Shown here: positions 1 through 44,226 of the stretch, piece after piece
How the letters are laid out: the number at the start of each line of letters is the position of its first letter
Numbering within the stretch: the first letter of the stretch is position 1
The notes under the pieces: generated by a model
What the model saw: only the letters and a program-made list of their open reading frames with translations
What the model was told of the DNA's origin: nothing
Database searches by the model: none
Made by a program: the position numbers and the translations under genes
UHGV virus genome: UHGV-0346409
Strand: one strand, 5' to 3'
Length of the DNA: 44,226 bases
Origin: a virus

Positions 1-93
1 CGTTTTGCTCGCAAACTCGTCACTTGAACAAAATTGCACGGACAGGGACTGTTAAAATGCCAAATTTCCTGGCATCATGGCAACCATCTGAAC

Positions 94-183
94 GGAGAGA
101 TGCCGGAGCGGCTGAACGGACCGGTCTCGAAAACCGGAGTAGGGGCAACTCTACCGGGGGTTCAAATCCCCCTCTCTCCGCCA
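94..183 (+). tRNA. serU: tRNA-Ser, anticodon CGA, type II tRNA with long variable arm; serves as phage attachment target
   Basis: Read directly: GGAGAGA acceptor 5' strand, CUCGAAA anticodon loop (CGA), GGTTCAAATCC T-arm, TCTCTCC acceptor 3' strand, CCA end. Symbol is by recall of the enterobacterial tRNA-Ser(CGA) gene, not searched. Confidence 0.85.
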
Positions 184-199
184 CTTTATCAATGACTTA
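123..199. repeat. attL core: left copy of 77-bp direct repeat (3' part of tRNA-Ser plus 16 nt downstream)
   Basis: Identical to 44128-44204 by direct comparison; identity breaks at 122/44127 and at 200/44205. Confidence 0.85.
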
Positions 200-268
200 C
201 GTCACTCACTTTTCACCGTCGATCCCCCTGTTAGAACGGACTTAGAATATTCACTTAGAATTAGACCG

Positions 269-1297
269 TCACGGGTTTCTGCTCAGAACTGTGACATCCA
301 GCACCGGAATATCCAGAGTCGGAGAAACTGCAGGTTTGCGATCATACGTCAGCACCTGCGCCTCAGTTTTGTGACCAGAGAACAACTGCTTTTCTTTACT
401 GCTTCCGTCGTAGTCTGAGATCCCCTTCGCTTTTAAATCGTGAAACGTTCCCGTAATCGGGTAGCCCAGCTTTTCACTTGCCGCCGCCCTGGCTTTACGC
501 CAGATATCGTTAAATCCGGTATAACTGTATTGCCCGCCATATTTGTTACAGACCACGAAATGTTGTCCTCCCAACGATTTCGCCTGCTCAAGTGCGAACG
601 TCAGTCGCTCTGAATACTGTTTGATCTGCTTTTTGCCAGTCTTACCCTGTTGGATAAACAAACCCTTACTCATAACCTGATCCCACGTCAGCTTTCGTAT
701 ATCGCCGATCCGCGTGGCGCACAGATAGGCGATCTCCATCGCGCACTGTAAAACGGGAGATGCCTCCTGATAAATTGCGATATATTCCTCGTCCGTGAAA
801 TAGTAGTCGCGGGGCTTGAGGGAAAATTTACTGACGCCCTGGCATGGATTCCCTTTTACGTATCCGCGTTCGTATCCCCAGCGGAATACTCGCGACATAC
901 TGGCTTTTTCATGGTTCGCCTGTGTTTTGCTTTTCAGCCCCCGCTTGTCCATATACAGCCGCACGTGAGCAGGTTTTATGTTGTCGGCTTTCATTTTCCC
1001 GAACGCGGCGAGTAATTTCTTCTGGTGCTGCAGATAATCCTTTTGTGTACGCTGACCGAGTTCCAGATAGTAGGTGCTGTTGAGAAATTTGTTCCAGAGT
1101 TTACTGAACGTCATGACATCAATAGCATCATTCAGGATCTCTTCGTATTTCACCCATACCTGAGCAATTGACAGATCATTAATTTTACCCAGCGTAATAC
1201 ACTCTCGGGGCGTTGGTTTGAAATAATAGCTGTATTTGTTTTTATAAACGCGGGGTGGCAGCTTATTATCTTCCGCGCTTTTTCGTGTTCTGCTCAT
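269..1297 (-). CDS. int: Tyrosine recombinase / phage integrase
   Basis: 342-aa ORF beside the tRNA att site; C-terminal region has the R..HxxR..Y-type layout of lambda-family integrases (recall); ATG start overlaps upstream stop (ATGA). Confidence 0.85.
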   Translation of the reverse strand: MSRTRKSAEDNKLPPRVYKNKYSYYFKPTPRECITLGKINDLSIAQVWVKYEEILNDAIDVMTFSKLWNKFLNSTYYLELGQRTQKDYLQHQKKLLAAFGKMKADNIKPAHVRLYMDKRGLKSKTQANHEKASMSRVFRWGYERGYVKGNPCQGVSKFSLKPRDYYFTDEEYIAIYQEASPVLQCAMEIAYLCATRIGDIRKLTWDQVMSKGLFIQQGKTGKKQIKQYSERLTFALEQAKSLGGQHFVVCNKYGGQYSYTGFNDIWRKARAAASEKLGYPITGTFHDLKAKGISDYDGSSKEKQLFSGHKTEAQVLTYDRKPAVSPTLDIPVLDVTVLSRNP

Positions 1298-1512
1298 CAG
1301 ATTGCATCAAAATTTGGTTGTTCTTCTTCGGCAATCTGCACGGACCTTGCTCCGGACAGCGCAGCGTTTACATGCGTCCATGTGACGCGAGGTCGCCCAT
1401 CGCGGCGTTTTACATAAGAGATCCCGGCACGGGTCAGGGCGCCGCATTGTTTTGACGGGAACTGGTAGCCGGTCAGTTCAACCAGTTCCTCGTCGTTTAA
1501 CAGATCGTTCAT
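1297..1512 (-). CDS. xis: Putative excisionase / small DNA-binding protein
   Basis: 71-aa basic ORF immediately upstream of int and translationally coupled to it; preceded by GAGGAAAGACC motif. Assignment is positional. Confidence 0.5.
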   Translation of the reverse strand: MNDLLNDEELVELTGYQFPSKQCGALTRAGISYVKRRDGRPRVTWTHVNAALSGARSVQIAEEEQPNFDAI

Positions 1513-1672
1513 GGTCTTTCCTCATTATGTAGCTTATTGCGTCATCTGCCACATGGCAGGCACGGGCAATATCAGACTCGGTCAAGGCCTGTTTCCTGAC
1601 GCTGGCCGACAGTCGGCCAATTTTGATATCAAATGCGGAGAGCAGAGTTGCTCCCGGTTGCCATCGCAGCAT
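1478..1672 (-). CDS. Hypothetical protein (64 aa from the ATG at 1672)
   Basis: Strong AGGAGG 7 nt upstream of the internal ATG; the ORF-track start at 1702 is TTG and lacks an RBS. Confidence 0.5.
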   Translation of the reverse strand: MLRWQPGATLLSAFDIKIGRLSASVRKQALTESDIARACHVADDAISYIMRKDHERSVKRRGTG

Positions 1673-1721
1673 TGTGATCCTCCTGTTACTGGTGAATCGC
1701 AATGCTAGCGATGGTGAGTTT

Positions 1722-1904
1722 TTATTTCTGATTAGGCGTAATCAGTTCTGGTGGGGGGAATGCCGATTTCTCCCGCGTGACCTTAATGTTTTCTGGCAGG
1801 TGTAGCCCAAGTTCGCAGCGACTCCGTGCTTCAATAATGCCATTGGTACCATCGGCAAGTACCAGGTGAACCGCGTCACCACGCTTTAATGTGAGTTTAA
1901 GCAT
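1722..1904 (-). CDS. Hypothetical protein (60 aa)
   Basis: ATG start overlaps stop of upstream gene (TAATG), consistent with translational coupling in the early-left operon. Confidence 0.45.
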   Translation of the reverse strand: MLKLTLKRGDAVHLVLADGTNGIIEARSRCELGLHLPENIKVTREKSAFPPPELITPNQK

Positions 1905-2473
1905 TAGCGTACCCTCAGCGAACGTTCGCCGCGTTCCAGATGTGCGCCTGGTACCGGGTTTAATAACTCGGCTGGTGGTGTTTCTCCACGCGCCAGTATT
2001 TCGGCGGCAACCGCCTCCGCAGATTCAATCACTTCTTTAATGGCTCGCTTGTTTGGTGTAATAACCGTTTCTACATCAACAAGTGACACGCCTTCATACT
2101 CATCCGGGATCTTATCTTTGCTATCGATAATTACCCGGATAGCCCCCTGTGCATCAGTAAATGTGTTTTTTGCGGTTTTTAGTTTATCCAGGCCAGCAGC
2201 TTGCAGGCAGGCGAGCATATGCTTCCGAATTGCTTTTTCCTTGCCTTCAAAGGACGTCTTACGGGTAGCCAGGCGAGACATTTCTTCAGCGCAGGTACTG
2301 GCATTGCCCTGTAAATTGCGGCAGATGACCATCATGGCGTCCAGTTTGTCTCCCAGTTCTCCTTCCATACCTTCAAGTGTGTCGGCGATCATCTCTGGCG
2401 TCAGTTCGTCGGAGGTTTCCAGCAGGTCAATCAGGCTGGCGTATTCTTTTGCAATAGCGATAGCGGTGCTCAT
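1904..2473 (-). CDS. Gp157-like protein (siphovirus Gp157 family, recombination-module associated)
   Basis: 189-aa acidic helical protein whose N-terminus resembles Gp157-family proteins that accompany ERF/RecT in phage recombination modules (recall); coupled to the upstream ERF-like gene. Confidence 0.45.
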   Translation of the reverse strand: MSTAIAIAKEYASLIDLLETSDELTPEMIADTLEGMEGELGDKLDAMMVICRNLQGNASTCAEEMSRLATRKTSFEGKEKAIRKHMLACLQAAGLDKLKTAKNTFTDAQGAIRVIIDSKDKIPDEYEGVSLVDVETVITPNKRAIKEVIESAEAVAAEILARGETPPAELLNPVPGAHLERGERSLRVR

Positions 2474-4692
2474 GCTGTTTGCTCCTGTGCGGCGGCGAGA
2501 GCGGCGAGGCGTTCGGTTTTGATTTCATTCAAACGGCGCAGGCGCGAACCAAGATAAGTTGAATACTCCTTATCACCTTTGGATTCTGCGGCTTTGCGGT
2601 GAACTTCTACTTCCCGCGCAATAAGGCCATAGACTTTATTAACTTCATTGGGGGTTACGGCTGCAGCCAGTGTTTTGGCAACACCTGAGAGTCGTTCATC
2701 CAGTTCTTCACGCAGTCGGGTAGCATCCTCTGCTTTCTCGCTTGCCTTCTTAATACCGTATTCTGTATTCAGCTCGGCGGTGTAGGCACTATCGTTATGC
2801 ATATCCATATAAACATCTGCCGCAAATCCCAGATGAGATAGTGCTTTGACGGTGGCATCAGTAAGAGACTTTTTGGAGGCCTCTTTTTCCATTACCAGTG
2901 CCCCTTTGTTATTTTTTGATATGTAATCCGTGTGGCCATATGACGGAATAAATCCTTTCACTCCGTTCCAGACGTACCAGAGATCTATCCGGATGGTGTG
3001 TACTGACAGGCAGAACAGGGAGCCGTCAGCATCCCTGACAGGTTTTTGTCCAATAATTTTCCCTGTCTGATCCTGTATAGGTTCAAGTAATGGCACACCG
3101 CGATCCACTCGCTCCTCCTTGATTTCAACTCCCCAACCAATGCCTTCCATTCCCAGCACTTCAGTCGCACGCATCAAAATATATTGTGCGCGTATGGAGT
3201 GCAGTCCTGCACCGTAATCATTATGTGTGACATACGCAGGATCGGTCCGCTGAACGCGATTCCAGATAGCCAAATTTGCTTTGCTCTGGTCATCATTCAT
3301 TGCTGACAGATAATGCTCCATGCGAATTGATGCAGTTTTTTCCTCGGTATGGATCCGCTCAACCAGAGCGTCAACGTTCTGCACCAGGTCTTTTACCTGC
3401 TCGCTAAGTTTTTCTTGTGGAGGAGTCTCTTCTTCCAGGATAACAGTTACAGATTCCCGCTGTGATACGGCGTTATTTTCTGGTACGCCATACACATGGC
3501 GGGGCGTGACAAACTGCTCACGCAACTGCTGCAAACTACGCTCTCCAGCATTTGCTGCTTCGCTTTTTTCGCCCTGATTTGAGGGGGGTTCTGACATCAT
3601 CCCATCGATTGAGAATCGCCCGCCGCCGTGGTTGGTGACTTTTACATCACCCTTTGGTGCTGCGTCCTTTGGCTTCTCTTCAACAGCATTTGCATCACGC
3701 TGCCCGTTAGCTTGCAGCCAGTTGTCGATGTGACTGCGCAGGGATTGCGGGAAATGGTACGTGTCTTTTGCGGGGGCACTCTGAACGACACCGAATACGG
3801 ATGCCCGGTCATAGGAAAGGATCTGATCCGTTGTGCGCAAGGCCATTGACCAGCGTTTAAAATCCTCCCGATCCTGGCTGATTATTTCGTCTGCCGCTTT
3901 CAGGACGCTGGGGGTGATTTTTTCCGGGCCAACGGGTAACAGAGCGCAGGCAATTTCACGATCCAGTGTAGCGTGAGTCTGTTTGTAAGGACGTGCGGAT
4001 GCTGTTTCTGGTTTTACCTCCGGCAGCATTTCATCGCGTTTACCGGGATTCTCTACCCATTTTTTTATAAATTTGGAGATAGTCCAACTGGTCGGGTTTT
4101 GTTCCTGGGTATCGCAACTTGCCAAAATTGCATGTACCAGATTATTCAATCCAGCAATATGCATGTACTCGATGGGCTTACACGCCACCATGGCATCAAG
4201 AACGATGCGGTTAAACGCGTCAACCTCATCCTCACTGTCAGTATCACTGTTGTCGAGCATCTCCAGGTATTCACGCGTCTGCGCAAGCAATTCACTGTTG
4301 ACTTCGTTGGCGTCGTGGCTGAACAGCAGAACGGCGGCGAATCGTTCACGAGCCGGCAGTTTCATCAGGTCGTTAACCTGTGCGATATCTGCTGAACCGC
4401 TATCTACAACGGGGGTGTTAACTACCCATTTTTCGCCATCAAAACTGTGTTCTGTGGCGAACGTCTCATCAAACTCACCAACGCCTGGGCGCGGTTGGCC
4501 CGGGGCATCTTCCCAGATTTTAGGTTTGAAATAGTTGTCGCCGTGGTCAGGGTAGGCTTCCCACAATTTGCCGATGATGATGTTCTCGGCAACTTTTTTG
4601 TTAGGGGCGTCGATGGCGATGGCCAGCGCCGGGATCGCGCCGTTTTTGAGCGCGCCTTTTTTCGCTTCTAACAAGCCGTTAAAAATGGTCAT
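2470..4692 (-). CDS. Large recombination protein with ERF-like single-strand-annealing domain in its C-terminal half and an N-terminal ~430 aa of unknown function
   Basis: 740-aa ORF; region around aa 450-640 (NDYGAG..IRAQYIL.., ..KKSLTDATVKALSHLGFAADVYMD) resembles the ERF family by recall; preceded by ATGAGGAAAGACCA motif. Confidence 0.5.
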   Translation of the reverse strand: MTIFNGLLEAKKGALKNGAIPALAIAIDAPNKKVAENIIIGKLWEAYPDHGDNYFKPKIWEDAPGQPRPGVGEFDETFATEHSFDGEKWVVNTPVVDSGSADIAQVNDLMKLPARERFAAVLLFSHDANEVNSELLAQTREYLEMLDNSDTDSEDEVDAFNRIVLDAMVACKPIEYMHIAGLNNLVHAILASCDTQEQNPTSWTISKFIKKWVENPGKRDEMLPEVKPETASARPYKQTHATLDREIACALLPVGPEKITPSVLKAADEIISQDREDFKRWSMALRTTDQILSYDRASVFGVVQSAPAKDTYHFPQSLRSHIDNWLQANGQRDANAVEEKPKDAAPKGDVKVTNHGGGRFSIDGMMSEPPSNQGEKSEAANAGERSLQQLREQFVTPRHVYGVPENNAVSQRESVTVILEEETPPQEKLSEQVKDLVQNVDALVERIHTEEKTASIRMEHYLSAMNDDQSKANLAIWNRVQRTDPAYVTHNDYGAGLHSIRAQYILMRATEVLGMEGIGWGVEIKEERVDRGVPLLEPIQDQTGKIIGQKPVRDADGSLFCLSVHTIRIDLWYVWNGVKGFIPSYGHTDYISKNNKGALVMEKEASKKSLTDATVKALSHLGFAADVYMDMHNDSAYTAELNTEYGIKKASEKAEDATRLREELDERLSGVAKTLAAAVTPNEVNKVYGLIAREVEVHRKAAESKGDKEYSTYLGSRLRRLNEIKTERLAALAAAQEQTA

Positions 4693-4722
4693 TGGTCTTT
4701 CCTCATTACAGGTCAGTGGTTT

Positions 4723-5043
4723 TTAGTAGGGGAGCTCATCGGTATCTGGCGTGTATTCGATGCAAAGTAACTGCTGGATTTTGTCATCGATAGCAGCAAT
4801 ACGCTGTTGAGCGTCGGCGGCTGTATTCTGTTTTTGCTCACGCAGCTGCTCGACCTGCAAACCGATGATGTCGATTGGCTGGGGCTGGTTGACGGTAATT
4901 TCAATTTCGCGGCTTTCCAGAAGGATGTACCTGTCTGGAAAATTTTTTGACATATCAACCGTCGCAATAAACAGCTTTTCATGGCTGAAAGTTGAAGTTG
5001 CATAATGAATAAAGAGTGTTACTGGGATGGTGCGCGCTTCCAT
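4723..5043 (-). CDS. Hypothetical early protein (106 aa)
   Basis: ORF with AAGGAG 5 nt upstream of ATG. Confidence 0.5.
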   Translation of the reverse strand: MEARTIPVTLFIHYATSTFSHEKLFIATVDMSKNFPDRYILLESREIEITVNQPQPIDIIGLQVEQLREQKQNTAADAQQRIAAIDDKIQQLLCIEYTPDTDELPY

Positions 5044-6039
5044 AGCGACTCCTTGGTGATGTATACTCGGGACCGATCAGCGAATATTGATCAGCTTCCA
5101 TAGCGTCAGTGTCGTTGGTCTTTCCTCATCACAAGTTTGGTCACTTGTGATAAATCCGAATGGTTTGGTCGCCGTTCGGGGTAACTGGCCCGCCTTGTGC
5201 GGGTCTTTTGCTATCTAAAGGGTGCCGGTTACGTTTCCGGCGTCGTTATGTTTCCATCACGACCGTACGGGGCTGGTCTTTCCTGTTTTGAGCTGGTCAG
5301 GCTCATGGTCAACGCTGGTCAGGCGTGGTACTTCCTCCGGTCTTTCCCTGGTGTCACGCTGCGGGTTTGGCCTCTCCTGTTGGGGACTCAGGCACAGCGA
5401 TAAAACCTGGCTGTGTGAAAAAATGGCCCATCGTGCGGACTGGGCAAAGACTAAACACAGCAAATTGATGATGGGCGCCCGGAATCGAACCGGGTAACGG
5501 GCAGGGAGTTCCCGTTAAACACCTGTTCACCACAACCGGGAGCGCACTCCGCCATTTCAAAATTTAACGACAAAGCTCAAAGTTGAGTCGATGAAGTGCG
5601 CTCTCGTGTTGTAGCCAGGACTCTTCCCTGGTGGTCACACCGTATCGCCTTGATGGTGAATCAATCGCTCATACCTGGCTGTGGCTTGCACATTCCGGCT
5701 ACCTGCTATGGAGACAACGCGTTAAGGCTCCGCTTCCATCCAGACCGCTTCGACACATGTGCCATATGCCGGCGAAGTCTTTCCCTCTGTCATCGTGTTG
5801 GCGCCGACGCGCAAAATTTGATGCCGTCTTTCCGGCTGTCAGAACGTGTTTCTGAACAACTGCCGCTGGGTAAGCGTTGTTGATGAAAGTGACTTTACAA
5901 TTTGTATTTGTAATGGTCAACGTATTTTTAAAAAATAATTTGTAGTTAGGGGCAAAAAAATATTCACTGTGTAAAGGTGTTTTTGTGTTAGGGGGAAAGT
6001 TGCATGCCAGCAGCGGCTGGCCTGAAAATTTGAACTGAA

Positions 6040-6453
6040 CTATTTTGTCTGGTTTTTGGCTTCAAGTAGTTCTTTTAGCAGTAGATCGAAGTGCTCTCTT
6101 TTTTCTTTTAGCTCATTGATTAATTTATTTTTTTCGCTCTCAGGCAGTCCTCTGAATAGTTGCAGTAGAGCCTGTTCTTGCGGGGTTAGTTCTTGATTGT
6201 AATTACCCGGGTGTAGCGTGGATTCATCCAAATATTCCCCTTCATTCATGAAGAAAAAATGAACAGGGTATCCGGTCACTTTTGCTAGCTTGTCTAATTT
6301 ATCTTTTCTTGGAGTTACCCCATTACACCATGCCTGAACTGATTGAGCCGTAACCCCAATATGGCGAGCTAACTCAGATTGAGACCAGCCTAAGTCTTTT
6401 AGAATCCGTTGTAGTCGGCTAGCAAAAGCCATGTTTTTCGTTTTTGTGTTCAT
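6040..6453 (-). CDS. Phage repressor, XRE-family HTH, no S24 peptidase domain (CI-like position)
   Basis: N-terminal HTH (LGWSQSELARHIGVTAQSVQAWCNG); helical C-terminus; divergent from cro-like gene. Start ambiguous (ATG 6453 or 6432; ORF-track TTG 6468). Confidence 0.7.
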   Translation of the reverse strand: MNTKTKNMAFASRLQRILKDLGWSQSELARHIGVTAQSVQAWCNGVTPRKDKLDKLAKVTGYPVHFFFMNEGEYLDESTLHPGNYNQELTPQEQALLQLFRGLPESEKNKLINELKEKREHFDLLLKELLEAKNQTK

Positions 6454-6551
6454 ACCGTAAGGATACAAGGTTTAATTGTAGGGATCATTGCAAATATAAT
6501 TTGTAATTACAGTTATGATTTGTAATGATGGCGCGGACACAAGGAGTCCAT
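6454..6551. promoter_or_regulatory. Divergent immunity-region promoter/operator between repressor and cro-like gene
   Basis: AT-rich intergenic region with repeated TTGTAAT-type half-sites, including the palindrome TGTAATTACA at 6503-6512; position between divergent HTH genes. Confidence 0.45.
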
Positions 6552-6782
6552 ATGGATAAACAACTGCAAGACAAAATTCTTTCCGTAATGAGTCAATCCG
6601 AGTTAGGGCGGCGATTAGGGAAAAAACCACAAACGGTAAGCCTCTGGTTCAAAGGAAGGGTTCCCGGTGAAGAGGTTTTGCGCACATCTGAAGCTCTTGA
6701 ATGGCGCGTGACCCCCCATGATCTTAGACCGGATCTTTACCCAAACCCAGATGACAGCTTGCCTAAAACGAAAGCAGCTTAA
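6552..6782 (+). CDS. Cro-like HTH regulator (Cro/YdaS-type)
   Basis: 76-aa ORF with AAGGAG RBS, HTH-like segment (SQSELGRRLGKKPQTVSLWFKG), divergent from repressor. Confidence 0.65.
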   Translation: MDKQLQDKILSVMSQSELGRRLGKKPQTVSLWFKGRVPGEEVLRTSEALEWRVTPHDLRPDLYPNPDDSLPKTKAA

Positions 6783-6840
6783 CTGTTGGTGAGCCCCAAA
6801 TCTGATTAAGCGTAATCAATTTTTAGCGACAGGAGACGCT

Positions 6841-7317
6841 ATGGAAAACCAAGAGGAATTACAAAAAGAGATTTTGACCTGGGCGGCAAGGGCAGGGCAG
6901 GAACTCGTCACGATTGAAATCTGCCGGGCCTAGTTCAGTCAGGGACGCAATGATGAGTTGAGACTACATGAATTTGAGGACGCGGACGGCAATGTGGACT
7001 GGAGAGCCATCAACAACAATCGGCAGAAAATCTTTCGCTGGTTACGTGGCGAGACAACGGCGGCGCGCCGAAAAACTCAGGTGCTGGCCAGTGTGATGAA
7101 AGCCGTGCTACCCGCAGAACGGCGGGCACGTCTGGAGTCGCCGGGCGATCCCGTTTTGCTGGCAACGCTGGCGGCAAAAGAAGGGGTGGAAGCGATTAAC
7201 GCTGTACATCTCCACTTCGCGCCAGAGTTAACTATCCAGGAAATTGACGAAGCAATAGCGGCGCTGGTAGCGACGCGAGGAGCAGTGATACGCACTGCGC
7301 AAGACCACCATGCATGA
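6841..7317 (+). pseudogene. cII/YdaT-like regulatory gene interrupted by a single in-frame TAG at 6931-6933 (30-aa N-terminal ORF plus 119-aa downstream ORF in the same frame)
   Basis: One frame is open from ATG 6841 (AGGAG RBS) to 7317 except for TAG 6931; the downstream ORF has no ATG and was called from TTG 6958; RWLRGET motif and position after cro resemble YdaT/CII-like proteins (recall). Confidence 0.5.
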
Positions 7318-7356
7318 GCGCCTGACCAGCGTTTAACTTATACCGAGGAAAGACCG

Positions 7357-7581
7357 ATGTTAAGACATATTGACCGCATTACCTGGCGTAACGGCTGGCA
7401 CCTGAATGGGCGCCCGGCACATGTTGCAGAGATCCAACCTATTTTTGATGGGCGTATGGCTGCCGCGCTTTCGGTGTGGGAGCAGTATGAATCCAGGAAG
7501 GTCGAGTTGCGCGACAAAGGGCTGAGCAATGCGGACTATGAAGCCGGTTGTCGTCAGATAGCCGAAGCTCTGGAGATCTGA
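7357..7581 (+). CDS. Hypothetical protein (74 aa)
   Basis: ATG preceded by CCGAGGAAAGACC motif. Confidence 0.5.
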   Translation: MLRHIDRITWRNGWHLNGRPAHVAEIQPIFDGRMAAALSVWEQYESRKVELRDKGLSNADYEAGCRQIAEALEI

Positions 7582-7583
7582 GT

Positions 7584-8648
7584 ATGAGTCGTTTGCTGAT
7601 TAACGAAAACCCCCTTCAGGTCCTGCCCACGTTGGCATGCACTATAGGGTTGAATGAAGCCATCGTTCTACAGCAAATCCACTACTGGCTGAATTCATCT
7701 CAAAATTTCTTCGAAAATCGCCACTGGGTGTACAACAGTGTGACCGATTGGCAAGAACAATTCCCGTTCTGGAGCGAGTCGACAATAAAACGCGTGCTGG
7801 CCAATCTGGAAAAATTGAATGTGGTATTTACTGGGAACTTTAACAGTGATGCCTGGGATAAAACCAAGTGGTATTCAATCAATTATGCCCAGTTATGTAA
7901 GATTGAAGAGACAACATTCCCTGTGGCCAATCGATTAGGTCAAGTTGACCCAATCGAAGAGGTCAATGTGACCCAAGCATCAGGTCAAGTTGACCCATGC
8001 GCTAAGGTCAAAATGACCCAATCTCTTACAGAGAATACAACAGAGAGTACTACAGAGATAAAAGATCCCCCTTACCCCCAAAAGGGGGAGGGCGAGGAAA
8101 TCATTCTCGCTGACGCTCAAAAAGCTCTGAACTACTACAACGAGAAAGTCGGTACACGCTGCCGCGATGTTAAACCGTTTGTCATGCTGCTGACTGCCAC
8201 CACCACCCGCGCTGGTTACAGCGTGGCTGAGATTCAGTTAGTAATTCGTTGGGTTATTGCGACATGGCGCCGTCGTAGCGGAAGCGTGCCGAAACCTGCG
8301 AACATTTGCCGCGTAAACCGGTTTGACGGATATCTGGCTGACGCTGAGGCGTGGGCCACTGCTGAGGCTGCCGTTGACCCTGCTGAAGTTGTGAAGAGCT
8401 ACAACGAGATTCTGGGCGACCTGCTACCTATAGCTGAAATTGATACTGACCGCCGTCGGGCAATCCTGCGCCTGCTGGCACATATGCGCACGCAAACTCT
8501 TGGCGCATTTATCGGCTACTTCGAAAAATTCCGCGATAACGCCCCAGACTTCTATTTCGGCGGCGAATATCGCACCGGCTGGCGGGCAGGGTTTGATTAC
8601 CTGATGAAGCCAGAAACACTGCGTAAAACCAGGGAAGGGGCATTATGA
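7584..8648 (+). CDS. Replication initiator (lambda O-like) containing the origin iterons
   Basis: 354-aa ORF from ATG 7584 (GGAG upstream); four iterons inside the coding sequence as in lambda O/ori; coupled (ATGA) to the helicase gene. Confidence 0.65.
   Translation: MSRLLINENPLQVLPTLACTIGLNEAIVLQQIHYWLNSSQNFFENRHWVYNSVTDWQEQFPFWSESTIKRVLANLEKLNVVFTGNFNSDAWDKTKWYSINYAQLCKIEETTFPVANRLGQVDPIEEVNVTQASGQVDPCAKVKMTQSLTENTTESTTEIKDPPYPQKGEGEEIILADAQKALNYYNEKVGTRCRDVKPFVMLLTATTTRAGYSVAEIQLVIRWVIATWRRRSGSVPKPANICRVNRFDGYLADAEAWATAEAAVDPAEVVKSYNEILGDLLPIAEIDTDRRRAILRLLAHMRTQTLGAFIGYFEKFRDNAPDFYFGGEYRTGWRAGFDYLMKPETLRKTREGAL
7938..8020 (+). repeat. Origin iterons: four copies of GGTCAA-NN-TGACCCA at 7938, 7961, 7983, 8006, followed by an AT-rich stretch
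   Basis: Read directly; 22-23 bp spacing (about two helical turns). Confidence 0.75.
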
Positions 8649-10036
8649 ATCCAGAAGAACTGGAAGCGATCGTTCTCGCTGGTCTGATTAACGGTGGCGC
8701 GACGCCTGACGCGTTTGATGTGATTGCCACTACTCCGGAGGAAGCCTTCAGCATCGTGTTTCACCGTCGCGCTTTCAGCGAAATCAAAAAGCAGGCACTG
8801 GCGAACGGCATGATCGACATGTTGTTTATCAGCGAAGCGCTGGGCGGTTCCAGCCTTGCGGATCTGTCTCAAATATCCCGGATCCCGGCAACGGTACCGA
8901 ATCTGAAAGGCTATGCCGGGAAAATGGTGCGGGCATGGCGGAGCCGCAAAATGGCGGCATTGTTGCAATCTGGCGCGGATGGTATCCGTAACGCTGTAAA
9001 CCAGAGTCAGCGTGATGAGGTTATTGAATCTCATGTTGCTCAGGTGCTGGATATGAGCGCCGCTACCGGCACAGTCCAGCCGGTACACATCAAAGAGCTG
9101 TTACCGCTCTACATTGACACCGTTGATAAACGGATGTCTGGTGACGCGCAGGAAATGATGCTGAAAACCGGAGTCGAGGATCTGGATGTCGCCCTGGGCG
9201 GTATCAACATGACCGATCTTGTTGTGGTTGCCGGTCGTCCAGGCATGGGGAAAACGGAATTTACCCTGAAGATTATCGATGGCGTTACCGCAGATGGCGG
9301 CGGCGCACTGTTTTTCAGCATGGAAATGGGCGCTCAGCAGATTGTTGAACGTACCGTTGCCGGGGCTGGGAATATGTCAACGTCGCGTCTGCGTAATCCA
9401 AAAGAAATGGACGATGAGGATTTGACCAGATTAACCGCCGCGCTTGCAATCATGCAGGATCGCGATATCTGGATTGTTGATGCCACTGATTTGACGATTG
9501 AGCAGATCCGCGCCATTGCAGAGACTCATAAACGCCGTTATCCGCACCTGAAGTTGATTGGTGTTGATTACATGGGCCTGATCAAAAAACCGAAGGCCGA
9601 GCGCCACGATCTCGCTGTCGGGCATATCTCCCGCAACATGAAGACTATGGCCATGCGTCTGCATACCCCTGTTTTTGCTCTTAGCCAGCTTTCCCGCCAG
9701 GTGGATTCTCGACCTGCTGGCCAGCGTCGCCCGGTGATGTCGGACCTGCGCGATTCCGGCAGTGTTGAGCAGGACGCTGACAGCATTTTGTTTTTGTACC
9801 GCGATGAAGTTTACACACCTGATTCACCTGCAAAGGGTATCGCCGAGGTGATTATCGGTAAAAACCGTTCTGGCGGGGCAGGTGAAATTATTTATCAGGA
9901 ATTCCGGAATGGGCATTTCCTGCCAATTGATCAACACGTAGCACGCGAAAAAATACGCATCCAGAAGGAGGCAGAGCAACCGAGAAAACGTGAAAAACGG
10001 TATTCAAACAAAAACTTTAATACGGACCCATTTTAA
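8645..10036 (+). CDS. Replicative DNA helicase, DnaB family
   Basis: 463-aa ORF with Walker A (GRPGMGKT), and DnaB-like motifs (recall); directly downstream of the initiator. Confidence 0.85.
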   Translation: MNPEELEAIVLAGLINGGATPDAFDVIATTPEEAFSIVFHRRAFSEIKKQALANGMIDMLFISEALGGSSLADLSQISRIPATVPNLKGYAGKMVRAWRSRKMAALLQSGADGIRNAVNQSQRDEVIESHVAQVLDMSAATGTVQPVHIKELLPLYIDTVDKRMSGDAQEMMLKTGVEDLDVALGGINMTDLVVVAGRPGMGKTEFTLKIIDGVTADGGGALFFSMEMGAQQIVERTVAGAGNMSTSRLRNPKEMDDEDLTRLTAALAIMQDRDIWIVDATDLTIEQIRAIAETHKRRYPHLKLIGVDYMGLIKKPKAERHDLAVGHISRNMKTMAMRLHTPVFALSQLSRQVDSRPAGQRRPVMSDLRDSGSVEQDADSILFLYRDEVYTPDSPAKGIAEVIIGKNRSGGAGEIIYQEFRNGHFLPIDQHVAREKIRIQKEAEQPRKREKRYSNKNFNTDPF

Positions 10037-10074
10037 CCACGCATGACCAGCGTGAAATAACCGAGGAAAGACCA

Positions 10075-10476
10075 ATGACCCAATTAATTAACCACACGAG
10101 TGCACACTATAGTGACGACGGTAAAAACTACCTGGATTCAATTCTGTGGCACATGAACGCAGCCGCGCGAGCACGTACCCGCTCGACATATTGCCCGCCA
10201 CCTAAAAACACTGACGTTGTGGTAATTGCAAAACCTGAGCACGTAGCAGTTATTCGCCCGGCAGAAATAACCTCAGGGACCGCCAAAACACATACCGGCG
10301 TTGTTATTAAAAATACTGGTGAGCGCACAGTAAAACTCCGCGAAACAGCGACTGCGTGGTCTGCGGGTGTAAGGGAGAACTACGATAAAAAAACAGGTTA
10401 CCGCTTAGGCGCATCAGGCAGCACCCGGTTGTTACTCGACACCGTGAAGCCCATCAGGAAGAAGGGCAAAAAATAA
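10075..10476 (+). CDS. Hypothetical protein (133 aa)
   Basis: ATG preceded by CCGAGGAAAGACCA motif. Confidence 0.5.
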   Translation: MTQLINHTSAHYSDDGKNYLDSILWHMNAAARARTRSTYCPPPKNTDVVVIAKPEHVAVIRPAEITSGTAKTHTGVVIKNTGERTVKLRETATAWSAGVRENYDKKTGYRLGASGSTRLLLDTVKPIRKKGKK

Positions 10477-10709
10477 TGACTGGCGCAGATTATCTCCCGG
10501 CTGGGTTGCCACACAACAGGGCAGCATGGCCGCAGGAGTATCAAATACTGGAACATTACGATTTGCGCGCCGCCGGGCTGATTCGCCAGTTATACGAAAA
10601 ACGAATACCACGCGGCACGGTTACAGAGGCGTTGAAAAATACTCCTGATAATTACCGGGAGTTTTTCAGGGACCGACTGAATTACTGGAGAGGGGAACGA
10701 GAAAAATGA
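10476..10709 (+). CDS. Hypothetical protein (77 aa)
   Basis: ATG overlaps upstream stop (TAATG). Confidence 0.45.
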   Translation: MTGADYLPAGLPHNRAAWPQEYQILEHYDLRAAGLIRQLYEKRIPRGTVTEALKNTPDNYREFFRDRLNYWRGEREK

Positions 10710-10930
10710 ACGAAATTTTACTCGCATTTATTCCACGATTTATTAACGACAAAGTGGCGTTGAGTGCCGTTAATGATCAATACGAAATTGTATGCAGCAT
10801 GATCGACATTATCCCCGGTGAGCAGTATGACGCGATGTGTGACCTGAAAATATTCACGTGGTTGGGGTGGGCCATTCCGTGTGGAGAGCCAACAAATATT
10901 CGCCCGTTTGAGGGCAGGGAGGCTGTATGA
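10706..10930 (+). CDS. Hypothetical protein (74 aa)
   Basis: ORF in operon context. Confidence 0.45.
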   Translation: MNEILLAFIPRFINDKVALSAVNDQYEIVCSMIDIIPGEQYDAMCDLKIFTWLGWAIPCGEPTNIRPFEGREAV

Positions 10931-11043
10931 GTGAGTTGAAAATACGTCGCAAGACAATAGCACGCGTTAAAAATCCATTACCGGCCCCCGCCGAATGCCA
11001 TTTTTGTGGTGGGAATGTACGGATTGGTACGTATGTATGGTGA
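10927..11043 (+). CDS. Small Cys-containing ORF (38 aa), not in the supplied track
   Basis: ATG overlaps upstream stop (ATGA); CxxC near the C-terminus. Confidence 0.3.
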   Translation: MSELKIRRKTIARVKNPLPAPAECHFCGGNVRIGTYVW

Positions 11044-11117
11044 TTGCGAAGTGACGTAAAACAAATCGTTGTGGGTGTAATATCGTCAATATCATTGGTT
11101 TCCTGGAGGGAAAGGAT

Positions 11118-11339
11118 ATGTTTGGCGATAACCTGGAGTTACCACGGAACGGGCGGATAGTGCTCTATATTTCAGATTACAAAGTAACCCGGGCTGAGGT
11201 GTTGGAACCGGAAAAACATTTGGTCACGTTACCGGACATTATTGAGTTGTATAAGCGGGTCGGATATGTGGACTTGCATCGCGATGATGTTCCCGTTGAG
11301 TGTATGGAATGTGAACACCGGAGGTTTGAAGTTGATTGA
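11118..11339 (+). CDS. Hypothetical protein (73 aa)
   Basis: GGAGGG RBS upstream of ATG. Confidence 0.45.
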   Translation: MFGDNLELPRNGRIVLYISDYKVTRAEVLEPEKHLVTLPDIIELYKRVGYVDLHRDDVPVECMECEHRRFEVD

Positions 11340-11431
11340 ATTGACTTAGAAAAAGCCCGGGGCTATAGTTTCCGCGCAGCCGCAAAATCGGTTGCCGGGA
11401 TTTGCACCCCGGATATCTAAAAGGCGACAAC

Positions 11432-11451
11432 GACGCGCCAGCGTCTTTTTT
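11432..11451 (+). terminator. Rho-independent terminator candidate
   Basis: GACGC-GCCA-GCGTC hairpin followed by TTTTTT. Confidence 0.5.
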
Positions 11452-11611
11452 ATTGTCGTGCGCACAGCCACATCCGCGATTTATGGTGGGGCGTGTAGGG
11501 GAGTCGAAAGGCTCGCCGGGTCCTTTTAGCCGGTAGTGCAAACCCTGCATGTCTCACCACCCAAAGATTTGCACCTGAGGGGGGTGATTATCCGACTAAA
11601 AGGAAATCGCT

Positions 11612-12406
11612 ATGACAACTCAAGTATCCGCAGCAGCCATCTCCCCGATTATCCACAACCAACTTCCCGTCCTCACCACCGAATTACTCGCGAATCTCTA
11701 TGGCACAGAGCCGGATTACATTCGTAAAAACCATAACCGGAACTCAGAGCGATTCGTGGTCGGGAAGCATTACTTTTTGCTCGAAGGTGAGGAGTTGCGC
11801 GAATTTAAGCACAGCATGTCTTTAAGACCTCCTGTGAAAATCGCCAGAAATGTCCGCTCTCTCATCCTCTGGACAGAACGCGGCGCAGCTCGCCATGCCA
11901 AAATGCTGGAAACAGAACAGGCCTGGGAAGTTTTCGAAAAGCTGGAAGATTGTTATTTTAGCCAGCGTCCAGAGAGGCGGAGTACAACCACCGATGACCG
12001 CACTCCCTTACGTGATGCCGTTAATATGCTGGTCGGTAAGAAAGGCATGATGTATCCCGATGCCTACACCATGATTCACCAACGTTTCGCCGTCTCTCAC
12101 ATAGAACAACTGTCACAGACGCAAATGTTAGAGGCGATTGAATACATCCACTGCCTGCTACTCGATGAAAATCAGCCAACCATTCCAGATTTTTCTTTTA
12201 TCACCACTATCAAAAATGGAAAAGTGACCAGGATGCGCCATGTTGCCAAAGGCGAACATCTGATGACGTTTGACGCTTTCAAAGAGATCGCTGAGCGGGC
12301 AGGGTATCTGGTGATCCACAGCGACAACCTGCGAAGTATGACGCTGGATAAATTGATGGTAATGGGGAAAAAGTCGGTTGTATCCGTTGCTGATTCAGCA
12401 TTTTGA
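11612..12406 (+). CDS. Antirepressor-like protein with ORF6N/Bro-N-type N-terminal domain
   Basis: N-terminal segment (LPVLTTELLANLYGTEPDYIRKNHNRNSERFVVGKHYFLLEGEELREFK) matches the ORF6N-type antirepressor N-domain by recall; own transcription unit after a terminator. Confidence 0.5.
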   Translation: MTTQVSAAAISPIIHNQLPVLTTELLANLYGTEPDYIRKNHNRNSERFVVGKHYFLLEGEELREFKHSMSLRPPVKIARNVRSLILWTERGAARHAKMLETEQAWEVFEKLEDCYFSQRPERRSTTTDDRTPLRDAVNMLVGKKGMMYPDAYTMIHQRFAVSHIEQLSQTQMLEAIEYIHCLLLDENQPTIPDFSFITTIKNGKVTRMRHVAKGEHLMTFDAFKEIAERAGYLVIHSDNLRSMTLDKLMVMGKKSVVSVADSAF

Positions 12407-12440
12407 CAGGTTGAATGTTTGGCGCGGTTATACTCTATTT

Positions 12441-12515
12441 GCGCTTAAAAAGGTATTTAGTCACAACCAGCACGAGGCCGAATACTCTGTCAAAGTACCG
12501 CCCATGTAAAACTGT
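12441..12515. repeat. Left copy of ~75-bp imperfect direct repeat; decayed remnant of the 3' end of a membrane-protein gene
   Basis: Aligns with 16042-16117 with 4 substitutions and 1 single-base indel; would encode ..FGLVLVVTKYLFKRK-stop on the minus strand but the frame is broken upstream. Confidence 0.7.
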
Positions 12516-12583
12516 TACGTATGTACTTGATGACTAAGCTGGCACCAGGTTAACACCAGGCGCCAGCTTGAAGGAAACTTCAG

Positions 12584-13507
12584 TTATTGGTTTCTGAGGA
12601 AAGCGATTCTTGAAAGGGTCATTTGCGTCTGGCAGTCGACCATTTTCTTGACTTCAGCATCTGTTCCCTGCATTGAAACTTTACCGCACATAGCATCCTT
12701 AGTTTTGATCCACTGACGCTGAGAAGGCAGCAACTCTTTTTTCTTCGCCGGCGTTAACCTGCCCCAGACTGTATTCAAATCAGAGTCAGCATTCGCAAAT
12801 GCCATTCGGGACTGATCAAGGCTTTCAGCTTTTTGCGGCTGAAGTTGTGCCTGCCTCTCTATTTGCTTCTCCGCCTCATACCTGGCCTGTTCCTGTGCCC
12901 TGAGTTGCACCTGTTGTTCCGCTTCAATTTGACTCTGTTGGGCATCCTTAGCCTGCTGGATTTTCTGCTGCTCAACGATCGGGTTGATAATGGAAAGCGA
13001 TGTCAGTAAAGCGGCGCCCACTGATATCGGATTATCAGAAGAGGTTTTTACAAAAACGTTTTTCTGATCGTCGGTCGCCTGCACGGTGTAGGTGATACGT
13101 TTTGAAAAGGCGTTTGCGTTGTTCTCCAAAAACAGATTTTCCATTTGCTTATCGAGATTACGATTAAAATTCTTTCGGTAAGCATCAGAAAGCTGGATGT
13201 ACTCGTTCGCAGGTAGAGTCATCGTCACGGTCCCTTCACAAGTTTTCATTGTGCTGCCCGTGTCACTTGATGTTGTGGAGATTTCAGAGACGGCTAGTTT
13301 GATCTTGTCCAGTGTGCTTCGTTTGGTCTGATTAGTGACATCAGGGTATTTATCGACCTGTTCAGAGAGTCCTTCATAAGCAGATTTTTTTAATAAATCC
13401 ATGAGAGCTGATTGGGTCATTTCCGAAGAACAACCGATCTCATCTTTTTTGTTATCACAGCCTGTAAGGGCAATGGCGAGTAAGAGTACTGAGTATTTTA
13501 ATCTCAT
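12584..13507 (-). CDS. Lipoprotein with coiled-coil Q/E-rich middle region and DUF1311 (LprI-like) C-terminal domain
   Basis: Signal peptide with lipobox LTGC; C-terminus LNTVWGRL..QRQWIKTKDAMC..DCQTQMTLSRIAFL fits the DUF1311 pattern (recall). Confidence 0.6.
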   Translation of the reverse strand: MRLKYSVLLLAIALTGCDNKKDEIGCSSEMTQSALMDLLKKSAYEGLSEQVDKYPDVTNQTKRSTLDKIKLAVSEISTTSSDTGSTMKTCEGTVTMTLPANEYIQLSDAYRKNFNRNLDKQMENLFLENNANAFSKRITYTVQATDDQKNVFVKTSSDNPISVGAALLTSLSIINPIVEQQKIQQAKDAQQSQIEAEQQVQLRAQEQARYEAEKQIERQAQLQPQKAESLDQSRMAFANADSDLNTVWGRLTPAKKKELLPSQRQWIKTKDAMCGKVSMQGTDAEVKKMVDCQTQMTLSRIAFLRNQ

Positions 13508-14133
13508 GAATTCCCTTTAGAGTAAGGATTGGTTTTTAAGACGCGGTCTGTAATCAGTTCCGAGAGCTACAGTAAACAACGCTGAGCACTGAACGCATCA
13601 CAGGCAAGGTAAAAGGTGATATCGGCAAAGGCTGTGAAACCTTTAATTCAACAGATGGGAACGGTATGCACAGGATCCTGTAACGACGCTCCCAAAACCG
13701 GAAACCTGTAAGGCATGTTTTCGCTGCTGAACTTAATATACGAACCTGCACTATCATGAACATATTTTATATCGTTATACCCCGAGTGATTGTGCCCGGC
13801 AATGGATAGTGTCCTGGAGGAACTATTTCTACTGTAAAAGGTAGACATTTAATTTCAGTGTGGAATTATTCCCTGCTGTTAATAACCATGGCTCTATATG
13901 GCACCGAGCGGACTAGTTAACTTGCCTGAAAGCCGCTATGAGTGAGGAGCGAATATTGGCACGATAGGATACCTGAACCATTTTTTGGACATGCGCTAAA
14001 AGCGAATGATTAGTTTTATCGGAATATTTACAGTATACTTACAAGGCAAGCTTGGCGTACCGTCTTGGGCGAGATTGCTTAAATTATTTTGTGGATATAT
14101 CATTCAAACAAAAGATAATAAAATGAGGTTGTT

Positions 14134-14331
14134 ATGTCATATATTCGCGTAGAGAAAGATGGCCTTCAGTATGAAGCAGAATACTTCCGTGAAGAGGATA
14201 TGGTCACAGTCTTTGGGGTTAGAGGAGGGCATTCCAGCGTGGTTCTAAATGGAATGACAGAAGTCGCGGCTGCTCGTACTGCGTTACGAAATCTTATTAG
14301 AGAAAATCAGGTTGATCCTCTAACTGATTAA
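14134..14331 (+). CDS. Hypothetical protein (65 aa), AT-rich cargo gene
   Basis: GAGG RBS; possible promoter-like elements upstream. Confidence 0.45.
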   Translation: MSYIRVEKDGLQYEAEYFREEDMVTVFGVRGGHSSVVLNGMTEVAAARTALRNLIRENQVDPLTD

Positions 14332-14535
14332 AAATAAGCCATCTTAACTGAGAGCATATTTTGATATAATTTAGATTAAATCTATTTTGAAGGTTAGTTT
14401 GGGATGAGAAGATTACATCAAAACCGTTATTACTAGCAATAAGTTGTGTAAATCAAATAATACATAATCAGGTGGTAATATATACTAAGCGTAGTAAAGT
14501 TTTTATATATTCCTGTAACTTTGTGAGAAACTTCC

Positions 14536-15201
14536 ATGAAAGCCGACAACTTAAGAATTATAGAGAATGGCAAATATGTTTTCGATATGTTCTTGGATAC
14601 TGGTGAATTTTACTATACAAGTCATGCCTTTGACACGAGAGAAGATGCAAAAAGCTGGATGGAAGAATGGCAGATTTGGGCAAATAATGTATCGAGTGGG
14701 AAAGTAAGTAGTATTTATTATATTTTACAAGTGCCTGATACTTGGGCCGGTTCTTCAGATAAAAATAACCCTTACTCGGGACTTTATGTGAAAATAGGGC
14801 GTTCCAATAATGTGCTAAAAAGGTTGTCTAACCTGCAGACAGGTGCATTTGGTCAATTAATATTACACGCTTTGGAACCAGGTGGTTCAGAAAAAGAAAA
14901 CTATCTTCATGAAAAATTTAGCAACGAAAGACGTCAAGGTGAATGGTTTGTTTGTACTAAGGAACTTACCAAGCATATATTTACAACATGGTTTAAAAAC
15001 AAAATGCTCCCACCAGAACATCAAATAAAAATAATGCAGCTCGCAGAAAGAATAGGTATTTATTCGCATGTTCATACACTAATGGGGGGGAAGCCAGACT
15101 TAGTAAACCCATCTATTAGTGAACCTTGGGAATGCGAAAAATATGTTTTGGTTGATATGATTTATAGCTCTTTAGCAAAGCAAGTTAATCATAAAAAATA
15201 A
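14536..15201 (+). CDS. T5orf172-domain (GIY-YIG-like) protein with unknown N- and C-terminal extensions
   Basis: Central region IYYILQ..GLYVKIGRSNNVLKRLSNLQTG..LHEKFSNERRQGEWF matches the T5orf172/MUG113 signature (recall); AT-rich coding sequence. Confidence 0.6.
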   Translation: MKADNLRIIENGKYVFDMFLDTGEFYYTSHAFDTREDAKSWMEEWQIWANNVSSGKVSSIYYILQVPDTWAGSSDKNNPYSGLYVKIGRSNNVLKRLSNLQTGAFGQLILHALEPGGSEKENYLHEKFSNERRQGEWFVCTKELTKHIFTTWFKNKMLPPEHQIKIMQLAERIGIYSHVHTLMGGKPDLVNPSISEPWECEKYVLVDMIYSSLAKQVNHKK

Positions 15202-15521
15202 AGTGTTACATTTTAACTATACAATTATTGATTCACTAATGAAGAGGTGATTTAGACGTATGAAGTTTTAATAAGCTCCAAGAATATTTTGTCATACATG
15301 GGTTAAAGAGTTATATAATAATATCTGCTTCTGGAACACAGCAGACAAGCACCTGCAGATAAAGGTCTGCTGAGAGCGAGAAGCGGATCATACGTTGGAA
15401 GTTGTTTAGGCAAATACGTTATAAACGTATTTGATTAAATTTACTTGGATCATAGTCTTCAATAACGCTTTATTATATTGTTTTTCATGCAGCAAACAGG
15501 TTCACAGGTAGGTAATAAGCT

Positions 15522-15926
15522 ATGAGTGGATGGAAAGAGCCTTTTACATTAGCAGAACAGATACAATTAGCATTAAATTTAGGTTATGAGGCTGTACCAG
15601 ATGAAGAGGCATATACTGGGGCATACTTCATTAAAGGTGGTAAGAAGTGGATCTTTAACATCATCGGTCTCAAAAAGACATTGAATATATCTTCAGATGA
15701 TGAACTAAGAGGGCAGGATTATGATGTTGATATGTATTTCGAAATTCGCCAAAATTGGGCACAATACCAAGATATGATCTTTGGAAGCGAAGATATCACT
15801 CCTTCACCTAAAAATGAACTTACTTCAATTTACCATGACCTGCAGGTAACGGATGAACCCAGGGAAATGGTGTATCTTTCTGATGGGATGTGGCTGGATC
15901 CCAACGGACGAATTGTACAACGATAG
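15522..15926 (+). CDS. Hypothetical protein (134 aa), acidic, AT-rich cargo gene
   Basis: ORF with AGGTAGG upstream; no recognisable motif. Confidence 0.45.
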   Translation: MSGWKEPFTLAEQIQLALNLGYEAVPDEEAYTGAYFIKGGKKWIFNIIGLKKTLNISSDDELRGQDYDVDMYFEIRQNWAQYQDMIFGSEDITPSPKNELTSIYHDLQVTDEPREMVYLSDGMWLDPNGRIVQR

Positions 15927-16035
15927 CACTCGAACACACTCAGTAATCGTCTATAAGGCCAGCACTTGTTACTTGGTCATTTGGGGTTGCTGGTCTTCTC
16001 CATTAAATCGACTAAAGTCTGTTCCATAGAGAGAG

Positions 16036-16641
16036 TTACTTGCGTTTAAAAAGGTATTTTGTCACGACCAGCACGAGGCCGAATACCTCTGTCAAAGTAC
16101 CGCCCATGTACAACTGTAGTGTTAAATCCTCAAATTCCAGCTTACCTGCGCCGTCGGCAATAAATACACCATTCATTATCAGAAGTTGGCAAGCAAGGAT
16201 AATCAGGAACCATTTCCCGTATCGTTTTTTTAGAGCGATTTCTGCTTCAAAATCTTTGTTGTTGAGTTGTTTGCGCTCATGCTCGGTATCAAGTGAATTC
16301 ACCTGTTTCACAGATGTGAACTCGGTCAAGATTTTACTCTCAGTACGGGTGACTTGTTGAGAGGGTGTAACAGTTGGAATTCTTTTGCTAGACGCAGCTA
16401 CAGCCATTTTGCGAGCTTCGGCAGCTCTTTTTCTGGCTATTCCGCGAATACGGACAGCCGTTTTTTTGGGGGCGTGCGAAACCTTTGGCTGAGGTGAAGT
16501 TTCGTCAGGAGACTGAACCGGGGTTTCATCGTCCCCCGGCTCAACCTCTTCTGCTAACTGACGGTGTAGGTTGAGGGAATCCTTCAGTCGGCGTGCAACT
16601 TCCTGTTTGAAACGGCTGTTAAAATCGTCATCCGATGGCAT
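16036..16641 (-). CDS. Membrane protein: charged, low-complexity N-terminal region and two C-terminal transmembrane helices
   Basis: Hydrophobic segments WFLIILACQLLIMNGVFI and LTEVFGLVLVV near the C-terminus; start 9 nt after the ImmA-like stop (operon). Confidence 0.6.
   Translation of the reverse strand: MPSDDDFNSRFKQEVARRLKDSLNLHRQLAEEVEPGDDETPVQSPDETSPQPKVSHAPKKTAVRIRGIARKRAAEARKMAVAASSKRIPTVTPSQQVTRTESKILTEFTSVKQVNSLDTEHERKQLNNKDFEAEIALKKRYGKWFLIILACQLLIMNGVFIADGAGKLEFEDLTLQLYMGGTLTEVFGLVLVVTKYLFKRK
16042..16117. repeat. Right copy of ~75-bp imperfect direct repeat, lying within the 3' end of the membrane-protein gene
   Basis: Aligns with 12441-12515 (about 93% identity). Confidence 0.7.
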
Positions 16642-16650
16642 TCTAAAGCG

Positions 16651-17139
16651 TTACCCCAACCTCAAGTTCTTTAAACGATAAGTCATCGCATCGTCAGATA
16701 CGCCAAAATAATGCGCCATTATATAACTTGGTTGGCCGTCAGCGTGCAGTTTTCTGACCTCATCAACCGGCATCAGAAGTTCTGCTGCGAACTTGTTCGC
16801 AAAAATTTCATCAGGATGCGTTCCGGCGCTTGCGGTTTCGCCACGTAAATCAACGTACTCATATTCATCACTATGCGATGCTTGCCGGGCGATGTAATGC
16901 CCCAACTCATGCCCACATGAAAAACGTTGACGAACTTTGTTGTCATCACTGTTTAGAAAGATCGCTGGATCTTGATCTTTTTGTTTAATCAGTGCGCCAG
17001 AAACTTTCCCAGGAAGATCGGTAATAAAAACATCTAATCCCATGTCGTGAGCAATTTTCGCTGGATCAACAGGGAAACCACGCCCGCACCAGAACGTGTC
17101 CAGCACTCGCCGGGCGTGCTCTCTTGGGTTGGTAGCCAT
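16651..17139 (-). CDS. ImmA/IrrE-family zinc metallopeptidase (COG2856/DUF955-like)
   Basis: HExxH motif (CGHELGHY) and downstream E..ANKFAAELLMP segment typical of ImmA/IrrE peptidases (recall); GGAGG RBS. Confidence 0.75.
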   Translation of the reverse strand: MATNPREHARRVLDTFWCGRGFPVDPAKIAHDMGLDVFITDLPGKVSGALIKQKDQDPAIFLNSDDNKVRQRFSCGHELGHYIARQASHSDEYEYVDLRGETASAGTHPDEIFANKFAAELLMPVDEVRKLHADGQPSYIMAHYFGVSDDAMTYRLKNLRLG

Positions 17140-17466
17140 AGCTCCTCCAGTTACTGCATTACGATTGTTGGTCGAAATATAGACAACATGTTCCGTACCA
17201 CTTTCCTGTGAAAGTGCAAATTCTGCACTTCTGGTACGATATTAACTGTTAGTAGTAAAGTCTTCCAGATAAATCACTTTAAAATCTTGTGAATTGCTTG
17301 CTTTTTACGCTGCATTGTGGATGGCTCAATGTTTCCAGTAAAAACATACATGATAATCATGACATTAGTGGTTTTTTAAGCGTCCATATGTTTCTTAAAA
17401 AAATGGATGCCACAAGAGGCCAGATGAGAACGGAAAGGGAAGGCTATTACATGTGTGATTTATTAC

Positions 17467-17486
17467 ATCTGTAAAAAAATACAGAT
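17467..17486. promoter_or_regulatory. LexA (SOS) box candidate: ATCTGT-AAAAAAAT-ACAGAT
   Basis: Exact CTGT-N8-ACAG with AT-rich spacer, in the intergenic region between the ImmA-like gene and a plus-strand small ORF. Confidence 0.5.
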
Positions 17487-17706
17487 CTAACTTGATCTTT
17501 TCATTGAAGTTTTTCTTGGTCCTGGATAGGATCTGGAGGTTGCGAAGTTTTTAGAGTCGCATCAAAGGGAAAGCCCTGACAGCGCCAACTGTCAGGGCCA
17601 TACAAAAACATCGGTTAATGCTTTCGTTGAGATCTCGGTTTGGGAGATTACCTCAACCGGGATCCCGTGTAAAGCATTCATTACCGAAAATGATATAGGT
17701 CAATGA

Positions 17707-17985
17707 ATGAAACACATCTGTAAAAAGTCACATCGTCACGACAGTATGTTTGATGTTCTTTCTGCAAATCAGGGTAACGTTGGGCGGCACAAGTGTTGTG
17801 GATGTGCCTATGATAAAGGTATGTGGCATGCATTAATCGGCGTTCCGCGTGCGGTTGATGACTCTGTTTTAGGTGATTTACCCGAAAGCCAGGCTGGGCA
17901 TGTCCGTCATAAAGATGCTTTTGAAGCATATAATATGGGCTATGACCATGGGATGCATAAAAAAGCCTACGGTATGGCCTCATAA
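17707..17985 (+). CDS. Small basic His/Cys-rich protein (92 aa)
   Basis: ORF followed 20 nt downstream by a strong terminator; about 220 nt downstream of the LexA box; weak RBS. Confidence 0.4.
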   Translation: MKHICKKSHRHDSMFDVLSANQGNVGRHKCCGCAYDKGMWHALIGVPRAVDDSVLGDLPESQAGHVRHKDAFEAYNMGYDHGMHKKAYGMAS

Positions 17986-18005
17986 TCTGGTGCAAATGAA
18001 TAACT

Positions 18006-18032
18006 AACCCGCTTCGGCGGGTTTTCTTTTTT
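18006..18032 (+). terminator. Rho-independent terminator
   Basis: AACCCGC-TTCG-GCGGGTT hairpin followed by TTCTTTTTT. Confidence 0.7.
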
Positions 18033-18103
18033 ATAGAACCCTGCGATGTGAAAACGAATAATAAATTTTGCAAATAATGCAGTTTTTATTATTCGAGGTA
18101 ATT

Positions 18104-18745
18104 ATGAAAACCTTCTATGAGGACTGGCCTGAAACTTTCGTTAGCCGATTAGATATGTTACGAGCTCTGGATGATCGCGGCTCGACCCGGAGGCTCTATC
18201 TTGAGCGGACCGGGGCAATATTTGACGCTCTGGCAGAAGAGATACGTACAGCCGTTGCCGGGCATCCTGAAATCGACGTGAGTGAACTTGATATCGGGCC
18301 GCTGTATCGCTATTACAAACGTGGAGAAAAGGGGAATCCGCTGGCTGACTTACTTATTGAGTTGGCTCCACCAACTTGTGAACGGGTTCGTATATCTCCT
18401 GAAGTGTACACAATCCCGTATCTGTTTTTTGCACTGTTGATAGCGCAAGGCGCTGACAACGATGCCCGCGATTTTTTCAATATGATGATGCGACCGTTGA
18501 TCATCGCCTACCGTTTCAAACAACTGGCGCGCTACCTTGGCACGAAGGGCGGAGGACGACCACAGCACAGATTAAAAAGCGAAGCCATTGAACTGGCTGA
18601 TCGTTTTTTTACTGAAAACCCGACAGCGCCATTATCGCGTGGTGTGCAATACATATCCGGTATTTTTGTGGCGAAATACTCTGACCCACCTGCAGCGTCG
18701 ACGATTAGAAAATGGTTAATTTCAATTTACAGGAGTGATAAATAA
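18104..18745 (+). CDS. Hypothetical protein (214 aa from ATG 18104)
   Basis: GAGG RBS 7 nt upstream of ATG; ORF-track start at 18068 is TTG. Confidence 0.5.
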   Translation: MKTFYEDWPETFVSRLDMLRALDDRGSTRRLYLERTGAIFDALAEEIRTAVAGHPEIDVSELDIGPLYRYYKRGEKGNPLADLLIELAPPTCERVRISPEVYTIPYLFFALLIAQGADNDARDFFNMMMRPLIIAYRFKQLARYLGTKGGGRPQHRLKSEAIELADRFFTENPTAPLSRGVQYISGIFVAKYSDPPAASTIRKWLISIYRSDK

Positions 18746-18838
18746 TGACCATAAACGGTTTAATCCCCTATAAAACCGTTTAATAAAATTCACGACGTGA
18801 ATATAATTGTTCATTATTCCCTCATTGTATTTGGCGTT

Positions 18839-18876
18839 ATGACAAATGCCATAAAATACTGTATAAATGTACAGGT
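18839..18876 (+). promoter_or_regulatory. SOS-type promoter: -35 ATGACA, 17-nt spacer, -10 TATAAA, overlapped by LexA box TACTGT-ATAAATGT-ACAGGT (18857-18876)
   Basis: Read directly; box is close to the TACTGTATATATATACAGTA consensus and overlaps the -10; 21 nt upstream of an ATG with GGGGGAAG RBS. Confidence 0.6.
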
Positions 18877-18896
18877 AATGGCGTTAGGGGGAAGAC

Positions 18897-19076
18897 ATGA
18901 ATATTCAAGAATCTATAGGCGAACTACCGGAAACATGCCGGGCTGTTATCAAGCGTAAGGACGGACACATCGTTGGTGTGCGTGTTCTGACCGATGATGA
19001 ACGGATTGCCAGCCTGATGGCGTTTCTCGAGTTGGCAGAAATAGCTGGATATACTATTACACCCCCTGATGCGTAA
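18897..19076 (+). CDS. Small SOS-regulated protein (59 aa), candidate antirepressor; below the ORF-track length cutoff
   Basis: ATG with strong RBS immediately downstream of the LexA-overlapped promoter. Confidence 0.5.
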   Translation: MNIQESIGELPETCRAVIKRKDGHIVGVRVLTDDERIASLMAFLELAEIAGYTITPPDA

Positions 19077-19152
19077 AACACGGTATAATGTCGGTGCTGG
19101 ATTGAACACCCAGCACCACTTCTGAACACTGCCGCGCCACCTGGAGTTAACC

Positions 19153-19749
19153 ATGGCGCAGCATTCATTTATCAGGGTATCCGGCGGTTCGCTAATACCC
19201 GCGACACCAGACACGCAACGCTGGTTGACTGAACGAGTCAAACCAGGTGCTGTTGTGTATGCAGATTTCAAACAGGCGCGTAATCCCGCGTTTCATCGTA
19301 AATTTTTCTCACTTCTCAACCTGGGCTTTGATTACTGGCATCCCTCCGGAGGGGCTATTTCTCCTGCGGAGCGCGAACTGGTTCACGGATACGTTAAGTT
19401 ACTGGCGTATTACGGTGGGCATGGTGATGTCATGGCTGAGCTGGCTGATCAGTATCTTCTCGATGAGTCGGAAAAGCGCGCGGGGAATATCAGTGCGGTG
19501 AAGTCGTTCGAGGCGTTTCGCGCCTGGGCGACTATGGAATCTGGATTTTATGACGTTCATCAGATGCCAGATGGTAGTTTGATGCGTGTACCTCGTTCAA
19601 TCTCGTTTGCTGCGATGGACGATCTTGAGTTCGGTCAACTGTATTCAGCCGTTTTAGATGTGCTGTGGAATTATATTTTGTTCCGCACGTTTGCCTCTCA
19701 GGAGGCCGCTGAAAATGCTGCCGCGCAGCTGTTGGATTACACATCATGA
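19153..19749 (+). CDS. Hypothetical Nin-region protein (198 aa)
   Basis: ORF with GGAG RBS, upstream of the Q-like gene. Confidence 0.5.
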   Translation: MAQHSFIRVSGGSLIPATPDTQRWLTERVKPGAVVYADFKQARNPAFHRKFFSLLNLGFDYWHPSGGAISPAERELVHGYVKLLAYYGGHGDVMAELADQYLLDESEKRAGNISAVKSFEAFRAWATMESGFYDVHQMPDGSLMRVPRSISFAAMDDLEFGQLYSAVLDVLWNYILFRTFASQEAAENAAAQLLDYTS

Positions 19750-20039
19750 AAAAAATCGACCTGAGAAAAGCTGCACGTGGTCGCGCTTGTACTGTGCGTA
19801 TCCCCGGTGTGTGCAATCACAATCCTGAAACCAGCGTACTGGCTCATTATCGTCTCGCCGGAATGTGCGGCACAGCCATCAAACCTCACGATATGCAGGG
19901 CGCTATCGCCTGCAGTGCGTGTCACGATGCCATCGACGGACGTACAAAAACGGATTACGAGCACGACTCATTGTTGTTGATGCACGCTGAGGGAGTTTTC
20001 AGAACACTGGCTATCTGGCGCGATGAGGAGTTTATCTGA
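19746..20039 (+). CDS. Cys-rich Nin-region protein (97 aa), possibly DUF1364/YbcO-like
   Basis: Multiple Cys/His (C..C, H..C); coupled to neighbours by ATGA overlaps; family by recall only. Confidence 0.4.
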   Translation: MKKIDLRKAARGRACTVRIPGVCNHNPETSVLAHYRLAGMCGTAIKPHDMQGAIACSACHDAIDGRTKTDYEHDSLLLMHAEGVFRTLAIWRDEEFI

Positions 20040-20710
20040 TGAGTAACGAGTATTTATTGGAATATACCCGCATAAAACTGCGCGCTGCATTACGGGATTT
20101 GTCTGGTGGTTCTAAGGGGCAACTGGAAGCATTGTGTGAGCACCCGCCAGCAGATAAAAACGCATACCCACGCAAACATATTCATCGTGTGCAACTGGAG
20201 GACCGGACCGTTGATGCTCTGGTTACGCCAGTTTATGCCCTGGAAAGTTTCAGCAGACGTCGTCCCGCGCCGCCGATGAATGATTATGAATTCGCTGATT
20301 CATCGTGGCGCCGCGCCGTGAATTCGCTCGACGTTAGCCAGCAGGCGTGGTTGCGCTATTGCTACGGTGGTCACCTGGCGTTCAAACACCAAACAGCTAT
20401 TTGTGAGGCTGTCTGGAGTCGCTATAAAGGACACATCCCCGCGTCAACTCAGAGAAAAGTAGCTAAGCGTCTGCTTTCGTTGGTGTGGTTGTCCGTGCAG
20501 GCGGTTGCAGCAGCAAATAAACGCGAGGATTTTAAGGAGATGGCTGGATCTGCGCTAGCTGGAATGTTGTCTGTTTCTCGTTCCACCTGGTGCGAAACAT
20601 ACTCCCCGCACTGGGTAGGAATGAAAGAGGCGGTGAGAGCACTTGATGAAATGGCACTTCTTGCAACTTTGCATCATTATCAAAACCATTTAGACGACGT
20701 TTGCGTATAA
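20039..20710 (+). CDS. Late-gene antiterminator, Q-like
   Basis: 223-aa ORF immediately upstream of a promoter-like TATAAT, a short-transcript terminator and the lysis cassette; family by recall and position. Confidence 0.55.
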   Translation: MSNEYLLEYTRIKLRAALRDLSGGSKGQLEALCEHPPADKNAYPRKHIHRVQLEDRTVDALVTPVYALESFSRRRPAPPMNDYEFADSSWRRAVNSLDVSQQAWLRYCYGGHLAFKHQTAICEAVWSRYKGHIPASTQRKVAKRLLSLVWLSVQAVAAANKREDFKEMAGSALAGMLSVSRSTWCETYSPHWVGMKEAVRALDEMALLATLHHYQNHLDDVCV

Positions 20711-20776
20711 TGCTTGCAAAACCGAACAAAACAGGCCATATTAAACGCTAATTTGGTATGTTGCCAAATTTCTAAG

Positions 20777-20806
20777 AACCTCGCCACGGCGGGGTTTTGT
20801 CGTTTC
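20777..20806 (+). terminator. Candidate tR'-like terminator downstream of the late promoter
   Basis: AACCTCGC-CACG-GCGGGGTT hairpin followed by a T-rich run, 60-90 nt after TATAAT at 20706-20711. Confidence 0.45.
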
Positions 20807-20822
20807 TGAATCAGGAAAAATC

Positions 20823-21206
20823 ATGTCTGAACCTCTAACCGCTGGCGTTGCTGCTGGCTCGGCGGGGGTGACGTTTGCTGCGTTATTTCCTGAGGCAACA
20901 CCTGCAGTGATGATCTGTGCGCTGGCTGGCGCAGCTCTCTATGTGTTGTCGTCCGGGCAGCATCGATTCTGGAAGCAGGTTATTTTCGCACTCATTTCGT
21001 TTGTTGGCGGTGTGTATTGCGCTGAGACAGCGTCAGCCATCATTACCGGTATTCTGAACGCGGTGCTGAGTCACCTGAACCCTCCCGTAACAGTAAAAGT
21101 CTCTCCCGCCATTGGTGCACTGGTTGCATCAGTAATCAGCGTTACATCACTGTTGCGGATCATGTCACAAGCTCGTTTATGGAAATCAGATAAGGGGATG
21201 AAATAA
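20823..21206 (+). CDS. Putative holin / lysis membrane protein (127 aa)
   Basis: Three to four hydrophobic segments; first gene after the late promoter. Confidence 0.5.
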   Translation: MSEPLTAGVAAGSAGVTFAALFPEATPAVMICALAGAALYVLSSGQHRFWKQVIFALISFVGGVYCAETASAIITGILNAVLSHLNPPVTVKVSPAIGALVASVISVTSLLRIMSQARLWKSDKGMK

Positions 21207-21490
21207 TGACCCTGCACTCTGTCCTCATTAATGCCAATGCAATTATCTGTCTGATGCTGGCACTGCGGTTGATGTTTTTTCAAAAAACAGGCCGCTATCG
21301 TTTTTTCATCTCACTAACTGCTTACCTGGCGATTCTGTCTGCTGCGTGGATAGCCCTACGAATTTTTTACGGGAAATACACGCAGGTTGATCCCGCAGAG
21401 TTCTTTCTCAATCTCACCATCTGTATTGCTGTCTGGCGGGCACGAGGGAATATTTCAAAAATAACAGGAGACAGGTATGACCGATCCTAA
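21206..21490 (+). CDS. Putative holin or lysis-associated membrane protein (94 aa)
   Basis: Three hydrophobic segments with charged C-terminus; coupled (TAATG) to the upstream gene. Confidence 0.45.
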   Translation: MTLHSVLINANAIICLMLALRLMFFQKTGRYRFFISLTAYLAILSAAWIALRIFYGKYTQVDPAEFFLNLTICIAVWRARGNISKITGDRYDRS

Positions 21491-21956
21491 ATGGCTAATT
21501 GAGGCACGAAAAAATCTCGGCATTCGGGAAATGAAAGGGAAGCAACATGCTGCAGAAATTGTGCAGTACTGGAAAGATATCAAACGCGGCGGCATTAAGG
21601 ATGATGAAACCCCGTGGTGCGCTGCCTTCACCGGAGCAATGCTGGAACGTGTAGGTATTCGCTCAACGCGTTTTGAGTCTGCGAATTCTTATCTCGATTG
21701 GGGTAATGAACTGAAGGAACCCGCCTATGGATGCATTGCTATTCTGTCTCGGTCTGGCGGTGGTCACGTTGGCTTTGTTGTCGGGAAAAATGCCGCCGGG
21801 GATTTAATGATTTTGGGTGGTAACCAGGCAGATGAAGTAAATATCAAAGCTTTTCCTCGTTCCCGCGTAACAGGCTACCGCTGGCCAGCAGGCCAAACTG
21901 ATGTTCCACAATCACTTCCATTCGTGAATGCTGAGAAATCTATCTCAGAAGCGTAG
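21477..21956 (+). CDS. Putative endolysin, cysteine-peptidase type (CHAP/NlpC-P60-like)
   Basis: AGGAG RBS; candidate catalytic Cys (PWCAAF) and His (GGGHVGFV); position in lysis cassette. Confidence 0.55.
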   Translation: MTDPKWLIEARKNLGIREMKGKQHAAEIVQYWKDIKRGGIKDDETPWCAAFTGAMLERVGIRSTRFESANSYLDWGNELKEPAYGCIAILSRSGGGHVGFVVGKNAAGDLMILGGNQADEVNIKAFPRSRVTGYRWPAGQTDVPQSLPFVNAEKSISEA

Positions 21957-21963
21957 GTAAAAC

Positions 21964-22158
21964 GTGAAAAAACTTCTCTTAGCTGTCGCGTTCTTCACGC
22001 TGGCAGGCTGCACACATTCGACATACACCGAAGCGACTCGCGCTGACGACAGCAGTATTAAACACGTGACGATCGCGCCGGGTACGAAGATTACAACAGC
22101 GAACGGTGGTTGTATTGATTCAACCGGGGCAGTGGCTTCATGCCCCGTTGGAAAATAG
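21964..22158 (+). CDS. Small lipoprotein (64 aa), possible outer-membrane spanin-like component
   Basis: Signal peptide with lipobox LAGC; GTG start; no partner inner-membrane spanin found. Confidence 0.45.
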   Translation: MKKLLLAVAFFTLAGCTHSTYTEATRADDSSIKHVTIAPGTKITTANGGCIDSTGAVASCPVGK

Positions 22159-22296
22159 GGTAATTTATCTTAATGAATTGACGATTGGTCATTTGGCCCA
22201 GGCAACCTGACCACACAAAGGTGCTAAAGACAGAATCATAAATATGACATATTTTTAAATGCCGATTTAACTGGGTATTTTTTAATAGGAAATTAT

Positions 22297-22575
22297 ATGT
22301 CACAGTTTTTGTTCGTTGGTGGGCCTTTTCACGGTCGTGTTGAAGACATTTATTCTAATTCCGCTATTGAACCCGTAGGTAGCACGGAGTTAAGGGTTTC
22401 TGTGGGGGATGAGGTAGTAATTTATGAACGCTCCGATTTTAGTCGATGGAATGGACCGCATTATCGCGTTGCAGTTGCAAATGGCGCGAGTGAGTTAATT
22501 CCTCAGACTATCGACGAGATGAATTATCACACATCTAAAATTTCTCCTATTTCGAAAGTTACTAGCACTGACTAA
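22297..22575 (+). CDS. Hypothetical protein (92 aa)
   Basis: AGGA RBS upstream of ATG. Confidence 0.4.
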   Translation: MSQFLFVGGPFHGRVEDIYSNSAIEPVGSTELRVSVGDEVVIYERSDFSRWNGPHYRVAVANGASELIPQTIDEMNYHTSKISPISKVTSTD

Positions 22576-22913
22576 TAGCCCGGATAGTGACCTTCAAAGA
22601 TGTGCACGGGATGTTTTGTACGTGCATATTCAGCAAGGATTTTGTTTGTTAAAGGTGTCTTGAGTGTTGTTGGCTCTTTTAATAGATCGATGGCATCAAG
22701 ACGCCTTAGTGCATCGCCCTTCAGATAATTTATCGTAATGGTTGTGATTAAAAAATCACCGCAAAAACCACTGCAATGAATTTTCCAGCACGTATCGTGA
22801 TTTGTCCATGTGGCATCAGAGCCGCATACAGGGCAATTTTTTGATTCCTGCATACCAATAACCATAGAGCATTTCTCTTCATTGAATGTTCGAGTTAAAA
22901 GCATAGACGACAT
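22572..22913 (-). CDS. Cys-rich hypothetical protein (113 aa), antisense moron in the late region
   Basis: CPVCG..C..HC..C cluster; opposite strand to the late operon. Confidence 0.4.
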   Translation of the reverse strand: MSSMLLTRTFNEEKCSMVIGMQESKNCPVCGSDATWTNHDTCWKIHCSGFCGDFLITTITINYLKGDALRRLDAIDLLKEPTTLKTPLTNKILAEYARTKHPVHIFEGHYPGY

Positions 22914-22944
22914 CTGGGCACCATGAGAATACAGTAGGATTTAA

Positions 22945-23112
22945 TTACATGAGCTAACCGGGACTGGGCTTGAGCTTCAGAAGCGATTCCTGTCCGAGTA
23001 CGTCAAATCATGTGTATCACCGAAAGAATGGTGTGACGCGCAGGGACTGAGCTTCGCAACAGCTCGCCGACGTATAAAAAACAACTGCGCAATGTGCCAA
23101 AGAGCTGGTGGC
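22945..23112 (+). pseudogene. Start-less ORF fragment with terminase-small-subunit-like HTH (recombination remnant)
   Basis: Open frame encoding ..LQKRFLSEYVKSCVSPKEWCDAQGLSFATARRRIKNN.. with no start codon; stop at 23113-23115. Confidence 0.3.
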
Positions 23113-23181
23113 TGATGAAAGAGACGCTTTACTTAAACGAGAGGCCGCCTTTTTGTTTTAAGGCGGCACACATTCAACAGG

Positions 23182-23427
23182 TTAAGGTAACCGATTTGAC
23201 CATTTAGTTGCACGCCAGTTGTTCTGAATCATAATCTCCTCAAGTATCTCATCTGAAGGCTCTGCTTCGCCGCTTAACCATTCTCTTAAAGTTGGACAAT
23301 GTAGGTAAGAGGAGTTCGCACGATAAAAAGATACGATGGCGTCCTCTGATAACTTCTCAGGAAATTTTTTGGGGTCAGCTTCTTTTAATATTACGCTCAT
23401 TAAGGCTTCGATTTTTTCTTTGTTCAT
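23182..23427 (-). CDS. Hypothetical protein (81 aa from ATG 23427), AT-rich
   Basis: Clean acidic sequence from the internal ATG; the longer track ORF upstream is low-complexity; no clear RBS. Confidence 0.3.
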   Translation of the reverse strand: MNKEKIEALMSVILKEADPKKFPEKLSEDAIVSFYRANSSYLHCPTLREWLSGEAEPSDEILEEIMIQNNWRATKWSNRLP

Positions 23428-23799
23428 TTTTTTTGTGTGCTCATGGTTGTTGCTTTTCTGTAAGAATATCAATAATTTCAAGATATATACACATAGGGAA
23501 AACTTTGTTCGGTAGTCTATCGATACAGCGCAAAAGGATGGCTCGCTGCCAAAGTGAAAGCTTACGCTGATAATGAGATACACAAAGCTGATGTATGCAA
23601 ACAAGTACGCCGCGAGGCTACAGTCGAGTTTGATGAACCTGATGCGAGCCCCCGATTCCTGTCCTGAAAGGGATATAGCCCCCCTGGTCGCGGGTCCTTT
23701 CCGAAATTCAAAACACCGAGGGTCGGTAGACGCGCAAAAACTCACTCATTTTTAGTATTTTTTCATTTTATGTATTTCCGGTTCCGGTGAGGATTTTTA

Positions 23800-24366
23800 A
23801 TGGCAAGTCAGGCTGAGGTCGCAGCACATTTACTGCTATCAGATCGTCGTCTGCGCGATCTCGCAAAACTTCCGGGAGCACCAGTCCCACAAGGACGTGG
23901 TGATTGGGAGCTAGACGCCTGGCGCCATTTCTATATTCATTATCTCCGGAGTAATAGACGCGACACAGTTGGTACTGACGAACCGGAAGTGGGGGACAAT
24001 TCTCCCGAAAAAAATCGCGAGCAGTGGCTGAAAAATGAGGAACGACAGGAGCGAATCCTGATGGCTCGCGTGAAACGCCGCATTCTTGCTAAACGCTACG
24101 CGCCAATTGAATTAATCAGCGTCGCTGTATCTCGCGTCGCAGTTGAATTACGTACCCGTGTCGAATCGTGGCCACCACGGTTGAAAAAGGTGTGGCCTGA
24201 AATGCCGCAGGAGGCGAGCAGTGTTTTACGAGAGGAGCTGGCGATAGCCCTGAATGAACTGGCAGACATACGAGTCGACTTCAGCGATTACGATGTCAGC
24301 GATATCGAACGCGATCTCGACAGGGTTGAATCCCTTGCGCGTGACGATACCGATGACGGGGGTTGA
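23800..24366 (+). CDS. Terminase small subunit (lambda Nu1-like)
   Basis: 188-aa ORF immediately upstream of and overlapping the large terminase gene; GAGG RBS; assignment by position and general resemblance. Confidence 0.55.
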   Translation: MASQAEVAAHLLLSDRRLRDLAKLPGAPVPQGRGDWELDAWRHFYIHYLRSNRRDTVGTDEPEVGDNSPEKNREQWLKNEERQERILMARVKRRILAKRYAPIELISVAVSRVAVELRTRVESWPPRLKKVWPEMPQEASSVLREELAIALNELADIRVDFSDYDVSDIERDLDRVESLARDDTDDGG

Positions 24367-26218
24367 GTGGGCTGATAAATATTTTTATCTCCCTGAGGGC
24401 TCCAGCCACATCGCTGGCCACTGGACGACTCAGCCGGTCCAGGTAGTGATGCTCAATATGATGACTAACGACGCGATAAAAATCGTGTCTGTTCGCAAAT
24501 CAGCTCGTCTCGGTTATACAAAAATACTCGTCGCGGCGCTGCTCTATTTCGCTGAGCACAAAAAACGTAGTGCCGTGGTCTATCAGCCTATCGATGACGA
24601 ATCGGATGGATTTGTTGCCGACGAGGTTGACCCCGCTATCGCCGAAATGCCGGTGATTCAGAAAATTTTCCCCGACTGGGATAAAAGCAACGAGCGTAAC
24701 AATCTCCAGCGTAAAGAAATGAGCGGCGCGATTATTGATTTTCGCGGCGCGAGTGCACCAGGAAATTTCCGGCGACTAACGAAACAGGTTGTCGAGGGTG
24801 ACGAAGTTGACGGCTGGCCGCTGGAAGTTGCCAAAAAAGGCAAAGGCGAGGGCTCGCCCATCGAACTGGCGCTCGTTCGAATTAAAGGGGCAGCGTACCC
24901 GAAGGCGATTTTCGGCTCGACGCCAACCGTCACCGGAAAAAGTCATATTGAAATGCTGGAGGATGCCGCTGACCTGACGTTTCGTTTTTACCTGAAATGT
25001 CCGCATTGTGGCGAGGAGCAGGTCCTGGTATTTGGTTTCGACGGCATCGAATATGGCCTCAAATGGGATAATAGCCTGCAGACAAATGAGGCGAAATCGT
25101 CGTCCGCGTATTACCAGTGCTGCCACTGTCCTGAGCATTTTTACTATCGCGATCTCGAAAAAATGGAGCTCGCGGGGCGCTGGATAGCAGAGGACTGCAC
25201 CTGGACGCGGGACGGTATTCGTTTTTTTGATCACGACGGTGGTGTCGTTCGCGCGCCGAAACACGCGGCGATCGTGATAAACGCCATGTATTCGCTGAAT
25301 CTCGACGGCTGGGGCGAGATTGTCAGCGAGTGGCTGAAAGCGAAGGGCGATCCGCTCAAAGAAAAGACGTTTCATAACACGACGCTCGGCGAACTCTGGA
25401 GTGACGTAGCCAGCGAGCAGCTGGAGCACGATATTCTGGTTAATCGCCGGGAAAAATACGCCAGCCAGGTTCCTGACGGTGTTGTTTATCTGACCGGCGG
25501 CATCGACTCTCAGACGTCCGGTCGCTACGAGTGTTACGTGTGGGGCTGGGGAGTGGAGGAGGAGTGCTGGCTGATTGATAAAACAATCGTCCTCGGTCGC
25601 TACGACGAGGAGGACACGCTGCAGCGCGTCGACGGAGTGATTCGCAAACAATACCGGCGCAGCGACGGGACCACAATCGGCGTCAGTCGCTGGGCGTGGG
25701 ATACCGGTGGTATAGATGCGCAGGTCGTTTATAACCGCTCGCTGAAACTCGGTCCGCTGTGGGTCATTCCAATTAAAGGTGCGAGTTCATACGGTCAGCC
25801 AGTCGTAAATATGCCGCGTACACGTAACGCGAATAAAGTCTATTTGTCGTTAATCGGTACTGATACGGCAAAAGATTTGCTCGCAATGCGCCTGCCGCTG
25901 GAACCCGATTCTAAATCGGCGACACCAAGTGCGATTCATTTTCCCAACGACGACGAAATATTCGGCACGACAGAGGCAAAACAGCTCGTCTCTGAAGTTC
26001 TGATCCCGAAACTGATTAACGGTCGCGTCGTTTATCGCTGGGACAACCAGGGCCGGCGAAATGAGGCGCTCGACTGCTGGGTATACGCGCTGGCAGCGCT
26101 ACGTATCAGTAAAATTCGTTTCCAGCTCAATCTCGAGACGCTCGCTGAGCAACGGAAAAAATCACAAAACAAACTGTCTCTCGAGGAGATGGCCAGAATG
26201 CTCGGAGGGAGCTCATGA
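24254..26218 (+). CDS. A: Terminase large subunit (lambda gpA-like)
   Basis: Long collinear matches to lambda gpA by recall (VEWAD.YYLP, KSAR.GY.K, CPHCGEEQ, TTLGE.W, YLT.GIDSQ, WGWG..EE.WLID, IPIKGAS.YG.PV, NEALDC.VYALAALRIS). Start may be 24254, 24293 or 24353. Confidence 0.9.
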   Translation: MNWQTYESTSAITMSAISNAISTGLNPLRVTIPMTGVEWADKYFYLPEGSSHIAGHWTTQPVQVVMLNMMTNDAIKIVSVRKSARLGYTKILVAALLYFAEHKKRSAVVYQPIDDESDGFVADEVDPAIAEMPVIQKIFPDWDKSNERNNLQRKEMSGAIIDFRGASAPGNFRRLTKQVVEGDEVDGWPLEVAKKGKGEGSPIELALVRIKGAAYPKAIFGSTPTVTGKSHIEMLEDAADLTFRFYLKCPHCGEEQVLVFGFDGIEYGLKWDNSLQTNEAKSSSAYYQCCHCPEHFYYRDLEKMELAGRWIAEDCTWTRDGIRFFDHDGGVVRAPKHAAIVINAMYSLNLDGWGEIVSEWLKAKGDPLKEKTFHNTTLGELWSDVASEQLEHDILVNRREKYASQVPDGVVYLTGGIDSQTSGRYECYVWGWGVEEECWLIDKTIVLGRYDEEDTLQRVDGVIRKQYRRSDGTTIGVSRWAWDTGGIDAQVVYNRSLKLGPLWVIPIKGASSYGQPVVNMPRTRNANKVYLSLIGTDTAKDLLAMRLPLEPDSKSATPSAIHFPNDDEIFGTTEAKQLVSEVLIPKLINGRVVYRWDNQGRRNEALDCWVYALAALRISKIRFQLNLETLAEQRKKSQNKLSLEEMARMLGGSS

Positions 26219-26448
26219 TGTCGCGCGAGGTTTTAACAGAACGGCTGCTGGAAGCTGAAATTGCCCTGCACAAATTATTAACGGGTAGATCGACTGTATC
26301 GCTGTCTCACGGCGATTCAGCGGGAAATAACCGGAGCTATCAATACTCACAGGCGAGTATTGAACAGCTCCGAACGTACATTATCGAGCTGAAATCACAG
26401 CTCGGTCTGAGTACGGGACGCCGCCGTCCCGTGGGAGTTCGATTATGA
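26215..26448 (+). CDS. W: Head-tail joining protein (lambda gpW-like)
   Basis: 77-aa ORF resembling lambda W by recall (..AL..L.TG..V.....D....Y....I..L.....); coupled to terminase and portal genes. Confidence 0.75.
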   Translation: MMSREVLTERLLEAEIALHKLLTGRSTVSLSHGDSAGNNRSYQYSQASIEQLRTYIIELKSQLGLSTGRRRPVGVRL

Positions 26449-28016
26449 CTGCTCAGCAGTTGCTCGGGCCTGACGGTAAAACGCCACTACGCCGTTACGC
26501 GGGGTATAACGGCGGCGGTCCCGGCTTCGGTGGCCAGCTGATTGACTGGAATGCACCACAGCAAAGCGCCGATGCGGCACTGCTGCCTAATTTTTATCGC
26601 GGTAACGCGCGAGCAGACGATCTCGTTCGTAATAACGGCGTCGCGTCGAACGCCGTGCAGCTGCATCAGGATCATATCGTCGGCAATCTGTTTAAGTTGA
26701 GTTATCGCCCTAACTGGCGTTACATCGGGATATCTCGCGAGGACGCCAGGGCGCTGGCGCGTGACGTTGAGGTCGCGTGGACTGAATACGCCGAGGACCC
26801 TCACTGCACGATTGATATCGAGCGGAAACGGACGTTCACAATGATGATTCGCGAAGGCGTGGCCACTCACGCGTTCAACGGTGAAACCTGCGTACAACCG
26901 GTGTGGGAGAGCTGCGCCGGCAGCGTTTTTCGGACGCGATTCAAAATGGTCTCACCGAAACGAATTCGAAATCCTGGCTACGCAGCTGACACTCAATTTC
27001 GCCGCGCCGGTGTTGATATCGATAAAAACGGGGCCGCGGTTGGGTACTGGATAGCCGAGGATACCTATCCCCTCGGCGGAGTTGGTAAATGCCGGCGCAT
27101 ACCAGCAAAACTCAGCAGCGGCAGACACGCATTCATTCACATATTCGAGCCGCTCGAGGACGGACAAACCCGCGGAGATAACATTTTTTACAGCGTAATG
27201 GAGCGGCTGAAAATGCTCGATACGCTGCAGCAAACACAGCTGCAGAGCGCCATCGTGAAGGCGATGTACGCCGCCACAATCGAATCAGAGCTCGACAGCC
27301 AGCAGGCGTTTGAATATATCGCCGGCGCGGGTACTGATATCGACTCGAACCCGCTGAGTTCGTTTATTCAGAGTTACGTGACGTACTACAACGGCGCAAA
27401 TATCAAGCTCGGTGGTGTGAAAGTTCCCCACCTGCATCCCGGCGACAAACTCAGTTTACAGACCGCTCAGAATGCTGATGCTGGTTTCAGTTCGCTGGAA
27501 AAATCACTCCTGCGTTACGTTGCCGCTGGCGTCGGCGCGTCATATGAGGAACTGAGTCGGGACTACAGCCAGGTCAGTTACTCCAGCGCGCGGGCCAGCG
27601 CAAACGTGAGCTGGCGTTTTTTCATGGGCCGTCGACGTTTTATCGCCGCACGACAGGCGTCACTGATGTTCTGCTGCTGGTTTGAGGAAGCTCTGGCGCG
27701 CGGAGTTATCACCCTGCCACGCTCAGCGGTCCGGTCGTTTTATGAAGCGCGGAACTCCTGGACGAACGCGCTCTGGATCGGCGCTGGTCGCATGGCGATT
27801 GATGGGCTGAAAGAGGTTCAGGAGAGCGCCATGCGCATCACGACTGGCCTCAGCACGTATCAGAACGAACTCGCGCTGCAGGGGCAGGACTACGAGGAGG
27901 TCATGGAACAACAGGAATACGAAATTCAGCGCCGGCGCGAAATGGGGCTGAGCGAACCATCCTGGTCAGTATCTCACCCCTCAAATACCAACGATAACGG
28001 CTGGGGAGGTAACTGA
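26445..28016 (+). CDS. B: Portal protein (lambda gpB-like)
   Basis: 523-aa ORF in the canonical position between W and the protease gene. Confidence 0.8.
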   Translation: MTAQQLLGPDGKTPLRRYAGYNGGGPGFGGQLIDWNAPQQSADAALLPNFYRGNARADDLVRNNGVASNAVQLHQDHIVGNLFKLSYRPNWRYIGISREDARALARDVEVAWTEYAEDPHCTIDIERKRTFTMMIREGVATHAFNGETCVQPVWESCAGSVFRTRFKMVSPKRIRNPGYAADTQFRRAGVDIDKNGAAVGYWIAEDTYPLGGVGKCRRIPAKLSSGRHAFIHIFEPLEDGQTRGDNIFYSVMERLKMLDTLQQTQLQSAIVKAMYAATIESELDSQQAFEYIAGAGTDIDSNPLSSFIQSYVTYYNGANIKLGGVKVPHLHPGDKLSLQTAQNADAGFSSLEKSLLRYVAAGVGASYEELSRDYSQVSYSSARASANVSWRFFMGRRRFIAARQASLMFCCWFEEALARGVITLPRSAVRSFYEARNSWTNALWIGAGRMAIDGLKEVQESAMRITTGLSTYQNELALQGQDYEEVMEQQEYEIQRRREMGLSEPSWSVSHPSNTNDNGWGGN

Positions 28017-29326
28017 TGCCGTGGAACAATTTTCCGCACCTCGCCGCTAGGGCGTTCAATCAACCGCTTTTGCTGGAGCCCGCCTACGCGCGGGTATTTT
28101 TTTCTGCGCTGAGCGACCGGTTCGGTACCGGGCGACTGATTGATACAGCGTCAGGAGAGGTAATGAACAGCGACGAAATGAACGCGCTCGCGATGGGGTG
28201 GGACAGCAGCGAGCGAACACGCCAGAAATCGTATCGCGTGGAGCGTGGTATAGCCGTTCTGCCGGTTACCGGGACGCTGGTTCATAAATTGGGTTATATC
28301 AATCCGGTCAGCGGGATGAGTGGTTACGACGGAATCGCAAAACGCCTGCAGCAGGCGATTTCTGATCCCGATGTTAAGGGGATCCTGCTGGATATTGATT
28401 CCCCTGGCGGTGAGGTCGCCGGCGCGTTTGATACCGCTGATTTAATCGCCCGGGCGCGAGAGCAAAAACCGGTGTGGGCGCTGGCCAGCGATACGGCCTG
28501 CAGCGCCGCATATTTGCTGGCGTCAGCGTGTTCGCGCCGGCTGATAACGCAGACCGGCACGGTTGGTTCAATCGGTGTCCTGATGGCTCACCGCTGCGTC
28601 GAAAAGGCGCTGGAGATTGCCGGCGTTGACGTGACGCTGATTTACGCCGGCGCGCACAAAGTCGACGGGAACCCGTATTCCCAGCTGCCCGACGACGTTC
28701 GCGACGAATTCCAGCTGAGTATTAACAGCACACGCGAGCAGTTCGCGCAAAAAGTCTCGGATTATACCGGGCTGAAAAAATCCAGGGTGCTGGCCACAGA
28801 GGCCGCAGTATTTATCGGCGCGGACGCGATTAAATCTGGTCTCGCTGATCAACTCGTTAATTACGCGGACGCTATCGCAGTGATGGCCGACGCACTGAAA
28901 CCAAAAACGGAGCGATTTATGCCAGGTACAACAGAAACCACGGCGGAGACCACGACCACAGAACAAACCGCGGCTACGACTACGGTCGCGCCGGTTGAGT
29001 CCAACGCGGAGCAGATTCGCGCGGACGCCGCATCGAGCGAACTGGCACGCGTGATGGCCATCATCAACTGTCCCGAAGCTGTTGGGCGCGAGGCGCAGGC
29101 AAAAGCGCTCGCTGCCGTCCCCGGGATGACGGTCGGGCAGGCGCAGGCTGTCCTCGCGGCAGCACCGCAAACAGCGCAGGCGCGGACAGAAACGGCGCTC
29201 GATACACTCATGAGCACTGAATCACCGGAAACTATTCAGGATGCCGGCAGCACCACGGCAACAGGAACAACCGCAAACGTCTCGATGCTGGTCGCGGCAG
29301 GGCGTTCAATTTTAGGGGATGAATAA
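28016..29326 (+). CDS. C: Prohead protease / scaffold (lambda gpC-like, S49 peptidase family)
   Basis: S49/ClpP-like segment (GILLDIDSPGGEVAG..AYLLASAC..GSIGV) and Ala/Thr-rich C-terminus. Confidence 0.8.
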   Translation: MPWNNFPHLAARAFNQPLLLEPAYARVFFSALSDRFGTGRLIDTASGEVMNSDEMNALAMGWDSSERTRQKSYRVERGIAVLPVTGTLVHKLGYINPVSGMSGYDGIAKRLQQAISDPDVKGILLDIDSPGGEVAGAFDTADLIARAREQKPVWALASDTACSAAYLLASACSRRLITQTGTVGSIGVLMAHRCVEKALEIAGVDVTLIYAGAHKVDGNPYSQLPDDVRDEFQLSINSTREQFAQKVSDYTGLKKSRVLATEAAVFIGADAIKSGLADQLVNYADAIAVMADALKPKTERFMPGTTETTAETTTTEQTAATTTVAPVESNAEQIRADAASSELARVMAIINCPEAVGREAQAKALAAVPGMTVGQAQAVLAAAPQTAQARTETALDTLMSTESPETIQDAGSTTATGTTANVSMLVAAGRSILGDE

Positions 29327-29655
29327 TGACCACAGAAACGTATAGCCCGGATGATTTTATTCTGGGACCCGATCTTGTTGTGACGACCGTCGGTCATTTT
29401 CAGGGCGGGATCAACGTACCCCGGCTGACACCGATTATGCTCGACGCTACTGCCGGGACGTTTAAAGTCTGGGACGGCTCAATTGGTAAGGCGGTTGGTC
29501 TCACAGCCACAGCAGTTAATACAGGCTCCAGTTCTGCAGACTGCTCGTACTACAAATCAGGATCGTTTCGTTATACGGCGATTAACTGGGGTACGGTTAC
29601 TGACGTCGCTAAACGCAAATCAGCGTTTGCTGGTACGCCAGTCAGCGTTGGCTGA
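29326..29655 (+). CDS. D: Head decoration protein (lambda gpD-like)
   Basis: 109-aa ORF matching lambda D by recall (P.ML.....K...WDG......YKSG.FRY......AFAGT..S). Confidence 0.8.
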   Translation: MTTETYSPDDFILGPDLVVTTVGHFQGGINVPRLTPIMLDATAGTFKVWDGSIGKAVGLTATAVNTGSSSADCSYYKSGSFRYTAINWGTVTDVAKRKSAFAGTPVSVG

Positions 29656-29678
29656 TAGCAAAAAAAAAACTCAAAACA

Positions 29679-29701
29679 AGCCGCCTCCGGGCGGTTTTTT
29701 T
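29679..29701 (+). terminator. Hairpin plus T-run between the decoration and major capsid genes (partial terminator or RNA-stability element)
   Basis: A-run, AGCCGCC-TCCG-GGCGGTT hairpin, then TTTTT. Confidence 0.45.
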
Positions 29702-29716
29702 ATACAGGATATATAA

Positions 29717-30751
29717 ATGAGCGATTCGTTTACTACGTCAGAACTGATTACCGCAACGCAGCAGGTATTTAAGTTCAATCCGTTGTTTTTAAGATTGTTT
29801 TTCCGTGAGACCTACACGTTTACGAGCGAAGAGGTTTTTCTGGATAAAATCCCGGGCAAAGTCAATATGGCGGTATATTGCGCGCCGATGATCACCGGCA
29901 AAGTTGACCGCACTCGCGGCTATTCAACGAACCATTTCAAACCGGGTTACACGAAGCCGAAACACACGATCAATCCGAATATGAGCATTAAGCGCGCCGC
30001 CGGTGAGCAAATTGGTCAGCCGGAAACGCCGGTCGAACGTCGTGCAAAAATCATCATGCAGAACCTGCTCGACGAGGAACTCAGCATCAGTCAGCTCGAA
30101 GAGTTCCAGGCAGTGCAGGCGGTTCTGTACGGTAAATACACAGTCTCCGGCAGCAATATCGAGACCTATGAGATCGATATGAGCCGCAGCGCGACGAATA
30201 ACGTCACTCAGTCCGGTTCGACAGCCTGGTCTACTCAGGACGCGGAAACGTATGACCCGAGCGACGATATCGAATCCTATGCAGACCTCGCCTCCGGTGC
30301 TGTTAACGTGATCATCATGGACGGTAAAGCCTGGAAGCAGTTGAAGCGCTTTAAAAAATTCTGGACGGCACTGGATACGCGCCGTGGCTCAAACAGCCAG
30401 CTCGAAGTCGCGCTGAAAAACCTGGGCGATGTCGTTAGCTTTAAGGGCTATTACGGCGACACGGCGCTGTTCGTTTACAAGGGGCAATATATTGACCCTG
30501 TAACAGGCATTGAAACGCGTTATATGCCGGATAACACGATGATCCTGGGCAACACAAAAAATCGCGGACTCCGCACGTATGGCGCGATTCAGGACGAAGA
30601 CGCGCTGAAAGAGGGGATCTGCGAGGCCACGCGCTATCCAAAAGTCTGGACGACGACCGGTGATCCGGCAGTGACGCAGACAATGACTCAATCCGCGCCA
30701 GCAATGGTGCTCACGGACGCTGATGCATTCGTCGTCGTAAAAATCGCGTAA
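29717..30751 (+). CDS. E: Major capsid protein (lambda gpE-like)
   Basis: 344-aa ORF with long collinear similarity to lambda E by recall (FKF.PLFLRLFFRE, PGYVKPKH, RRGSNS.LE, LPDNTM.LGNT..RGLRTYG.IQD, RYPK.W.TTGDPA). Confidence 0.9.
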   Translation: MSDSFTTSELITATQQVFKFNPLFLRLFFRETYTFTSEEVFLDKIPGKVNMAVYCAPMITGKVDRTRGYSTNHFKPGYTKPKHTINPNMSIKRAAGEQIGQPETPVERRAKIIMQNLLDEELSISQLEEFQAVQAVLYGKYTVSGSNIETYEIDMSRSATNNVTQSGSTAWSTQDAETYDPSDDIESYADLASGAVNVIIMDGKAWKQLKRFKKFWTALDTRRGSNSQLEVALKNLGDVVSFKGYYGDTALFVYKGQYIDPVTGIETRYMPDNTMILGNTKNRGLRTYGAIQDEDALKEGICEATRYPKVWTTTGDPAVTQTMTQSAPAMVLTDADAFVVVKIA

Positions 30752-30770
30752 GAGCCGAAAGGCTCTTTTT
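30752..30770 (+). terminator. Rho-independent terminator just after the major capsid gene
   Basis: GAGCC-GAAA-GGCTC hairpin followed by TTTTT. Confidence 0.55.
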
Positions 30771-30781
30771 AAGGAATCAAC

Positions 30782-31189
30782 ATGAGCACAAAAACAGAAT
30801 TGCTGGCGCGCATCGATGATCTGAGCGCCCAGCTTGGTCGCGAATTACCGCGTAGCGGGACTATTGCGGAACTGGAATCAATCGTCGCCGGCGCTGAGTC
30901 AGAGCTCGATATTCTGAACGAGCAATCCGGCGACGAGAGTGATGCCGACACTAATGCAAGCGCATCAGATGATGGTGACGGTGCCGAACAACCGTCAATC
31001 GCGAGCACGACGTCACAACCAGAACTGTCCCCCGCCACGCGCCGCGTCAGACTGCGTAACACGCTGGACGTTTATCACTACGTGAACGGGCGTCGCGTTC
31101 GCGAGATTGTTGCTGCTGGCCGGGAAATTGTTGTTGATTCACCGGAGGTTGCAGACCTCATCGCAGCTGATCACGTTTACGCGCTATGA
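30782..31189 (+). CDS. DNA packaging / head completion protein (lambda gpFI-like)
   Basis: 135-aa acidic ORF whose N-terminus (MSTKTELLARIDDLSAQLGRELPRSGTIAELE) resembles lambda FI by recall; position after E. Confidence 0.6.
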   Translation: MSTKTELLARIDDLSAQLGRELPRSGTIAELESIVAGAESELDILNEQSGDESDADTNASASDDGDGAEQPSIASTTSQPELSPATRRVRLRNTLDVYHYVNGRRVREIVAAGREIVVDSPEVADLIAADHVYAL

Positions 31190-31566
31190 GCTACTACGAT
31201 GACCTCCGGGCTGGCGACGAGGAGATGATCCGTGAGTGGGGATGGCCCGTTAAATTACGCGGTAAAACCGACCCTATTATCGCTATTTTCAACGAGCCTT
31301 ACGCGCGCGTTGACGTTCCTCACGCTGGTTTTATTACCGGTACAGTAACGAGCCTGACAGCGCTTTCAGACGACGTCGCTGGCGTTGTTGCGCGTGACGT
31401 TGTCCAGGTCCCAAAGCAGCGCAGTATCGCTGCTGACGGCTCTGTTACCTGGTCTGACTGGACCGATTACGTGGTTAAAGAGCCTCAACCGGATGGCATC
31501 GGTCTCACGAATATTTTTTTAGAGCCTCACACGTCCAGCGAAAACAGCGAGTATTCAAAATACTAA
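31186..31566 (+). CDS. Putative head-tail connector (FII-like by position)
   Basis: 126-aa ORF coupled to FI-like gene; positional only. Confidence 0.4.
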   Translation: MSYYDDLRAGDEEMIREWGWPVKLRGKTDPIIAIFNEPYARVDVPHAGFITGTVTSLTALSDDVAGVVARDVVQVPKQRSIAADGSVTWSDWTDYVVKEPQPDGIGLTNIFLEPHTSSENSEYSKY

Positions 31567-31587
31567 GTGGGACCGCGGTCCCACTTA
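31564..31587. repeat. Perfect 24-bp palindrome TAAGTGGGACCGCGGTCCCACTTA overlapping the stop codon of the FII-like gene
   Basis: Read directly; 12-bp arms with no spacer; 10 nt upstream of the RBS of the next gene. Confidence 0.8.
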
Positions 31588-31597
31588 AGGGGGAACC

Positions 31598-32278
31598 GTG
31601 GCCGATTTACGTAGTAACGCGCAGATGTTCGATATCGATGTTTCGGCGCTGGAGCAGCTCAGAGTCGAAATCAGCGCGACGCAACATCAGATGCTGATGG
31701 CATACAACAGAGCGCTGAACCGAACTGCAAAGCATATGCACCGAATTTCAGCAGGAATGATTTTGACTGCACTGGCAGCTAAAAATCATAAGGCCGTAAA
31801 TAAACGAATCAAACCGTTCATTAAGCGCCGCAATTTTACAAAAGAAGGGGCAGGAGATCTGAGTAGCGTAAAACTCTGGTACGGCCTGAACGATTTCCGT
31901 GTATCTGAGCTAAAGGGGCAATTACAAAATCCCAGGAAGCAGAAGCAGCCTCGCAATCCAGAGACCGGTCAATTTTTGAAAACAAAAAAAGGCGCTCGAG
32001 GGGCAACTTTTACGCCCAAAAGTGCAGGGCTGGCGATGATTAGTTGGCCAGATTCATTCGTAGCGAAACGCTACGGTGCGAAAAGCGTCTGGATTCGACT
32101 GGCTCGCGGAGGAATCGAAGAGGCTCGCGTACCTGTGCACGACGCGCTTGAGGATGCTATCGATGATTATATTTTTGAAAACATTGGCCCTGTTTTCATG
32201 GGCTTTTTTGAGAAAGATTTGCGCGGTCGAGTGAAAGGACGCGTTCACGTAGACCCTAAAACAGGTAAACGATTATGA
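31598..32278 (+). CDS. Virion morphogenesis / tail-associated protein (226 aa)
   Basis: GTG start with AGGGGGAA RBS; position between head completion and baseplate genes. Confidence 0.4.
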   Translation: MADLRSNAQMFDIDVSALEQLRVEISATQHQMLMAYNRALNRTAKHMHRISAGMILTALAAKNHKAVNKRIKPFIKRRNFTKEGAGDLSSVKLWYGLNDFRVSELKGQLQNPRKQKQPRNPETGQFLKTKKGARGATFTPKSAGLAMISWPDSFVAKRYGAKSVWIRLARGGIEEARVPVHDALEDAIDDYIFENIGPVFMGFFEKDLRGRVKGRVHVDPKTGKRL

Positions 32279-32811
32279 GCGGACTGGATGCATTTGACGA
32301 ATATCTTGATCGCGTTAAAGGCGCGGTTTTACAAATACCGTTCATCAAAACATTCGGAATTTATCCAGAAATTCCGGCAGGATTTGAAACGCCAGCTCTG
32401 TTCCTGGAAATCAGCAACTGGTCACAGAGTGACGAATCGGTTCCAGGCTCAATTCAGTCAGTCGAGCTGTCGTGTAATTTGTATTTGCTGCGTGAGTTTG
32501 CTGCGGATCGGTACGGACTGAAATCGCAGAATGCAGCGCTCTATATGACGAGCTGGATTGATGGGCGAATGTTCGGTCCCGGAACTAAACCGGCAAAATT
32601 CAGCGACGCGGAACCGTGTGACTGGATTAAAAACGGGCAGTCAGTCGGTTCGCATTCAGTTCAGTGCGTGTCGTTCACGCAGGTTGTCGGCGTTGGTCCC
32701 GATATTTTCGATTACCCATCACAGGGAACCCTGAAAAATTTATATGTCGGAATAGCGCCAGATATCGGCGCAGAACATGAGGGCGACTACTATGGCCCAA
32801 TCGGACGATGA
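32275..32811 (+). CDS. Virion structural protein (178 aa), possible tail completion or baseplate component
   Basis: Coupled ORF upstream of the baseplate spike gene; positional. Confidence 0.4.
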   Translation: MSGLDAFDEYLDRVKGAVLQIPFIKTFGIYPEIPAGFETPALFLEISNWSQSDESVPGSIQSVELSCNLYLLREFAADRYGLKSQNAALYMTSWIDGRMFGPGTKPAKFSDAEPCDWIKNGQSVGSHSVQCVSFTQVVGVGPDIFDYPSQGTLKNLYVGIAPDIGAEHEGDYYGPIGR

Positions 32812-33694
32812 ATATGCTGCAGCGGAGAACGCGCGCCGGCTGCGTGACGCAGTTAAACGCGGCACGATAGCTGCAGTTAAAATGAATCCTCCTCGCTGCC
32901 GCGTCTCATTTGGCGGCGAGCACCAGTCAGGCTGGCTGCAGTGGTTCACGCACGCGACATCGGAACGAGTGGATTGGAGCGCTCCATCAGTGGGTGATCC
33001 CGTTACCGTTGTTTCTGAGGGCGGGGACACGCGGAACGGCGTAGTTATGCTCGGGCTGCACATTGACAACAAAGCTCCGCCCAGTAATGACCCCCATGAT
33101 CATGTCACTGCATACTGTGACGGGGCTACGATGACGTATAACACAAAAAATCACACTCTGACATGGCAGGGCGTACCGGACGGCGTAGTAAAAATACTCG
33201 GTGAGTCTGAAATAGAAATATTCGGACGTGCAGACGTTACTATTAATAGCGAAAACGTTGTCAATATTCACGGTGGAAAATTAATTAACGCAGACGCTGA
33301 CATTATTAATGTGACAGCAACTGACACAATTAACGCACATGCTGATTTAGTGAACGTTATAGCAACGAGTTCTGTTAGTGTTACTGCTGCGAACAGAATA
33401 TCGCTGACAGCTCAAACAATCAGTGCGTGGGCTCCGGGTGGGATAACACTAGCTGGTCCAACGCATATCACCGAGACATTAATTGTAGATAAATTAGCGA
33501 CATTCCGTAACGATATTTCTGTCACTGGAGATAACGGTGGAACAGGTAATATCACAACTCGCGGTAGTGTGTTAGCAGGACAAGAGGTGCAGGATCGACA
33601 AGGCACAATAACTGAAGTCCGCACAACGTATAACGGACACACTCATACATGCCCGGACGGGGAAACACAACAACCGAACCAACCAATGGCGTAA
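32792..33694 (+). CDS. Baseplate central spike protein (P2 gpV-like)
   Basis: N-terminal gpV-like region and C-terminal beta-helix-like tandem repeats (VVNIHGGKLINADADIINVTATDTINAHADLVNVIATSSVSVTAANRISLTAQTISA); start at the ATG with GAGGG RBS (track start 32777). Confidence 0.65.
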   Translation: MAQSDDEYAAAENARRLRDAVKRGTIAAVKMNPPRCRVSFGGEHQSGWLQWFTHATSERVDWSAPSVGDPVTVVSEGGDTRNGVVMLGLHIDNKAPPSNDPHDHVTAYCDGATMTYNTKNHTLTWQGVPDGVVKILGESEIEIFGRADVTINSENVVNIHGGKLINADADIINVTATDTINAHADLVNVIATSSVSVTAANRISLTAQTISAWAPGGITLAGPTHITETLIVDKLATFRNDISVTGDNGGTGNITTRGSVLAGQEVQDRQGTITEVRTTYNGHTHTCPDGETQQPNQPMA

Positions 33695-33696
33695 AT

Positions 33697-34038
33697 ATGC
33701 TTGGAATGGACCGTAACACTGGTAAACCTTTATCCGGGGTTGACCACATTTGTCAGTCTATCGTTGATATTTTAACGACCCCGCTGGGAACCCGTGTAAT
33801 GCTGCCGGAATATGGGAGCAAATTATTTGACCTCGTTGATAATCCCACAGATCCATCACTGGCTATACGGATAATCATGGAAAGTGCTGGCGCAATAGCA
33901 CGCTGGGAACCACGCGTCAGAATTGACAGAATAAATGTGTTAGCAGTGGATATCGGGAAAATAACAATATTAATTATCGCAACAGATATCGAAACACAAC
34001 AGCGATTAGAGTTTAATAATATGGAGCTGATATTTTGA
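33697..34038 (+). CDS. Baseplate protein (P2 gpW / gp25-like)
   Basis: About 113-aa ORF with gp25/GPW-like features (recall); start at the first ATG after the upstream stop. Confidence 0.65.
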   Translation: MLGMDRNTGKPLSGVDHICQSIVDILTTPLGTRVMLPEYGSKLFDLVDNPTDPSLAIRIIMESAGAIARWEPRVRIDRINVLAVDIGKITILIIATDIETQQRLEFNNMELIF

Positions 34039-34079
34039 TAACATCAACAGTTCAGAACTCGATAGTGAAAACTATTGAT

Positions 34080-34955
34080 ATGAGTCTGCTGCCGCCGCCA
34101 GCATTCGTTAAAACCCCGTTATTTTCAGATGTTAAATCTAATCTACTGTCAGAGCTGCAGATATTATATCCACAATTTAACGCACTCCTGGAGTCAGACC
34201 CGGCAGTTAAACTGCTGGAAATAGTTGCATACAGAGAAATCATTATTACAGCTCGGGTAAATCAGGGGATGCTCGCTGTATTGCTCGCGTTTGCAAAAGG
34301 GACTGACCTCGACCAGATTGGCGCTAATTTTGACTGCCTGCGGCTGTTGATAACGCCAGCTAATCCCGACTCAGTCCCCCCGACTGAAGCGGTTTACGAG
34401 AGTGACGACGAGTATCGTCATCGCATACAACTATCATGGTACGCGCGTAATACTGCCGGCAGTACAAACGCGTATAACTATTTCGCGCTATCGAGTGATC
34501 CCGATGTTCTGTCAGCGCAGGCATACGGCCCGCCTGTGACTCAGCCAGGGTACGTCGATATGTACGTTTTGTCCCGGACAGGCGACGGTGTACCCCCGCA
34601 ATCACTACTGAATACAGTGAATGCGGCCCTGTCTCCTGACGACACTCGGCCACTAACTGATTTCGTGACCGTAAAACCTGCGTCGAACCTGAATTACCGG
34701 GTTGAGGCCGTTATCGTAGCGGGGCTCGGTCCCGACCAGAACGTATTACTCAACGGCGCGCAGAGCGACCTGGCGGTCTACGTGACCACGCAACATAAAA
34801 TCGGGGCAACAGCAGCCCTGTCGGGAATTTACGACGCAATACATCGTGACGGCACCGAACGTGTGATTCTGATATCGCCGACAGAGGACGTCATTGCAGG
34901 TGTCGGACAGGCACCATATTGCACCGAAATTAAACTCAGCGTACAGATGGGGTGA
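34080..34955 (+). CDS. Baseplate protein (P2 gpJ-like)
   Basis: Collinear similarity to P2 J by recall (ESDDEYRHRIQLSW...AYNYFALSSDP, PYCTEIKL); start placed at the internal ATG matching the P2 J N-terminus (track start 34035 is TTG). Confidence 0.75.
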   Translation: MSLLPPPAFVKTPLFSDVKSNLLSELQILYPQFNALLESDPAVKLLEIVAYREIIITARVNQGMLAVLLAFAKGTDLDQIGANFDCLRLLITPANPDSVPPTEAVYESDDEYRHRIQLSWYARNTAGSTNAYNYFALSSDPDVLSAQAYGPPVTQPGYVDMYVLSRTGDGVPPQSLLNTVNAALSPDDTRPLTDFVTVKPASNLNYRVEAVIVAGLGPDQNVLLNGAQSDLAVYVTTQHKIGATAALSGIYDAIHRDGTERVILISPTEDVIAGVGQAPYCTEIKLSVQMG

Positions 34956-34957
34956 CA

Positions 34958-35584
34958 ATGACGAGCCAGAGTGTACTGCCTCCTAACGCAGTAACACCAG
35001 AAAGAGCGCTGGAAGCCGTTTTATCTCACGTCGGCGATCTGCCTGGCGATATTCGAATTATTAAGAATCCCGATTTGTGTCCTGCAAATCTGTTGCCGTG
35101 GCTTGCGTGGGAATACGCCGTCACCTACTGGAACCCCGACTGGAGCGAGCAGCAAAAACGCGAAATTATTAAAGCAGCTGCGTGGCAGAACAAGCACCGC
35201 GGAACGCGTGGAGCTGTTGAACGAGCGTTATTAACAGTTGGATTTGAGAGCAAAATGAGAGAGTGGTTCGAAGCCGCGCCCAGGGACGACCCGTATACAT
35301 TCGCAATTAAAATATATCTGCTAAAAAATATGGGGTTAGATTTAGAGCTATTGAATACATTTATTGCACAAATATTTGATGCAAAAAATTGTCGCTCTTT
35401 ATTAAAAGAAATAAATTTCGAAACAGGTGTGGAAGGGGAATTTTTTATAGCTGGAACTCCTTACACAAAAATAGGCGTAAATATACCGGCAGATGGTGAT
35501 GGTGGCGTGAAATTAAATGGCGGATTATATATATCAGGCTCGCCAATCGTGAGTCTGTTAGTGGAGATTGGACCCAATGGCTAA
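34958..35584 (+). CDS. Baseplate / tail protein (P2 gpI-like)
   Basis: 209-aa ORF after J; GGGG RBS before ATG 34958; positional and general resemblance. Confidence 0.6.
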   Translation: MTSQSVLPPNAVTPERALEAVLSHVGDLPGDIRIIKNPDLCPANLLPWLAWEYAVTYWNPDWSEQQKREIIKAAAWQNKHRGTRGAVERALLTVGFESKMREWFEAAPRDDPYTFAIKIYLLKNMGLDLELLNTFIAQIFDAKNCRSLLKEINFETGVEGEFFIAGTPYTKIGVNIPADGDGGVKLNGGLYISGSPIVSLLVEIGPNG

Positions 35585-36530
35585 ATTAAAATCAAATCTG
35601 AAAGCTAACGCGAGCCAAGTTTATGCGGTGCTGACAGACCGTGGCGCGCAATTAGAAGCTGCGGCGCTGGCGTCAGGCGTGCCGGTAGTGCTAAATAAAT
35701 TCGTTATTGGTGACGCGAACGGAAATGACGACGTAACACCAGACCCGGCCAGAACGGCATTAATTCACGAGACGTATCGCGGAGATATTAAATCGTCAGA
35801 AAATAGCGGTAATCAGGTCATTTTTACACTGTACGTACCGCCGGAAACCGGCGGTTATACCATCCGCGAGGTGGGGATATTAACAGATAAAGGGGAACTG
35901 TACTCAGTTGCACGTTCACCGGATATTTTAAAACCTACGGACAGCAACGGCGCGCTGATTTCAATCACGTATAAATACACTCTCGCGGTGTCCAGCACGT
36001 CTACTGTTAACGTTGTTATTGATAACAGTAGCGGAATGAGCCAGGCAGATGCCGATAAACGATATTTGCAGATAGGTAAAAATTTATCTGAAATTAAAGA
36101 TAAAGGCACGGTGGCGCAAAAAACGGCGCGAGAAAATATCGGCGTAAATCTTGATAATTATTACACCAAAGAAGACGTTGATGATTTAATTGATGCTAAC
36201 GATGACCCTGCACCGGCGGTGCCTGCGTTTGCAGCTGTCGGCTCAGTTGTTTATGCTGGATTTACATTCGATAACTCTACTGTAATGCACTATAAACCTG
36301 GTGATCAGTTACAAGGTTCGATAATTTCCCCTGCATGCATTCAATGGAAATATACCGGAGGTGTCGGCTCTATGAGCGAAGCCACGCTTACGCTAACTTT
36401 TGGAAGTGAGCCATTGCCTGGTATTTGGCAATTGTGCGGACTGATCCCCCAGAGCTATGAGCCATCTTCCGGGGCTGGTGAAGATATCTATACTGGCAAA
36501 TTTGCAACTAATTTCACGAGGATAGCGTAA
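35577..36530 (+). CDS. Tail fibre protein (tail-collar-type N-terminal region)
   Basis: Position after gpI-like gene; N-terminal region typical of myovirus tail fibre proteins (recall); ATG 35577 preferred over track TTG 35568. Confidence 0.5.
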   Translation: MAKLKSNLKANASQVYAVLTDRGAQLEAAALASGVPVVLNKFVIGDANGNDDVTPDPARTALIHETYRGDIKSSENSGNQVIFTLYVPPETGGYTIREVGILTDKGELYSVARSPDILKPTDSNGALISITYKYTLAVSSTSTVNVVIDNSSGMSQADADKRYLQIGKNLSEIKDKGTVAQKTARENIGVNLDNYYTKEDVDDLIDANDDPAPAVPAFAAVGSVVYAGFTFDNSTVMHYKPGDQLQGSIISPACIQWKYTGGVGSMSEATLTLTFGSEPLPGIWQLCGLIPQSYEPSSGAGEDIYTGKFATNFTRIA

Positions 36531-36535
36531 AACAA

Positions 36536-36769
36536 ATGATAACAATTGATAACTTTTCAAATATAAAAACACAGCGCTATTCCAGCGCATCGAATAACAG
36601 TATTGATATTGTCTGTGACATACAAGGGATCGGTAATGCTATTTTATTTACTGCATCTAAGACAGACTCCACATTATATGGCCGAGAGTTATACGAGCGC
36701 GCCGCTTGCGGTGAATTTGGTGATGTTGCTGAATATGTGGCTCCAATTATAATCGAATCAGGAGAGTAA
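36536..36769 (+). CDS. Hypothetical protein (77 aa), possibly tail-fibre associated
   Basis: ORF between fibre and sheath genes. Confidence 0.35.
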   Translation: MITIDNFSNIKTQRYSSASNNSIDIVCDIQGIGNAILFTASKTDSTLYGRELYERAACGEFGDVAEYVAPIIIESGE

Positions 36770-36774
36770 AATTA

Positions 36775-38268
36775 ATGAGCACTAATTTTTTGCACGGCCC
36801 CCGCACGCTTGAATACGACGACGGCACAAAAGAGATCAGCGCGGTAGATATTTCGGTTATCGGGATTGTTGGTACTGCACCGGATGTTGGGCTGGGAGGA
36901 AGAGCTTCATTAACATGGGGGTCACCCTTGTCAGATAACGTGGTGACATTTCTCCCGGTTTATTCAGGGAGTTACGGAAATAAATTTGCAGTTGAAATTA
37001 TTAAGAAGGGCATTTCTGGAATTAAATACGGATATAGCACGTTACCGGACGGGACAATAAAATTAACGCTCGGAACAGATAGTACAACAACGCCAGAGGT
37101 GCTGTCACAAGACGTTCTGACTCACAATGAGGGACGGAACGCGGAGGATTATATTTTTGTAGCGTTGGATGAGGCCAGTAAAAATGATGGAATTGTTTAT
37201 CAGATGCCCGTCACGAGCCTGACGGGCGGTTCTGACGCTCCATTTCCAGTCAACATACCCACACTAATTGCAGGTAGTCAGAAAAAAGCGGCGCTCCTGG
37301 GTGCAGCAGGCACTCTCCCCGCAGCCATCACTGATATTTTAAATCAGACAGATGCGCTAATTGTTGTTGTTCGCGTAGACGAAAACACAGACGCGACAAA
37401 AGAGCGTGAGAACGTAATCAACGGCATTAACGCTATGTTAACATCGGGACAGATAAACCAGGTGACTCCACGAATTTTGATTGCACCTGATTACAGTGCT
37501 AATGACGACGTCGCTGCCGCGCTGGAGGTAGTCACAAATAAATTACGTGGAGTCGGCTATATTGATTCTCCACGCACGGCATCGCCCGCAGACGTCGTTA
37601 ACCGCCGCCATAAATATAGCGCGCGCATGGAAATACTACGCCCGCGTGTGTTTTCAGCTGGCGATCTCAGTGATCTGTCGCGTCCATATTCAGCTATCGC
37701 CGCTGGTTTACGAGCCAGAATTGATAATGAAAAAGGGTTTTGGTGGAGTAAGTCGAATCAAAATATTTATGGAATAACAGGGCTTGAACAAGTCGACGAT
37801 TTTATTATTGGTGAGACAAACTGCACAGCGAACCTACTGAACGCCAGCCAGGTCAGCACCATTATTCGCTACGATGGATTCCGGCACTGGGGTAACTATC
37901 TGTGCAGTCTGGATCCACAATGGTCGTTTGAATGCGTTCGTCGGACAGCTGACGTAATTGAAGATTCTATAGCCCGGGCAATGATGACAGATTTTATTGA
38001 TCGCCCGATAGACCTGCATCTCGGAACAGACGTTGTCGAGTCGATAAACGCATATCTGCACAAATTAGAGGAGCAGGGTGCGATTAACGGAGGGCGTGCG
38101 TGGTTAGACGGTGAGCTGAATACAAAAGAAAGTCTGGCCGCTGGCAATCTTTATATTAATGTTGATTTTGGTCCGAAATCTCCGGCACAAACAATTACGT
38201 TAATGTACTGTATTAATAATGACTATACAGTTGAGGCACTGGCCTCCCTTTTTAAAGAAACAGCCTGA
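36775..38268 (+). CDS. Tail sheath protein
   Basis: 497-aa ORF immediately upstream of a 170-aa tube-like gene; AGGAG RBS; size and order typical of contractile tails. Confidence 0.65.
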   Translation: MSTNFLHGPRTLEYDDGTKEISAVDISVIGIVGTAPDVGLGGRASLTWGSPLSDNVVTFLPVYSGSYGNKFAVEIIKKGISGIKYGYSTLPDGTIKLTLGTDSTTTPEVLSQDVLTHNEGRNAEDYIFVALDEASKNDGIVYQMPVTSLTGGSDAPFPVNIPTLIAGSQKKAALLGAAGTLPAAITDILNQTDALIVVVRVDENTDATKERENVINGINAMLTSGQINQVTPRILIAPDYSANDDVAAALEVVTNKLRGVGYIDSPRTASPADVVNRRHKYSARMEILRPRVFSAGDLSDLSRPYSAIAAGLRARIDNEKGFWWSKSNQNIYGITGLEQVDDFIIGETNCTANLLNASQVSTIIRYDGFRHWGNYLCSLDPQWSFECVRRTADVIEDSIARAMMTDFIDRPIDLHLGTDVVESINAYLHKLEEQGAINGGRAWLDGELNTKESLAAGNLYINVDFGPKSPAQTITLMYCINNDYTVEALASLFKETA

Positions 38269-38285
38269 TAATTTGGAGATTAAAT

Positions 38286-38798
38286 ATGTCAGACAGCAAC
38301 GCTTACCGCGCGTTTGCGCTATTCGTGCAGGGCGAACGGGTTTTAAATTGTACTGAATATACTCCAGTAGATATGAAAATAATCGAAGACGAGTTTAAAA
38401 CAGGCGCGATGGATACAGCTATCACTCTGGATGGGGGGATGGAGAAAATGTCAGCCAGTTTTAAAGTTTCAGGTTCTGATTCTGCTGTTATGAGCTATTT
38501 CGGGTTAATACCGGGAGTGAAGACGCGGTTTGAAATTCGTAGTGCGTACACAGACTCTTACGGAATAAACTTTGAGCGCATTGATACCTATGAGGGGCTT
38601 ATTACAGCAATCACTGATGATGCCCAGGGGACTGATTCTAAATCGTCAGTGGGGCAATCAGTAACGATTGCGCCGAGCTATTATAAACGAGTTCAAAATG
38701 GACGAATTATTTACGAAATTCATCCTGCAAAAATGAAACGCGTTATCAATGGTGTTGATGTTCTTGCGGGCGTCGCTCGAATCCTTCATGTATATTAA
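38286..38798 (+). CDS. Tail tube protein (P2 FII-like)
   Basis: 170-aa ORF following the sheath gene; size matches tube proteins. Confidence 0.6.
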   Translation: MSDSNAYRAFALFVQGERVLNCTEYTPVDMKIIEDEFKTGAMDTAITLDGGMEKMSASFKVSGSDSAVMSYFGLIPGVKTRFEIRSAYTDSYGINFERIDTYEGLITAITDDAQGTDSKSSVGQSVTIAPSYYKRVQNGRIIYEIHPAKMKRVINGVDVLAGVARILHVY

Positions 38799-38810
38799 AA
38801 GGTAAGTAAG

Positions 38811-39092
38811 ATGGAATCATTATTAGACAGTATGACTATTACGCTCTCTCGACCATTTATTATTAAGGGCGAGAGCTGCGATACAATTACTATTCGCGAA
38901 CCAAAATTACGCGACCGCATTATGTTCAGTAACGATAAAAGCGGTCTTGAAGAGCGGACAGCGACAATGCTGGCGCGCCTGGCAAATCTGGAGAGAGAGG
39001 ATTTATATGCGCTCCCCGCGTGCGATTACGATCAACTGGAGGCCGCGTTTAACGAACTGGTAAAGCACCCGAAAGACCGACATCAGATATAG
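38811..39092 (+). CDS. Putative tail assembly chaperone (P2 gpE-like position)
   Basis: 93-aa ORF between tube and tape-measure genes. Confidence 0.4.
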   Translation: MESLLDSMTITLSRPFIIKGESCDTITIREPKLRDRIMFSNDKSGLEERTATMLARLANLEREDLYALPACDYDQLEAAFNELVKHPKDRHQI

Positions 39093-39200
39093 TAATTCTG
39101 ATTCCGTTTATTGCGAAAAAACTTGCCATCCCGCCCGATACGCAAATGGACCTGCCGTATCGGGTTTTTAATTTCTATGTAAACGAGGTCATGAAAACCG

Positions 39201-40841
39201 ATGGCTATTTCTCAAAACTTTAAAACGCAGGTTGTATTTGGGGGAAGAATAGACCCGTCGTTTCGGCGCGGTACAACAGAACTCAACGATGCAATTCGGC
39301 AGACGTCGTCTACTGTCGGAAAATTAACGAAAAGCCAGGATAAATTAAAAGACAAAATCGCAGCAATGAAACTGGCGGGTAAAGACGTTTCTGATTTATC
39401 TGCTCAGTATCAAAAGCTGGACCGTCGGATAAAAGCGACAACACAGGACCAGGAAGCTCTGAATACTCAGCTCGCCAAAAAACAGCGGCTGGAGAAGTGG
39501 ACGGGGCGCGCAAAAGGTGCTGCAAAATGGGGAGGGCGAGCCGCCGCAGGTGCGGTGAGGGCCACGGGACGGGGTATCAAATGGGGGACGCTGGGGGCCG
39601 TGGGTCTGCTCGGCGGCGCGGCTGCTGGCGCGTTGGCAATGAATGCAGAGACGTCAGAAAAACTCGGTCTGGCGAAGTCCTACGGTGTTGGCATCGAAAA
39701 ATACGCTGCGTGGGAAAATATTGGTAAAGCTGCAGGGCTGAATGGCGAAAACGTAGGAGATCTGTCGGAGGAGTTGACTAATAAAATCGGGGAGGTTGGA
39801 AACGAAAAAAACCTGAACCCCATGTTGTTTCAAATTGGCCTGACAAAAAAACGGATGGCTAAATGGGATCGAGAAAAACAGTTCAATGAAGTTATGCGGC
39901 GTATCTCTGAAATGAAGGATGATCAACAGGCGGCGAGTCTGGCTGATCAGCTCATGGGGGGGGAAGCTAATAAAATAATGACTTATATGCGGGCGACTGG
40001 TAAAAGCTGGGAGCAGACTCTGTCGGACGCTCAAAAATCAAACCTGCTAACGAAAGAAGGGGCTGAGGGTGCAGCGCGCGCGCACGTATCCGTCACGAAT
40101 CTGTGGGGGGCAATCACATCGGGGCTGGCAGATACTCTCGGGAAAATCGGAGGGGAACTCGCGCCGACGTTTGACGCTATGCGAGACGGGCTGGCATCCT
40201 GGTTTAAAGAGAATCAAGGGGGGGTTGTTGATAGTATTAAAGAATGGGTTAAGCCAGAAAATATGAAAAAAATGTGGGAGGGGATAGTCAGTTTTGGCGA
40301 GGCGTGCGTTAAATTCGGAAAAATAATTTGGGCAGTCGTAAAAAAACTGGAGTGGTTAATACCGGACGAGAAAACAGACGAGGAGCAGCGCGTATATAAC
40401 GAAGAATATAATAAGGCGTATCAGGAATTCATGGATGGCGGAGGAAAATATTCACCAAACCCAGGAATGGCGGCGGATAATGTTGCAAAAGCAAAAGCCG
40501 CCGAAGCCGTGGATAATATGCGACACCCTGAACGTCTTGCTCGTGCAAAATCACAGGCTGAATCACTGCTCTCGTTTGCTAACCCGTTTACTGGATTAAT
40601 AAATAAAGGCTCAACGCCTGAATCACAAAACTCAGCAACGTTGAATATTGACGCGCTGAGACAAGCAGTCGCAACTCCAGCGCCAGAGCAAAACAATAAA
40701 ATTGAAATCAATATTATCGGAGCGGCAGATCCACAATCAACACAGCAGGCTGCTGCATCGGGTGTGCTCGACGGGCTGAGACAAGTTGCGAGTTCGTACA
40801 ACCGTGGTGCGATGTTTGATAAACCAGCGGCGGCGGGGTGA
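39201..40841 (+). CDS. Tail tape measure protein
   Basis: 546-aa helical, Ala/Gly/Lys-rich ORF with G-rich segment (GRAKGAAKWGGRAAAGAVRATGRGIKWGTLGAVGLLGGAAAGA); position before gpU-like gene. Confidence 0.65.
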   Translation: MAISQNFKTQVVFGGRIDPSFRRGTTELNDAIRQTSSTVGKLTKSQDKLKDKIAAMKLAGKDVSDLSAQYQKLDRRIKATTQDQEALNTQLAKKQRLEKWTGRAKGAAKWGGRAAAGAVRATGRGIKWGTLGAVGLLGGAAAGALAMNAETSEKLGLAKSYGVGIEKYAAWENIGKAAGLNGENVGDLSEELTNKIGEVGNEKNLNPMLFQIGLTKKRMAKWDREKQFNEVMRRISEMKDDQQAASLADQLMGGEANKIMTYMRATGKSWEQTLSDAQKSNLLTKEGAEGAARAHVSVTNLWGAITSGLADTLGKIGGELAPTFDAMRDGLASWFKENQGGVVDSIKEWVKPENMKKMWEGIVSFGEACVKFGKIIWAVVKKLEWLIPDEKTDEEQRVYNEEYNKAYQEFMDGGGKYSPNPGMAADNVAKAKAAEAVDNMRHPERLARAKSQAESLLSFANPFTGLINKGSTPESQNSATLNIDALRQAVATPAPEQNNKIEINIIGAADPQSTQQAAASGVLDGLRQVASSYNRGAMFDKPAAAG

Positions 40842-40843
40842 CA

Positions 40844-41266
40844 ATGAGTGATGCGATAAACGGTGCTGAGGATATCATGCTAGGCGTGGGTGATTTCATT
40901 TTTGCTATATCAACAGTAGCGTACAACAAACTGCAACGTAGTGACGCCTGGCGCTGGGCTCAGCAAACACGGTTCGGAAAAAACGACGCATTGCAGATAA
41001 CCGGACGACCGAACCCCACAATCACGATCGATGGGAAAATAAATGCCTTATTCCTTGATGGGTGCGGCATTGGCTTGTTAACAGATTTGCGGGCGCTGGG
41101 GAACTCGGGAGAACCCCAGCAACTGGTGCTGGGGACCGGGGAGGTGAAGGGGTACTGGGTTATCAGGGAGTTAACAGAAACGCAAAACAGTTTTCTGAAA
41201 GGAGGGACCCCAAAATCGCAGGACTTTTCACTCACGCTCGAATATTACGGAGCTTCGCTGGATTGA
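40844..41266 (+). CDS. Tail protein (P2 gpU-like)
   Basis: Collinear similarity to P2 U by recall (..W.W....RFGK.DA.Q..G......I.G.........G); GGGG RBS before ATG 40844 (track start 40838 is GTG). Confidence 0.7.
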   Translation: MSDAINGAEDIMLGVGDFIFAISTVAYNKLQRSDAWRWAQQTRFGKNDALQITGRPNPTITIDGKINALFLDGCGIGLLTDLRALGNSGEPQQLVLGTGEVKGYWVIRELTETQNSFLKGGTPKSQDFSLTLEYYGASLD

Positions 41267-41487
41267 ACTTCTTTCGGTTTTTTATCACCGAGAGCGGACC
41301 ACAGCAACAGAATGATCCACATCAAAAATATCCATCCGAATAATATATTCAGAATAACGACCATTGCGCAGCTTTTATGTCCCCTTATTAGAGCAATTAC
41401 TAACGGTATTACGTATAAAATGATGGATATTAACGGGTTCGCCATTAACCATATATACAGAGCGATAACCCACGCAAATAATTCCAT
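41245..41487 (-). CDS. Small polytopic membrane protein on the opposite strand inside the tail operon (moron; candidate superinfection-exclusion protein)
   Basis: Very hydrophobic 80-aa ORF (three predicted TM segments); GAGG RBS before the ATG at 41487; AT-rich; sits in the gap between gpU- and gpX-like genes. Confidence 0.4.
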   Translation of the reverse strand: MELFAWVIALYIWLMANPLISIILYVIPLVIALIRGHKSCAMVVILNILFGWIFLMWIILLLWSALGDKKPKEVQSSEAP

Positions 41488-41503
41488 TTGAGGCCTCATA
41501 ATC

Positions 41504-41716
41504 ATGATTACATATACGACGCGGGACGGTGACCGTCTCGATCAAATCTGCTTTGCGGTCTACGGGAGAGCGTCAAAAACGACAGAGACTGTTTTATATC
41601 AGGTTTCGAATTACGGCGTAACTGATATGTGTGCCGTGTTTCGTGCTGGAGAAAAAATTGTTTTACCCGATATCGAACCAGAACCGGTTAAAAAAGAAAC
41701 GCAATTATGGGATTGA
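41504..41716 (+). CDS. Tail protein (P2 gpX-like)
   Basis: 70-aa ORF resembling P2 X by recall (..GD.LD.IC...YGR......VL..N.......VF..G..I.LPD.......E...LW). Confidence 0.7.
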   Translation: MITYTTRDGDRLDQICFAVYGRASKTTETVLYQVSNYGVTDMCAVFRAGEKIVLPDIEPEPVKKETQLWD

Positions 41717-41719
41717 TGA

Positions 41720-42763
41720 ATGAGTGATTACGTAAATACTGGCGTGGAGGCGTGGAAACCTAATTTTTATATATCTGCTGATAATAAAAACATCACGGAT
41801 AAAATAAGAAAAGGTTTGATCAATATCACGCTGACAGATTACGGCGGTTCCAGTAAACAGACAGACGAACTCCGCGTAGCAATAGTTTCTGAAACTCTGA
41901 AAATTCCGGCCCGTGGAGTGAAAATTAGCATTGGGCTCGGTTTCGGTAATCAGATAATTGATAAAGGCATATACATCGTTGACGGTGCTAGCAGTGGCGG
42001 TGAACCCCGGGTAGTTGATTTCACAGCAAAAGCGGCTCCGATGAACGCGGCAAAGGGCTCTCCAACAGTTCAGAGCAAAAAGACGCGCTCATGGAGCGAC
42101 GTCACCGTCAGCGATATCGTTGCGACAATAGCGAGCGATAACGGGCTAAAACCTCGCGTATCAAAGCGGTTTGCAGACAACATTATCACGCAGCTCGATC
42201 AAGTCGGTGAGTCAGATATGCACCTGATGTCGAGACTAGCAACACGATTCGATGCGGTGAGCAAACCCGCAGGAGGGTACTGGATATTCCTGCCGCGTGG
42301 CGCGGGCGAATCTGTTAACGGAGCACCGCTTCTGCACTACACGCTCACGCGTCGTGATAACTCCAGCTGGGGTTATTCGAGAAATGGACAAAACGGCGAT
42401 AGTGGCGGAGGTGGCGAAAATTCGGAGCCGACATATCTGATCAAATACCACGATACGGCAACAGGGCAGATCAAGGAGCTGCGCACAGGCAGTGGTGGTG
42501 ATCCTGTCATTGAATGGCCGGCAGTTGAGCCGTCGCTCGACGCAGCGAAAGAGGCCGCGCCGGGGCTAAAAGGAGGTGCGGCTAAAAAAGAGTTTTCCAT
42601 GACGTACACAACGCCAGCAACGCTCGATTTAGTATCGCTGACTGCAGAATGCAAAGTCACAACACAAGGGTTCGGGACAGAGGAGGACCGAGACTGGACA
42701 ATCAATACGTTGACGCTGACGCTGGCTGAAAACGGATTCTCTGCGCGACTGTCGCTGGAGTAA
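41720..42763 (+). CDS. Tail protein (P2 gpD-like)
   Basis: 347-aa ORF with P2 D-like N- and C-terminal regions (recall: ..W....VSD.V..IA..NGL; C-terminal DWTI..LT..L...GF...L.LE). Confidence 0.7.
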   Translation: MSDYVNTGVEAWKPNFYISADNKNITDKIRKGLINITLTDYGGSSKQTDELRVAIVSETLKIPARGVKISIGLGFGNQIIDKGIYIVDGASSGGEPRVVDFTAKAAPMNAAKGSPTVQSKKTRSWSDVTVSDIVATIASDNGLKPRVSKRFADNIITQLDQVGESDMHLMSRLATRFDAVSKPAGGYWIFLPRGAGESVNGAPLLHYTLTRRDNSSWGYSRNGQNGDSGGGGENSEPTYLIKYHDTATGQIKELRTGSGGDPVIEWPAVEPSLDAAKEAAPGLKGGAAKKEFSMTYTTPATLDLVSLTAECKVTTQGFGTEEDRDWTINTLTLTLAENGFSARLSLE

Positions 42764-42768
42764 ATGAA

Positions 42769-43779
42769 ATGGCAATAATATCGGGTGTATACGCAAATGG
42801 GGTCGGCGAGCCCGTTGTCGGCGTTCAGTTAGTATTAACAGCACGGGTCACGAGTTCACGCGTAGTAATGACCACTGTTGTAGAGCAAGAAACAGGCGCG
42901 GCGGGTGAGTACAAATTTGATATGAATCCCGGAGTTTACGTTGTCACTGCTAGTGCGGCATATCTCGGCGTGATTAACGTTAACCCGGACAGTGTTGACG
43001 GCACGTTAAACGACTATTTGACTAATTTTAGCGCAGACGAACTGACGCCAGCTGCGTTGGCGGAGATTCAAGAGCTAGTATCGGCTGCGAAAAATGCTGC
43101 AGCAGCAGCAGACGCCAGCGCCAGTGCGGCGCACACATCTGAAACTAACAGCGCGAACAGCGCAGCAGCAGCAGCAGCGGCAGCCGCCAGTCTTGACTCG
43201 TCAAAATTCGCAAAACTCGATAAGGAAAATGAATTTCTGGAAAAAAACAAATTCAAAAAATTGGCGACATTTTTGTTGGGTGCCACGTTTGACTCACCGG
43301 CGACATTTAATAACAATATCCAGATAGGGAAAAATTCAGCAGGCAACACAAATACAGCATCATGCTATACTGACTTTGATTTATACTTCGGTCGTTCTGT
43401 CCGAATTTATTCCACTACAGTTGACGGGGTCAAAAAAAACGGTCAATTAGCATTTTGGAGTCCCGGAGGAATATTTCCTGACGCATATATAGAACGCAAG
43501 GAAAATTCTTATTTGCAGATTTACGATCACAACGCCTCTAGCCTAAAAATTGACTTTCCCTACGGTGCTGCAAATGGTCTGCAATACGTTGGGGCTGATA
43601 GGATTGCCCGATCAATATTTCATGATGGGCATCTCCCGCCCGCAGCAGCTGTAGTGAGTAAACTACCCACAGGAGCAGAACCTAAGACCGCGTTTTACTT
43701 CATCAGCGGAGACGAAAAACTTTATTTTGCATACGGAAATAAAAAATATTATATACCCGTGATCATTGATGATGATTGA
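42769..43779 (+). CDS. Side-tail-fibre-like protein (lambda Stf-type N-terminus, short, unrelated C-terminus)
   Basis: N-terminus (MAIISGVYANGVGEPVVG..GTLNDYL) then Ala/Ser-rich segment (SAAKNAAAAADASASAAHTSETNSANSAAAAAAAAAS) resemble Stf-type fibres by recall; no downstream tfa-like gene. Confidence 0.55.
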   Translation: MAIISGVYANGVGEPVVGVQLVLTARVTSSRVVMTTVVEQETGAAGEYKFDMNPGVYVVTASAAYLGVINVNPDSVDGTLNDYLTNFSADELTPAALAEIQELVSAAKNAAAAADASASAAHTSETNSANSAAAAAAAAASLDSSKFAKLDKENEFLEKNKFKKLATFLLGATFDSPATFNNNIQIGKNSAGNTNTASCYTDFDLYFGRSVRIYSTTVDGVKKNGQLAFWSPGGIFPDAYIERKENSYLQIYDHNASSLKIDFPYGAANGLQYVGADRIARSIFHDGHLPPAAAVVSKLPTGAEPKTAFYFISGDEKLYFAYGNKKYYIPVIIDDD

Positions 43780-43799
43780 TTTTGTAACGACAGAGGATC

Positions 43800-43892
43800 A
43801 TGCTACGTAACATGAAAATTTTCATCACCGATCTACAAAAAGCAGAGCTTGAACGTCTTCGCGATACCAGTTGTGACAGGCGGGCAAGGTGA
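43800..43892 (+). CDS. Short ORF (30 aa) near attR, possible truncated gene
   Basis: GAGG RBS 5 nt upstream of ATG; ends after 30 codons. Confidence 0.2.
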   Translation: MLRNMKIFITDLQKAELERLRDTSCDRRAR

Positions 43893-44127
43893 CAGCGGAT
43901 TGTCCGCTGATATACCGTGTATGATACGGGTCAAACGATGAAAATGGCATTCACCCAACTGCGTTTTAACTGTGTTGGGATATGCGATTTTATTCGTATA
44001 TCCCTTGGGGCAATTGACGATACTGCCAAATGACCATTATTTTACGCGTGGCCTTGATGTTGTGCACATGAGAGATTTATATTCTTTCAAACCTGATTAT
44101 ACCATTGATTTAATTATACTTTAGTAT

Positions 44128-44204
44128 GGTCTCGAAAACCGGAGTAGGGGCAACTCTACCGGGGGTTCAAATCCCCCTCTCTCCGCCACTTTATCAATGA
44201 CTTA
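44128..44204. repeat. attR core: right copy of 77-bp direct repeat (displaced 3' part of tRNA-Ser)
   Basis: Identical to 123-199. Confidence 0.85.
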
Positions 44205-44226
44205 TCTCCCGACTTCCCGCCTTGCT

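Follow-up and report, generated by a model that had tools for sequence, protein, structure and literature searches.

A minimal M78 peptidase encoded beside a two-helix membrane protein in an E. coli prophage: a probable toxin-antitoxin module of the RosmerTA type

Two adjoining minus-strand ORFs, the first encoding a protein of 162 aa and the second one of 201 aa, lie where the sequence-only reading had placed them (Table 1), in the accessory stretch that runs from the replication genes to Q of an E. coli lambdoid-type prophage at tRNA-Ser/mtfA. The window referred to here is the whole stretch of DNA that was analysed (44,226 nt, UHGV virus genome UHGV-0346409), and within it no operon follows 3' of the pair. 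The 9-nt gap previously noted between the two genes is confirmed. Among homologous pairs, at loci with clean gene calls, the spacing varies from small overlaps to 11 nt, and such tight spacing suggests co-translation. The Shine-Dalgarno sequence of the peptidase gene is common to the E. coli, Klebsiella and Salmonella copies, while RNA structure tested in the 5' leader of this gene was not convincing (Z-scores of 0.03, 0.44 and -1.98). A Pfam scan found no HTH domain in either protein or in either of the two flanking ORFs, in agreement with the earlier observation that the peptidase is accompanied by no HTH partner.

Table 1. Positions in the window of the two genes, their parts and the neighbouring features.
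Feature	Coordinates	Strand	Basis or remarks
M78 (ImmA/IrrE-fold) zinc peptidase, RmrA(D25) antitoxin homologue	16651..17139	-	PF06114, AF2, Foldseek, identity to Kita gp32
HELGH zinc-binding/catalytic motif, residues 77-81 (H77, E78, H81)	16897..16911	-	Read from sequence
Shine-Dalgarno of peptidase gene	17140..17148	-	Strong GGAGGAG; AGCTCCTCC on + strand = GGAGGAGCT
Intercistronic spacer	16642..16650	-	9 nt; both ORFs in frame
Membrane protein (201 aa), RmrT(D5) toxin family, phrog_5346	16036..16641	-	Profile match to Kita RmrT
N-terminal cytoplasmic amphipathic helix (predicted), aa 4-32	16546..16632	-	AF2 pLDDT 78-87; L19, L23, R27 conserved
Disordered charged linker, aa 33-118	16288..16545	-	AF2, alignment
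Juxtamembrane helix and TM1, aa 119-164	16150..16287	-	Conserved; nearly invariant K138, Q152, N157, G164
TM2 and basic tail, aa 172-198, LYMGGTLTEVFGLVLVVTKYLF	16048..16128	-	Invariant G181, T182, E185, F187, G188, terminal LF
LexA-box-like CTGT-N8-ACAG, CTGTAAAAAAATACAG	17469..17484	.	Perfect core; in 567-bp intergenic region, 330 nt from peptidase ATG
Flanking ORF, 134 aa	15522-15926		Without HTH (Pfam)
Flanking ORF, 92 aa	17707-17985		Without HTH (Pfam)

The 162-aa protein is made up of a peptidase domain only, with neither an N-terminal HTH nor a C-terminal GAF domain. It had been recognised as an ImmA/IrrE-type enzyme from its HExxH motif, and the HMM search bears this out: the Pfam profile Peptidase_M78 (PF06114) matches with an E value of 7.7e-18 and a score of 64.9 bits (cutoff 22) over profile positions 3-123 of 123. 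H77, H81 and E111 are invariant among 66 homologues and E78 is nearly so; H77, E78, H81 and E111 correspond to H97, E98, H101 and E128 of CapP, and E111 is the likely third zinc ligand. HExxH is retained in 117 of 120 proteins of the family. The family member L043 has RELGR instead of HELGH, with the toxin gene alongside intact, and P0094 has HKIGH. The AF2 model of the peptidase (pLDDT 90.9) finds as its top Foldseek matches CapP (7t5t; E=7e-7, TMq 0.67), IrrE (3dte) and PprI (8sln). The capP profile of PADLOC matches at 2.4e-25, over profile positions 3-151 of 242 only, and with the RmrA profiles of PADLOC (357-400 positions) only the peptidase stretch, at about 145-293, is matched, with a best E value of 5.8e-12. 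Sequence and modelled fold both mark the 162-aa protein as a genuine M78 enzyme whose active site is intact.

The 201-aa protein belongs to a family of 682 cluster representatives and returned zero matches in Pfam, PADLOC and NCBIfam scans. AF2 predicts helices at residues 4-32, 119-164 and 172-198 and disorder at residues 33-118, in a model of low confidence (pLDDT 62, pTM 0.28); hydropathy and charge place TM1 at about residues 144-164 and TM2 at about 174-194, with an acidic loop (net -2) between them and a basic tail, KYLFKRK (+4), after TM2. The charged N-terminal region and the two C-terminal transmembrane helices described in the sequence-only reading are thus confirmed, and the TM positions, the acidic loop and the basic tail indicate an N-in/C-in topology. 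The helix at residues 4-32 is conserved among enterobacterial members and is a candidate for the region at which the peptidase docks or cuts, and the linker that follows it differs in length by ~100 residues among close relatives. Within the TM2 helix lies an acidic residue, E185, and in hhalign comparison the TM2/tail stretch also aligns with the RmrT toxin of Gordonia phage Kita, which is discussed below. Identity as a holin was considered and rejected, since the protein has no holin match in Pfam or PHROG and is not encoded in the lysis cassette: the holins and endolysin of this prophage map to 20823-21956, away from the pair.

A full-length peptidase of ~160 aa lies directly upstream of the membrane gene, on the same strand, in 40 of the 40 genome loci recovered, which come from Proteobacteria, Desulfobacterota, Nitrospirota, Bacillota, Actinomycetota, Planctomycetota, Ignavibacteria and Myxococcota. 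The same pairing was seen in all viral loci with upstream sequence (19/19) and in all contexts that were looked up individually, starting from either gene (7/7). The pairing of the two genes is obligate, and the coupling noticed in this one window is kept at every locus of the co-occurrence check. The module occupies typical moron sites, namely the interval from attL to int, the nin region, and P4-like or integrative elements, and is also found at ordinary chromosomal positions; in other genomes the pair is directly preceded by a tRNA gene. We found the pair in ~8% of complete E. coli genomes (431/5426), mostly of the pandemic ST131 lineage. In distant phyla it heads a conserved five-gene cassette together with a BpsA_C-like transferase, an unknown protein of ~190 aa and an AAA_17 kinase-like protein, which suggests that a larger system, not described so far, can also use the module as its effector arm.

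The Gordonia phage Kita carries RmrA(D25)/RmrT(D5), a RosmerTA toxin-antitoxin pair of an HTH-less subtype (Ernits et al. 2023, PMC10440598). Kita RmrT, a pore-forming toxin, stops the growth of E. coli when expressed alone, with rapid membrane depolarisation and permeabilisation, and its neutralisation by RmrA is only partial; the pair protects E. coli against Bas54 and Bas59, two BASEL phages, and AlphaFold was unable to model the RmrA-RmrT complex (pDockQ 0.05) (PMC10440598). The peptidase described here shows 43% identity to Kita gp32 over 157 aa (BLASTP E=1e-41), and 44% identity with E=5e-31 when compared to Kita by tblastn. An HMM of the membrane-protein family scores 36.4 bits against Kita gp33 (RmrT), with a maximum of 6.3 in 2000 shuffles, and hhalign aligns the family with RmrT over 79 columns at a low identity of 24% (probability 95.4%, E=1.9e-8). 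It is known that TM segments can inflate profile scores; the shuffled controls speak against such inflation for the Kita RmrT match. A tblastn search of sequenced phages with the membrane protein did not retrieve Kita gp33 and gave a single marginal match, in Mammaliicoccus phi31 (E=1); the link to Kita was reached via the peptidase side and by profile methods. By these comparisons, both proteins are homologous to Kita RmrA(D25)/RmrT(D5). The pair is an already known kind of system and reveals no new kind: the new architecture that the sequence-only reading had implied is that of the HTH-less RosmerTA subtype described in 2023. We found no literature that names the protein accessions of the pair.

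Transposon (TraDIS) data are available for the ST131 lineage. EC958 encodes an identical peptidase (WP_000224749.1) beside the 2TM gene, in a prophage beside the tRNA-Leu/Cys/Gly cluster by pgsA, and its mtfA/tRNA-Ser site is occupied by another prophage. The COG2856/DUF955 gene of this strain, EC958_2158, is among its 315 essential genes (PMC3789825 Table S3). Essentiality scores in EC958 and NCTC13441, two ST131 strains with this peptidase, calculated as the log2 of the insertion index over the cutoff so that values <=0 denote essential genes, are -0.08 and -0.07 for the peptidase gene, which places it right at the threshold, and +2.7 and +3.7 for the 2TM gene (PMC11481867). Old locus tags were assigned to genes via gene order and Pfam annotation, and polarity and the transposon read-out complicate the reading of these data. 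A peptidase gene that scores as essential next to a membrane gene that scores as dispensable is what one would predict for an antitoxin-toxin pair, and is indirect evidence for such roles. The prophage toxin-antitoxin pair of an E. coli CRISPRi essentiality preprint was also considered, and is a different pair, with the toxin gene first.

The transposon data bear on the polarity of the system, since the peptidase had been envisaged as signal-activated. Such a peptidase would be a sensor, for instance one stimulated by ssDNA as CapP, IrrE or ImmA are, that, upon infection or DNA damage, cuts an inert pro-toxin held in check by its autoinhibitory N-terminal helix and linker, whereupon the pore opens, much as in bacterial gasdermins, EACC1 or Pepco. 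The conserved N-terminal helix, the variable disordered linker and the conserved pore-like C-terminal module all fit this design, and catalytically dead peptidases are tolerated beside intact membrane genes, as in L043 and P0094. M78 relatives are damage- or ssDNA-activated (10.64898/2026.05.16.725639), and defence systems commonly employ protease-licensed pore formers (10.1101/2025.11.14.688446). However, in two ST131 libraries the peptidase gene shows a 7- to 13-fold depletion of insertions compared with the membrane gene beside it, the opposite of what the loss of an activator would be expected to produce, and the homologous Kita RmrT is toxic alone and counteracted by RmrA (PMC10440598). 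The peptidase is also without the GAF domain, which in CapP and IrrE contributes one half of the groove for ssDNA, and the cysteine-switch loop of CapP has no counterpart in the alignment. We consider a protease-activated pore to be very unlikely here; the polarity of the earlier proposal was probably wrong, and the data favour the peptidase as a neutraliser and not as an activator.

A different role suggested in the sequence-only reading was cleavage in trans of the prophage repressor at 6040-6453, and attention had been drawn to a LexA box ~330 bp upstream of the pair. The peptidase would then be an unlinked, SOS-controlled anti-repressor of the ImmA type, cutting this S24-less CI-like repressor or another regulator, and the membrane gene would be a passenger. 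The repressor (130 aa, at 6040-6432) does have an HTH_3 domain alone, with no S24 domain, and ImmA of ICEBs1, which is close to the peptidase in size, acts as an anti-repressor. The LexA box exists, with a perfect core 330 nt from the peptidase ATG, and is one of two CTGT-N8-ACAG boxes in the window, where 0.41 are expected, but it is not conserved with the module. In the ST131 variant (98.9% identical), which is the commonest E. coli variant, it is reduced to a half-site, and no such box precedes the Klebsiella, Salmonella or E. coli att-site copies. From these sequence comparisons, the box is best regarded as local context and not as a conserved part of the module. Cleavage of the repressor in trans is moreover unsupported by the distribution of the pair, which is strictly co-inherited where this prophage is absent or different and occurs without any prophage. 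Loss of an anti-repressor should be harmless and stabilise lysogeny, and not be deleterious or lower fitness as in the TraDIS data. A stronger SOS candidate is present in the 59-aa ORF at 18897-19076, which a near-consensus LexA box directly precedes, and is joined by an ORF6N/Ant-family protein at 11612-12406. An anti-repressor role therefore seems to us extremely improbable.

We conclude that the two genes probably constitute a toxin-antitoxin and abortive-infection module of the RosmerTA type, in the subtype of Kita RmrA(D25)/RmrT(D5). The proposal that the peptidase and membrane effector form an abortive-infection or exclusion module is supported by the invariant pairing, the homology to Kita and the ST131 TraDIS pattern. 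In a module of this type the 201-aa protein would insert in the inner membrane so that its N-terminal region and its basic tail both face the cytoplasm; if unrestrained, it would oligomerise through polar helix faces (Q152, N157, E185) and depolarise or permeabilise the membrane, a toxicity that we infer for the E. coli protein. The peptidase, translated from the same transcript just ahead of the toxin, would keep the toxin harmless, presumably by binding and cutting its cytoplasmic N-terminal segment; proteolytic neutralisation is proposed because the catalytic site is conserved. Infection by particular phages, the presumed trigger and presumed targets of exclusion, would remove or override the restraint by the peptidase, and the freed toxin would halt the cell before the invader completes its cycle, to the benefit of the lysogen population and the prophage.

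A more specific form of this mechanism, which we put forward as a tentative possibility, is that the peptidase is an enzymatic antitoxin that makes a site-specific cut in the N-terminal segment of a pore-forming toxin, and that a phage product blocks or titrates the peptidase and so brings about release. The cut may fall close to a conserved LD(P)E motif (residues 117-120) or inside the helix at residues 4-32. The occurrence of dead peptidases beside intact toxins (L043, P0094) is hard to square with catalytic neutralisation unless these copies are decaying. If true, this would be a protease-based ("type VII-like") neutralisation, a mode not yet demonstrated for any toxin-antitoxin system.

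The same toxin-antitoxin-like genetics in the TraDIS data could also reflect a pure addiction or maintenance function, in which the module stabilises the prophage or island by post-segregational killing and plays no role in phage exclusion. The position of the module at the very edge of integrated elements, adjoining int, is consistent with this, as is the narrow defence conferred by the Kita pair, which covers two BASEL phages (PMC10440598). We nevertheless find an exclusive maintenance function unlikely, given that RosmerTA systems, including the Kita pair, protect against phages when tested and that the module occurs at ordinary chromosomal positions too. Roles in addiction and in phage defence are not mutually exclusive.

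The membrane gene is "hypothetical" in standard annotation and PADLOC-DB v2 is blind to the membrane partner, so that it would not report the system. Linking the system to the Kita RosmerTA pair assigns a function that can be put to the test to a prophage gene conditionally essential in ST131, and makes the pair an E. coli-native model in which to study the restraint of a membrane toxin by an ImmA-type peptidase. The analysis also defines a large membrane-toxin family that has no Pfam entry and accompanies a minimal M78 peptidase in every locus examined.

For the original RosmerTA system an antitoxin deletion was not obtainable (Millman et al. 2022). An HTH is often present in D25 (ImmA-type) antitoxins. 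Compared with RosmerTA as represented in PADLOC-DB v2, where RmrA combines HTH and M78 domains, the E. coli peptidase is without an HTH and matches the peptidase stretch only; none of the RmrT models matches the E. coli membrane protein, and PADLOC-DB v2 would therefore not call the locus. ImmA/ImmR (ICEBs1, phage phi105), IrrE/DdrO and CapP/CapH share the peptidase family and fold, and in each the substrate is the product of the adjacent gene. In the E. coli pair, however, the neighbour is a membrane protein instead of an HTH repressor, the peptidase has no GAF domain like that of IrrE and CapP, and the genetics point to restraint of a toxin and not to derepression of an operon. Assignment as an ImmA/ImmR-type pair was rejected since there is no adjacent HTH repressor in the pair or flanking ORFs, as was assignment as a CapP/CapH regulator, there being no HTH and GAF domains, no CapH-like gene and no downstream operon in the window.

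Protease-licensed pore formers (bacterial gasdermin, EACC1, Pepco) resemble the module in that a protease gene is linked, in mobile or defence contexts, to a small effector that damages membranes, and an M78 peptidase is present in 0 of the 10 families surveyed by Evans et al. in a 2025 preprint (10.1101/2025.11.14.688446). Their proteases are serine or cysteine proteases and activating, whereas the E. coli peptidase behaves as an antidote. Class II holins and small membrane toxins such as that of GhoT/GhoS have, like the 201-aa protein, two TM helices in an N-in/C-in arrangement, a basic C-terminal tail and polar intrahelical residues. In GhoT/GhoS the antidote is an enzyme and not a simple binder, as may also be the case for the E. 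coli pair, although GhoS cuts mRNA and not protein. There is no sequence similarity to these proteins, and the E. coli gene is not beside an endolysin gene. With respect to the Kita pair, the E. coli toxin is longer (201 aa versus 119 aa), adding the conserved N-terminal helix and an 86-aa disordered linker, and the E. coli pair is found in Proteobacteria, in a nin-region island, whereas that of Kita belongs to Actinomycetota and lies between the tail genes and the integrase region. In both, the genes are phage-borne and abut in the order peptidase then membrane toxin, the peptidase is annotated as a small M78 domain without an HTH, and the toxin carries a C-terminal membrane module ending ...EV.GL...I(T)..LF.

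The window is a lambdoid-type E. coli prophage that has inserted at tRNA-Ser, next to mtfA, and several complete genomes, for example O43 str. RM10042, are 100% identical to it over the stretch tested. The pair examined here sits in an accessory stretch with the replication genes on one side and the Q antiterminator on the other. The interval 16036-17139, in which a sequence-only reading had placed a peptidase gene followed 9 nt later by a membrane-protein gene, is exactly filled by two minus-strand ORFs with that spacing (see table). That reading saw no helix-turn-helix (HTH) domain in the membrane protein; both proteins and the two neighbouring ORFs lack one.

Coordinates of the pair, nearby features and comparison loci (window positions unless stated otherwise)
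Feature	Position	Strand	Remark
M78 peptidase ORF, 162 aa	16651-17139	-	strong GGAGGAG ribosome-binding site precedes
HELGH motif	peptidase residues 77-81
Membrane-protein ORF, 201 aa	16036-16641	-	nine in-frame bases after peptidase ORF
N-terminal helix	aa 4-32		structure model, confident
Disordered charged linker	aa 33-118		structure model
Two long C-terminal helices	aa 119-164, 172-198		structure model
Leader inverted repeat	17170-17215		CGTACCAG...CTGGTACG; also L005 3400-3450, L056 7160-7205
PAM, ATG	17042-17044
Protospacer	17045-17076		spacer TCGTGAGCAATTTTCGCTGGATCAACAGGGAA, 32 nt, at L055 1501-1533
LexA box near pair	17469-17484
Hairpin and T-rich tract	17572-17599	-	12-bp, GC-rich, strong
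92-aa gene	17707-17985	+
Near-consensus LexA box	18859-18874		TACTGTATAAATGTACAGGT; 22 nt upstream of 59-aa ORF
59-aa ORF	18897-19076		WP_001025459.1; good RBS
S24-less repressor	6040-6432
ORF6N/KilAC Ant-family anti-repressor	11612-12406		phrog_4792
LprI-family 'lysozyme inhibitor' protein, 307 aa	12584-13507		convergent with Ant-family gene
GIY-YIG/T5orf172 protein	14536-15201
134-aa protein	15522-15926
EC958_2160, 232 aa	L060 14694-15392		EC958 2070693-2071391; not in window
RELGR peptidase locus	L043 3414-4273		Methylococcaceae MAG
Five-gene loci	L049, L052, L053, L054, ~3300-6300 each		Isosphaeraceae, Bacillota, Ignavibacteria, Nannocystis
Pseudoalteromonas locus	L012 1200-3150

The 162-aa protein is clearly an M78 (ImmA/IrrE) peptidase, scoring 64.9 bits against Pfam PF06114 (cutoff 22) and showing every M78 membership feature that was tested. 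H77, H81 and E111 are invariant and E78 nearly so among 66 homologues, and the catalytic residues are kept in 117 of 120. Its AlphaFold2 model is confident (pLDDT 90.9), with CapP, IrrE and PprI as the best solved structural neighbours. The protein is the peptidase domain only: it covers positions 3-151 of the 242-position PADLOC capP profile and matches the peptidase stretch alone of the PADLOC RmrA profiles.

Pfam, PADLOC and NCBIfam give no match for the 201-aa protein, which belongs to phrog_5346, a group with no assigned function. The structure model bears out the proposed charged N-terminal region and two C-terminal transmembrane (TM) helices, and both ends are predicted from hydropathy and charge distribution to be cytoplasmic. 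The sequence-only description is therefore correct in every particular. The part conserved family-wide consists of a juxtamembrane helix and the two TM helices, within which the polar or charged residues Q152, N157, G181, T182 and E185 are nearly invariant, and the C-terminus reads YLF followed by basic residues. The N-terminal helix is kept among enterobacterial members, and close relatives differ by ~100 residues in linker length. A profile search of 1.84 billion cluster representatives returned 682 family members (E≤1e-3); this is a large family without a Pfam entry. Four viral contigs (L080-L083) carry only the last 25 codons of the membrane gene (query residues 177-201, 92% identity) and lack the rest of it and the peptidase; they resemble scars of recombination at sites that lost or exchanged the module.

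When sequenced phages were searched with the peptidase, Escherichia phage vB_EcoM-705R4 (100% identity) was followed by a group of hits in Gordonia phages, covering 93% of the protein at 44% identity (E=5e-31) and including gene 32 of phage Kita (BLASTP E=1e-41). Kita gp32 and gp33 are RmrA(D25) and RmrT(D5), the RosmerTA pair that Ernits et al. 2023 (PMC10440598) studied experimentally. They report that E. coli expressing the toxin RmrT(D5) stops growing immediately and that its membranes become depolarised and permeable, that the M78 antitoxin counteracts the toxin incompletely, and that E. coli with the pair is protected against phages Bas54 and Bas59. Kita gp33 scores 36.4 bits against the HMM of the window's membrane-protein family, while 2000 shuffles of gp33 reach at most 6.3, and profile comparison aligns the two with 95.4% probability (E=1.9e-8) over 79 columns covering the juxtamembrane helix, both TM helices and the terminal LF motif. 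These similarities place gp33 in the family, to which Clostridium phage c-st CST124/CST123 (60 bits) and Mammaliicoccus phage phi31 CDS63/64 (43.5 bits) also belong. With homology in both genes, the window pair is thus assigned to the HTH-less RosmerTA subtype, as a member from an E. coli prophage.

Related small M78 peptidases (31-45% identity) occur in mycobacteriophage Che9c (gp32/gp33, L088), a P2-like phage (P2DC1_41/42, L087), Burkholderia phage Carl1 (Carl1_1/2, L089) and Pseudoalteromonas phage ACA1 (gp1/gp2, L090). Their partners are small and non-homologous to the window's family, with hydrophobic TM-like stretches by eye; those of the P2-like phage and ACA1 resemble each other in the C-terminal TM segment. 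Partner swapping of this sort has been described before for this antitoxin hub, and the pairings call into question the annotation of the ACA1 peptidase as 'antirepressor'.

The two genes keep close company. Membrane-protein homologues in Klebsiella, Salmonella and other E. coli always lie directly downstream of a 162-aa M78 peptidase, often with a tRNA gene, the attachment site, on one side and a phage integrase on the other. Peptidase relatives 45-62% identical in Pectobacterium, Pseudoalteromonas, Salmonella and Silvimonas each have, 0-7 nt downstream, a gene for a 111-145-aa protein with the same C-terminal module. Scanning a single genome for each species gave 40 loci, spread over Gamma- and Betaproteobacteria, Desulfobacterota, Nitrospirota, Bacillota, Actinomycetota, Planctomycetota, Ignavibacteria and Myxococcota; a full-length ~160-aa peptidase lies directly upstream on the same strand in 40/40, and likewise in 19/19 viral contigs with upstream sequence available. 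In the four five-gene loci the pair is followed by three same-strand genes, encoding a BpsA_C-like (PF01861) transferase weakly similar to PADLOC mad2, a conserved ~190-aa protein without known domain and an AAA_17 kinase-like protein, and pair and followers may form a larger system. The Pseudoalteromonas locus has an AAA_17 gene upstream of the pair, divergently oriented. The type I-E CRISPR array adjoining queE in E. coli GCM39-10-2-9-3-1 contains a spacer that matches the peptidase gene exactly, behind a canonical PAM, and an element with this module has therefore been sampled by E. coli CRISPR.

Among 5426 complete E. coli genomes, 431 carry the pair; most of these belong to ST131, and the identity is 98.9%. 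In a prophage of the same type, ST131 strain EC958 has the identical peptidase (WP_000224749.1) adjoining the membrane gene. In EC958 TraDIS, EC958_2158 ('COG2856 predicted Zn peptidase, PF06114 DUF955') was among the 24 essential genes for which K-12 has no homologue (PMC3789825 Table S3); its neighbours EC958_2157, 2159 and 2161 carry insertions, and its numbering offset to EC958_2173, an essential HTH_XRE gene, equals the offset to the prophage repressor. A later re-analysis, scoring log2(insertion index/cutoff) with ≤0 as essential, gave the peptidase -0.08 in EC958 and -0.07 in ST131 strain NCTC13441, and the adjacent membrane gene +2.7 and +3.7 (PMC11481867). Insertions are thus depleted 7- to 13-fold in the upstream gene, with no depletion in the downstream one, the pattern that an antitoxin-toxin pair gives; we take it as support rather than proof, given the borderline scores and the complication of transposon polarity. 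EC958_2160 lies convergent to the pair and encodes a hypothetical protein that carries the annotation 'putative lysogenic protein' and resembles a P2-EC58 protein; it scores as essential in EC958 (-0.60) and not in NCTC13441 (+1.73); the window has different genes at this position, for the 134-aa and GIY-YIG/T5orf172 proteins.

We propose that the 201-aa protein would be a toxin depolarising the membrane, restrained by the co-translated peptidase; infection by certain phages would release it, and that infection would be aborted. The opposite polarity, with the peptidase as a sensor that switches on a pro-toxin, agrees with the arrangement of domains and with recent studies of protease-licensed pores but conflicts with both the TraDIS pattern and the Kita genetics. 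Since nearly all homologues retain the catalytic residues, we infer that restraint of the toxin would involve cleavage of its cytoplasmic N-terminal region, not binding alone. A caution against this is that a few peptidases beside intact toxin genes are catalytically dead: HELGH is RELGR in L043, where the adjoining membrane gene looks intact, and HKIGH in the family protein P0094. These are either decaying copies or evidence that neutralisation can do without catalysis.

The sequence-only reading had alternatively suggested that the peptidase acts in trans on the prophage's S24-less repressor. Four observations argue against this: the pair is autonomous in loci without a prophage, the fitness cost of peptidase loss is in the wrong direction for an anti-repressor, the 59-aa ORF behind its near-consensus LexA box is a better SOS-controlled candidate, and the prophage also has an Ant-family protein. 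The 59-aa ORF has no Pfam match, is also conserved in the EC958 prophage and has the appearance of a small anti-repressor of the Tum/Gifsy type under SOS control, the CI-like repressor lacking a cleavage domain. The Ant-family and LprI-family genes share the accessory island with the pair, and both are kept in the ST131 prophage. The LexA box reported upstream of the pair is genuine; the ST131 variant keeps only a half-site of it, the att-site copies lack it, and it is therefore no part of the module. Between this box and the 92-aa gene lies the hairpin, a putative terminator with no annotated minus-strand gene upstream of it. The leader of the peptidase gene contains an inverted repeat whose outer arms are common to E. 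coli and Salmonella copies while the inner stem sequence differs; its folding energies are not significantly better than those of shuffles, and it is a candidate operator or RNA element.

Without an HTH partner or a GAF domain, the locus does not have the ImmA/ImmR, CapP/CapH or IrrE/DdrO architecture, and the RosmerTA models of PADLOC-DB v2 do not recognise its membrane partner. Both genes are homologous to the Kita RosmerTA subtype. What is new is the family-level view of a large non-Pfam membrane-toxin family with a minimal M78 peptidase partner in every locus examined, the prevalence of the pair in ST131, where the peptidase is conditionally essential, and a five-gene context conserved in four distant phyla. 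RosmerTA itself is a kind of system already known, and the window pair adds a member to it.

Follow-up and report, generated by a model that had tools for sequence, protein, structure and literature searches.

Genetic setting of the palindrome

The window, by which we mean the whole stretch of 44,226 bp that was analyzed, is 100% identical to lambdoid prophages present in several E. coli chromosomes. In the annotated order, genes for a DicA-like repressor, a Cro-like protein, and a YdaT-like protein are followed by the replication genes. Next comes a cargo stretch with ORF6N, LprI, GIY-YIG, and ImmA/IrrE genes, the last of these on the minus strand together with a gene for a 201-aa membrane protein, then ORFs of 92, 213, and 59 aa, after which DUF1367, DUF1364, Q, the lysis genes, and the head genes follow. 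The palindrome studied here lies within the cargo stretch, between two of its genes:

16651-17139, minus strand: ImmA/IrrE peptidase (PADLOC capP, E = 2.4e-25; Pfam Peptidase_M78, E = 7.7e-18)
17467-17486, no strand: palindrome ATCTGT-AAAAAAAT-ACAGAT, in full atctgtaaaaaaatacagat, with the core CTGT-N8-ACAG at 17469-17484
17707-17985, plus strand: 92-aa ORF (phrog_3941), the cargo of its cassette, with invariant C5, H9, C30, and C33

An earlier note on this DNA had described an exact CTGT-N8-ACAG with an AT-rich spacer at this position, located between the peptidase and the small ORF. We confirmed both the motif, whose spacer consists entirely of A/T, and its placement. The symmetry extends beyond the core, as an extended dyad, TTAcATCTGTA-AAAAAA-TACAGATcTAA, spans 17463-17490 with complementarity at 10 of the 11 arm positions. 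CTGT-N8-ACAG occurs twice in the window (17469-17484 and 18859-18874), compared to a mean of 0.41 in shuffled windows, where two or more copies were obtained in 5 of 100 shuffles. The copy at 17469 is the sole perfect CTGT-W8-ACAG of the window; upon allowing up to one mismatch, this stricter motif is found 3 times versus 0.13 expected, and none of 100 shuffles gave 3. Inverted repeats as good as the extended dyad number ~3.6 per shuffled window versus 15 found (~10 of them distinct). The 567-bp gap between ImmA and the 92-aa ORF has a GC content of 39%, compared to 48% for the window, and because the gap is AT-rich, palindromes with an A/T spacer are somewhat less surprising than the whole-window shuffles imply. 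The palindrome is a genuine feature, somewhat above chance.

The palindrome travels with the 92-aa gene

The gap was matched by 432 E. coli genomes, 410 of which share only 17140-17401 beside ImmA and retain the ImmA operon with 262 bp of upstream sequence without the left half-site. The ST131-type prophages read ...TATGTTTCT-GG-AAAATACAGGTCTAACCTGATC..., that is, ~17396-17475 including the left half-site is missing and the ImmA operon is intact. For Salmonella phage BIS08P22, in which the cassette sits directly downstream of cI, DNA homology begins at 17462 and continues through the 92-aa ORF. The closest orthologue outside Escherichia, in Enterobacter hormaechei (protein 79% identical), resides in a nin region with no ImmA nearby, and its cassette has AGCTGTAGAAAAATACAGCT at the equivalent place. 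Because of these three comparisons, we consider the palindrome to be a part of the cassette: Judged from the sequences, it travels with the 92-aa gene and not with ImmA.

These data bear directly on the idea that the palindrome controls the divergent ImmA/IrrE operon as an operator bound by LexA or by an ImmR/CapH-like repressor. The palindrome does lie within the shared intergenic region, and ImmA/CapP-type peptidases usually adjoin a repressor-controlled promoter (bioRxiv 10.1101/2022.04.27.489752). Yet the distance to the ImmA start codon is 328 bp, which places the palindrome ~90 bp beyond the sole promoter-like site on the minus strand (17379-17350), no HTH repressor gene adjoining the peptidase was found among the neighboring ORFs, and the operator pattern of the prophage repressor differs from the palindrome. 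Because 410 genomes have ImmA with its 262 bp of upstream sequence and still lack the left half-site, regulation of ImmA by the palindrome is essentially excluded, and we regard an ImmA operator as highly improbable. The earlier note had allowed for SOS regulation of either neighbor; given these genomes and the Enterobacter copy that lacks ImmA, the peptidase is an implausible target.

The cassette has a conserved pair of predicted promoters and a predicted antisense RNA

The region between the palindrome and the end of the 92-aa gene contains the following elements:

17504-17532, plus strand: predicted sigma-70 promoter of the 92-aa gene (-35 TTGAAG at 17504-17509, 17-nt spacer, -10 TAGGAT at 17527-17532)
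17540-17706, plus strand: predicted structured 5' leader of 167 nt, with conserved blocks (fold z = -4.9)
17566-17638, minus strand: predicted antisense RNA of ~73 nt, deduced from its promoter and hairpin (fold -31.6 kcal/mol, z = -4.8)
17572-17599, minus strand: covarying hairpin that would form the 3' end of the predicted antisense RNA as its stem-loop or terminator, with TTTCCCTTTG after it (terminator scan)
17645-17673, minus strand: predicted antisense promoter (-35 TTTACA at 17668-17673, 17-nt spacer, -10 TAATCT at 17645-17650; start at ~17638)
18006-18023, plus strand: intrinsic terminator that closes the cassette (terminator scan), its position retained in the ST131-type variant

Of 29 unique homologous loci, 28 have a TTGnnn-16/18-TAnnAT promoter, which lies 174-181 nt from the ATG in 26 of these 28, the two outliers being located at 217 and 241 nt. 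The homologues combine TTGATC, TTGAGG, or TTGACA with TATAAT, TATTAT, or TAGGAT, where TATAAT occurs in the Providencia, Proteus, and Yersinia copies. In Providencia/Proteus, a terminator ends ~30 nt before the -35, and the promoter can therefore be no further to the left. For the window, transcription on the plus strand is predicted to start at ~17540, such that the palindrome would span ~-73 to -54 with its center at ~-63, and the conserved promoter position implies that it ends 17 bp upstream of the -35. The palindrome accordingly does not overlap the -35, the -10, or the start of this predicted promoter. A promoter scan and inspection by eye revealed no promoter-like site over the palindrome on either strand.

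The convergent promoter is even more constant: TTTACA-17-TAnnnT occurs at one fixed position in all 29 unique homologous loci, and TGTAAAG is invariant in the alignments. The hairpin follows ~40 nt downstream of it, and 10 of its 12 pairs show compensatory changes in a 14-sequence alignment. Read as the minus strand, the hairpin amounts to 142 Watson-Crick pairs, 17 GU pairs, and 9 mismatches, versus 142 Watson-Crick pairs, 0 GU pairs, and 26 mismatches when read as the plus strand, an asymmetry which suggests that it works only on the minus strand. The convergent promoter and the minus-strand hairpin together predict an antisense RNA of ~73 nt, complementary to ~+27 to +100 of the leader. In silico, this amounts to an antisense RNA gene that has its own promoter and terminator and overlaps the mRNA. 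We infer the transcription starts, the existence of this RNA, and any protein binding from the sequence. The nominally intergenic 567 bp would hence house a conserved promoter pair and a predicted, unannotated antisense RNA.

No Rfam family was found at E ≤ 1 over 5 kb, and the sole Rfam resemblance of the hairpin, to P22 sar, is sub-threshold (19.6 bits at a family threshold of 43). The arrangement is akin to P22 sar/ant and lambda OOP/cII in having a short (~70 nt) antisense RNA with a terminal hairpin in a phage regulatory or cargo region. It differs from them in the score, which is far sub-threshold, in its unrelated target gene, and in that the 5' leader is the target here.

The palindrome scores as a marginal LexA-like site

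We scored the palindrome for its likeness to LexA boxes with an approximate heterology index (HI) matrix built from 30 E. coli boxes of the literature (Lewis et al. 1994; Fernandez de Henestrosa et al. 2000), whose leave-one-out values follow the published indices. With this approximate matrix, the palindrome has an HI of 10.9-11.2, where known boxes span 1.7-12, i.e., it is at the level of the weakest known sites (polB, dinG, and recN box 3). The penalties stem from AT in place of TA on both flanks and from an A at position 8. Within the window, its LexA score ranks fourth, with two of the better ones being chance matches inside coding regions. LexA matrix scoring, which the earlier note had proposed as a check, thus puts the palindrome inside the known E. 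coli range and at its weak end, at HI ~11 versus ~5 for a second box at 18857 (see below).

The palindrome shows the formal E. coli SOS-box pattern, a CTG-N10-CAG core with an A/T-rich 8-bp spacer. Compared to the E. coli LexA operators (consensus TACTGTATATATATACAGTA), it has the exact CTGT-N8-ACAG and an all-A/T spacer, and it shares its left flank ATCTGT with the uvrD box and a homopolymeric A/T spacer with the uvrB box. Unlike these operators, it has AT/AT rather than TA/TA flanks, an A at position 8, and an HI of ~11; it is located upstream of the -35 and not over the promoter; and the critical C of CTG varies among orthologous cassettes. Our literature search for published HI thresholds found no numerical cut-off. 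For Salmonella, an HI of ~10 in boxes distant from their gene was associated with LexA independence, and an HI of ~6 with LexA dependence (PMC8072944).

Judged by its score, the palindrome is a marginal LexA-like site. It is probably no true SOS switch, because it lies ~63 bp upstream of the predicted start and the gene appears to be controlled mainly by an antisense RNA. For the 92-aa gene, the earlier suggestion of SOS regulation thus retains a LexA score at the weak end, against which stand a box that is off the promoter and a variable C of CTG.

The dyad persists in related cassettes and its SOS-box form varies

To see how the element varies, we aligned 29, and later 39, unique cassette upstream regions, whose sources were genomes, phages, and contigs of viral or metagenomic origin, with 10 lineages in the group-A comparison. 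Broad DNA-pattern scans of viral and metagenome sequences were too unspecific, and only loci confirmed by tblastn were used. The elements read:

E. coli: ATCTGTAAAAAAATACAGAT, HI ~11
E. whittamii: ATCTGTGAAAAAATACAGAT, HI 11.6-15.0
Enterobacter: AGCTGTAGAAAAATACAGCT, HI ~7
Lineage L016: AGGTGTAAAAAAATACAGCT, HI ~11
Salmonella P22-like phages: AGGTGTAAAAAAACTCAGCT, HI 14.1-16.4
Rahnella: AGATGTGAAAAAACACAGCA, HI 14.0-14.9
Lineages L062 and L066: ATGTGAAAAAATACAG (core)
Lineage L042: AGCTGTGAAAAAACACATAC, HI 17.2-20.7

The element is missing from two group-A copies (L041 and L059) and from the entire Providencia/Proteus group, and these copies still have an intact promoter, leader, and antisense motifs. 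A P2-like group has ATCTGTT-A-AACAGAT farther upstream instead. Throughout the 10 group-A lineages, T4, G5, T6, the A-run, C16, and A17 are invariant. G18 is kept in 9 of the 10, and its symmetric partner C3 in 4 (the position being C, G, or A). The innermost pair covaries from A..T to G..C (TGTA..TACA vs TGTG..CACA). The CTG/CAG of the SOS box is not conserved at orthologous loci, with CTGT..ACAG being found only in E. coli, E. whittamii, and Enterobacter; cassettes elsewhere have GTGT, ATGT, ..TCAG, or ..ACAT, or the element is absent. The three closest lineages all retain CTGT and ACAG, and their flanks and spacer vary. At a local identity of ~75%, the eight core bases shared by the window and Enterobacter do not amount to significant conservation (our own estimate, ~0.1).

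This pattern does not fit family-wide selection for a symmetric LexA dimer site. It fits a TGTR-A6-YACA dyad/A-tract with another role, or with none. Because G or A can replace the C of CTG and the element is missing from two cassette groups, LexA binding does not appear to be the conserved role of the palindrome. The retention of CTGT/ACAG in the Escherichia/Enterobacter clade is compatible with the use of LexA there.

Possible roles of the palindrome

The explanation that we favor, with a confidence that stays just short of even, is that the palindrome serves the moron promoter as an upstream dyad/A-tract element, either architectural or the site of an unnamed factor, with a lineage-specific SOS-box form and with the predicted antisense RNA as the main control. 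The cassette would then be ordered as dyad, sigma-70 promoter, 167-nt leader, 92-aa ORF, and terminator, with the dyad as the upstream-most part. The palindrome may consist of intrinsically bent DNA or offer a site for a host nucleoid-type or other dimeric factor, and would modulate a weak core promoter from a center ~63 bp before the transcription start. The exact CTGT-N8-ACAG would be the Escherichia and Enterobacter variant of the general TGTR-A6-YACA dyad. Any LexA binding would be weak and the main control of neither neighboring gene, and because of its upstream position LexA should be unable to occlude RNA polymerase there. The 92-aa gene would be controlled mainly post-transcriptionally, by pairing of the ~73-nt antisense RNA with the leader.

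Several observations count against this explanation, and some of them support a different one, in which the palindrome is a genuine weak LexA operator that was gained in the Escherichia/Enterobacter lineage and dampens the weak 92-aa promoter from ~-73 to -54. LexA could, for example, block alpha-CTD or upstream contacts, with SOS induction causing derepression and the antisense RNA setting a threshold. A perfect CTGT-W8-ACAG is rare by chance; the three closest lineages keep CTGT/ACAG; the Enterobacter version, at HI ~7, is a good LexA box; and known weak boxes, among them polB, dinG, and recN box 3, have HI values that span the ~11 of the palindrome. The functional uvrB box tolerates an A/T-run spacer, which also counts for an operator. 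The E. coli toxin genes tisB, dinQ, and symE are LexA-regulated and have a small RNA acting on a long leader, and the cassette likewise has a long leader and a predicted antisense RNA. The tisB box lies 236 bp from the ATG (PMC8072944, Table 1). Two further points touch the favored explanation itself: The promoter positions are predictions, such that a real start elsewhere could put the palindrome over the promoter, and the comparison by eye with host-factor sites gave no factor for the architectural role, a Fis-like G-N13-C fitting most lineages and not the E. coli copy. We nonetheless consider a weak operator rather unlikely. Functional LexA boxes normally overlap the promoter or the start site, whereas the palindrome is wholly upstream of the -35. 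C3 varies in sister lineages, entire groups have the cassette without the element, and the conservation of the eight core bases between window and Enterobacter is within what local identity allows. Among Salmonella boxes, a higher HI and a longer distance are associated with LexA independence (PMC8072944).

It is less likely still that the palindrome has no function and is a chance AT-rich palindrome, left where mosaic exchange or recombination joined the ImmA module to the cassette. The palindrome does sit at a homology breakpoint, with ST131-type prophages lacking ~17396-17475 and the Salmonella phage homology starting from ~17462, and short direct repeats TCTKTAAAAAAAT flank the indel. With the strong box set aside, one extra CTGT-N8-ACAG has a p of ~0.3, and other cassette groups do without the palindrome. 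Against mere chance, a related dyad with symmetric changes occurs in Escherichia, Enterobacter, Salmonella, Rahnella, and several metagenomic lineages, and an 11/6/11 symmetry is uncommon (~3.6 per 44 kb by chance, or ~0.05 in the gap).

Other candidate identities were rejected. The operator of the prophage's own DicA-like repressor, TTRCA-N9-TGYAA, has its only perfect matches at 5895, 6488, and 6507, and none lies near 17467. As a terminator or stable hairpin, the palindrome has an A/T-rich stem with no T run after it on either strand, and it is absent from the terminator scan. Two possible promoters over it, minus-strand TTAGAT-17-TGTAAT and plus-strand ATTACA-18-TCTAAC, were each seen by eye to be without essential bases of the -10 or the -35; both are unconserved and do not appear in the promoter scan. 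By eye, the palindrome also shows no fit to the UP element, CRP, FNR, TyrR, IHF, sigma-28, or RcsB consensus sequences. A Fis-like G-N13-C with an A-rich core matches most lineages and not the E. coli copy, and is speculation only.

On its own, the palindrome matters little, and taking it as a sign of SOS control would give the ImmA operon a wrong annotation.

The 92-aa cassette as a stand-alone moron

The structural model of the 92-aa protein is confident (pLDDT 91.9) and depicts a helical, soluble protein, for which family and fold searches found neither a family nor a fold neighbor. It probably binds zinc. The product does not have the usual profile of a type I toxin, which is small (usually <60 aa) and hydrophobic or otherwise toxic.

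The cassette occupies a range of slots. It is found beside cI in P22-like phages and in lambdoid nin regions; in a Providencia phage, it separates Q from the lysis genes, and in a P2-like phage, the replication/partition genes from the portal gene. From these sequence contexts, the cassette is a self-contained, stand-alone moron. The phrog_3941 cassette is widespread and uncharacterized, and it is found in known phage accessory-gene hotspots across Enterobacterales. It is of a recognizable kind, a hitherto unannotated prophage moron with predicted cis-antisense control, and its protein belongs to an uncharacterized family.

The cassette bears a resemblance to tisB/istR-1, dinQ/agrB, and symE/symR, as it combines a small gene, a long structured leader, and an upstream LexA-type box with a predicted small RNA that pairs with the leader far upstream of the ribosome-binding site. 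The joint SOS and RNA-threshold control of these loci is what a weak LexA operator would confer on the cassette. It differs from them in that its product is a 92-aa soluble protein and not a short hydrophobic peptide, that its RNA is predicted to be a true cis-antisense from a convergent promoter, and that its box is off the promoter. A more far-reaching reading, which we hold to be improbable, is that the cassette is a mobile dual-gated module that encodes a toxin- or defense-like protein with a previously unseen zinc-binding fold, gated by the cis-antisense RNA and, in the Escherichia/Enterobacter lineage, by LexA. If true, the module would be a protein-toxin counterpart to the SOS-controlled type I toxin-antitoxin loci, able to move from one phage cargo hotspot to another, namely, next to cI, the nin region, the Q-lysis interval, and the P2 replication-portal hotspot. 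Should the cassette prove to carry a toxin or defense gene, the coordinates reported above would allow its regulation to be tested directly.

A second box and a possible link to DNA damage

The other CTGT-N8-ACAG of the window belongs to a second SOS box:

18857-18876, plus strand: second SOS box TACTGTATAAATGTACAGGT, HI ~5, located 1.4 kb to the right of the palindrome

With the approximate 30-box matrix, its HI of ~5 is in the class of recA and lexA. The box lies over the -10 of a candidate promoter, ATGACA (18839-18844)-17-TATAAA (18862-18867), and the 59-aa ORF (18897-19076) follows 20 nt downstream of the box. It is conserved in all related prophages and is nearer to the consensus in the ST131-type prophages and in E. 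whittamii. From these sequence features, it is probably a real SOS operator of the region. The analysis thereby separates a probable SOS operator (18857-18876) from a doubtful one (17467-17486).

The layout around this box is reminiscent of the LexA-controlled antirepressor loci of the Gifsy prophages (Lemire et al. 2011, PMC3121763). As in those loci, the prophage has a short DicA-type repressor (130 aa) without an S24/cleavage domain, a strong LexA box is located outside the immunity region and downstream of the replication genes, and the box lies between a terminator-like palindrome (18752-18782) and a small ORF. Unlike the Gifsy loci, the 18857 locus has no dinI homologue. A tblastn search of the phage collection showed no similarity of the 59-aa ORF to the Gifsy antirepressors (GfoA/GftA), and a DUF1367 search gave no Gifsy records among the matches listed. 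By analogy, the box likely drives a Gifsy-type antirepressor in a prophage whose repressor does not cleave itself.

The peptidase offers a second possible connection to DNA damage. It resembles the CapH/CapP systems (ImmR/ImmA, DdrO/IrrE) in its M78 metallopeptidase and is unlike them in having no adjacent HTH substrate and no GAF domain: The capP match covers the peptidase domain only (profile positions 3-151 of 242), and the C-terminal GAF domain is not found. Members of the CapP family are activated by ssDNA and cleave HTH repressors (bioRxiv 10.1101/2022.04.27.489752). The proposal that two SOS boxes wire the island to the DNA-damage response is thus reasonable by way of the 18857 box and the CapP-like peptidase, and not by way of the palindrome; together with the Gifsy-type layout, these make a wiring of the island to DNA damage plausible.

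A predicted antisense RNA gene in the cassette leader

The leader of the 92-aa ORF (17707-17985, plus strand), which lies downstream of the LexA-like palindrome at 17467-17486, is predicted to hold a further gene on the opposite strand:

17566-17673, minus strand, predicted antisense RNA gene, unannotated and conserved

Its promoter was found in all 29 homologues of the cassette (palindrome, sigma-70-like promoter, leader, 92-aa ORF and terminator), and its hairpin covaries, with a pairing that holds on the minus strand only. The predicted RNA matched no Rfam family, and its resemblance to P22 sar stayed below threshold.

Dam sites and a repeated 13-mer

Five GATC (Dam) sites cluster within 17484-17664 (at 17484, 17494, 17530, 17631 and 17661), a number reached in just 0.5% of 250-nt windows. 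One overlaps the -10 element and one the right arm of the palindrome, while the site at 17494 is invariant across all cassette homologues. The 13-mer ACATCTGTAAAAA is present twice, once within the palindrome's left arm (17465-17477) and once in codons 3-7 of the 92-aa ORF (17714-17726), and these two copies are the only exact occurrences of ATCTGTAAAAA in the window. This repeat is probably a coincidence, because it is absent from the Enterobacter copy of the cassette.

Exchange of the cassette in related prophages

In 410 E. coli genomes, a 77-aa minus-strand ORF (phrog_5550) stands in place of the 92-aa cassette. Upon comparing positions 3230-3640 of such a locus (L003, E. coli ST131 strain 4993) with window positions 17396-18005, we observed that the variant still has a leftover piece of the cassette, from the palindrome's right half as far as the -35 element, and keeps the same terminator on the right. 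The arrangement is a cassette-exchange scar. Separately, the P2-like cassettes (homologous loci L011, L022, L030-L032 and L036) carry ATCTGTT-A-AACAGAT roughly 40 nt before the -35 element, with the same arms as the window palindrome but a spacer of 3 rather than 8 nt, and surrounded by further ATCGAT/GATAGAT repeats.

Prophage repressor, peptidase and a second LexA box

6040-6432, minus strand, DicA-like repressor gene
16036-16641, minus strand, 201-aa protein (phrog_5346) with two C-terminal hydrophobic helices, co-oriented with the ImmA/IrrE gene
16651-17139, minus strand, ImmA/IrrE protein
18857-18876, strong LexA box (heterology index ~5, lower being closer to consensus)
18897-19076, 59-aa ORF (phrog_340), 20 nt after this LexA box

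Three perfect TTRCA-N9-TGYAA dyads (5895-5913, 6488-6506 and 6507-6525) flank the DicA-like repressor gene and a Cro-like gene, and are probably the prophage operators. The ImmA/IrrE protein matches CapP, a CBASS regulator peptidase (2.4e-25), but consists of the peptidase domain only, and no HTH partner adjoins its gene. The DicA-like repressor could be its substrate.

The LexA box at 18857 lies across the -10 of the candidate promoter ATGACA-17-TATAAA, follows a terminator-like inverted repeat (18752-18782), and is kept in ST131-type prophages, which retain ImmA, and in E. whittamii prophages. Together with the non-cleavable DicA-like repressor, this box and the 59-aa ORF look like a Gifsy-type, LexA-controlled antirepressor locus: the layout of LexA box, small ORF and non-cleavable repressor is shared, whereas a search of the phage collection with the 59-aa ORF found no similarity to Gifsy sequences.

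A CRISPR spacer matching the palindrome region

Window positions 17443-17474 match exactly a 32-nt CRISPR spacer of E. coli isolate AF39 (NZ_OZ547136.1), which lies in a type I-E array adjoining iap. The canonical AAG PAM is present at 17440-17442, and the protospacer (17440-17474 including the PAM) extends into the palindrome's left arm.

Follow-up and report, generated by a model that had tools for sequence, protein, structure and literature searches.

ORF59, a predicted LexA-repressed antirepressor of the Rem/GfoA/FsoA family in an Escherichia coli prophage

Described antirepressors and the prophage that carries ORF59

The small Salmonella prophage proteins GfoA, GfhA and FsoA bind and inactivate uncleavable phage repressors, and the Gifsy genes are under the control of LexA (PMC3121763). 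GftA, GfoA and GfhA are each encoded in a LexA-controlled dinI-antirepressor-irsA operon, and the FsoA gene is found in the left operon of Fels-1 (Lemire et al. 2011, PMC3121763). Deletion of irsA and dinI has no effect on Gifsy induction, for which the small gene is sufficient; FsoA has no role in the induction of Fels-1, and the specificity of these antirepressors is promiscuous or non-cognate (PMC3121763). PSI-BLAST searches that started from GfoA and FsoA led to a further member, Rem, which relieves repression by DicA 165-fold and whose inducing signal is reported as unknown (Ragunathan et al. 2023, PMC10448788). By their descriptions, Tum of coliphage 186 and AntC of N15 are also LexA-controlled and bind non-cleavable repressors, which makes them analogues of the 59-aa protein considered here (ORF59). 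Both are larger than ORF59 and unrelated to it according to the literature; Tum has 146 aa and a DinI-like half.

ORF59 is encoded at 18897-19076 (+ strand; stop codon 19074-19076) of the window, that is, the whole stretch of 44,226 nucleotides of virus genome UHGV-0346409 that was analysed. A prophage of E. coli O43 str. RM10042 is 100% identical to the window and is integrated beside a tRNA-Ser gene, between mtfA and the remaining chromosome. The gene set comprises an integrase, a replicative helicase, a cargo region, DUF1367-YbcO-Q and lysis genes, and YdaT accompanies a divergent repressor/Cro-like pair. The head genes are lambda-like, and those of the contractile tail are P2-like. A 501-bp segment around the LexA box and ORF59 was found in 445 of 5426 complete E. 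coli genomes at 95-99% identity, and many of these 445 genomes belong to ST131 strains. A literature search on the nearly identical phage vB_EcoM-705R4 returned nothing on the induction of that phage. E. coli strain 48 (deer faeces, NZ_CP166879; locus L022, 404-435) carries a type I-E CRISPR spacer that exactly matches prophage positions 19120-19151, and its PAM, ATG (the reverse complement of 19152-19154), overlaps the start codon of the DUF1367 gene.

The LexA box and the proposed promoter of ORF59

LexA boxes were scored by the Berg-von Hippel heterology index (HI), which was derived from a set of 31 E. coli LexA boxes and not from the published Lewis matrix; the absolute values are approximate. 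The LexA (SOS) box TACTGTATAAATGTACAGGT at 18857-18876 covers the -10 element and the likely transcription start. It is a CTGT-N8-ACAG palindrome of the E. coli type with an HI of 4.9, which on this approximate scale falls within the range of proven operators (dinI 4.5, recA 5.1). The second-best LexA-like site of the 44-kb window, at 7829, has an HI of 10.3, and a value of 4.9 was matched in only one of 300 Markov-randomised windows. The sequence-only reading had claimed a near-consensus SOS box at this position and proposed that it be scored with a LexA matrix; the box is present, it is by far the top LexA site of the window, and by its approximate HI it reaches the level of the recA operator. 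LexA control of ORF59 is very likely.

The motif CTGT-N8-ACAG was counted twice in the window, against 0.41 expected. The other occurrence, CTGTAAAAAAATACAG at 17469-17484, was considered as a second SOS box and rejected because its HI of 11.5 is at chance level, being reached by half of the random windows. This motif lies within a 570-bp non-coding stretch, and a strong palindrome, GCCCTGACAG-N6-CTGTCAGGGC, is located about 90 nt downstream of it, at approximately 17573-17598.

The promoter ATGACA-17-TATAAA, which had been proposed to drive ORF59 with its -10 overlapped by the box, was found as described. The -35 element ATGACA (18839-18844, +) matches TTGACA at 5/6 positions and is kept, by alignment, in both other E. 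coli variants of the locus. The -10 element TATAAA (18862-18867, +), placed 17 nt after the -35 and within the LexA box, is without the conserved final T. The promoter scan of the window did not list this promoter, because the scan demands a T at position 6 of the -10. The ribosome binding site and start codon that had been read after the box were likewise recovered: the RBS GGGGGAAG (18887-18894, +), of which AGGGGGAA is conserved among the E. coli variants, is followed by the start codon ATG at 18897, and the frame of 59 aa ends at 19076.

A promoter-like site that the scan did list, TTAATA-16-TATAAT (18780-18807, +; 10/12 matches), is found 50 nt 5' of the LexA box and comes closer to consensus than ATGACA-17-TATAAA. 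If this promoter is active, LexA would act as a roadblock only. The site is conserved in close E. coli variants only, and it overlaps the right arm of an A/T-rich palindrome, AAACGGTTT-N11-AAACCGTTT (18753-18781, +), just upstream of the SOS promoter. Terminator-like palindromes also precede the Gifsy LexA boxes (Lemire et al., PMC3121763), and the palindrome of the window may be a weak terminator that shields the promoter against transcription coming from further 5'. It was not listed by the terminator scan, which detected no strong terminator.

Family, neighbourhood and recurrence of the LexA box

The RefSeq record of ORF59, WP_001025459.1, is named 'hypothetical protein', and the gene is called in more than 1000 contigs. 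The open reading frame had been described as easy to miss, a remark that does not hold, since it is annotated. In the PHROGs collection ORF59 falls into phrog_340 (E 1.6e-20), which carries the label 'unknown function' and also takes FsoA (1.1e-26) and GfoA-like proteins (7.6e-21). A profile built from ORF59 relatives matches FsoA (2e-19), GfoA-like proteins (5e-11) and Qin Rem (5e-10). By BLASTP, ORF59 aligns with FsoA (41% over 39 aa) and with the GfoA-type proteins of SEN34 and mEp237 (33% over 51 aa). Precomputed Pfam hits for ORF59 family members name PF27490 'Rem'; a Pfam search with a release that lacks PF27490 gave no match for ORF59, FsoA, GfoA or GftA. With ORF59 as query, a word-indexed search returned close E. 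coli relatives only, and an exhaustive profile search returned 38 representatives, proteins of about 60 aa, with the family consensus LPxxGRVVxxxxNGxxxSxRxLxxDEHIAxLxxFxELAxxAGYTIxPP.

The sequences of FsoA and GfoA used in these comparisons were identified by mapping the primers of Table S1 in PMC3121763. Primers le154 and le162 encode MNSQQMM... and ...EAGIRFEEISNVG, the two ends of Fels-1 STM0898.2n (FsoA), and primers le117 and le163 encode MSNSALQK... and ...RRLGYRVTPPSDI, which match SEN34 gp55 and mEp237 gp049 (GfoA-type). The AlphaFold model of ORF59 has a pLDDT of 89 and consists of a short helix, a beta-hairpin and a helix. A PDB sequence search with ORF59 found nothing, and Foldseek with the confident model gave no match below E = 1. 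ORF59 agrees with the description of a small stand-alone temperate-phage protein (about 60-85 aa), and its membership in the Rem/GfoA/FsoA family is, by sequence comparison, near certain. ORF59 thereby extends a class already described and does not stand for a new mechanism.

GftA was also considered as a sequence relative of ORF59 and was rejected: BLASTP gave no alignment, the profile E-values were 0.006-0.017, and GftA belongs to phrog_4847. The Gifsy-2 protein shares with ORF59 the slot between the LexA promoter and irsA and also the function, which for ORF59 is predicted, but there is no detectable sequence similarity between the two; what they have in common is the slot and not the family.

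The next gene of the probable SOS operon (19153-19749, +; Pfam DUF1367, E 1e-78) is a homologue of irsA. Its product shares 56% identity with that of Gifsy-2 STM1020, which lies between gftA and NinG and is named irsA by the Lemire primers. The PHROGs label of the 19153-19749 gene is 'NinB/Orf homologous recombination mediator' (phrog_319, E 2.5e-68), and Pfam gives DUF1367 only. The order in Gifsy-2 is LexA box (11080-11099), dinI, gftA and STM1020. Since ORF59 lies directly upstream of the irsA/DUF1367 homologue, it occupies the gftA/gfoA slot. As in a Gifsy-type operon, the putative antirepressor gene follows the replication genes and stands immediately 5' of irsA (DUF1367), and the LexA box overlaps the operon promoter; the Gifsy-2 box scores an HI of 2.5 on the same scale. 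A dinI gene at the head of the operon was not found: 20 nt separate the box from the start of ORF59, with no DinI-like ORF, and the box thus directly precedes the antirepressor gene.

Compared with the described systems, ORF59 resembles GfoA and GfhA (Gifsy-1 and Gifsy-3) in its phrog_340 assignment, its LexA box, the slot before irsA/DUF1367 in the pre-Q region, and a short repressor without an S24 domain. In the Gifsy phages, however, dinI intervenes and the box lies about 365 nt before the start codon of the antirepressor gene, against 20 nt and no dinI for ORF59. GfoA has about 80 aa and a UUG start, whereas ORF59 has 59 aa and an ATG start, and the ORF59 phage differs from Gifsy in its E. 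coli host, its lambda-like head genes and its P2-like contractile tail. FsoA (Fels-1, STM0898.2n) belongs to the same family, and its target GtgR, which is inactivated by GftA and FsoA, is the characterised repressor closest to that of the window; FsoA has 78 aa, however, and its gene belongs to a left operon governed by an S24-type CI repressor and is without a LexA box. Fels-1 induction does not depend on FsoA. Rem (E. coli K-12 Qin cryptic prophage; PF27490) is also of the same family and upstream of Q-region genes, and DicA is related to the window repressor, but Rem has 83 aa with an extra N-terminal half and no LexA box upstream (best HI 18). The sequence-only reading had compared the locus with Gifsy-type and 186-type phages; the Gifsy comparison stands for family, slot, box and repressor type, and the comparison with 186 stands as an analogy only.

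ORF59 is followed, on its own strand and at short intervals, by the genes for DUF1367, YbcO and Q, and no T-rich terminator was seen after it. This arrangement, together with the location of irsA within the Gifsy LexA operon (PMC3121763), would suit a promoter that serves mainly to express DUF1367-YbcO-Q (recombination/nuclease functions and the late antiterminator) in the SOS response, with ORF59 as a minor passenger. We regard this as very improbable, given that ORF59 is clearly in the antirepressor family, that the small gene was sufficient in Gifsy and the irsA/dinI deletions had no effect (PMC3121763), and that a conserved element before DUF1367 suggests independent control of the genes behind it. 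Such a role of the promoter is in any case compatible with, and not exclusive of, the antirepressor function proposed for ORF59.

The element in question (19084-19117, +) lies between ORF59 and the DUF1367 gene and consists of a TATAAT (19084-19089) and then a hairpin, GGTGCTGG-ATTGAACAC-CCAGCACC (19093-19117). The same element was found in L003, L005, L007, L008, L011, L013, L014, L016 and L017, in all of which it sits between the antirepressor gene and the next gene, with a spacing of 3-8 nt between TATAAT and hairpin. Across the 10 loci, 4/5 pairs of the 5-bp core stem covary, and the 9-nt loop YYTGAACAM is nearly invariant. Rfam gave no match at the ORF59 locus, including this hairpin. It may represent a promoter followed by a leader hairpin, or an RNA site to which a protein binds.

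Loci of diverse ORF59-family members were collected, and the 600 nt upstream of each gene were scanned for LexA boxes. Strong boxes (HI 1.1-4.9) were present in 8/10 distinct loci in which the gene precedes DUF1367 or Q. Besides that of the window, they include the boxes of the E. coli variants, TGCTGTATAAATACACAGGA (HI 4.4) and TACTGTATATATATACAGTG (HI 1.1), those of Raoultella (3.3), BUCT708 (2.4) and Edaphovirga (1.9), and those of SEN34 (2.6) and mEp237 (2.3), both of which stand before dinI. In a Stenotrophomonas-labelled phage, the homologue of ORF59 likewise precedes DUF1367. In Yersinia L014 and Erwiniaceae L017, which have the gene in the same position, no LexA box was found within 600 nt upstream, indicating that LexA control is not universal in the family. 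Of the eight loci with another context (six left-operon loci, Fels-1 fsoA and Qin rem), none had a strong box, the best site having an HI of 14.7 or worse. The boxes vary in sequence and keep CTGT/ACAG, and in the E. coli variants, Raoultella and BUCT708 they are located 17-23 nt before the start codon. Such a pattern is to be expected under selection on LexA binding.

The same comparison bears on whether the box of the window is a non-functional coincidence, with ORF59 expressed by read-through from the early right operon. The promoter-like site upstream of the box and the failure to detect a strong terminator speak for such read-through, but an equally good site arises in only 1/300 random windows, and differing boxes recur at 17-23 nt from the start codon in the E. 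coli variants, Raoultella and BUCT708. We consider a coincidence extremely improbable and retain LexA control as the preferred reading.

The type of repressor was found to go with the box. All box-bearing phages with a readable immunity region (n=5: the window, Gifsy-2, SEN34, mEp237 and BUCT708) have DicA/GtgR-like repressors of 126-155 aa without S24, and an S24 CI repressor was found in every left-operon host. In Stx phages, the homologue follows an S24-type CI repressor in the left operon. The two placements of the homologues, before DUF1367 and in the left operon, are the very ones that were described for the small antirepressors of Salmonella prophages (Lemire et al. 2011, PMC3121763).

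Two of the loci call for separate mention. BUCT708 (vB_SmeS_BUCT708; L003, L026) is deposited as a Stenotrophomonas phage and has a genome layout like that of the window; its repressor shares 62% identity with DicA of E. coli, and its box is of the E. coli type CTGT-N8-ACAG. LexA boxes of Xanthomonadales differ from this type, and the host assignment of BUCT708 therefore looks doubtful. In one E. coli genome (L012, 2465-2484), the box has a 2-bp deletion in the TA repeat, which yields TACTGTATATATACAGGG (CTGT-N6-ACAG, HI 9.6). This deletion should weaken LexA binding, and the antirepressor might be leaky in that lysogen.

The repressor, other Rem-like modules and prophage induction

The prophage repressor (6040-6432, - strand) has 130 aa and belongs to the DicA/GtgR family, and a Cro-like (YdaS-type) regulator encoded divergently from it (6552-6782, +) marks the immunity region. 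It had been claimed that this repressor has no autocleavage domain. The domain search bears this out: HTH_3 was the only domain detected and Peptidase_S24, on which self-cleavage of the lambda type relies, was not found in the protein. The repressor aligns end to end with GtgR (33% identity over 129 aa, E 1e-22) and with DicA (31%), and a C-terminal LLxLFxxLPExE motif is common to the three proteins. On the Gifsy precedent, ORF59 would target the 130-aa repressor and would be the necessary trigger of induction.

The earlier suggestion of a LexA-controlled small antirepressor thus gains support, as a predicted function, from four independent lines, namely homology, synteny, the repressor partner and the comparative footprint. 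We consider it likely, from these sequence comparisons, that ORF59 acts as a Rem/GfoA/FsoA-type antirepressor under LexA repression and induces the prophage by way of the 130-aa repressor. In the lysogen, host LexA bound at 18857-18876 would block the ATGACA-17-TATAAA promoter by occluding the -10 element and the start site. Upon DNA damage, activated RecA would lead to self-cleavage of LexA, and the promoter would fire. ORF59 would then be made, probably along with the downstream DUF1367-YbcO-Q, and would bind the non-self-cleaving DicA/GtgR-type repressor and remove it from its operators. The early operons would be turned on and the prophage induced. In this scheme we infer LexA binding in vivo, the 130-aa repressor as the target, and the extent of the transcript.

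A six-frame profile scan of the window revealed two Rem-like modules besides ORF59. One is a 73-aa ORF (11118-11339, +; phrog_340, E 3.6e-21), a second stand-alone protein of the Rem/GfoA/FsoA family. It has a strong RBS, GGAGG, is unannotated in RefSeq NZ_CP028122 and is called 'hypothetical' in other assemblies; it closes the early right operon and immediately precedes isrK, with no LexA box nearby. The other is part of a 264-aa ORF6N/Ant-type antirepressor (phrog_4792; 11612-12406, +), of which residues 197-238 form a Rem-like module (profile E 8e-15; phrog_340, 3e-12). No record of the phage collection covers at least 80% of this 264-aa protein. The window is not the only case of paralogous copies in a single phage, since Salmonella/Citrobacter left operons (L020 and L021, 2275-2713) contain two tandem Rem-like genes (E 3e-14 and 2e-22).

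Between the 73-aa ORF and the Ant-type gene, Rfam matches were found for isrK (11376-11451, +) and for the C4 antisense RNA (11479-11564, +). This arrangement of isrK, C4 and an Ant-type gene resembles the c4-ant region of P1. It resembles the IsrK-AnrP module of Gifsy-1 as well (PMC4825925). The C-terminus of Gifsy-1 AnrP gave a weak profile match (E 0.011) and no phrog_340 match, and for this reason the domain link to AnrP is suggestive only. A tentative idea, about which we are rather doubtful, is that one repressor-binding module is used three times under different controls (LexA-gated in ORF59, in the early right operon as ORF73, and as a fusion in the Ant-type protein), so that induction integrates SOS and an RNA switch and is locked by positive feedback. 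If this were true, the GfoA and IsrK-AnrP pathways of Gifsy would be linked via one common domain.

The presence of two other Rem-like modules in the window would be in keeping with a different role of ORF59, namely that of a Rem-family antirepressor which is not the trigger of its own prophage and, in the manner of FsoA, acts in trans on other prophages or reinforces induction. We think this unlikely. FsoA-type genes lie in repressor-controlled left operons beside S24 CI repressors, whereas ORF59 has a LexA box, a Gifsy-type position and a non-cleavable repressor partner, and the role of own trigger remains the one we favour.

The prophage also encodes an ImmA/IrrE protein (Peptidase_M78; 16651-17139, -). 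The gene that follows encodes a protein of 201 aa with a membrane segment at its C-terminus (phrog_5346, unknown function), and the two genes occupy 16036-17139 on the - strand. Some relatives of the prophage carry this pair and others have different genes in its place; the pair looks like variable cargo and is perhaps a defence module. ImmA/IrrE was considered as the inducer and judged unlikely because its gene is variable cargo.

More broadly, induction might proceed mainly via another module, either the ORF6N/Ant-like antirepressor with its preceding isrK and C4-like RNAs (together 11376-12406) or repressor cleavage by ImmA/IrrE, with ORF59 as an accessory. The isrK and C4 matches, the 'anti-repressor' label of phrog_4792, the Peptidase_M78 match and the activation of antQ by the Gifsy-1 IsrK-AnrP pathway (PMC4825925) point in this direction. 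Neither module, however, has a LexA box, the best other site of the window being the one at 7829. The ImmA gene, moreover, lies at a distance of 10 kb from the repressor gene and forms a pair with that of a membrane protein, and relatives that retain box-ORF59-DUF1367 lack it. Hence, we find it distinctly unlikely that ORF59 is accessory to these modules, although the two further Rem-like modules and the ImmA/IrrE protease could share or replace the trigger role.

The preferred reading, with ORF59 as the LexA-controlled trigger, offers a specific and testable function for a gene called 'hypothetical' in hundreds of E. coli genomes, and for phrog_340. It also offers an annotation heuristic, in which a LexA box goes with a position before DUF1367/Q and a short DicA/GtgR-type repressor, and the lack of a box goes with a left operon and an S24 CI repressor. 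With ORF59, the Rem family would have an E. coli representative wired to LexA; for the founder of the family, Rem, no inducing signal is known. The prediction is that SOS-inducing antibiotics would induce this common prophage via an antirepressor and not via repressor cleavage.

Follow-up and report, generated by a model that had tools for sequence, protein, structure and literature searches.

The region separating the lysis genes from the packaging genes in this prophage is very probably a recombination scar combined with an accessory-gene cassette, located in the usual cargo slot of lambdoid phages. The window analyzed is the whole sequence of UHGV-0346409 (44,226 nt), to which all coordinates refer; the prophage is of the lambdoid type and its host is E. 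coli. The scar is of the ordinary sort found in mosaic phages and not a new type of element, and the locus leaves current understanding unchallenged. It nevertheless provides a clean case of lambdoid prophage rebuilding, dated by decay, in which a 180-bp stub of a dead gene marks the join between two packaging systems and still appears to act as a handle for the swapping of accessory genes. A first-pass annotation had described two antisense ORFs, a start-less terminase-like frame and an inverted repeat in this region, and had proposed that a different packaging module was replaced and that morons were acquired. These four features all exist where they had been placed, and the replacement is borne out, the stub being of the terS type and the downstream genes of the Nu1 and gpA types. 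The acquisition of morons holds for the cargo found at 22168-23131 and fails for the antisense 81-aa ORF and the hairpin, which both belong to the conserved core in close relatives.

Pairwise BLAST and comparison of junctions delimited an accessory block of 964 bp (22168-23131) that includes a DUF8847 ORF, a zinc-ribbon ORF and, at its right end, the terminase stub. The variable segment thus begins further to the left than initially proposed, with the addition of the plus-strand 92-aa DUF8847 ORF. The left border of the slot is formed by the last gene of the lysis module, which encodes a 64-aa lipoprotein (21964-22158, plus strand). Conserved sequence stops a few bases past the stop codon of this gene (GGGTAATTTA, to 22167), the empty-site relatives L004 and L017 remain homologous up to 22167-22173, and strain GF43 diverges on this side after GGGTAATT. 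The same prophage type devoid of the block was found in 419 of 5426 complete E. coli genomes, mostly ST131, in which the lysis genes are joined straight to position 23128 across a TTTA microhomology; positions 20001-22173 and 23128-26300 of the window are collinear with this empty-site form. The cargo of the window is present in 14 E. coli genomes and in E. whittamii. An imperfect direct repeat (9/10) flanks the block (TTTATCTTAA at 22164-22173 and TTTACTTAA at 23128-23136) and the empty site has a single copy of it. The two states of the site may result either from insertion into an empty site or from deletion from a filled one. The G+C content of the block is 38-43%, compared with about 50% on both sides; stretch by stretch, the G+C fraction is 0.375-0.455 at 22100-22900, 0.345-0.36 at 23300-23600 and ~0.45-0.57 in the lysis and terminase genes. 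Hence, segment 22168-23131 is present or absent at the same site among close relatives and has a base composition unlike that of neighboring genes, two properties by which morons are recognized. Since close relatives have other cargo or no block at the same place, the locus is a mosaic junction with accessory genes that were acquired.

The right end of the block (22949-23127, plus strand) is a pseudogene, i.e. the decayed 5' stub of a small-terminase gene of the Terminase_2 type, according to PHROG 51 matches, DNA alignment and PGAP pseudogene calls. It retains codons 1 to ~72 of ~330, corresponding to the N-terminal helix-turn-helix (HTH) extension and linker alone. The start-less plus-strand frame reported at 22945-23112, whose HTH had been likened to the N-termini of small terminases, is confirmed by the PHROG 51 match. 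This frame has 56 codons from stop to stop; its sole in-frame ATG, GTG or TTG lies 8 codons before the end, and no alternative start makes it a complete gene. The raw frame matches positions 8-49 of the PHROG 51 profile (E 6.6e-11, far beyond chance) and the frame-repaired stub matches positions 1-54 (E 4.8e-16). The stub also matches PHROG 32222 and annotated terS genes (tblastn, E 3e-10). Intact homologues were detected by tblastn and blastn in Klebsiella phages and E. coli prophages, with 61% amino-acid and 74% nucleotide identity to the intact 334-aa terS of Klebsiella phages. The relic ATG is kept at 22949 and is followed by AGC and then by TAA as codon 3 (22955-22957). Furthermore, two extra bases cause +1 shifts at ~22952 and ~22969, and the frame shifts again near 23090, beyond which homology goes on (TAQCAKELVADE) to ~23120-23127.

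The stub is homologous over its first ~72 codons to the PHROG 51/Terminase_2 terS genes, such as that of Klebsiella phage ST405-OXA48phi1.3 (QBP08130.1, 334 aa), and shares their genomic position directly 3' of lysis genes and accessory ORFs. Intact terS genes are found at this same spot in relatives, followed by the large terminase gene. However, the stub differs from them by the lack of the Terminase_2 domain (the oligomerization/core domain), of the C-terminus, of an in-frame start and of a partner large terminase. In intact relatives, Terminase_2 (PF03592) begins at residue 76, i.e. past the end of the stub; the latter has no Pfam match and misses the entire domain. Similarly, terL overlaps the terS stop in intact relatives, whereas no partner large terminase gene is found directly 3' of the stub, which is followed, in this order, by the hairpin, the antisense ORF, ~370 bp of non-coding DNA and the Nu1-like and gpA genes. 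The stub is a pseudogene and not a functional member of the terS family, and PGAP/RefSeq annotates it in some strains as a pseudogene (incomplete or frameshifted terminase small subunit). A continuation of the terS homology past 23128 into the core, which would imply that the empty site results from a deletion, was considered and rejected for lack of support: the sequences align poorly after ELVADE, and position 54 is the last one covered by the profile match. Among intact terS genes, the best reach 74-78% nucleotide identity, and none was found to exceed ~78% over the main part of the stub. A word-indexed protein search for a close donor terS returned the stub itself only, a scan of species-representative genomes found only the E. 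whittamii copy of the same arrangement, and the cargo of the window was never found adjoining an intact terS.

The lesions of the stub differ lineage by lineage. For instance, codon 3 of the TUM13936 stub is AAA and C22969 is missing, yet the ATG is out of frame; the E24377A-type stub reads MANRDWA-stop; that of GF43 has a good ribosome-binding site and an ATG, followed by a CAG to TAG change at codon 31. These data make it extremely improbable that the stub has been retained because it encodes a short HTH peptide or a regulatory RNA hindering the packaging of terS-type phages. Such a role would fit the persistence of the stub in several lineages, the HTH part of the frame that is open over 56 codons and, in the E24377A class, the chance upstream ATG that creates a complete 59-aa ORF, annotated as a protein by one source (P0013). 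However, the frame has no start codon in the window, every lineage carries different nonsense or frameshift lesions, the divergence of the GF43 stub (4.8%) equals that of the neighboring backbone, the 419 empty-site genomes do without the stub, and a search of Rfam for structured RNAs gave no match. As a pseudogene, the stub would rather have no protein function and decay freely.

The conserved core begins with a G+C-rich terminator-like hairpin on the minus strand. The inverted repeat reported at about 23141-23168 is indeed present and maps to 23144-23167, with an 8-bp stem (including 6 G-C pairs), an 8-nt loop and, on the minus strand, a free energy of -19.6 kcal/mol (z = -4.9). The 81-aa ORF ends 14 nt before it, and every relative examined keeps the hairpin with single-base variants, empty-site forms included; the two single substitutions observed, each preserving pairing on a different strand, are uninformative with respect to covariation. 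The antisense ORF reported at 23182-23427 (minus strand) also exists and encodes an acidic, predicted all-helical protein of 81 aa that matches PHROG 5191 (E 1.2e-54). The variable block contains neither this ORF nor the hairpin: both lie in sequence common to ~460 E. coli genomes, as components of the conserved packaging module (cos/Nu1-gpA). Compared with relatives, the ORF shows synonymous to non-synonymous codon changes of 4:5 and 7:7 with an intact frame, and its 5' half is deleted in ETEC1738. The single-sequence AF2 model of the protein is poor (pLDDT 64), no relative was found in the PDB, and the sole phage record with this protein is of the same prophage type. Further downstream, the plus strand encodes a Nu1-like small terminase subunit (23800-24366; PHROG 57, E 1e-38) and, 3' of it, a gpA-type large subunit (24254-26218), which form the matched packaging module of this prophage. 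The cos region presumably lies within 23430-23800, where we infer its position.

We propose that the ancestral late region would have carried lysis genes, cargo, terS and terL in this order. Illegitimate recombination at the TTTA microhomology, inside terS at codon ~72, would have joined this late region to a cos-type module that carried a hairpin terminator and the antisense 81-aa gene of its own at its start. Homology of the remaining stub to living terS genes on one side, and the conserved lysis genes on the other, would let homologous recombination swap the intervening cargo. The same stub is linked to three different cargo sets across strains, with breakpoints located within the stub at codons 2-3 and ~19. 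The E24377A class is identical to the window from 22953 rightwards and has unrelated cargo upstream, with a left border at 22127 instead of 22167. In GF43, the first ~19 codons of the stub come from another allele, whose identity to the 5' end of intact terS genes found in ~47 E. coli genomes is 96.7%. Moreover, E24377A and ETEC1738 share a 99.6%-identical patch (4 differences in 1.1 kb) within backbones that are ~5% diverged, and the end of this patch coincides, to within 1 nt, with the stub/core junction. Exchange between temperate phages and prophages is known to be homology-driven and tolerant of divergence, and to leave traces at fragment borders (De Paepe et al. 2014, PMC3945230). The locus resembles the exchanges described in that work by its recent fragments bordered by homology, its divergent partners and the use of prophage remnants as substrates, and differs from them by the nature of one anchor, a fragment of a dead gene measuring only ~180 bp. 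Among seven early-region ORFs scanned against Pfam in part, no Rad52-like gene or other phage recombinase was recognized.

The abrupt end of this patch between ~5% different flanks, as well as the 9/10 direct repeat around the block and its single copy at the empty site, would also be expected if cargo and stub formed a discrete mobile block with its own targeted insertion instead of being passively exchanged through flanking homology. We consider this improbable. Neither a transposase or integrase gene nor terminal inverted repeats were found in the block, which terminates on the right in a truncated gene, as illegitimate recombination typically produces, and the repeat is imperfect, TTTA alone being certain at the junction. 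Furthermore, the left border shifts in the E24377A class and the stub is constant while the cargo varies, as in homology-anchored exchange, which is the reading retained here.

Within the cargo, the Cys-rich minus-strand ORF initially reported at 22572-22913 (113 aa) exists and, judging from its conservation, is a real gene, probably shorter than this frame. Since relatives with 58%, 45% and 43% identity all start at Met17 and PGAP places the start there in W284, the likely gene extends over 22572-22865 (minus strand) and encodes a zinc-ribbon protein of 97 aa. These relatives retain the length, the start, the four cysteines and the C-terminal motif. Invariant features of the family include MVIG, CPxC-x16-C-x3-C, W20, N22, D24 and T25, the cysteine motif being invariant among six sequences down to 36% identity. 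The AF2 model is confident (pLDDT 88), with beta-hairpins in the four-Cys region; the C-terminal half is helical and ends with HYPGY. Compared with TUM13936, the gene shows 9 nucleotide changes, leading to 4 amino-acid changes, and an intact frame. Fold searches gave nothing significant. It could be argued that the region has no genes, the antisense ORFs being open only by chance in an AT-rich spacer: we found no strong ribosome-binding sites for these ORFs, no convincing consensus sigma-70 promoter upstream of either and no NCBIfam family match, and their gene families are very small. However, this is very unlikely given the constraints observed in zinc-ribbon relatives and the confident fold of the protein, and given that the 81-aa ORF has a strong PHROG match and remains open across 5%-diverged lineages, with similar numbers of synonymous and non-synonymous changes.

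Other prophages carry homologues of the zinc-ribbon gene in antisense orientation, in the interval separating lysis from packaging genes. This gene appears to be a portable moron, as it occupies the same slot in the same orientation in prophages with unrelated packaging modules; no conserved partner gene was found at these other loci. The sole functional lead is a Lar-like zinc ribbon of the restriction-alleviation type. The best Pfam match of the 113-aa ORF is Lar_restr_allev (PF14354) at residues 23-53, with 25.3 bits, i.e. below the gathering threshold of 28.6; the match to PHROG 599 (Lar-like) has an E of 0.048 only, and close homologues carry a precomputed PF14354 label. Like Lar of the Rac prophage, the protein is small, prophage-borne and has an N-terminal four-Cys zinc ribbon, but nothing in the 58-position Lar model corresponds to its helical C-terminal half of ~55 residues. 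The gene would most likely be expressed on its own from the prophage, assuming independent expression, and act on the host or on competing DNA.

Morons are defined as independent accessory units in phage genomes (PMC3594210). The two antisense genes may both be viewed as candidate morons. As for lambdoid morons (the HK97/HK022 concept; bor of lambda, antisense between Rz and cos), the extra DNA is missing in close relatives and the locus has a lower G+C content, lies between late-operon genes, is partly on the opposite strand and is followed by a hairpin. By contrast with Bor, the proteins encoded here are unrelated to it, have no lipoprotein signal and belong to no Pfam family at threshold. 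In lambda, bor is found on the opposite strand immediately before cos, which we take to be the position held here by the 81-aa ORF. Two small uncharacterized prophage gene families are thereby flagged in a slot that often holds host-affecting genes. Annotation of such prophages can also be improved: the stub should be labeled as a pseudogene, and the start of the zinc-ribbon gene placed at 22865 and, probably, that of the Nu1-like gene at 23800.

The other cargo gene is the 92-aa ORF (22297-22575, plus strand), retrieved from the ORF list, which has the orientation of the late operon; in strain CD09, its annotation reads DUF8847 domain protein. It has no match in the copy of Pfam searched, PHROGs, NCBIfam, PADLOC or phage records. 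Its stop overlaps by 4 nt that of the convergent zinc-ribbon ORF, and no terminator was found between the two. Both genes are always found together in the 14 E. coli genomes and E. whittamii, the slot is a classic site of prophage cargo and the zinc ribbon is Lar-like, which could evoke a two-gene defense or toxin-antitoxin-like system. Such a system is nonetheless quite unlikely: zinc-ribbon homologues elsewhere have unrelated neighbors, the only PADLOC match is negligible and not significant (PD-Lambda-5_A, E 0.023, 11.6 bits), and a convergent layout is unusual for an operon-type system. Moreover, the DUF8847 ORF, intact in E. whittamii, is frameshifted in TUM13936, where the zinc-ribbon gene is intact.

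A broader idea, which we regard as unlikely, is that the pre-terminase slot and its terS stub constitute a dedicated exchange point for anti-defense or defense cargo, the 97-aa zinc-ribbon family having an undescribed prophage function. If so, this family would for example alleviate restriction or exclude competing phages, and would travel in antisense orientation immediately ahead of packaging genes, whether or not accompanied by DUF8847. Spacers from E. coli type I-E CRISPR systems match, with proper PAMs, all three cargo sets of the slot, and one protospacer lies within the DUF8847 ORF at 22484-22515. The kilobase beside the end of the virion DNA could be a hot spot of spacer acquisition.

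The window is a lambdoid prophage of Escherichia that encodes an integrase at its left end; over 22200-23800 it shows 100% identity to prophages in the chromosomes of E. coli RM10042, W284, S42 and others. Its late region encodes a Q antiterminator (20039-20710), two holin-like proteins (20823-21490), a TIGR02594/CHAP-type endolysin (21477-21956) and a 64-aa lipoprotein (21964-22158). The region under study comes next, followed by genes encoding a Nu1-like small terminase (23800-24366; PHROG 57, E 1e-38), a gpA-type large terminase (24254-26218), gpW and the portal protein. The composition of the lysis module (20823-22158) is unusual: the best PHROG match of the endolysin is phrog_1259, the C-terminal lysozyme part of a baseplate hub protein (E 4e-47), and no inner-membrane spanin partner of the lipoprotein was recognisable within the module. 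The RefSeq version of the Nu1-like protein has 101 aa, equivalent to 24061-24366. Since the 188-aa ORF from ATG 23800 matches PHROG 57 across residues 1-186, the true start probably lies upstream of the RefSeq one.

Among 5426 complete E. coli genomes, the site between the lipoprotein gene and the packaging genes was found in four states: (i) empty, with a hairpin and an 81-aa ORF directly after the lipoprotein gene (419 genomes, of which nearly all share one allele, exemplified by an ST131 strain, plus YZMc3-1); (ii) occupied by the cargo of the window (14 genomes, and also Escherichia whittamii); (iii) the E24377A/ETEC1738 class, which has the same sequence as the window from 22953 onwards and is preceded by a different cargo, i.e. 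an 82-aa ORF (plus strand) and a 156-aa ORF (minus strand); (iv) GF43, which joins the window sequence at about 23004 and carries KilA-N, DUF6953 and YodC genes upstream. In the window, the left border of the site reads GGGTAATTTA followed by TCTTAATG and the right border GACGCTTTA followed by CTTAAACG, while the empty ST131 form reads GGGTAATTTA followed by CTTTAACG. The comparison of these junctions delimits an extra segment of 964 bp (22168-23131), joined at a TTTA microhomology inside an imperfect 9/10 direct repeat.

The first-pass annotation had proposed an insertion scar at 22572-23427, consisting of two antisense ORFs and a start-less small-terminase-like fragment, and had read it as a mosaic junction with acquired morons. 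All the listed features are present, and the existence of empty and alternative-cargo forms supports the mosaic reading. The variable block is real, but its true limits are 22168-23131 and it includes a DUF8847 ORF (22297-22575, plus strand). Similarly, one of the antisense ORFs, encoding a zinc ribbon (22572-22865), does belong to this block, whereas the 81-aa ORF (23182-23427, minus strand) and the hairpin (23144-23167) are part of the conserved core. The region is a mosaic junction carrying a gene remnant and morons. Features of this kind are well understood, and this one is partly annotated already.

The gene remnant, or stub (22949-23127, plus strand), is a decayed 5' piece of a small-terminase gene (terS). 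As had been noticed, the fragment lacks a usable start: the open frame 22945-23112 has 56 codons from stop to stop and its sole in-frame ATG/GTG/TTG lies 8 codons before its end. It matches positions 8-49 of the 261 of PHROG 51 ("terminase small subunit", E 6.6e-11). Its terminase origin was borne out by tblastn, which retrieved annotated small terminases from Klebsiella, Escherichia, Yersinia, Providencia and Salmonella phages with up to 61% identity; by blastn, the stub is 74% identical to Klebsiella phage genes. Alignment with the intact 334-aa gene of Klebsiella phage ST405-OXA48phi1.3 indicates that the ATG is kept at 22949, where the window reads ATG AGC TAA, and that two extra bases offset the helix-turn-helix (HTH) frame from this ATG. 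A second frame shift occurs after ...ARRRIKNN, past which the homology returns as TAQCAKELVADE (...TAQ..KCAEELVDDD, residues ~66-73 of the intact protein). Once conceptually repaired, the stub matches positions 1-54 of PHROG 51 (E 4.8e-16). Since the Pfam Terminase_2 domain of intact relatives begins at residue 76, the stub retains only the N-terminal HTH extension and the linker, without the core domain. PGAP already labels this stretch as an incomplete/frameshifted "terminase small subunit" pseudogene in W284 and ETEC1738. Only 24 genomes carry the stub at an identity of at least 90%, always within this prophage type.

The lesions differ between lineages. In the window, codon 3 is TAA and two insertions are present; in TUM13936, codon 3 is AAA, the C at 22969 is missing and the ATG is out of frame. 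The E24377A-class stub reads MANRDWA-stop, and a chance upstream ATG creates a 59-aa ORF that one source annotates. In GF43, a good ribosome-binding site and an ATG precede a CAG to TAG change at codon 31 and a 1-nt deletion. Such lineage-specific lesions are the pattern of a pseudogene free of coding constraint.

Furthermore, the stub is apparently reused as an exchange handle, which is of mild interest. The window and the E24377A class part at stub codons 2-3. GF43 owes its first ~19 codons and its ribosome-binding site to another allele, which shares 96.7% identity with the 5' end of the intact terS genes carried by about 47 other E. coli genomes. The cargo and stub of E24377A and ETEC1738 differ at 4 positions in 1.1 kb (99.6% identity; 3074-4177 of L002, the E24377A prophage, versus L007, that of ETEC1738; the stub part corresponds to window 22953-23127), whereas their flanks are ~5% apart in the lysis genes on the left and in the core from 23127 on the right. 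This patch, which stops at most 1 nt from the stub/core junction, looks as though the block had moved as a unit. Homology-driven exchanges among temperate phages and prophages leave traces at the edges of the exchanged fragments (PMC3945230), and the borders seen here fit such divergence-tolerant exchange.

Among the right-flank sequences of the window, of GF43, of ETEC1738 and of the empty-site forms, divergence is ~5% throughout and no clear grouping emerges, and the 3' part of the GF43 stub is 4.8% diverged, similar to the GF43 backbone. Hence, the stub/core junction is old. A microhomology deletion giving rise to the empty form is favoured by the extended repeat. The same product would result from one illegitimate crossover of a terS-type phage with an empty-type cos phage. 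The terS homology ends at 23127 and the conserved core starts at 23128; neither the alignment nor the PHROG 51 match of the repaired stub could demonstrate homology past 23127 into the core.

The zinc-ribbon family, tied to the slot preceding the packaging genes, is also of mild interest. Only four relatives emerged when 1.84 billion representatives were searched exhaustively with HMMER. The alignments of three (58%, 45% and 43% identity) begin at query Met17, which probably sets the gene at 97 aa, with MVIG, CPxC-x16-C-x3-C, a W, N, D and T, and a C-terminal HYPGY kept. The protein is predicted to be a four-Cys zinc ribbon with a helical half (AF2 pLDDT 88). Homologues lie antisense between endolysin/holin and packaging genes in two other Q-containing prophages, one with a ParB-like gene and a Terminase_6C-type terminase, the other with DUF1441/gpA genes. 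Their neighbours are unrelated, and the gene behaves as a portable single-gene moron. Its one functional lead is a Lar_restr_allev match that falls below threshold (25.3 vs 28.6 bits); solved and viral structures, searched by fold and by sequence, yielded no significant match. In the TUM13936 cargo copy (L011, 97.8% identical), a 1-nt insertion equivalent to window 22528 alters the C-terminus of the DUF8847 ORF, and the zinc-ribbon ORF is intact yet lacks PGAP annotation.

The 81-aa ORF (PHROG 5191, E 1e-54) is confined to this prophage type and lies where bor is found in lambda. It stays open across lineages 5% diverged, with synonymous to non-synonymous codon changes of 4:5 and 7:7. Downstream of it lies the hairpin, whose 8 base pairs include 6 G-C pairs and whose folding energy for the minus strand is -19.6 kcal/mol (z = -4.9). 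The A-run just upstream of its ATG (23427-23445, minus strand) varies in length among relatives, whose annotations give the ORF 86 aa by starting it at an ATG further upstream. Since this ATG is out of frame in the window (ATG AGC ACA CAA AAA AAA TGA), the conserved internal ATG at 23427 is the start there. In ETEC1738-type prophages, a ~300-bp deletion (L007 4370-4372, equivalent to window 23324-23624) removed the 5' half of the gene and the region upstream, and gpA is split in two, indicating that this copy is decaying. We infer that the antisense genes are expressed independently; no consensus promoter was found upstream of them. The G+C content of both antisense-gene regions is below that of their surroundings, as expected of morons (PMC3594210).

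Moreover, all three alternative cargo sets have 100% matches to 32-nt spacers of E. coli type I-E CRISPR arrays, each with an interference-proficient PAM, which adds some interest to the cargo. The protospacers lie in the DUF8847 ORF of the window (22484-22515, PAM ATG at 22481-22483; strains G3/10 and TUM1881), in the E24377A cargo (L002 3316-3347, PAM ATG; five strains at 100%, two at 97%) and on the minus strand of the GF43 cargo (L003 3874-3905, PAM AAG; strain 2017-02-2CC). Since they are ~1 kb from the presumed cos end, spacer acquisition may have a hot spot close to the end of the virion DNA.

Follow-up and report, generated by a model that had tools for sequence, protein, structure and literature searches.

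A T4 Imm-family gene antisense in the tail module of a temperate prophage at tRNA-Ser(CGA)

The 80-aa open reading frame (ORF) on the minus strand between the gpU-like and gpX-like tail genes of the E. coli prophage analysed here, hereafter imm, is best explained as a genuine prophage gene for an inner-membrane protein of the T4 Imm family, which would be expressed in the lysogen and would block the DNA entry of phages that arrive later. We consider this reading as a whole fairly probable. Homology to T4 Imm and the orientation of the gene suggest the membrane location, the DNA-entry block and the expression in the lysogen. The identity of the gene as an imm homologue is already known, as RefSeq calls the product of the identical locus 'superinfection immunity protein', and in this respect our analysis mainly confirms public annotation. 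Mildly new are the conserved residence of the gene in the tail module, the variability of the slot that holds it and the question of its promoter.

The window, that is the whole stretch of DNA that was analysed (44,226 nt), is one complete temperate prophage of ~44 kb at tRNA-Ser(CGA), in which a lambda-like head module is combined with a P2-like contractile tail. Its landmarks are as follows.

123..199 and 44128..44204: attL and attR, a perfect 77-nt direct repeat that contains the 3′ part of tRNA-Ser(CGA) (94..183)
269..1297, minus strand: integrase
8645..10036: DnaB-like helicase gene
20823..21956: two holin-family genes (PF16931, PF05449) and a CHAP endolysin
24254..26218: lambda-type large terminase
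39201..40841: tape measure gene

The tail module ends in the order tape measure, gpU, tail protein X, gpD and tail fibre gene. Several other features of the prophage were recorded alongside. Three to four iterons of 22–23 nt (TGACCCAA..GGTCAA) lie at 7922..8011, inside a 366-aa ORF upstream of the DnaB-like helicase gene, and probably represent a replication origin within an O-like initiator gene. A direct repeat of ~80 nt (12436..12515 and 16037..16117, 92–97% identical) brackets a 3.6-kb segment, which may be another inserted cargo block; within it, a 307-aa protein on the minus strand (12584..13507) ends in an LprI lysozyme-inhibitor domain, and a further gene (14536..15201) encodes a T5orf172/MUG113-domain protein. 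Near the integrase end, a 740-aa ORF on the minus strand (2470..4692) gave no Pfam match at E ≤ 0.001.

The region around imm is made up of the following elements.

40838..41266, plus strand: gpU-like tail protein, the left flank (PF06995, E 1e-32)
41245..41487, minus strand: imm-like gene, 80 aa (MELFAWVIAL...QSSEAP), a predicted inner-membrane protein of the T4 Imm/PF14373 family
41245..41266: tail-to-tail overlap of 22 nt between the last 6 codons plus stop of imm and the 3′ end of gpU
41267..41503: variable cassette, 237 bp, 38.0% G+C, which fills exactly the interval from the gpU stop to the gpX start
41488..41505, minus strand: in-frame upstream extension (MIMRPQ), which gives 86 aa in some RefSeq calls and is not conserved
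41494..41497, minus strand: GAGG Shine-Dalgarno sequence, 6 nt upstream of the ATG at 41487, read from the sequence
41504..41716, plus strand: tail protein X (gpX), the right flank (PF05489, E 2.2e-15)
41720..42763, plus strand: gpD-like late control or baseplate hub protein (PF05954, weak match; RefSeq 'phage late control protein')

The initial annotation had described an 80-aa minus-strand ORF with a GAGG ribosome-binding site, placed in AT-rich DNA between gpU-like and gpX-like genes and overlapping the 3′ end of gpU, and all of this is borne out. Pfam identifies both flanks, and the 22-nt overlap is present in the related loci L003–L008 as well. The C-terminal tail of the protein differs in frame-shifted variants (P0007–P0009). 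The cassette is clearly poorer in G+C, at 38.0%, than gpU (50.6%), gpD (51.0%) and the late region (50.1%); gpX is also fairly AT-rich (43.7% G+C).

The start codon could be placed by comparison with relatives. The list of ORFs runs this frame from the first ATG (41245..41505, 86 aa), which overlaps the gpX ATG within the sequence CATG, and the 80-aa form begins at the third in-frame ATG (41487..41485). The minus strand around the latter reads tatGAGGcctcaaATGgaa, with GAGG at 41497..41494 and a 6-nt spacer before the ATG, while no Shine-Dalgarno sequence could be read in front of the ATG at 41505. All orthologues begin with MEL or MEIF and retain GAGG or AAGGA at the Shine-Dalgarno position. 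Upstream ATGs are out of frame in a diverged E. coli relative (L003), and in Salmonella (L008) an in-frame stop lies 4 codons upstream of the 80-aa start. We therefore favour the conserved 80-aa start, which is also the RefSeq start in the commonest protein cluster (P0001), and reject the 86-aa start because its extension is not conserved; MIMRPQ is probably not translated. RefSeq itself gives different starts for identical DNA, with products of 86, 80 and 66 aa (window 41245..41505; L002 6446..6706; L023 2979..3179). The palindrome GAGGCCTC at 41490..41497 places one GAGG on each strand, that on the plus strand lying 10 nt upstream of the gpX ATG (41504), so that the divergent imm and gpX genes share one 8-bp ribosome-binding element. 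This arrangement is specific to the lineage and is conserved in neither L003 nor L008.

Length alone is weak evidence for a gene, as 4% of shuffled versions of the 300-nt region contained 86 or more codons in a row without a stop, and T outnumbers every other base at the second codon position of imm (40 of 81 codons). Both figures, together with the disagreement among RefSeq starts (66, 80 or 86 aa), would suit a chance ORF in an AT-rich spacer, whose hydrophobicity would come from T-rich second codon positions. Against this, the product matches PF14373 (Imm_superinfect) with 42.5 bits, over the curated gathering threshold of 27.9 (E 5.8e-11, profile positions 1–41 of 42), and orthologues are found in the same gap, likewise antisense to gpU and gpX, in E. 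coli prophages adjoining pmrD (81–83% amino acid identity) and in Salmonella (70–74%). Synonymous sites of imm are saturated across these lineages (pS 0.76–0.90), yet the proteins remain 74–83% identical, with substitutions distributed 19:1:36 by codon position. The pN values (0.10–0.18) and pN/pS ratios (0.11–0.22) are those of a constrained coding sequence, pN/pS being indistinguishable from that of gpU, gpX, gpD and the tube and tape measure genes. The Pfam match, the conserved start codon and Shine-Dalgarno sequence, the codon-position pattern and the pN/pS ratios rule out a chance ORF, to which we give next to no weight. The frame is not missing from all relatives with conserved flanks, since diverged relatives keep it in the same slot; in the closest relatives, with flanks 93% identical (435 genomes), it is swapped for another cassette. 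Together, the PF14373 match, the same-slot orthologues and the signature of purifying selection identify imm, on comparative grounds, as a genuine gene under purifying selection, and as one that is expressed at some stage.

Direct comparison with T4 Imm (NP_049660, from NC_000866) places the protein in the same family. The T4 protein scores 58.2 bits on the same PF14373 model, and BLASTP aligned the two over residues 14–78 of 80 with 22 of 65 positions identical (34%) and 40 of 65 positive (62%; E 5e-13). The lengths are similar (80 aa in the prophage versus 83 aa in T4), and PHROG 1039, 'immunity to superinfection', is matched with E 3e-14. Fourteen positions are invariant among the prophage orthologues and T4 Imm (Y25, P28, I31-A32-L33, R35, S39, L49-F50, W52, W57, I59, W63 and G67), and the prophage protein carries the family motif Y-x2-P-x2-IAL-x-R ... 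LF-G-W ... W ... W ... G. These sequence criteria make the protein a member of the T4 Imm family, and the earlier view of it as a small membrane protein of the superinfection-exclusion type gains support from PF14373, PHROG 1039 and the 34% identity to T4 Imm.

The same annotation had called the product a highly hydrophobic membrane protein, which agrees with our predictions. The GRAVY index is +1.27, and the Kyte–Doolittle profile shows hydrophobic stretches at residues 2–35 and 40–66 with RGHKS between them and a charged C-terminal tail. The AlphaFold model, made from a 46-sequence alignment (pLDDT 86), has helices at 2–16, 18–35, 40–50 and 54–66 and thus agrees with hydropathy on helical regions 2–35 and 40–66. 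The predicted protein would consist of two long kinked hydrophobic regions joined by the short basic loop RGHKS. A search for relatives in the PDB returned none except a designed transmembrane protein (E 0.013), and NCBIfam and PADLOC gave no match. A tblastn search of 50,697 phage records with the 80-aa sequence as query also found no match, which says little, as the low-complexity filter probably masks so hydrophobic a protein. Two other identities were considered and rejected. A type I toxin–antitoxin identity was discarded, the sole protein-family match being to PF14373 and no Rfam family, whether antisense RNA or toxin–antitoxin RNA, being found in 40700..42100 at E ≤ 1. A holin was likewise rejected, as the protein has no holin-family Pfam match and the holin-family genes of the phage lie elsewhere, at 20823..21956.

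PF14373 is a very large family, with 2,925 clusters at 50% identity matching at E ≤ 1e-3 and only five at E ≤ 1e-10, and function may vary across it. Most members align to the core alone (residues ~19–75 of the prophage protein), so the N-terminal helix (residues 1–17) is a feature of a small subfamily. A good number of members carry additional fused domains or are far longer than the prophage protein, with lengths of up to 318 aa in the best-scoring matches. To our knowledge, T4 Imm, acting in lytic infection, is the only member with experimental data, and our literature search on PF14373/Imm_superinfect and prophage Imm homologues returned annotation-level mentions only, with no paper testing a prophage homologue (a Nature 2024 match for 'T4 Imm' was a false lead that had matched 'T4 immunity'). 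A huge family named after one characterised member, with fused and lengthened relatives and a hydrophobic N-terminal helix to which most of them do not align, might contain proteins whose family name misleads. Here, the protein might act on host physiology, through lysogenic conversion, modulation of a host membrane protein or toxin-like addiction, with no anti-phage role. However, the similarity to T4 Imm extends over nearly the whole length of the protein, beyond the 42-residue core, the gene is strictly linked to the phage tail module in three lineages, and no antisense-RNA or toxin–antitoxin RNA family lies nearby. We judge a purely host-directed role to be quite improbable.

T4 Imm is a plasma-membrane protein that bars the DNA of secondarily adsorbing T-even phages from the cell (PMC11436027, PMC6832632; citing Lu and Henning 1989, 1993). 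By homology, the prophage protein would insert into the cytoplasmic membrane of the phage-carrying cell and would make this membrane impassable to the genome of a phage that adsorbs later, so that exclusion would take place at DNA entry, after adsorption. As imm is opposed to the late tail operon, its transcription would probably be independent and take place in the lysogen, where that operon is silent, and read-through from the late operon may damp its expression.

A role for the same gene in the phage's own lytic cycle, as protection against damage from secondary adsorption or in the timing of lysis, must also be weighed. T4 Imm is itself a lytic-cycle protein; links to stable lysis inhibition and to resistance against lysis from without have also been described for it, as has a resemblance to a holin (PMC6832632). 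Such a role would also fit with the results for the promoter, as no lysogen-type promoter was identified. However, imm faces the late operon, whose transcription would collide with the gene and not drive it. Moreover, the phage already has a lysis cassette at 20823..21956, made up of an endolysin gene and two of the holin families, and the Imm-like protein shows no holin-family match. A lytic-cycle function is thus, in our estimation, unlikely, and we retain exclusion in the lysogen as the preferred reading.

The gap between the start of imm and gpX is only 16 nt, so that any promoter of imm must lie antisense within gpX or gpD. Of the checks that had been proposed with the initial annotation, the promoter search went against expectation and found no minus-strand promoter above shuffle background. 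The consensus scan reported none on the minus strand upstream of imm, and in the sigma-70 weight-matrix scan of the minus strand from 41470 to 42200 the best site scored 7.75, compared with a median shuffle maximum of 9.2. Two elements of this region, one upstream and one downstream of imm, deserve mention.

41585..41605, minus strand: 21-nt block AACCTGATATAAAACAGTCTC, invariant in three lineages, inside antisense gpX
40977..41026, minus strand: candidate intrinsic terminator for imm, an irregular hairpin (−12.6 kcal/mol) followed by TCGTTTTTTC

The first contains TGaTATAAA, which resembles an extended −10 element and which we take as a weak promoter lead only; the block is not among the top-scoring weight-matrix sites. 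A second conserved block, ATATAAAAATTAGG in the 5′ end of gpD, is likewise a promoter lead only. The candidate terminator lies ~220 nt past the imm stop, inside antisense gpU, and relatives share its T-run, although the gpU codons for G-K-N-D also impose it. The consensus terminator scan found none near the 3′ end of imm and did not report this hairpin.

The ORF had been viewed as a moron. In the strict (Juhala/Hendrix) meaning of the word, a newly acquired unit that brings its own promoter and terminator (PMC3594210), this description holds only in part. Its G+C content is indeed distinct (38.0% versus 50–51% for gpU, gpD and the late region), but the gene has co-diverged with the tail genes, which speaks against a recent acquisition, and it comes with no promoter above background. 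Across three comparisons, amino acid identity is 83, 75 and 74% for imm and 87, 74 and 74% for gpD, with synonymous sites saturated in all. This divergence in step with the flanking tail genes marks imm, at the sequence level, as an old resident of the tail module and not a recent insertion.

The recent exchange appears to lie elsewhere, in the loss or replacement of imm in an ST131-type lineage. Among 5,426 complete E. coli genomes, 454 have the flanks. The imm cassette is found in 18 of the 5,426, at least 99% identical in all, including ETEC E24377A and the commensal SE11, while in 435 it is replaced by an unrelated cassette of 173 bp and 31% G+C (L001 2965..3137), which is unannotated in RefSeq. 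The boundaries of the swap are the gpU stop and the gpX start codon. One genome with the 173-bp cassette, among those listed, is labelled O25b:H4-ST131, and the 435 probably represent the ST131 lineage. As imm is absent from these closest relatives, whose flanks are 93% identical, it is dispensable.

Two further relatives, each with its own antisense cargo, help to place the 173-bp cassette.

L022 2423..3685, antisense: slot cargo with ORFs of 220 aa (hydrophobic N-terminal segment) and 176 aa (3155..3685)
L021 2415..3036, antisense: slot cargo with ORFs of 105 aa and 66 aa, the latter beginning with a hydrophobic, signal-like stretch

The sole ORF of the 173-bp cassette (44 aa, minus strand) is 60% identical to residues 11–53, the N-terminal membrane anchor, of the 176-aa protein, which occupies the same slot in antisense orientation. 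As it matches only this anchor, the cassette is probably the truncated stump of a different membrane-anchored cargo gene; for the same reason we rejected the idea that it is a decayed imm. A search for diverged homologues of the 44-aa ORF found none, and the cargos of L021, L022 and the 173-bp cassette received no Pfam or PHROG assignment. In no relative examined do gpU and gpX adjoin directly; every one holds some cargo. Over the roughly 20 loci of this survey, for which the gpU scan of genome contigs returned one locus, the gpU–gpX junction acts like a small hotspot in which antisense ORFs, a number of which have a hydrophobic N-terminus, are carried as cargo. Our literature search found no description of this slot. 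In one strain, E. coli CFSAN061769 (L002 7278..9519), the gpD gene beside imm is interrupted by two frameshifted copies of the IS5-like element ISKpn26 while imm is intact; given the interrupted gpD, this prophage is probably tail-defective.

Comparison with known systems shows where imm resembles them and where it differs. The prophage protein and T4 Imm share near full-length homology, similar size, two long hydrophobic regions and a short basic loop. However, T4 is virulent and carries imm among early DNA-metabolism genes, between 42 and 43, whereas here the gene belongs to a temperate prophage and lies antisense in the tail operon. T4 Imm also acts together with Sp in lytic infection, and no sp-like partner was identified in the prophage. 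A closer parallel in lifestyle is HK97 gp15, a YebO-like inner-membrane exclusion moron, which the prophage expresses, which leaves the receptor alone but keeps the incoming genome out (PMC3594210; Cumby et al. 2012) and which owes its specificity to the tail region of the incoming phage (PMC3594210). It is small and sits in the inner membrane, as is predicted for the product of imm, and it too is encoded amid the tail genes of a temperate coliphage, in its case on an insert. It differs in being YebO-like and not PF14373, a separation made here by family label, and its function is experimental whereas that of imm is inferred. P22 SieA is also a prophage-expressed inner-membrane protein that blocks the DNA passage of superinfecting phages (PMC11436027). 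It belongs to another family, is larger, and is encoded outside the tail operon in a podovirus.

The slot itself recalls a different kind of locus. Rousset et al. in 2022 are said to have described cargo or defence hotspots of P2-like phages, which hold cytoplasmic defence systems. The gpU–gpX slot shares with them a fixed junction between conserved phage genes and AT-rich cargo that is interchangeable among relatives. It differs in its position, between gpU and gpX of a hybrid with a lambda-like head and a P2-like tail, and in its cargos, which are small antisense ORFs, several with a hydrophobic N-terminus. One might go further and regard gpU–gpX, in this group of hybrid temperate phages, as a dedicated antisense slot for interchangeable envelope proteins that guard entry. 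The Imm homologue, having co-diverged with the tail module, would then fit the injection apparatus (tape measure and hub) of its own kind of contractile tail and would exclude by tail type and not by repressor immunity. We put this forward tentatively, as a rather doubtful extension of the preferred reading.

If active, genes such as imm could protect some E. coli lysogens from certain phages by a block at DNA entry. Such a block would be invisible to receptor-based prediction of host range, which is relevant to phage therapy. The natural sister prophages without imm, in 435 genomes, offer a clean comparison for the mechanism of Imm, and, should the tail-matched reading of the slot be true, this prophage would provide a genetically tractable temperate-phage system for the block that Imm-family proteins place on DNA crossing the membrane.
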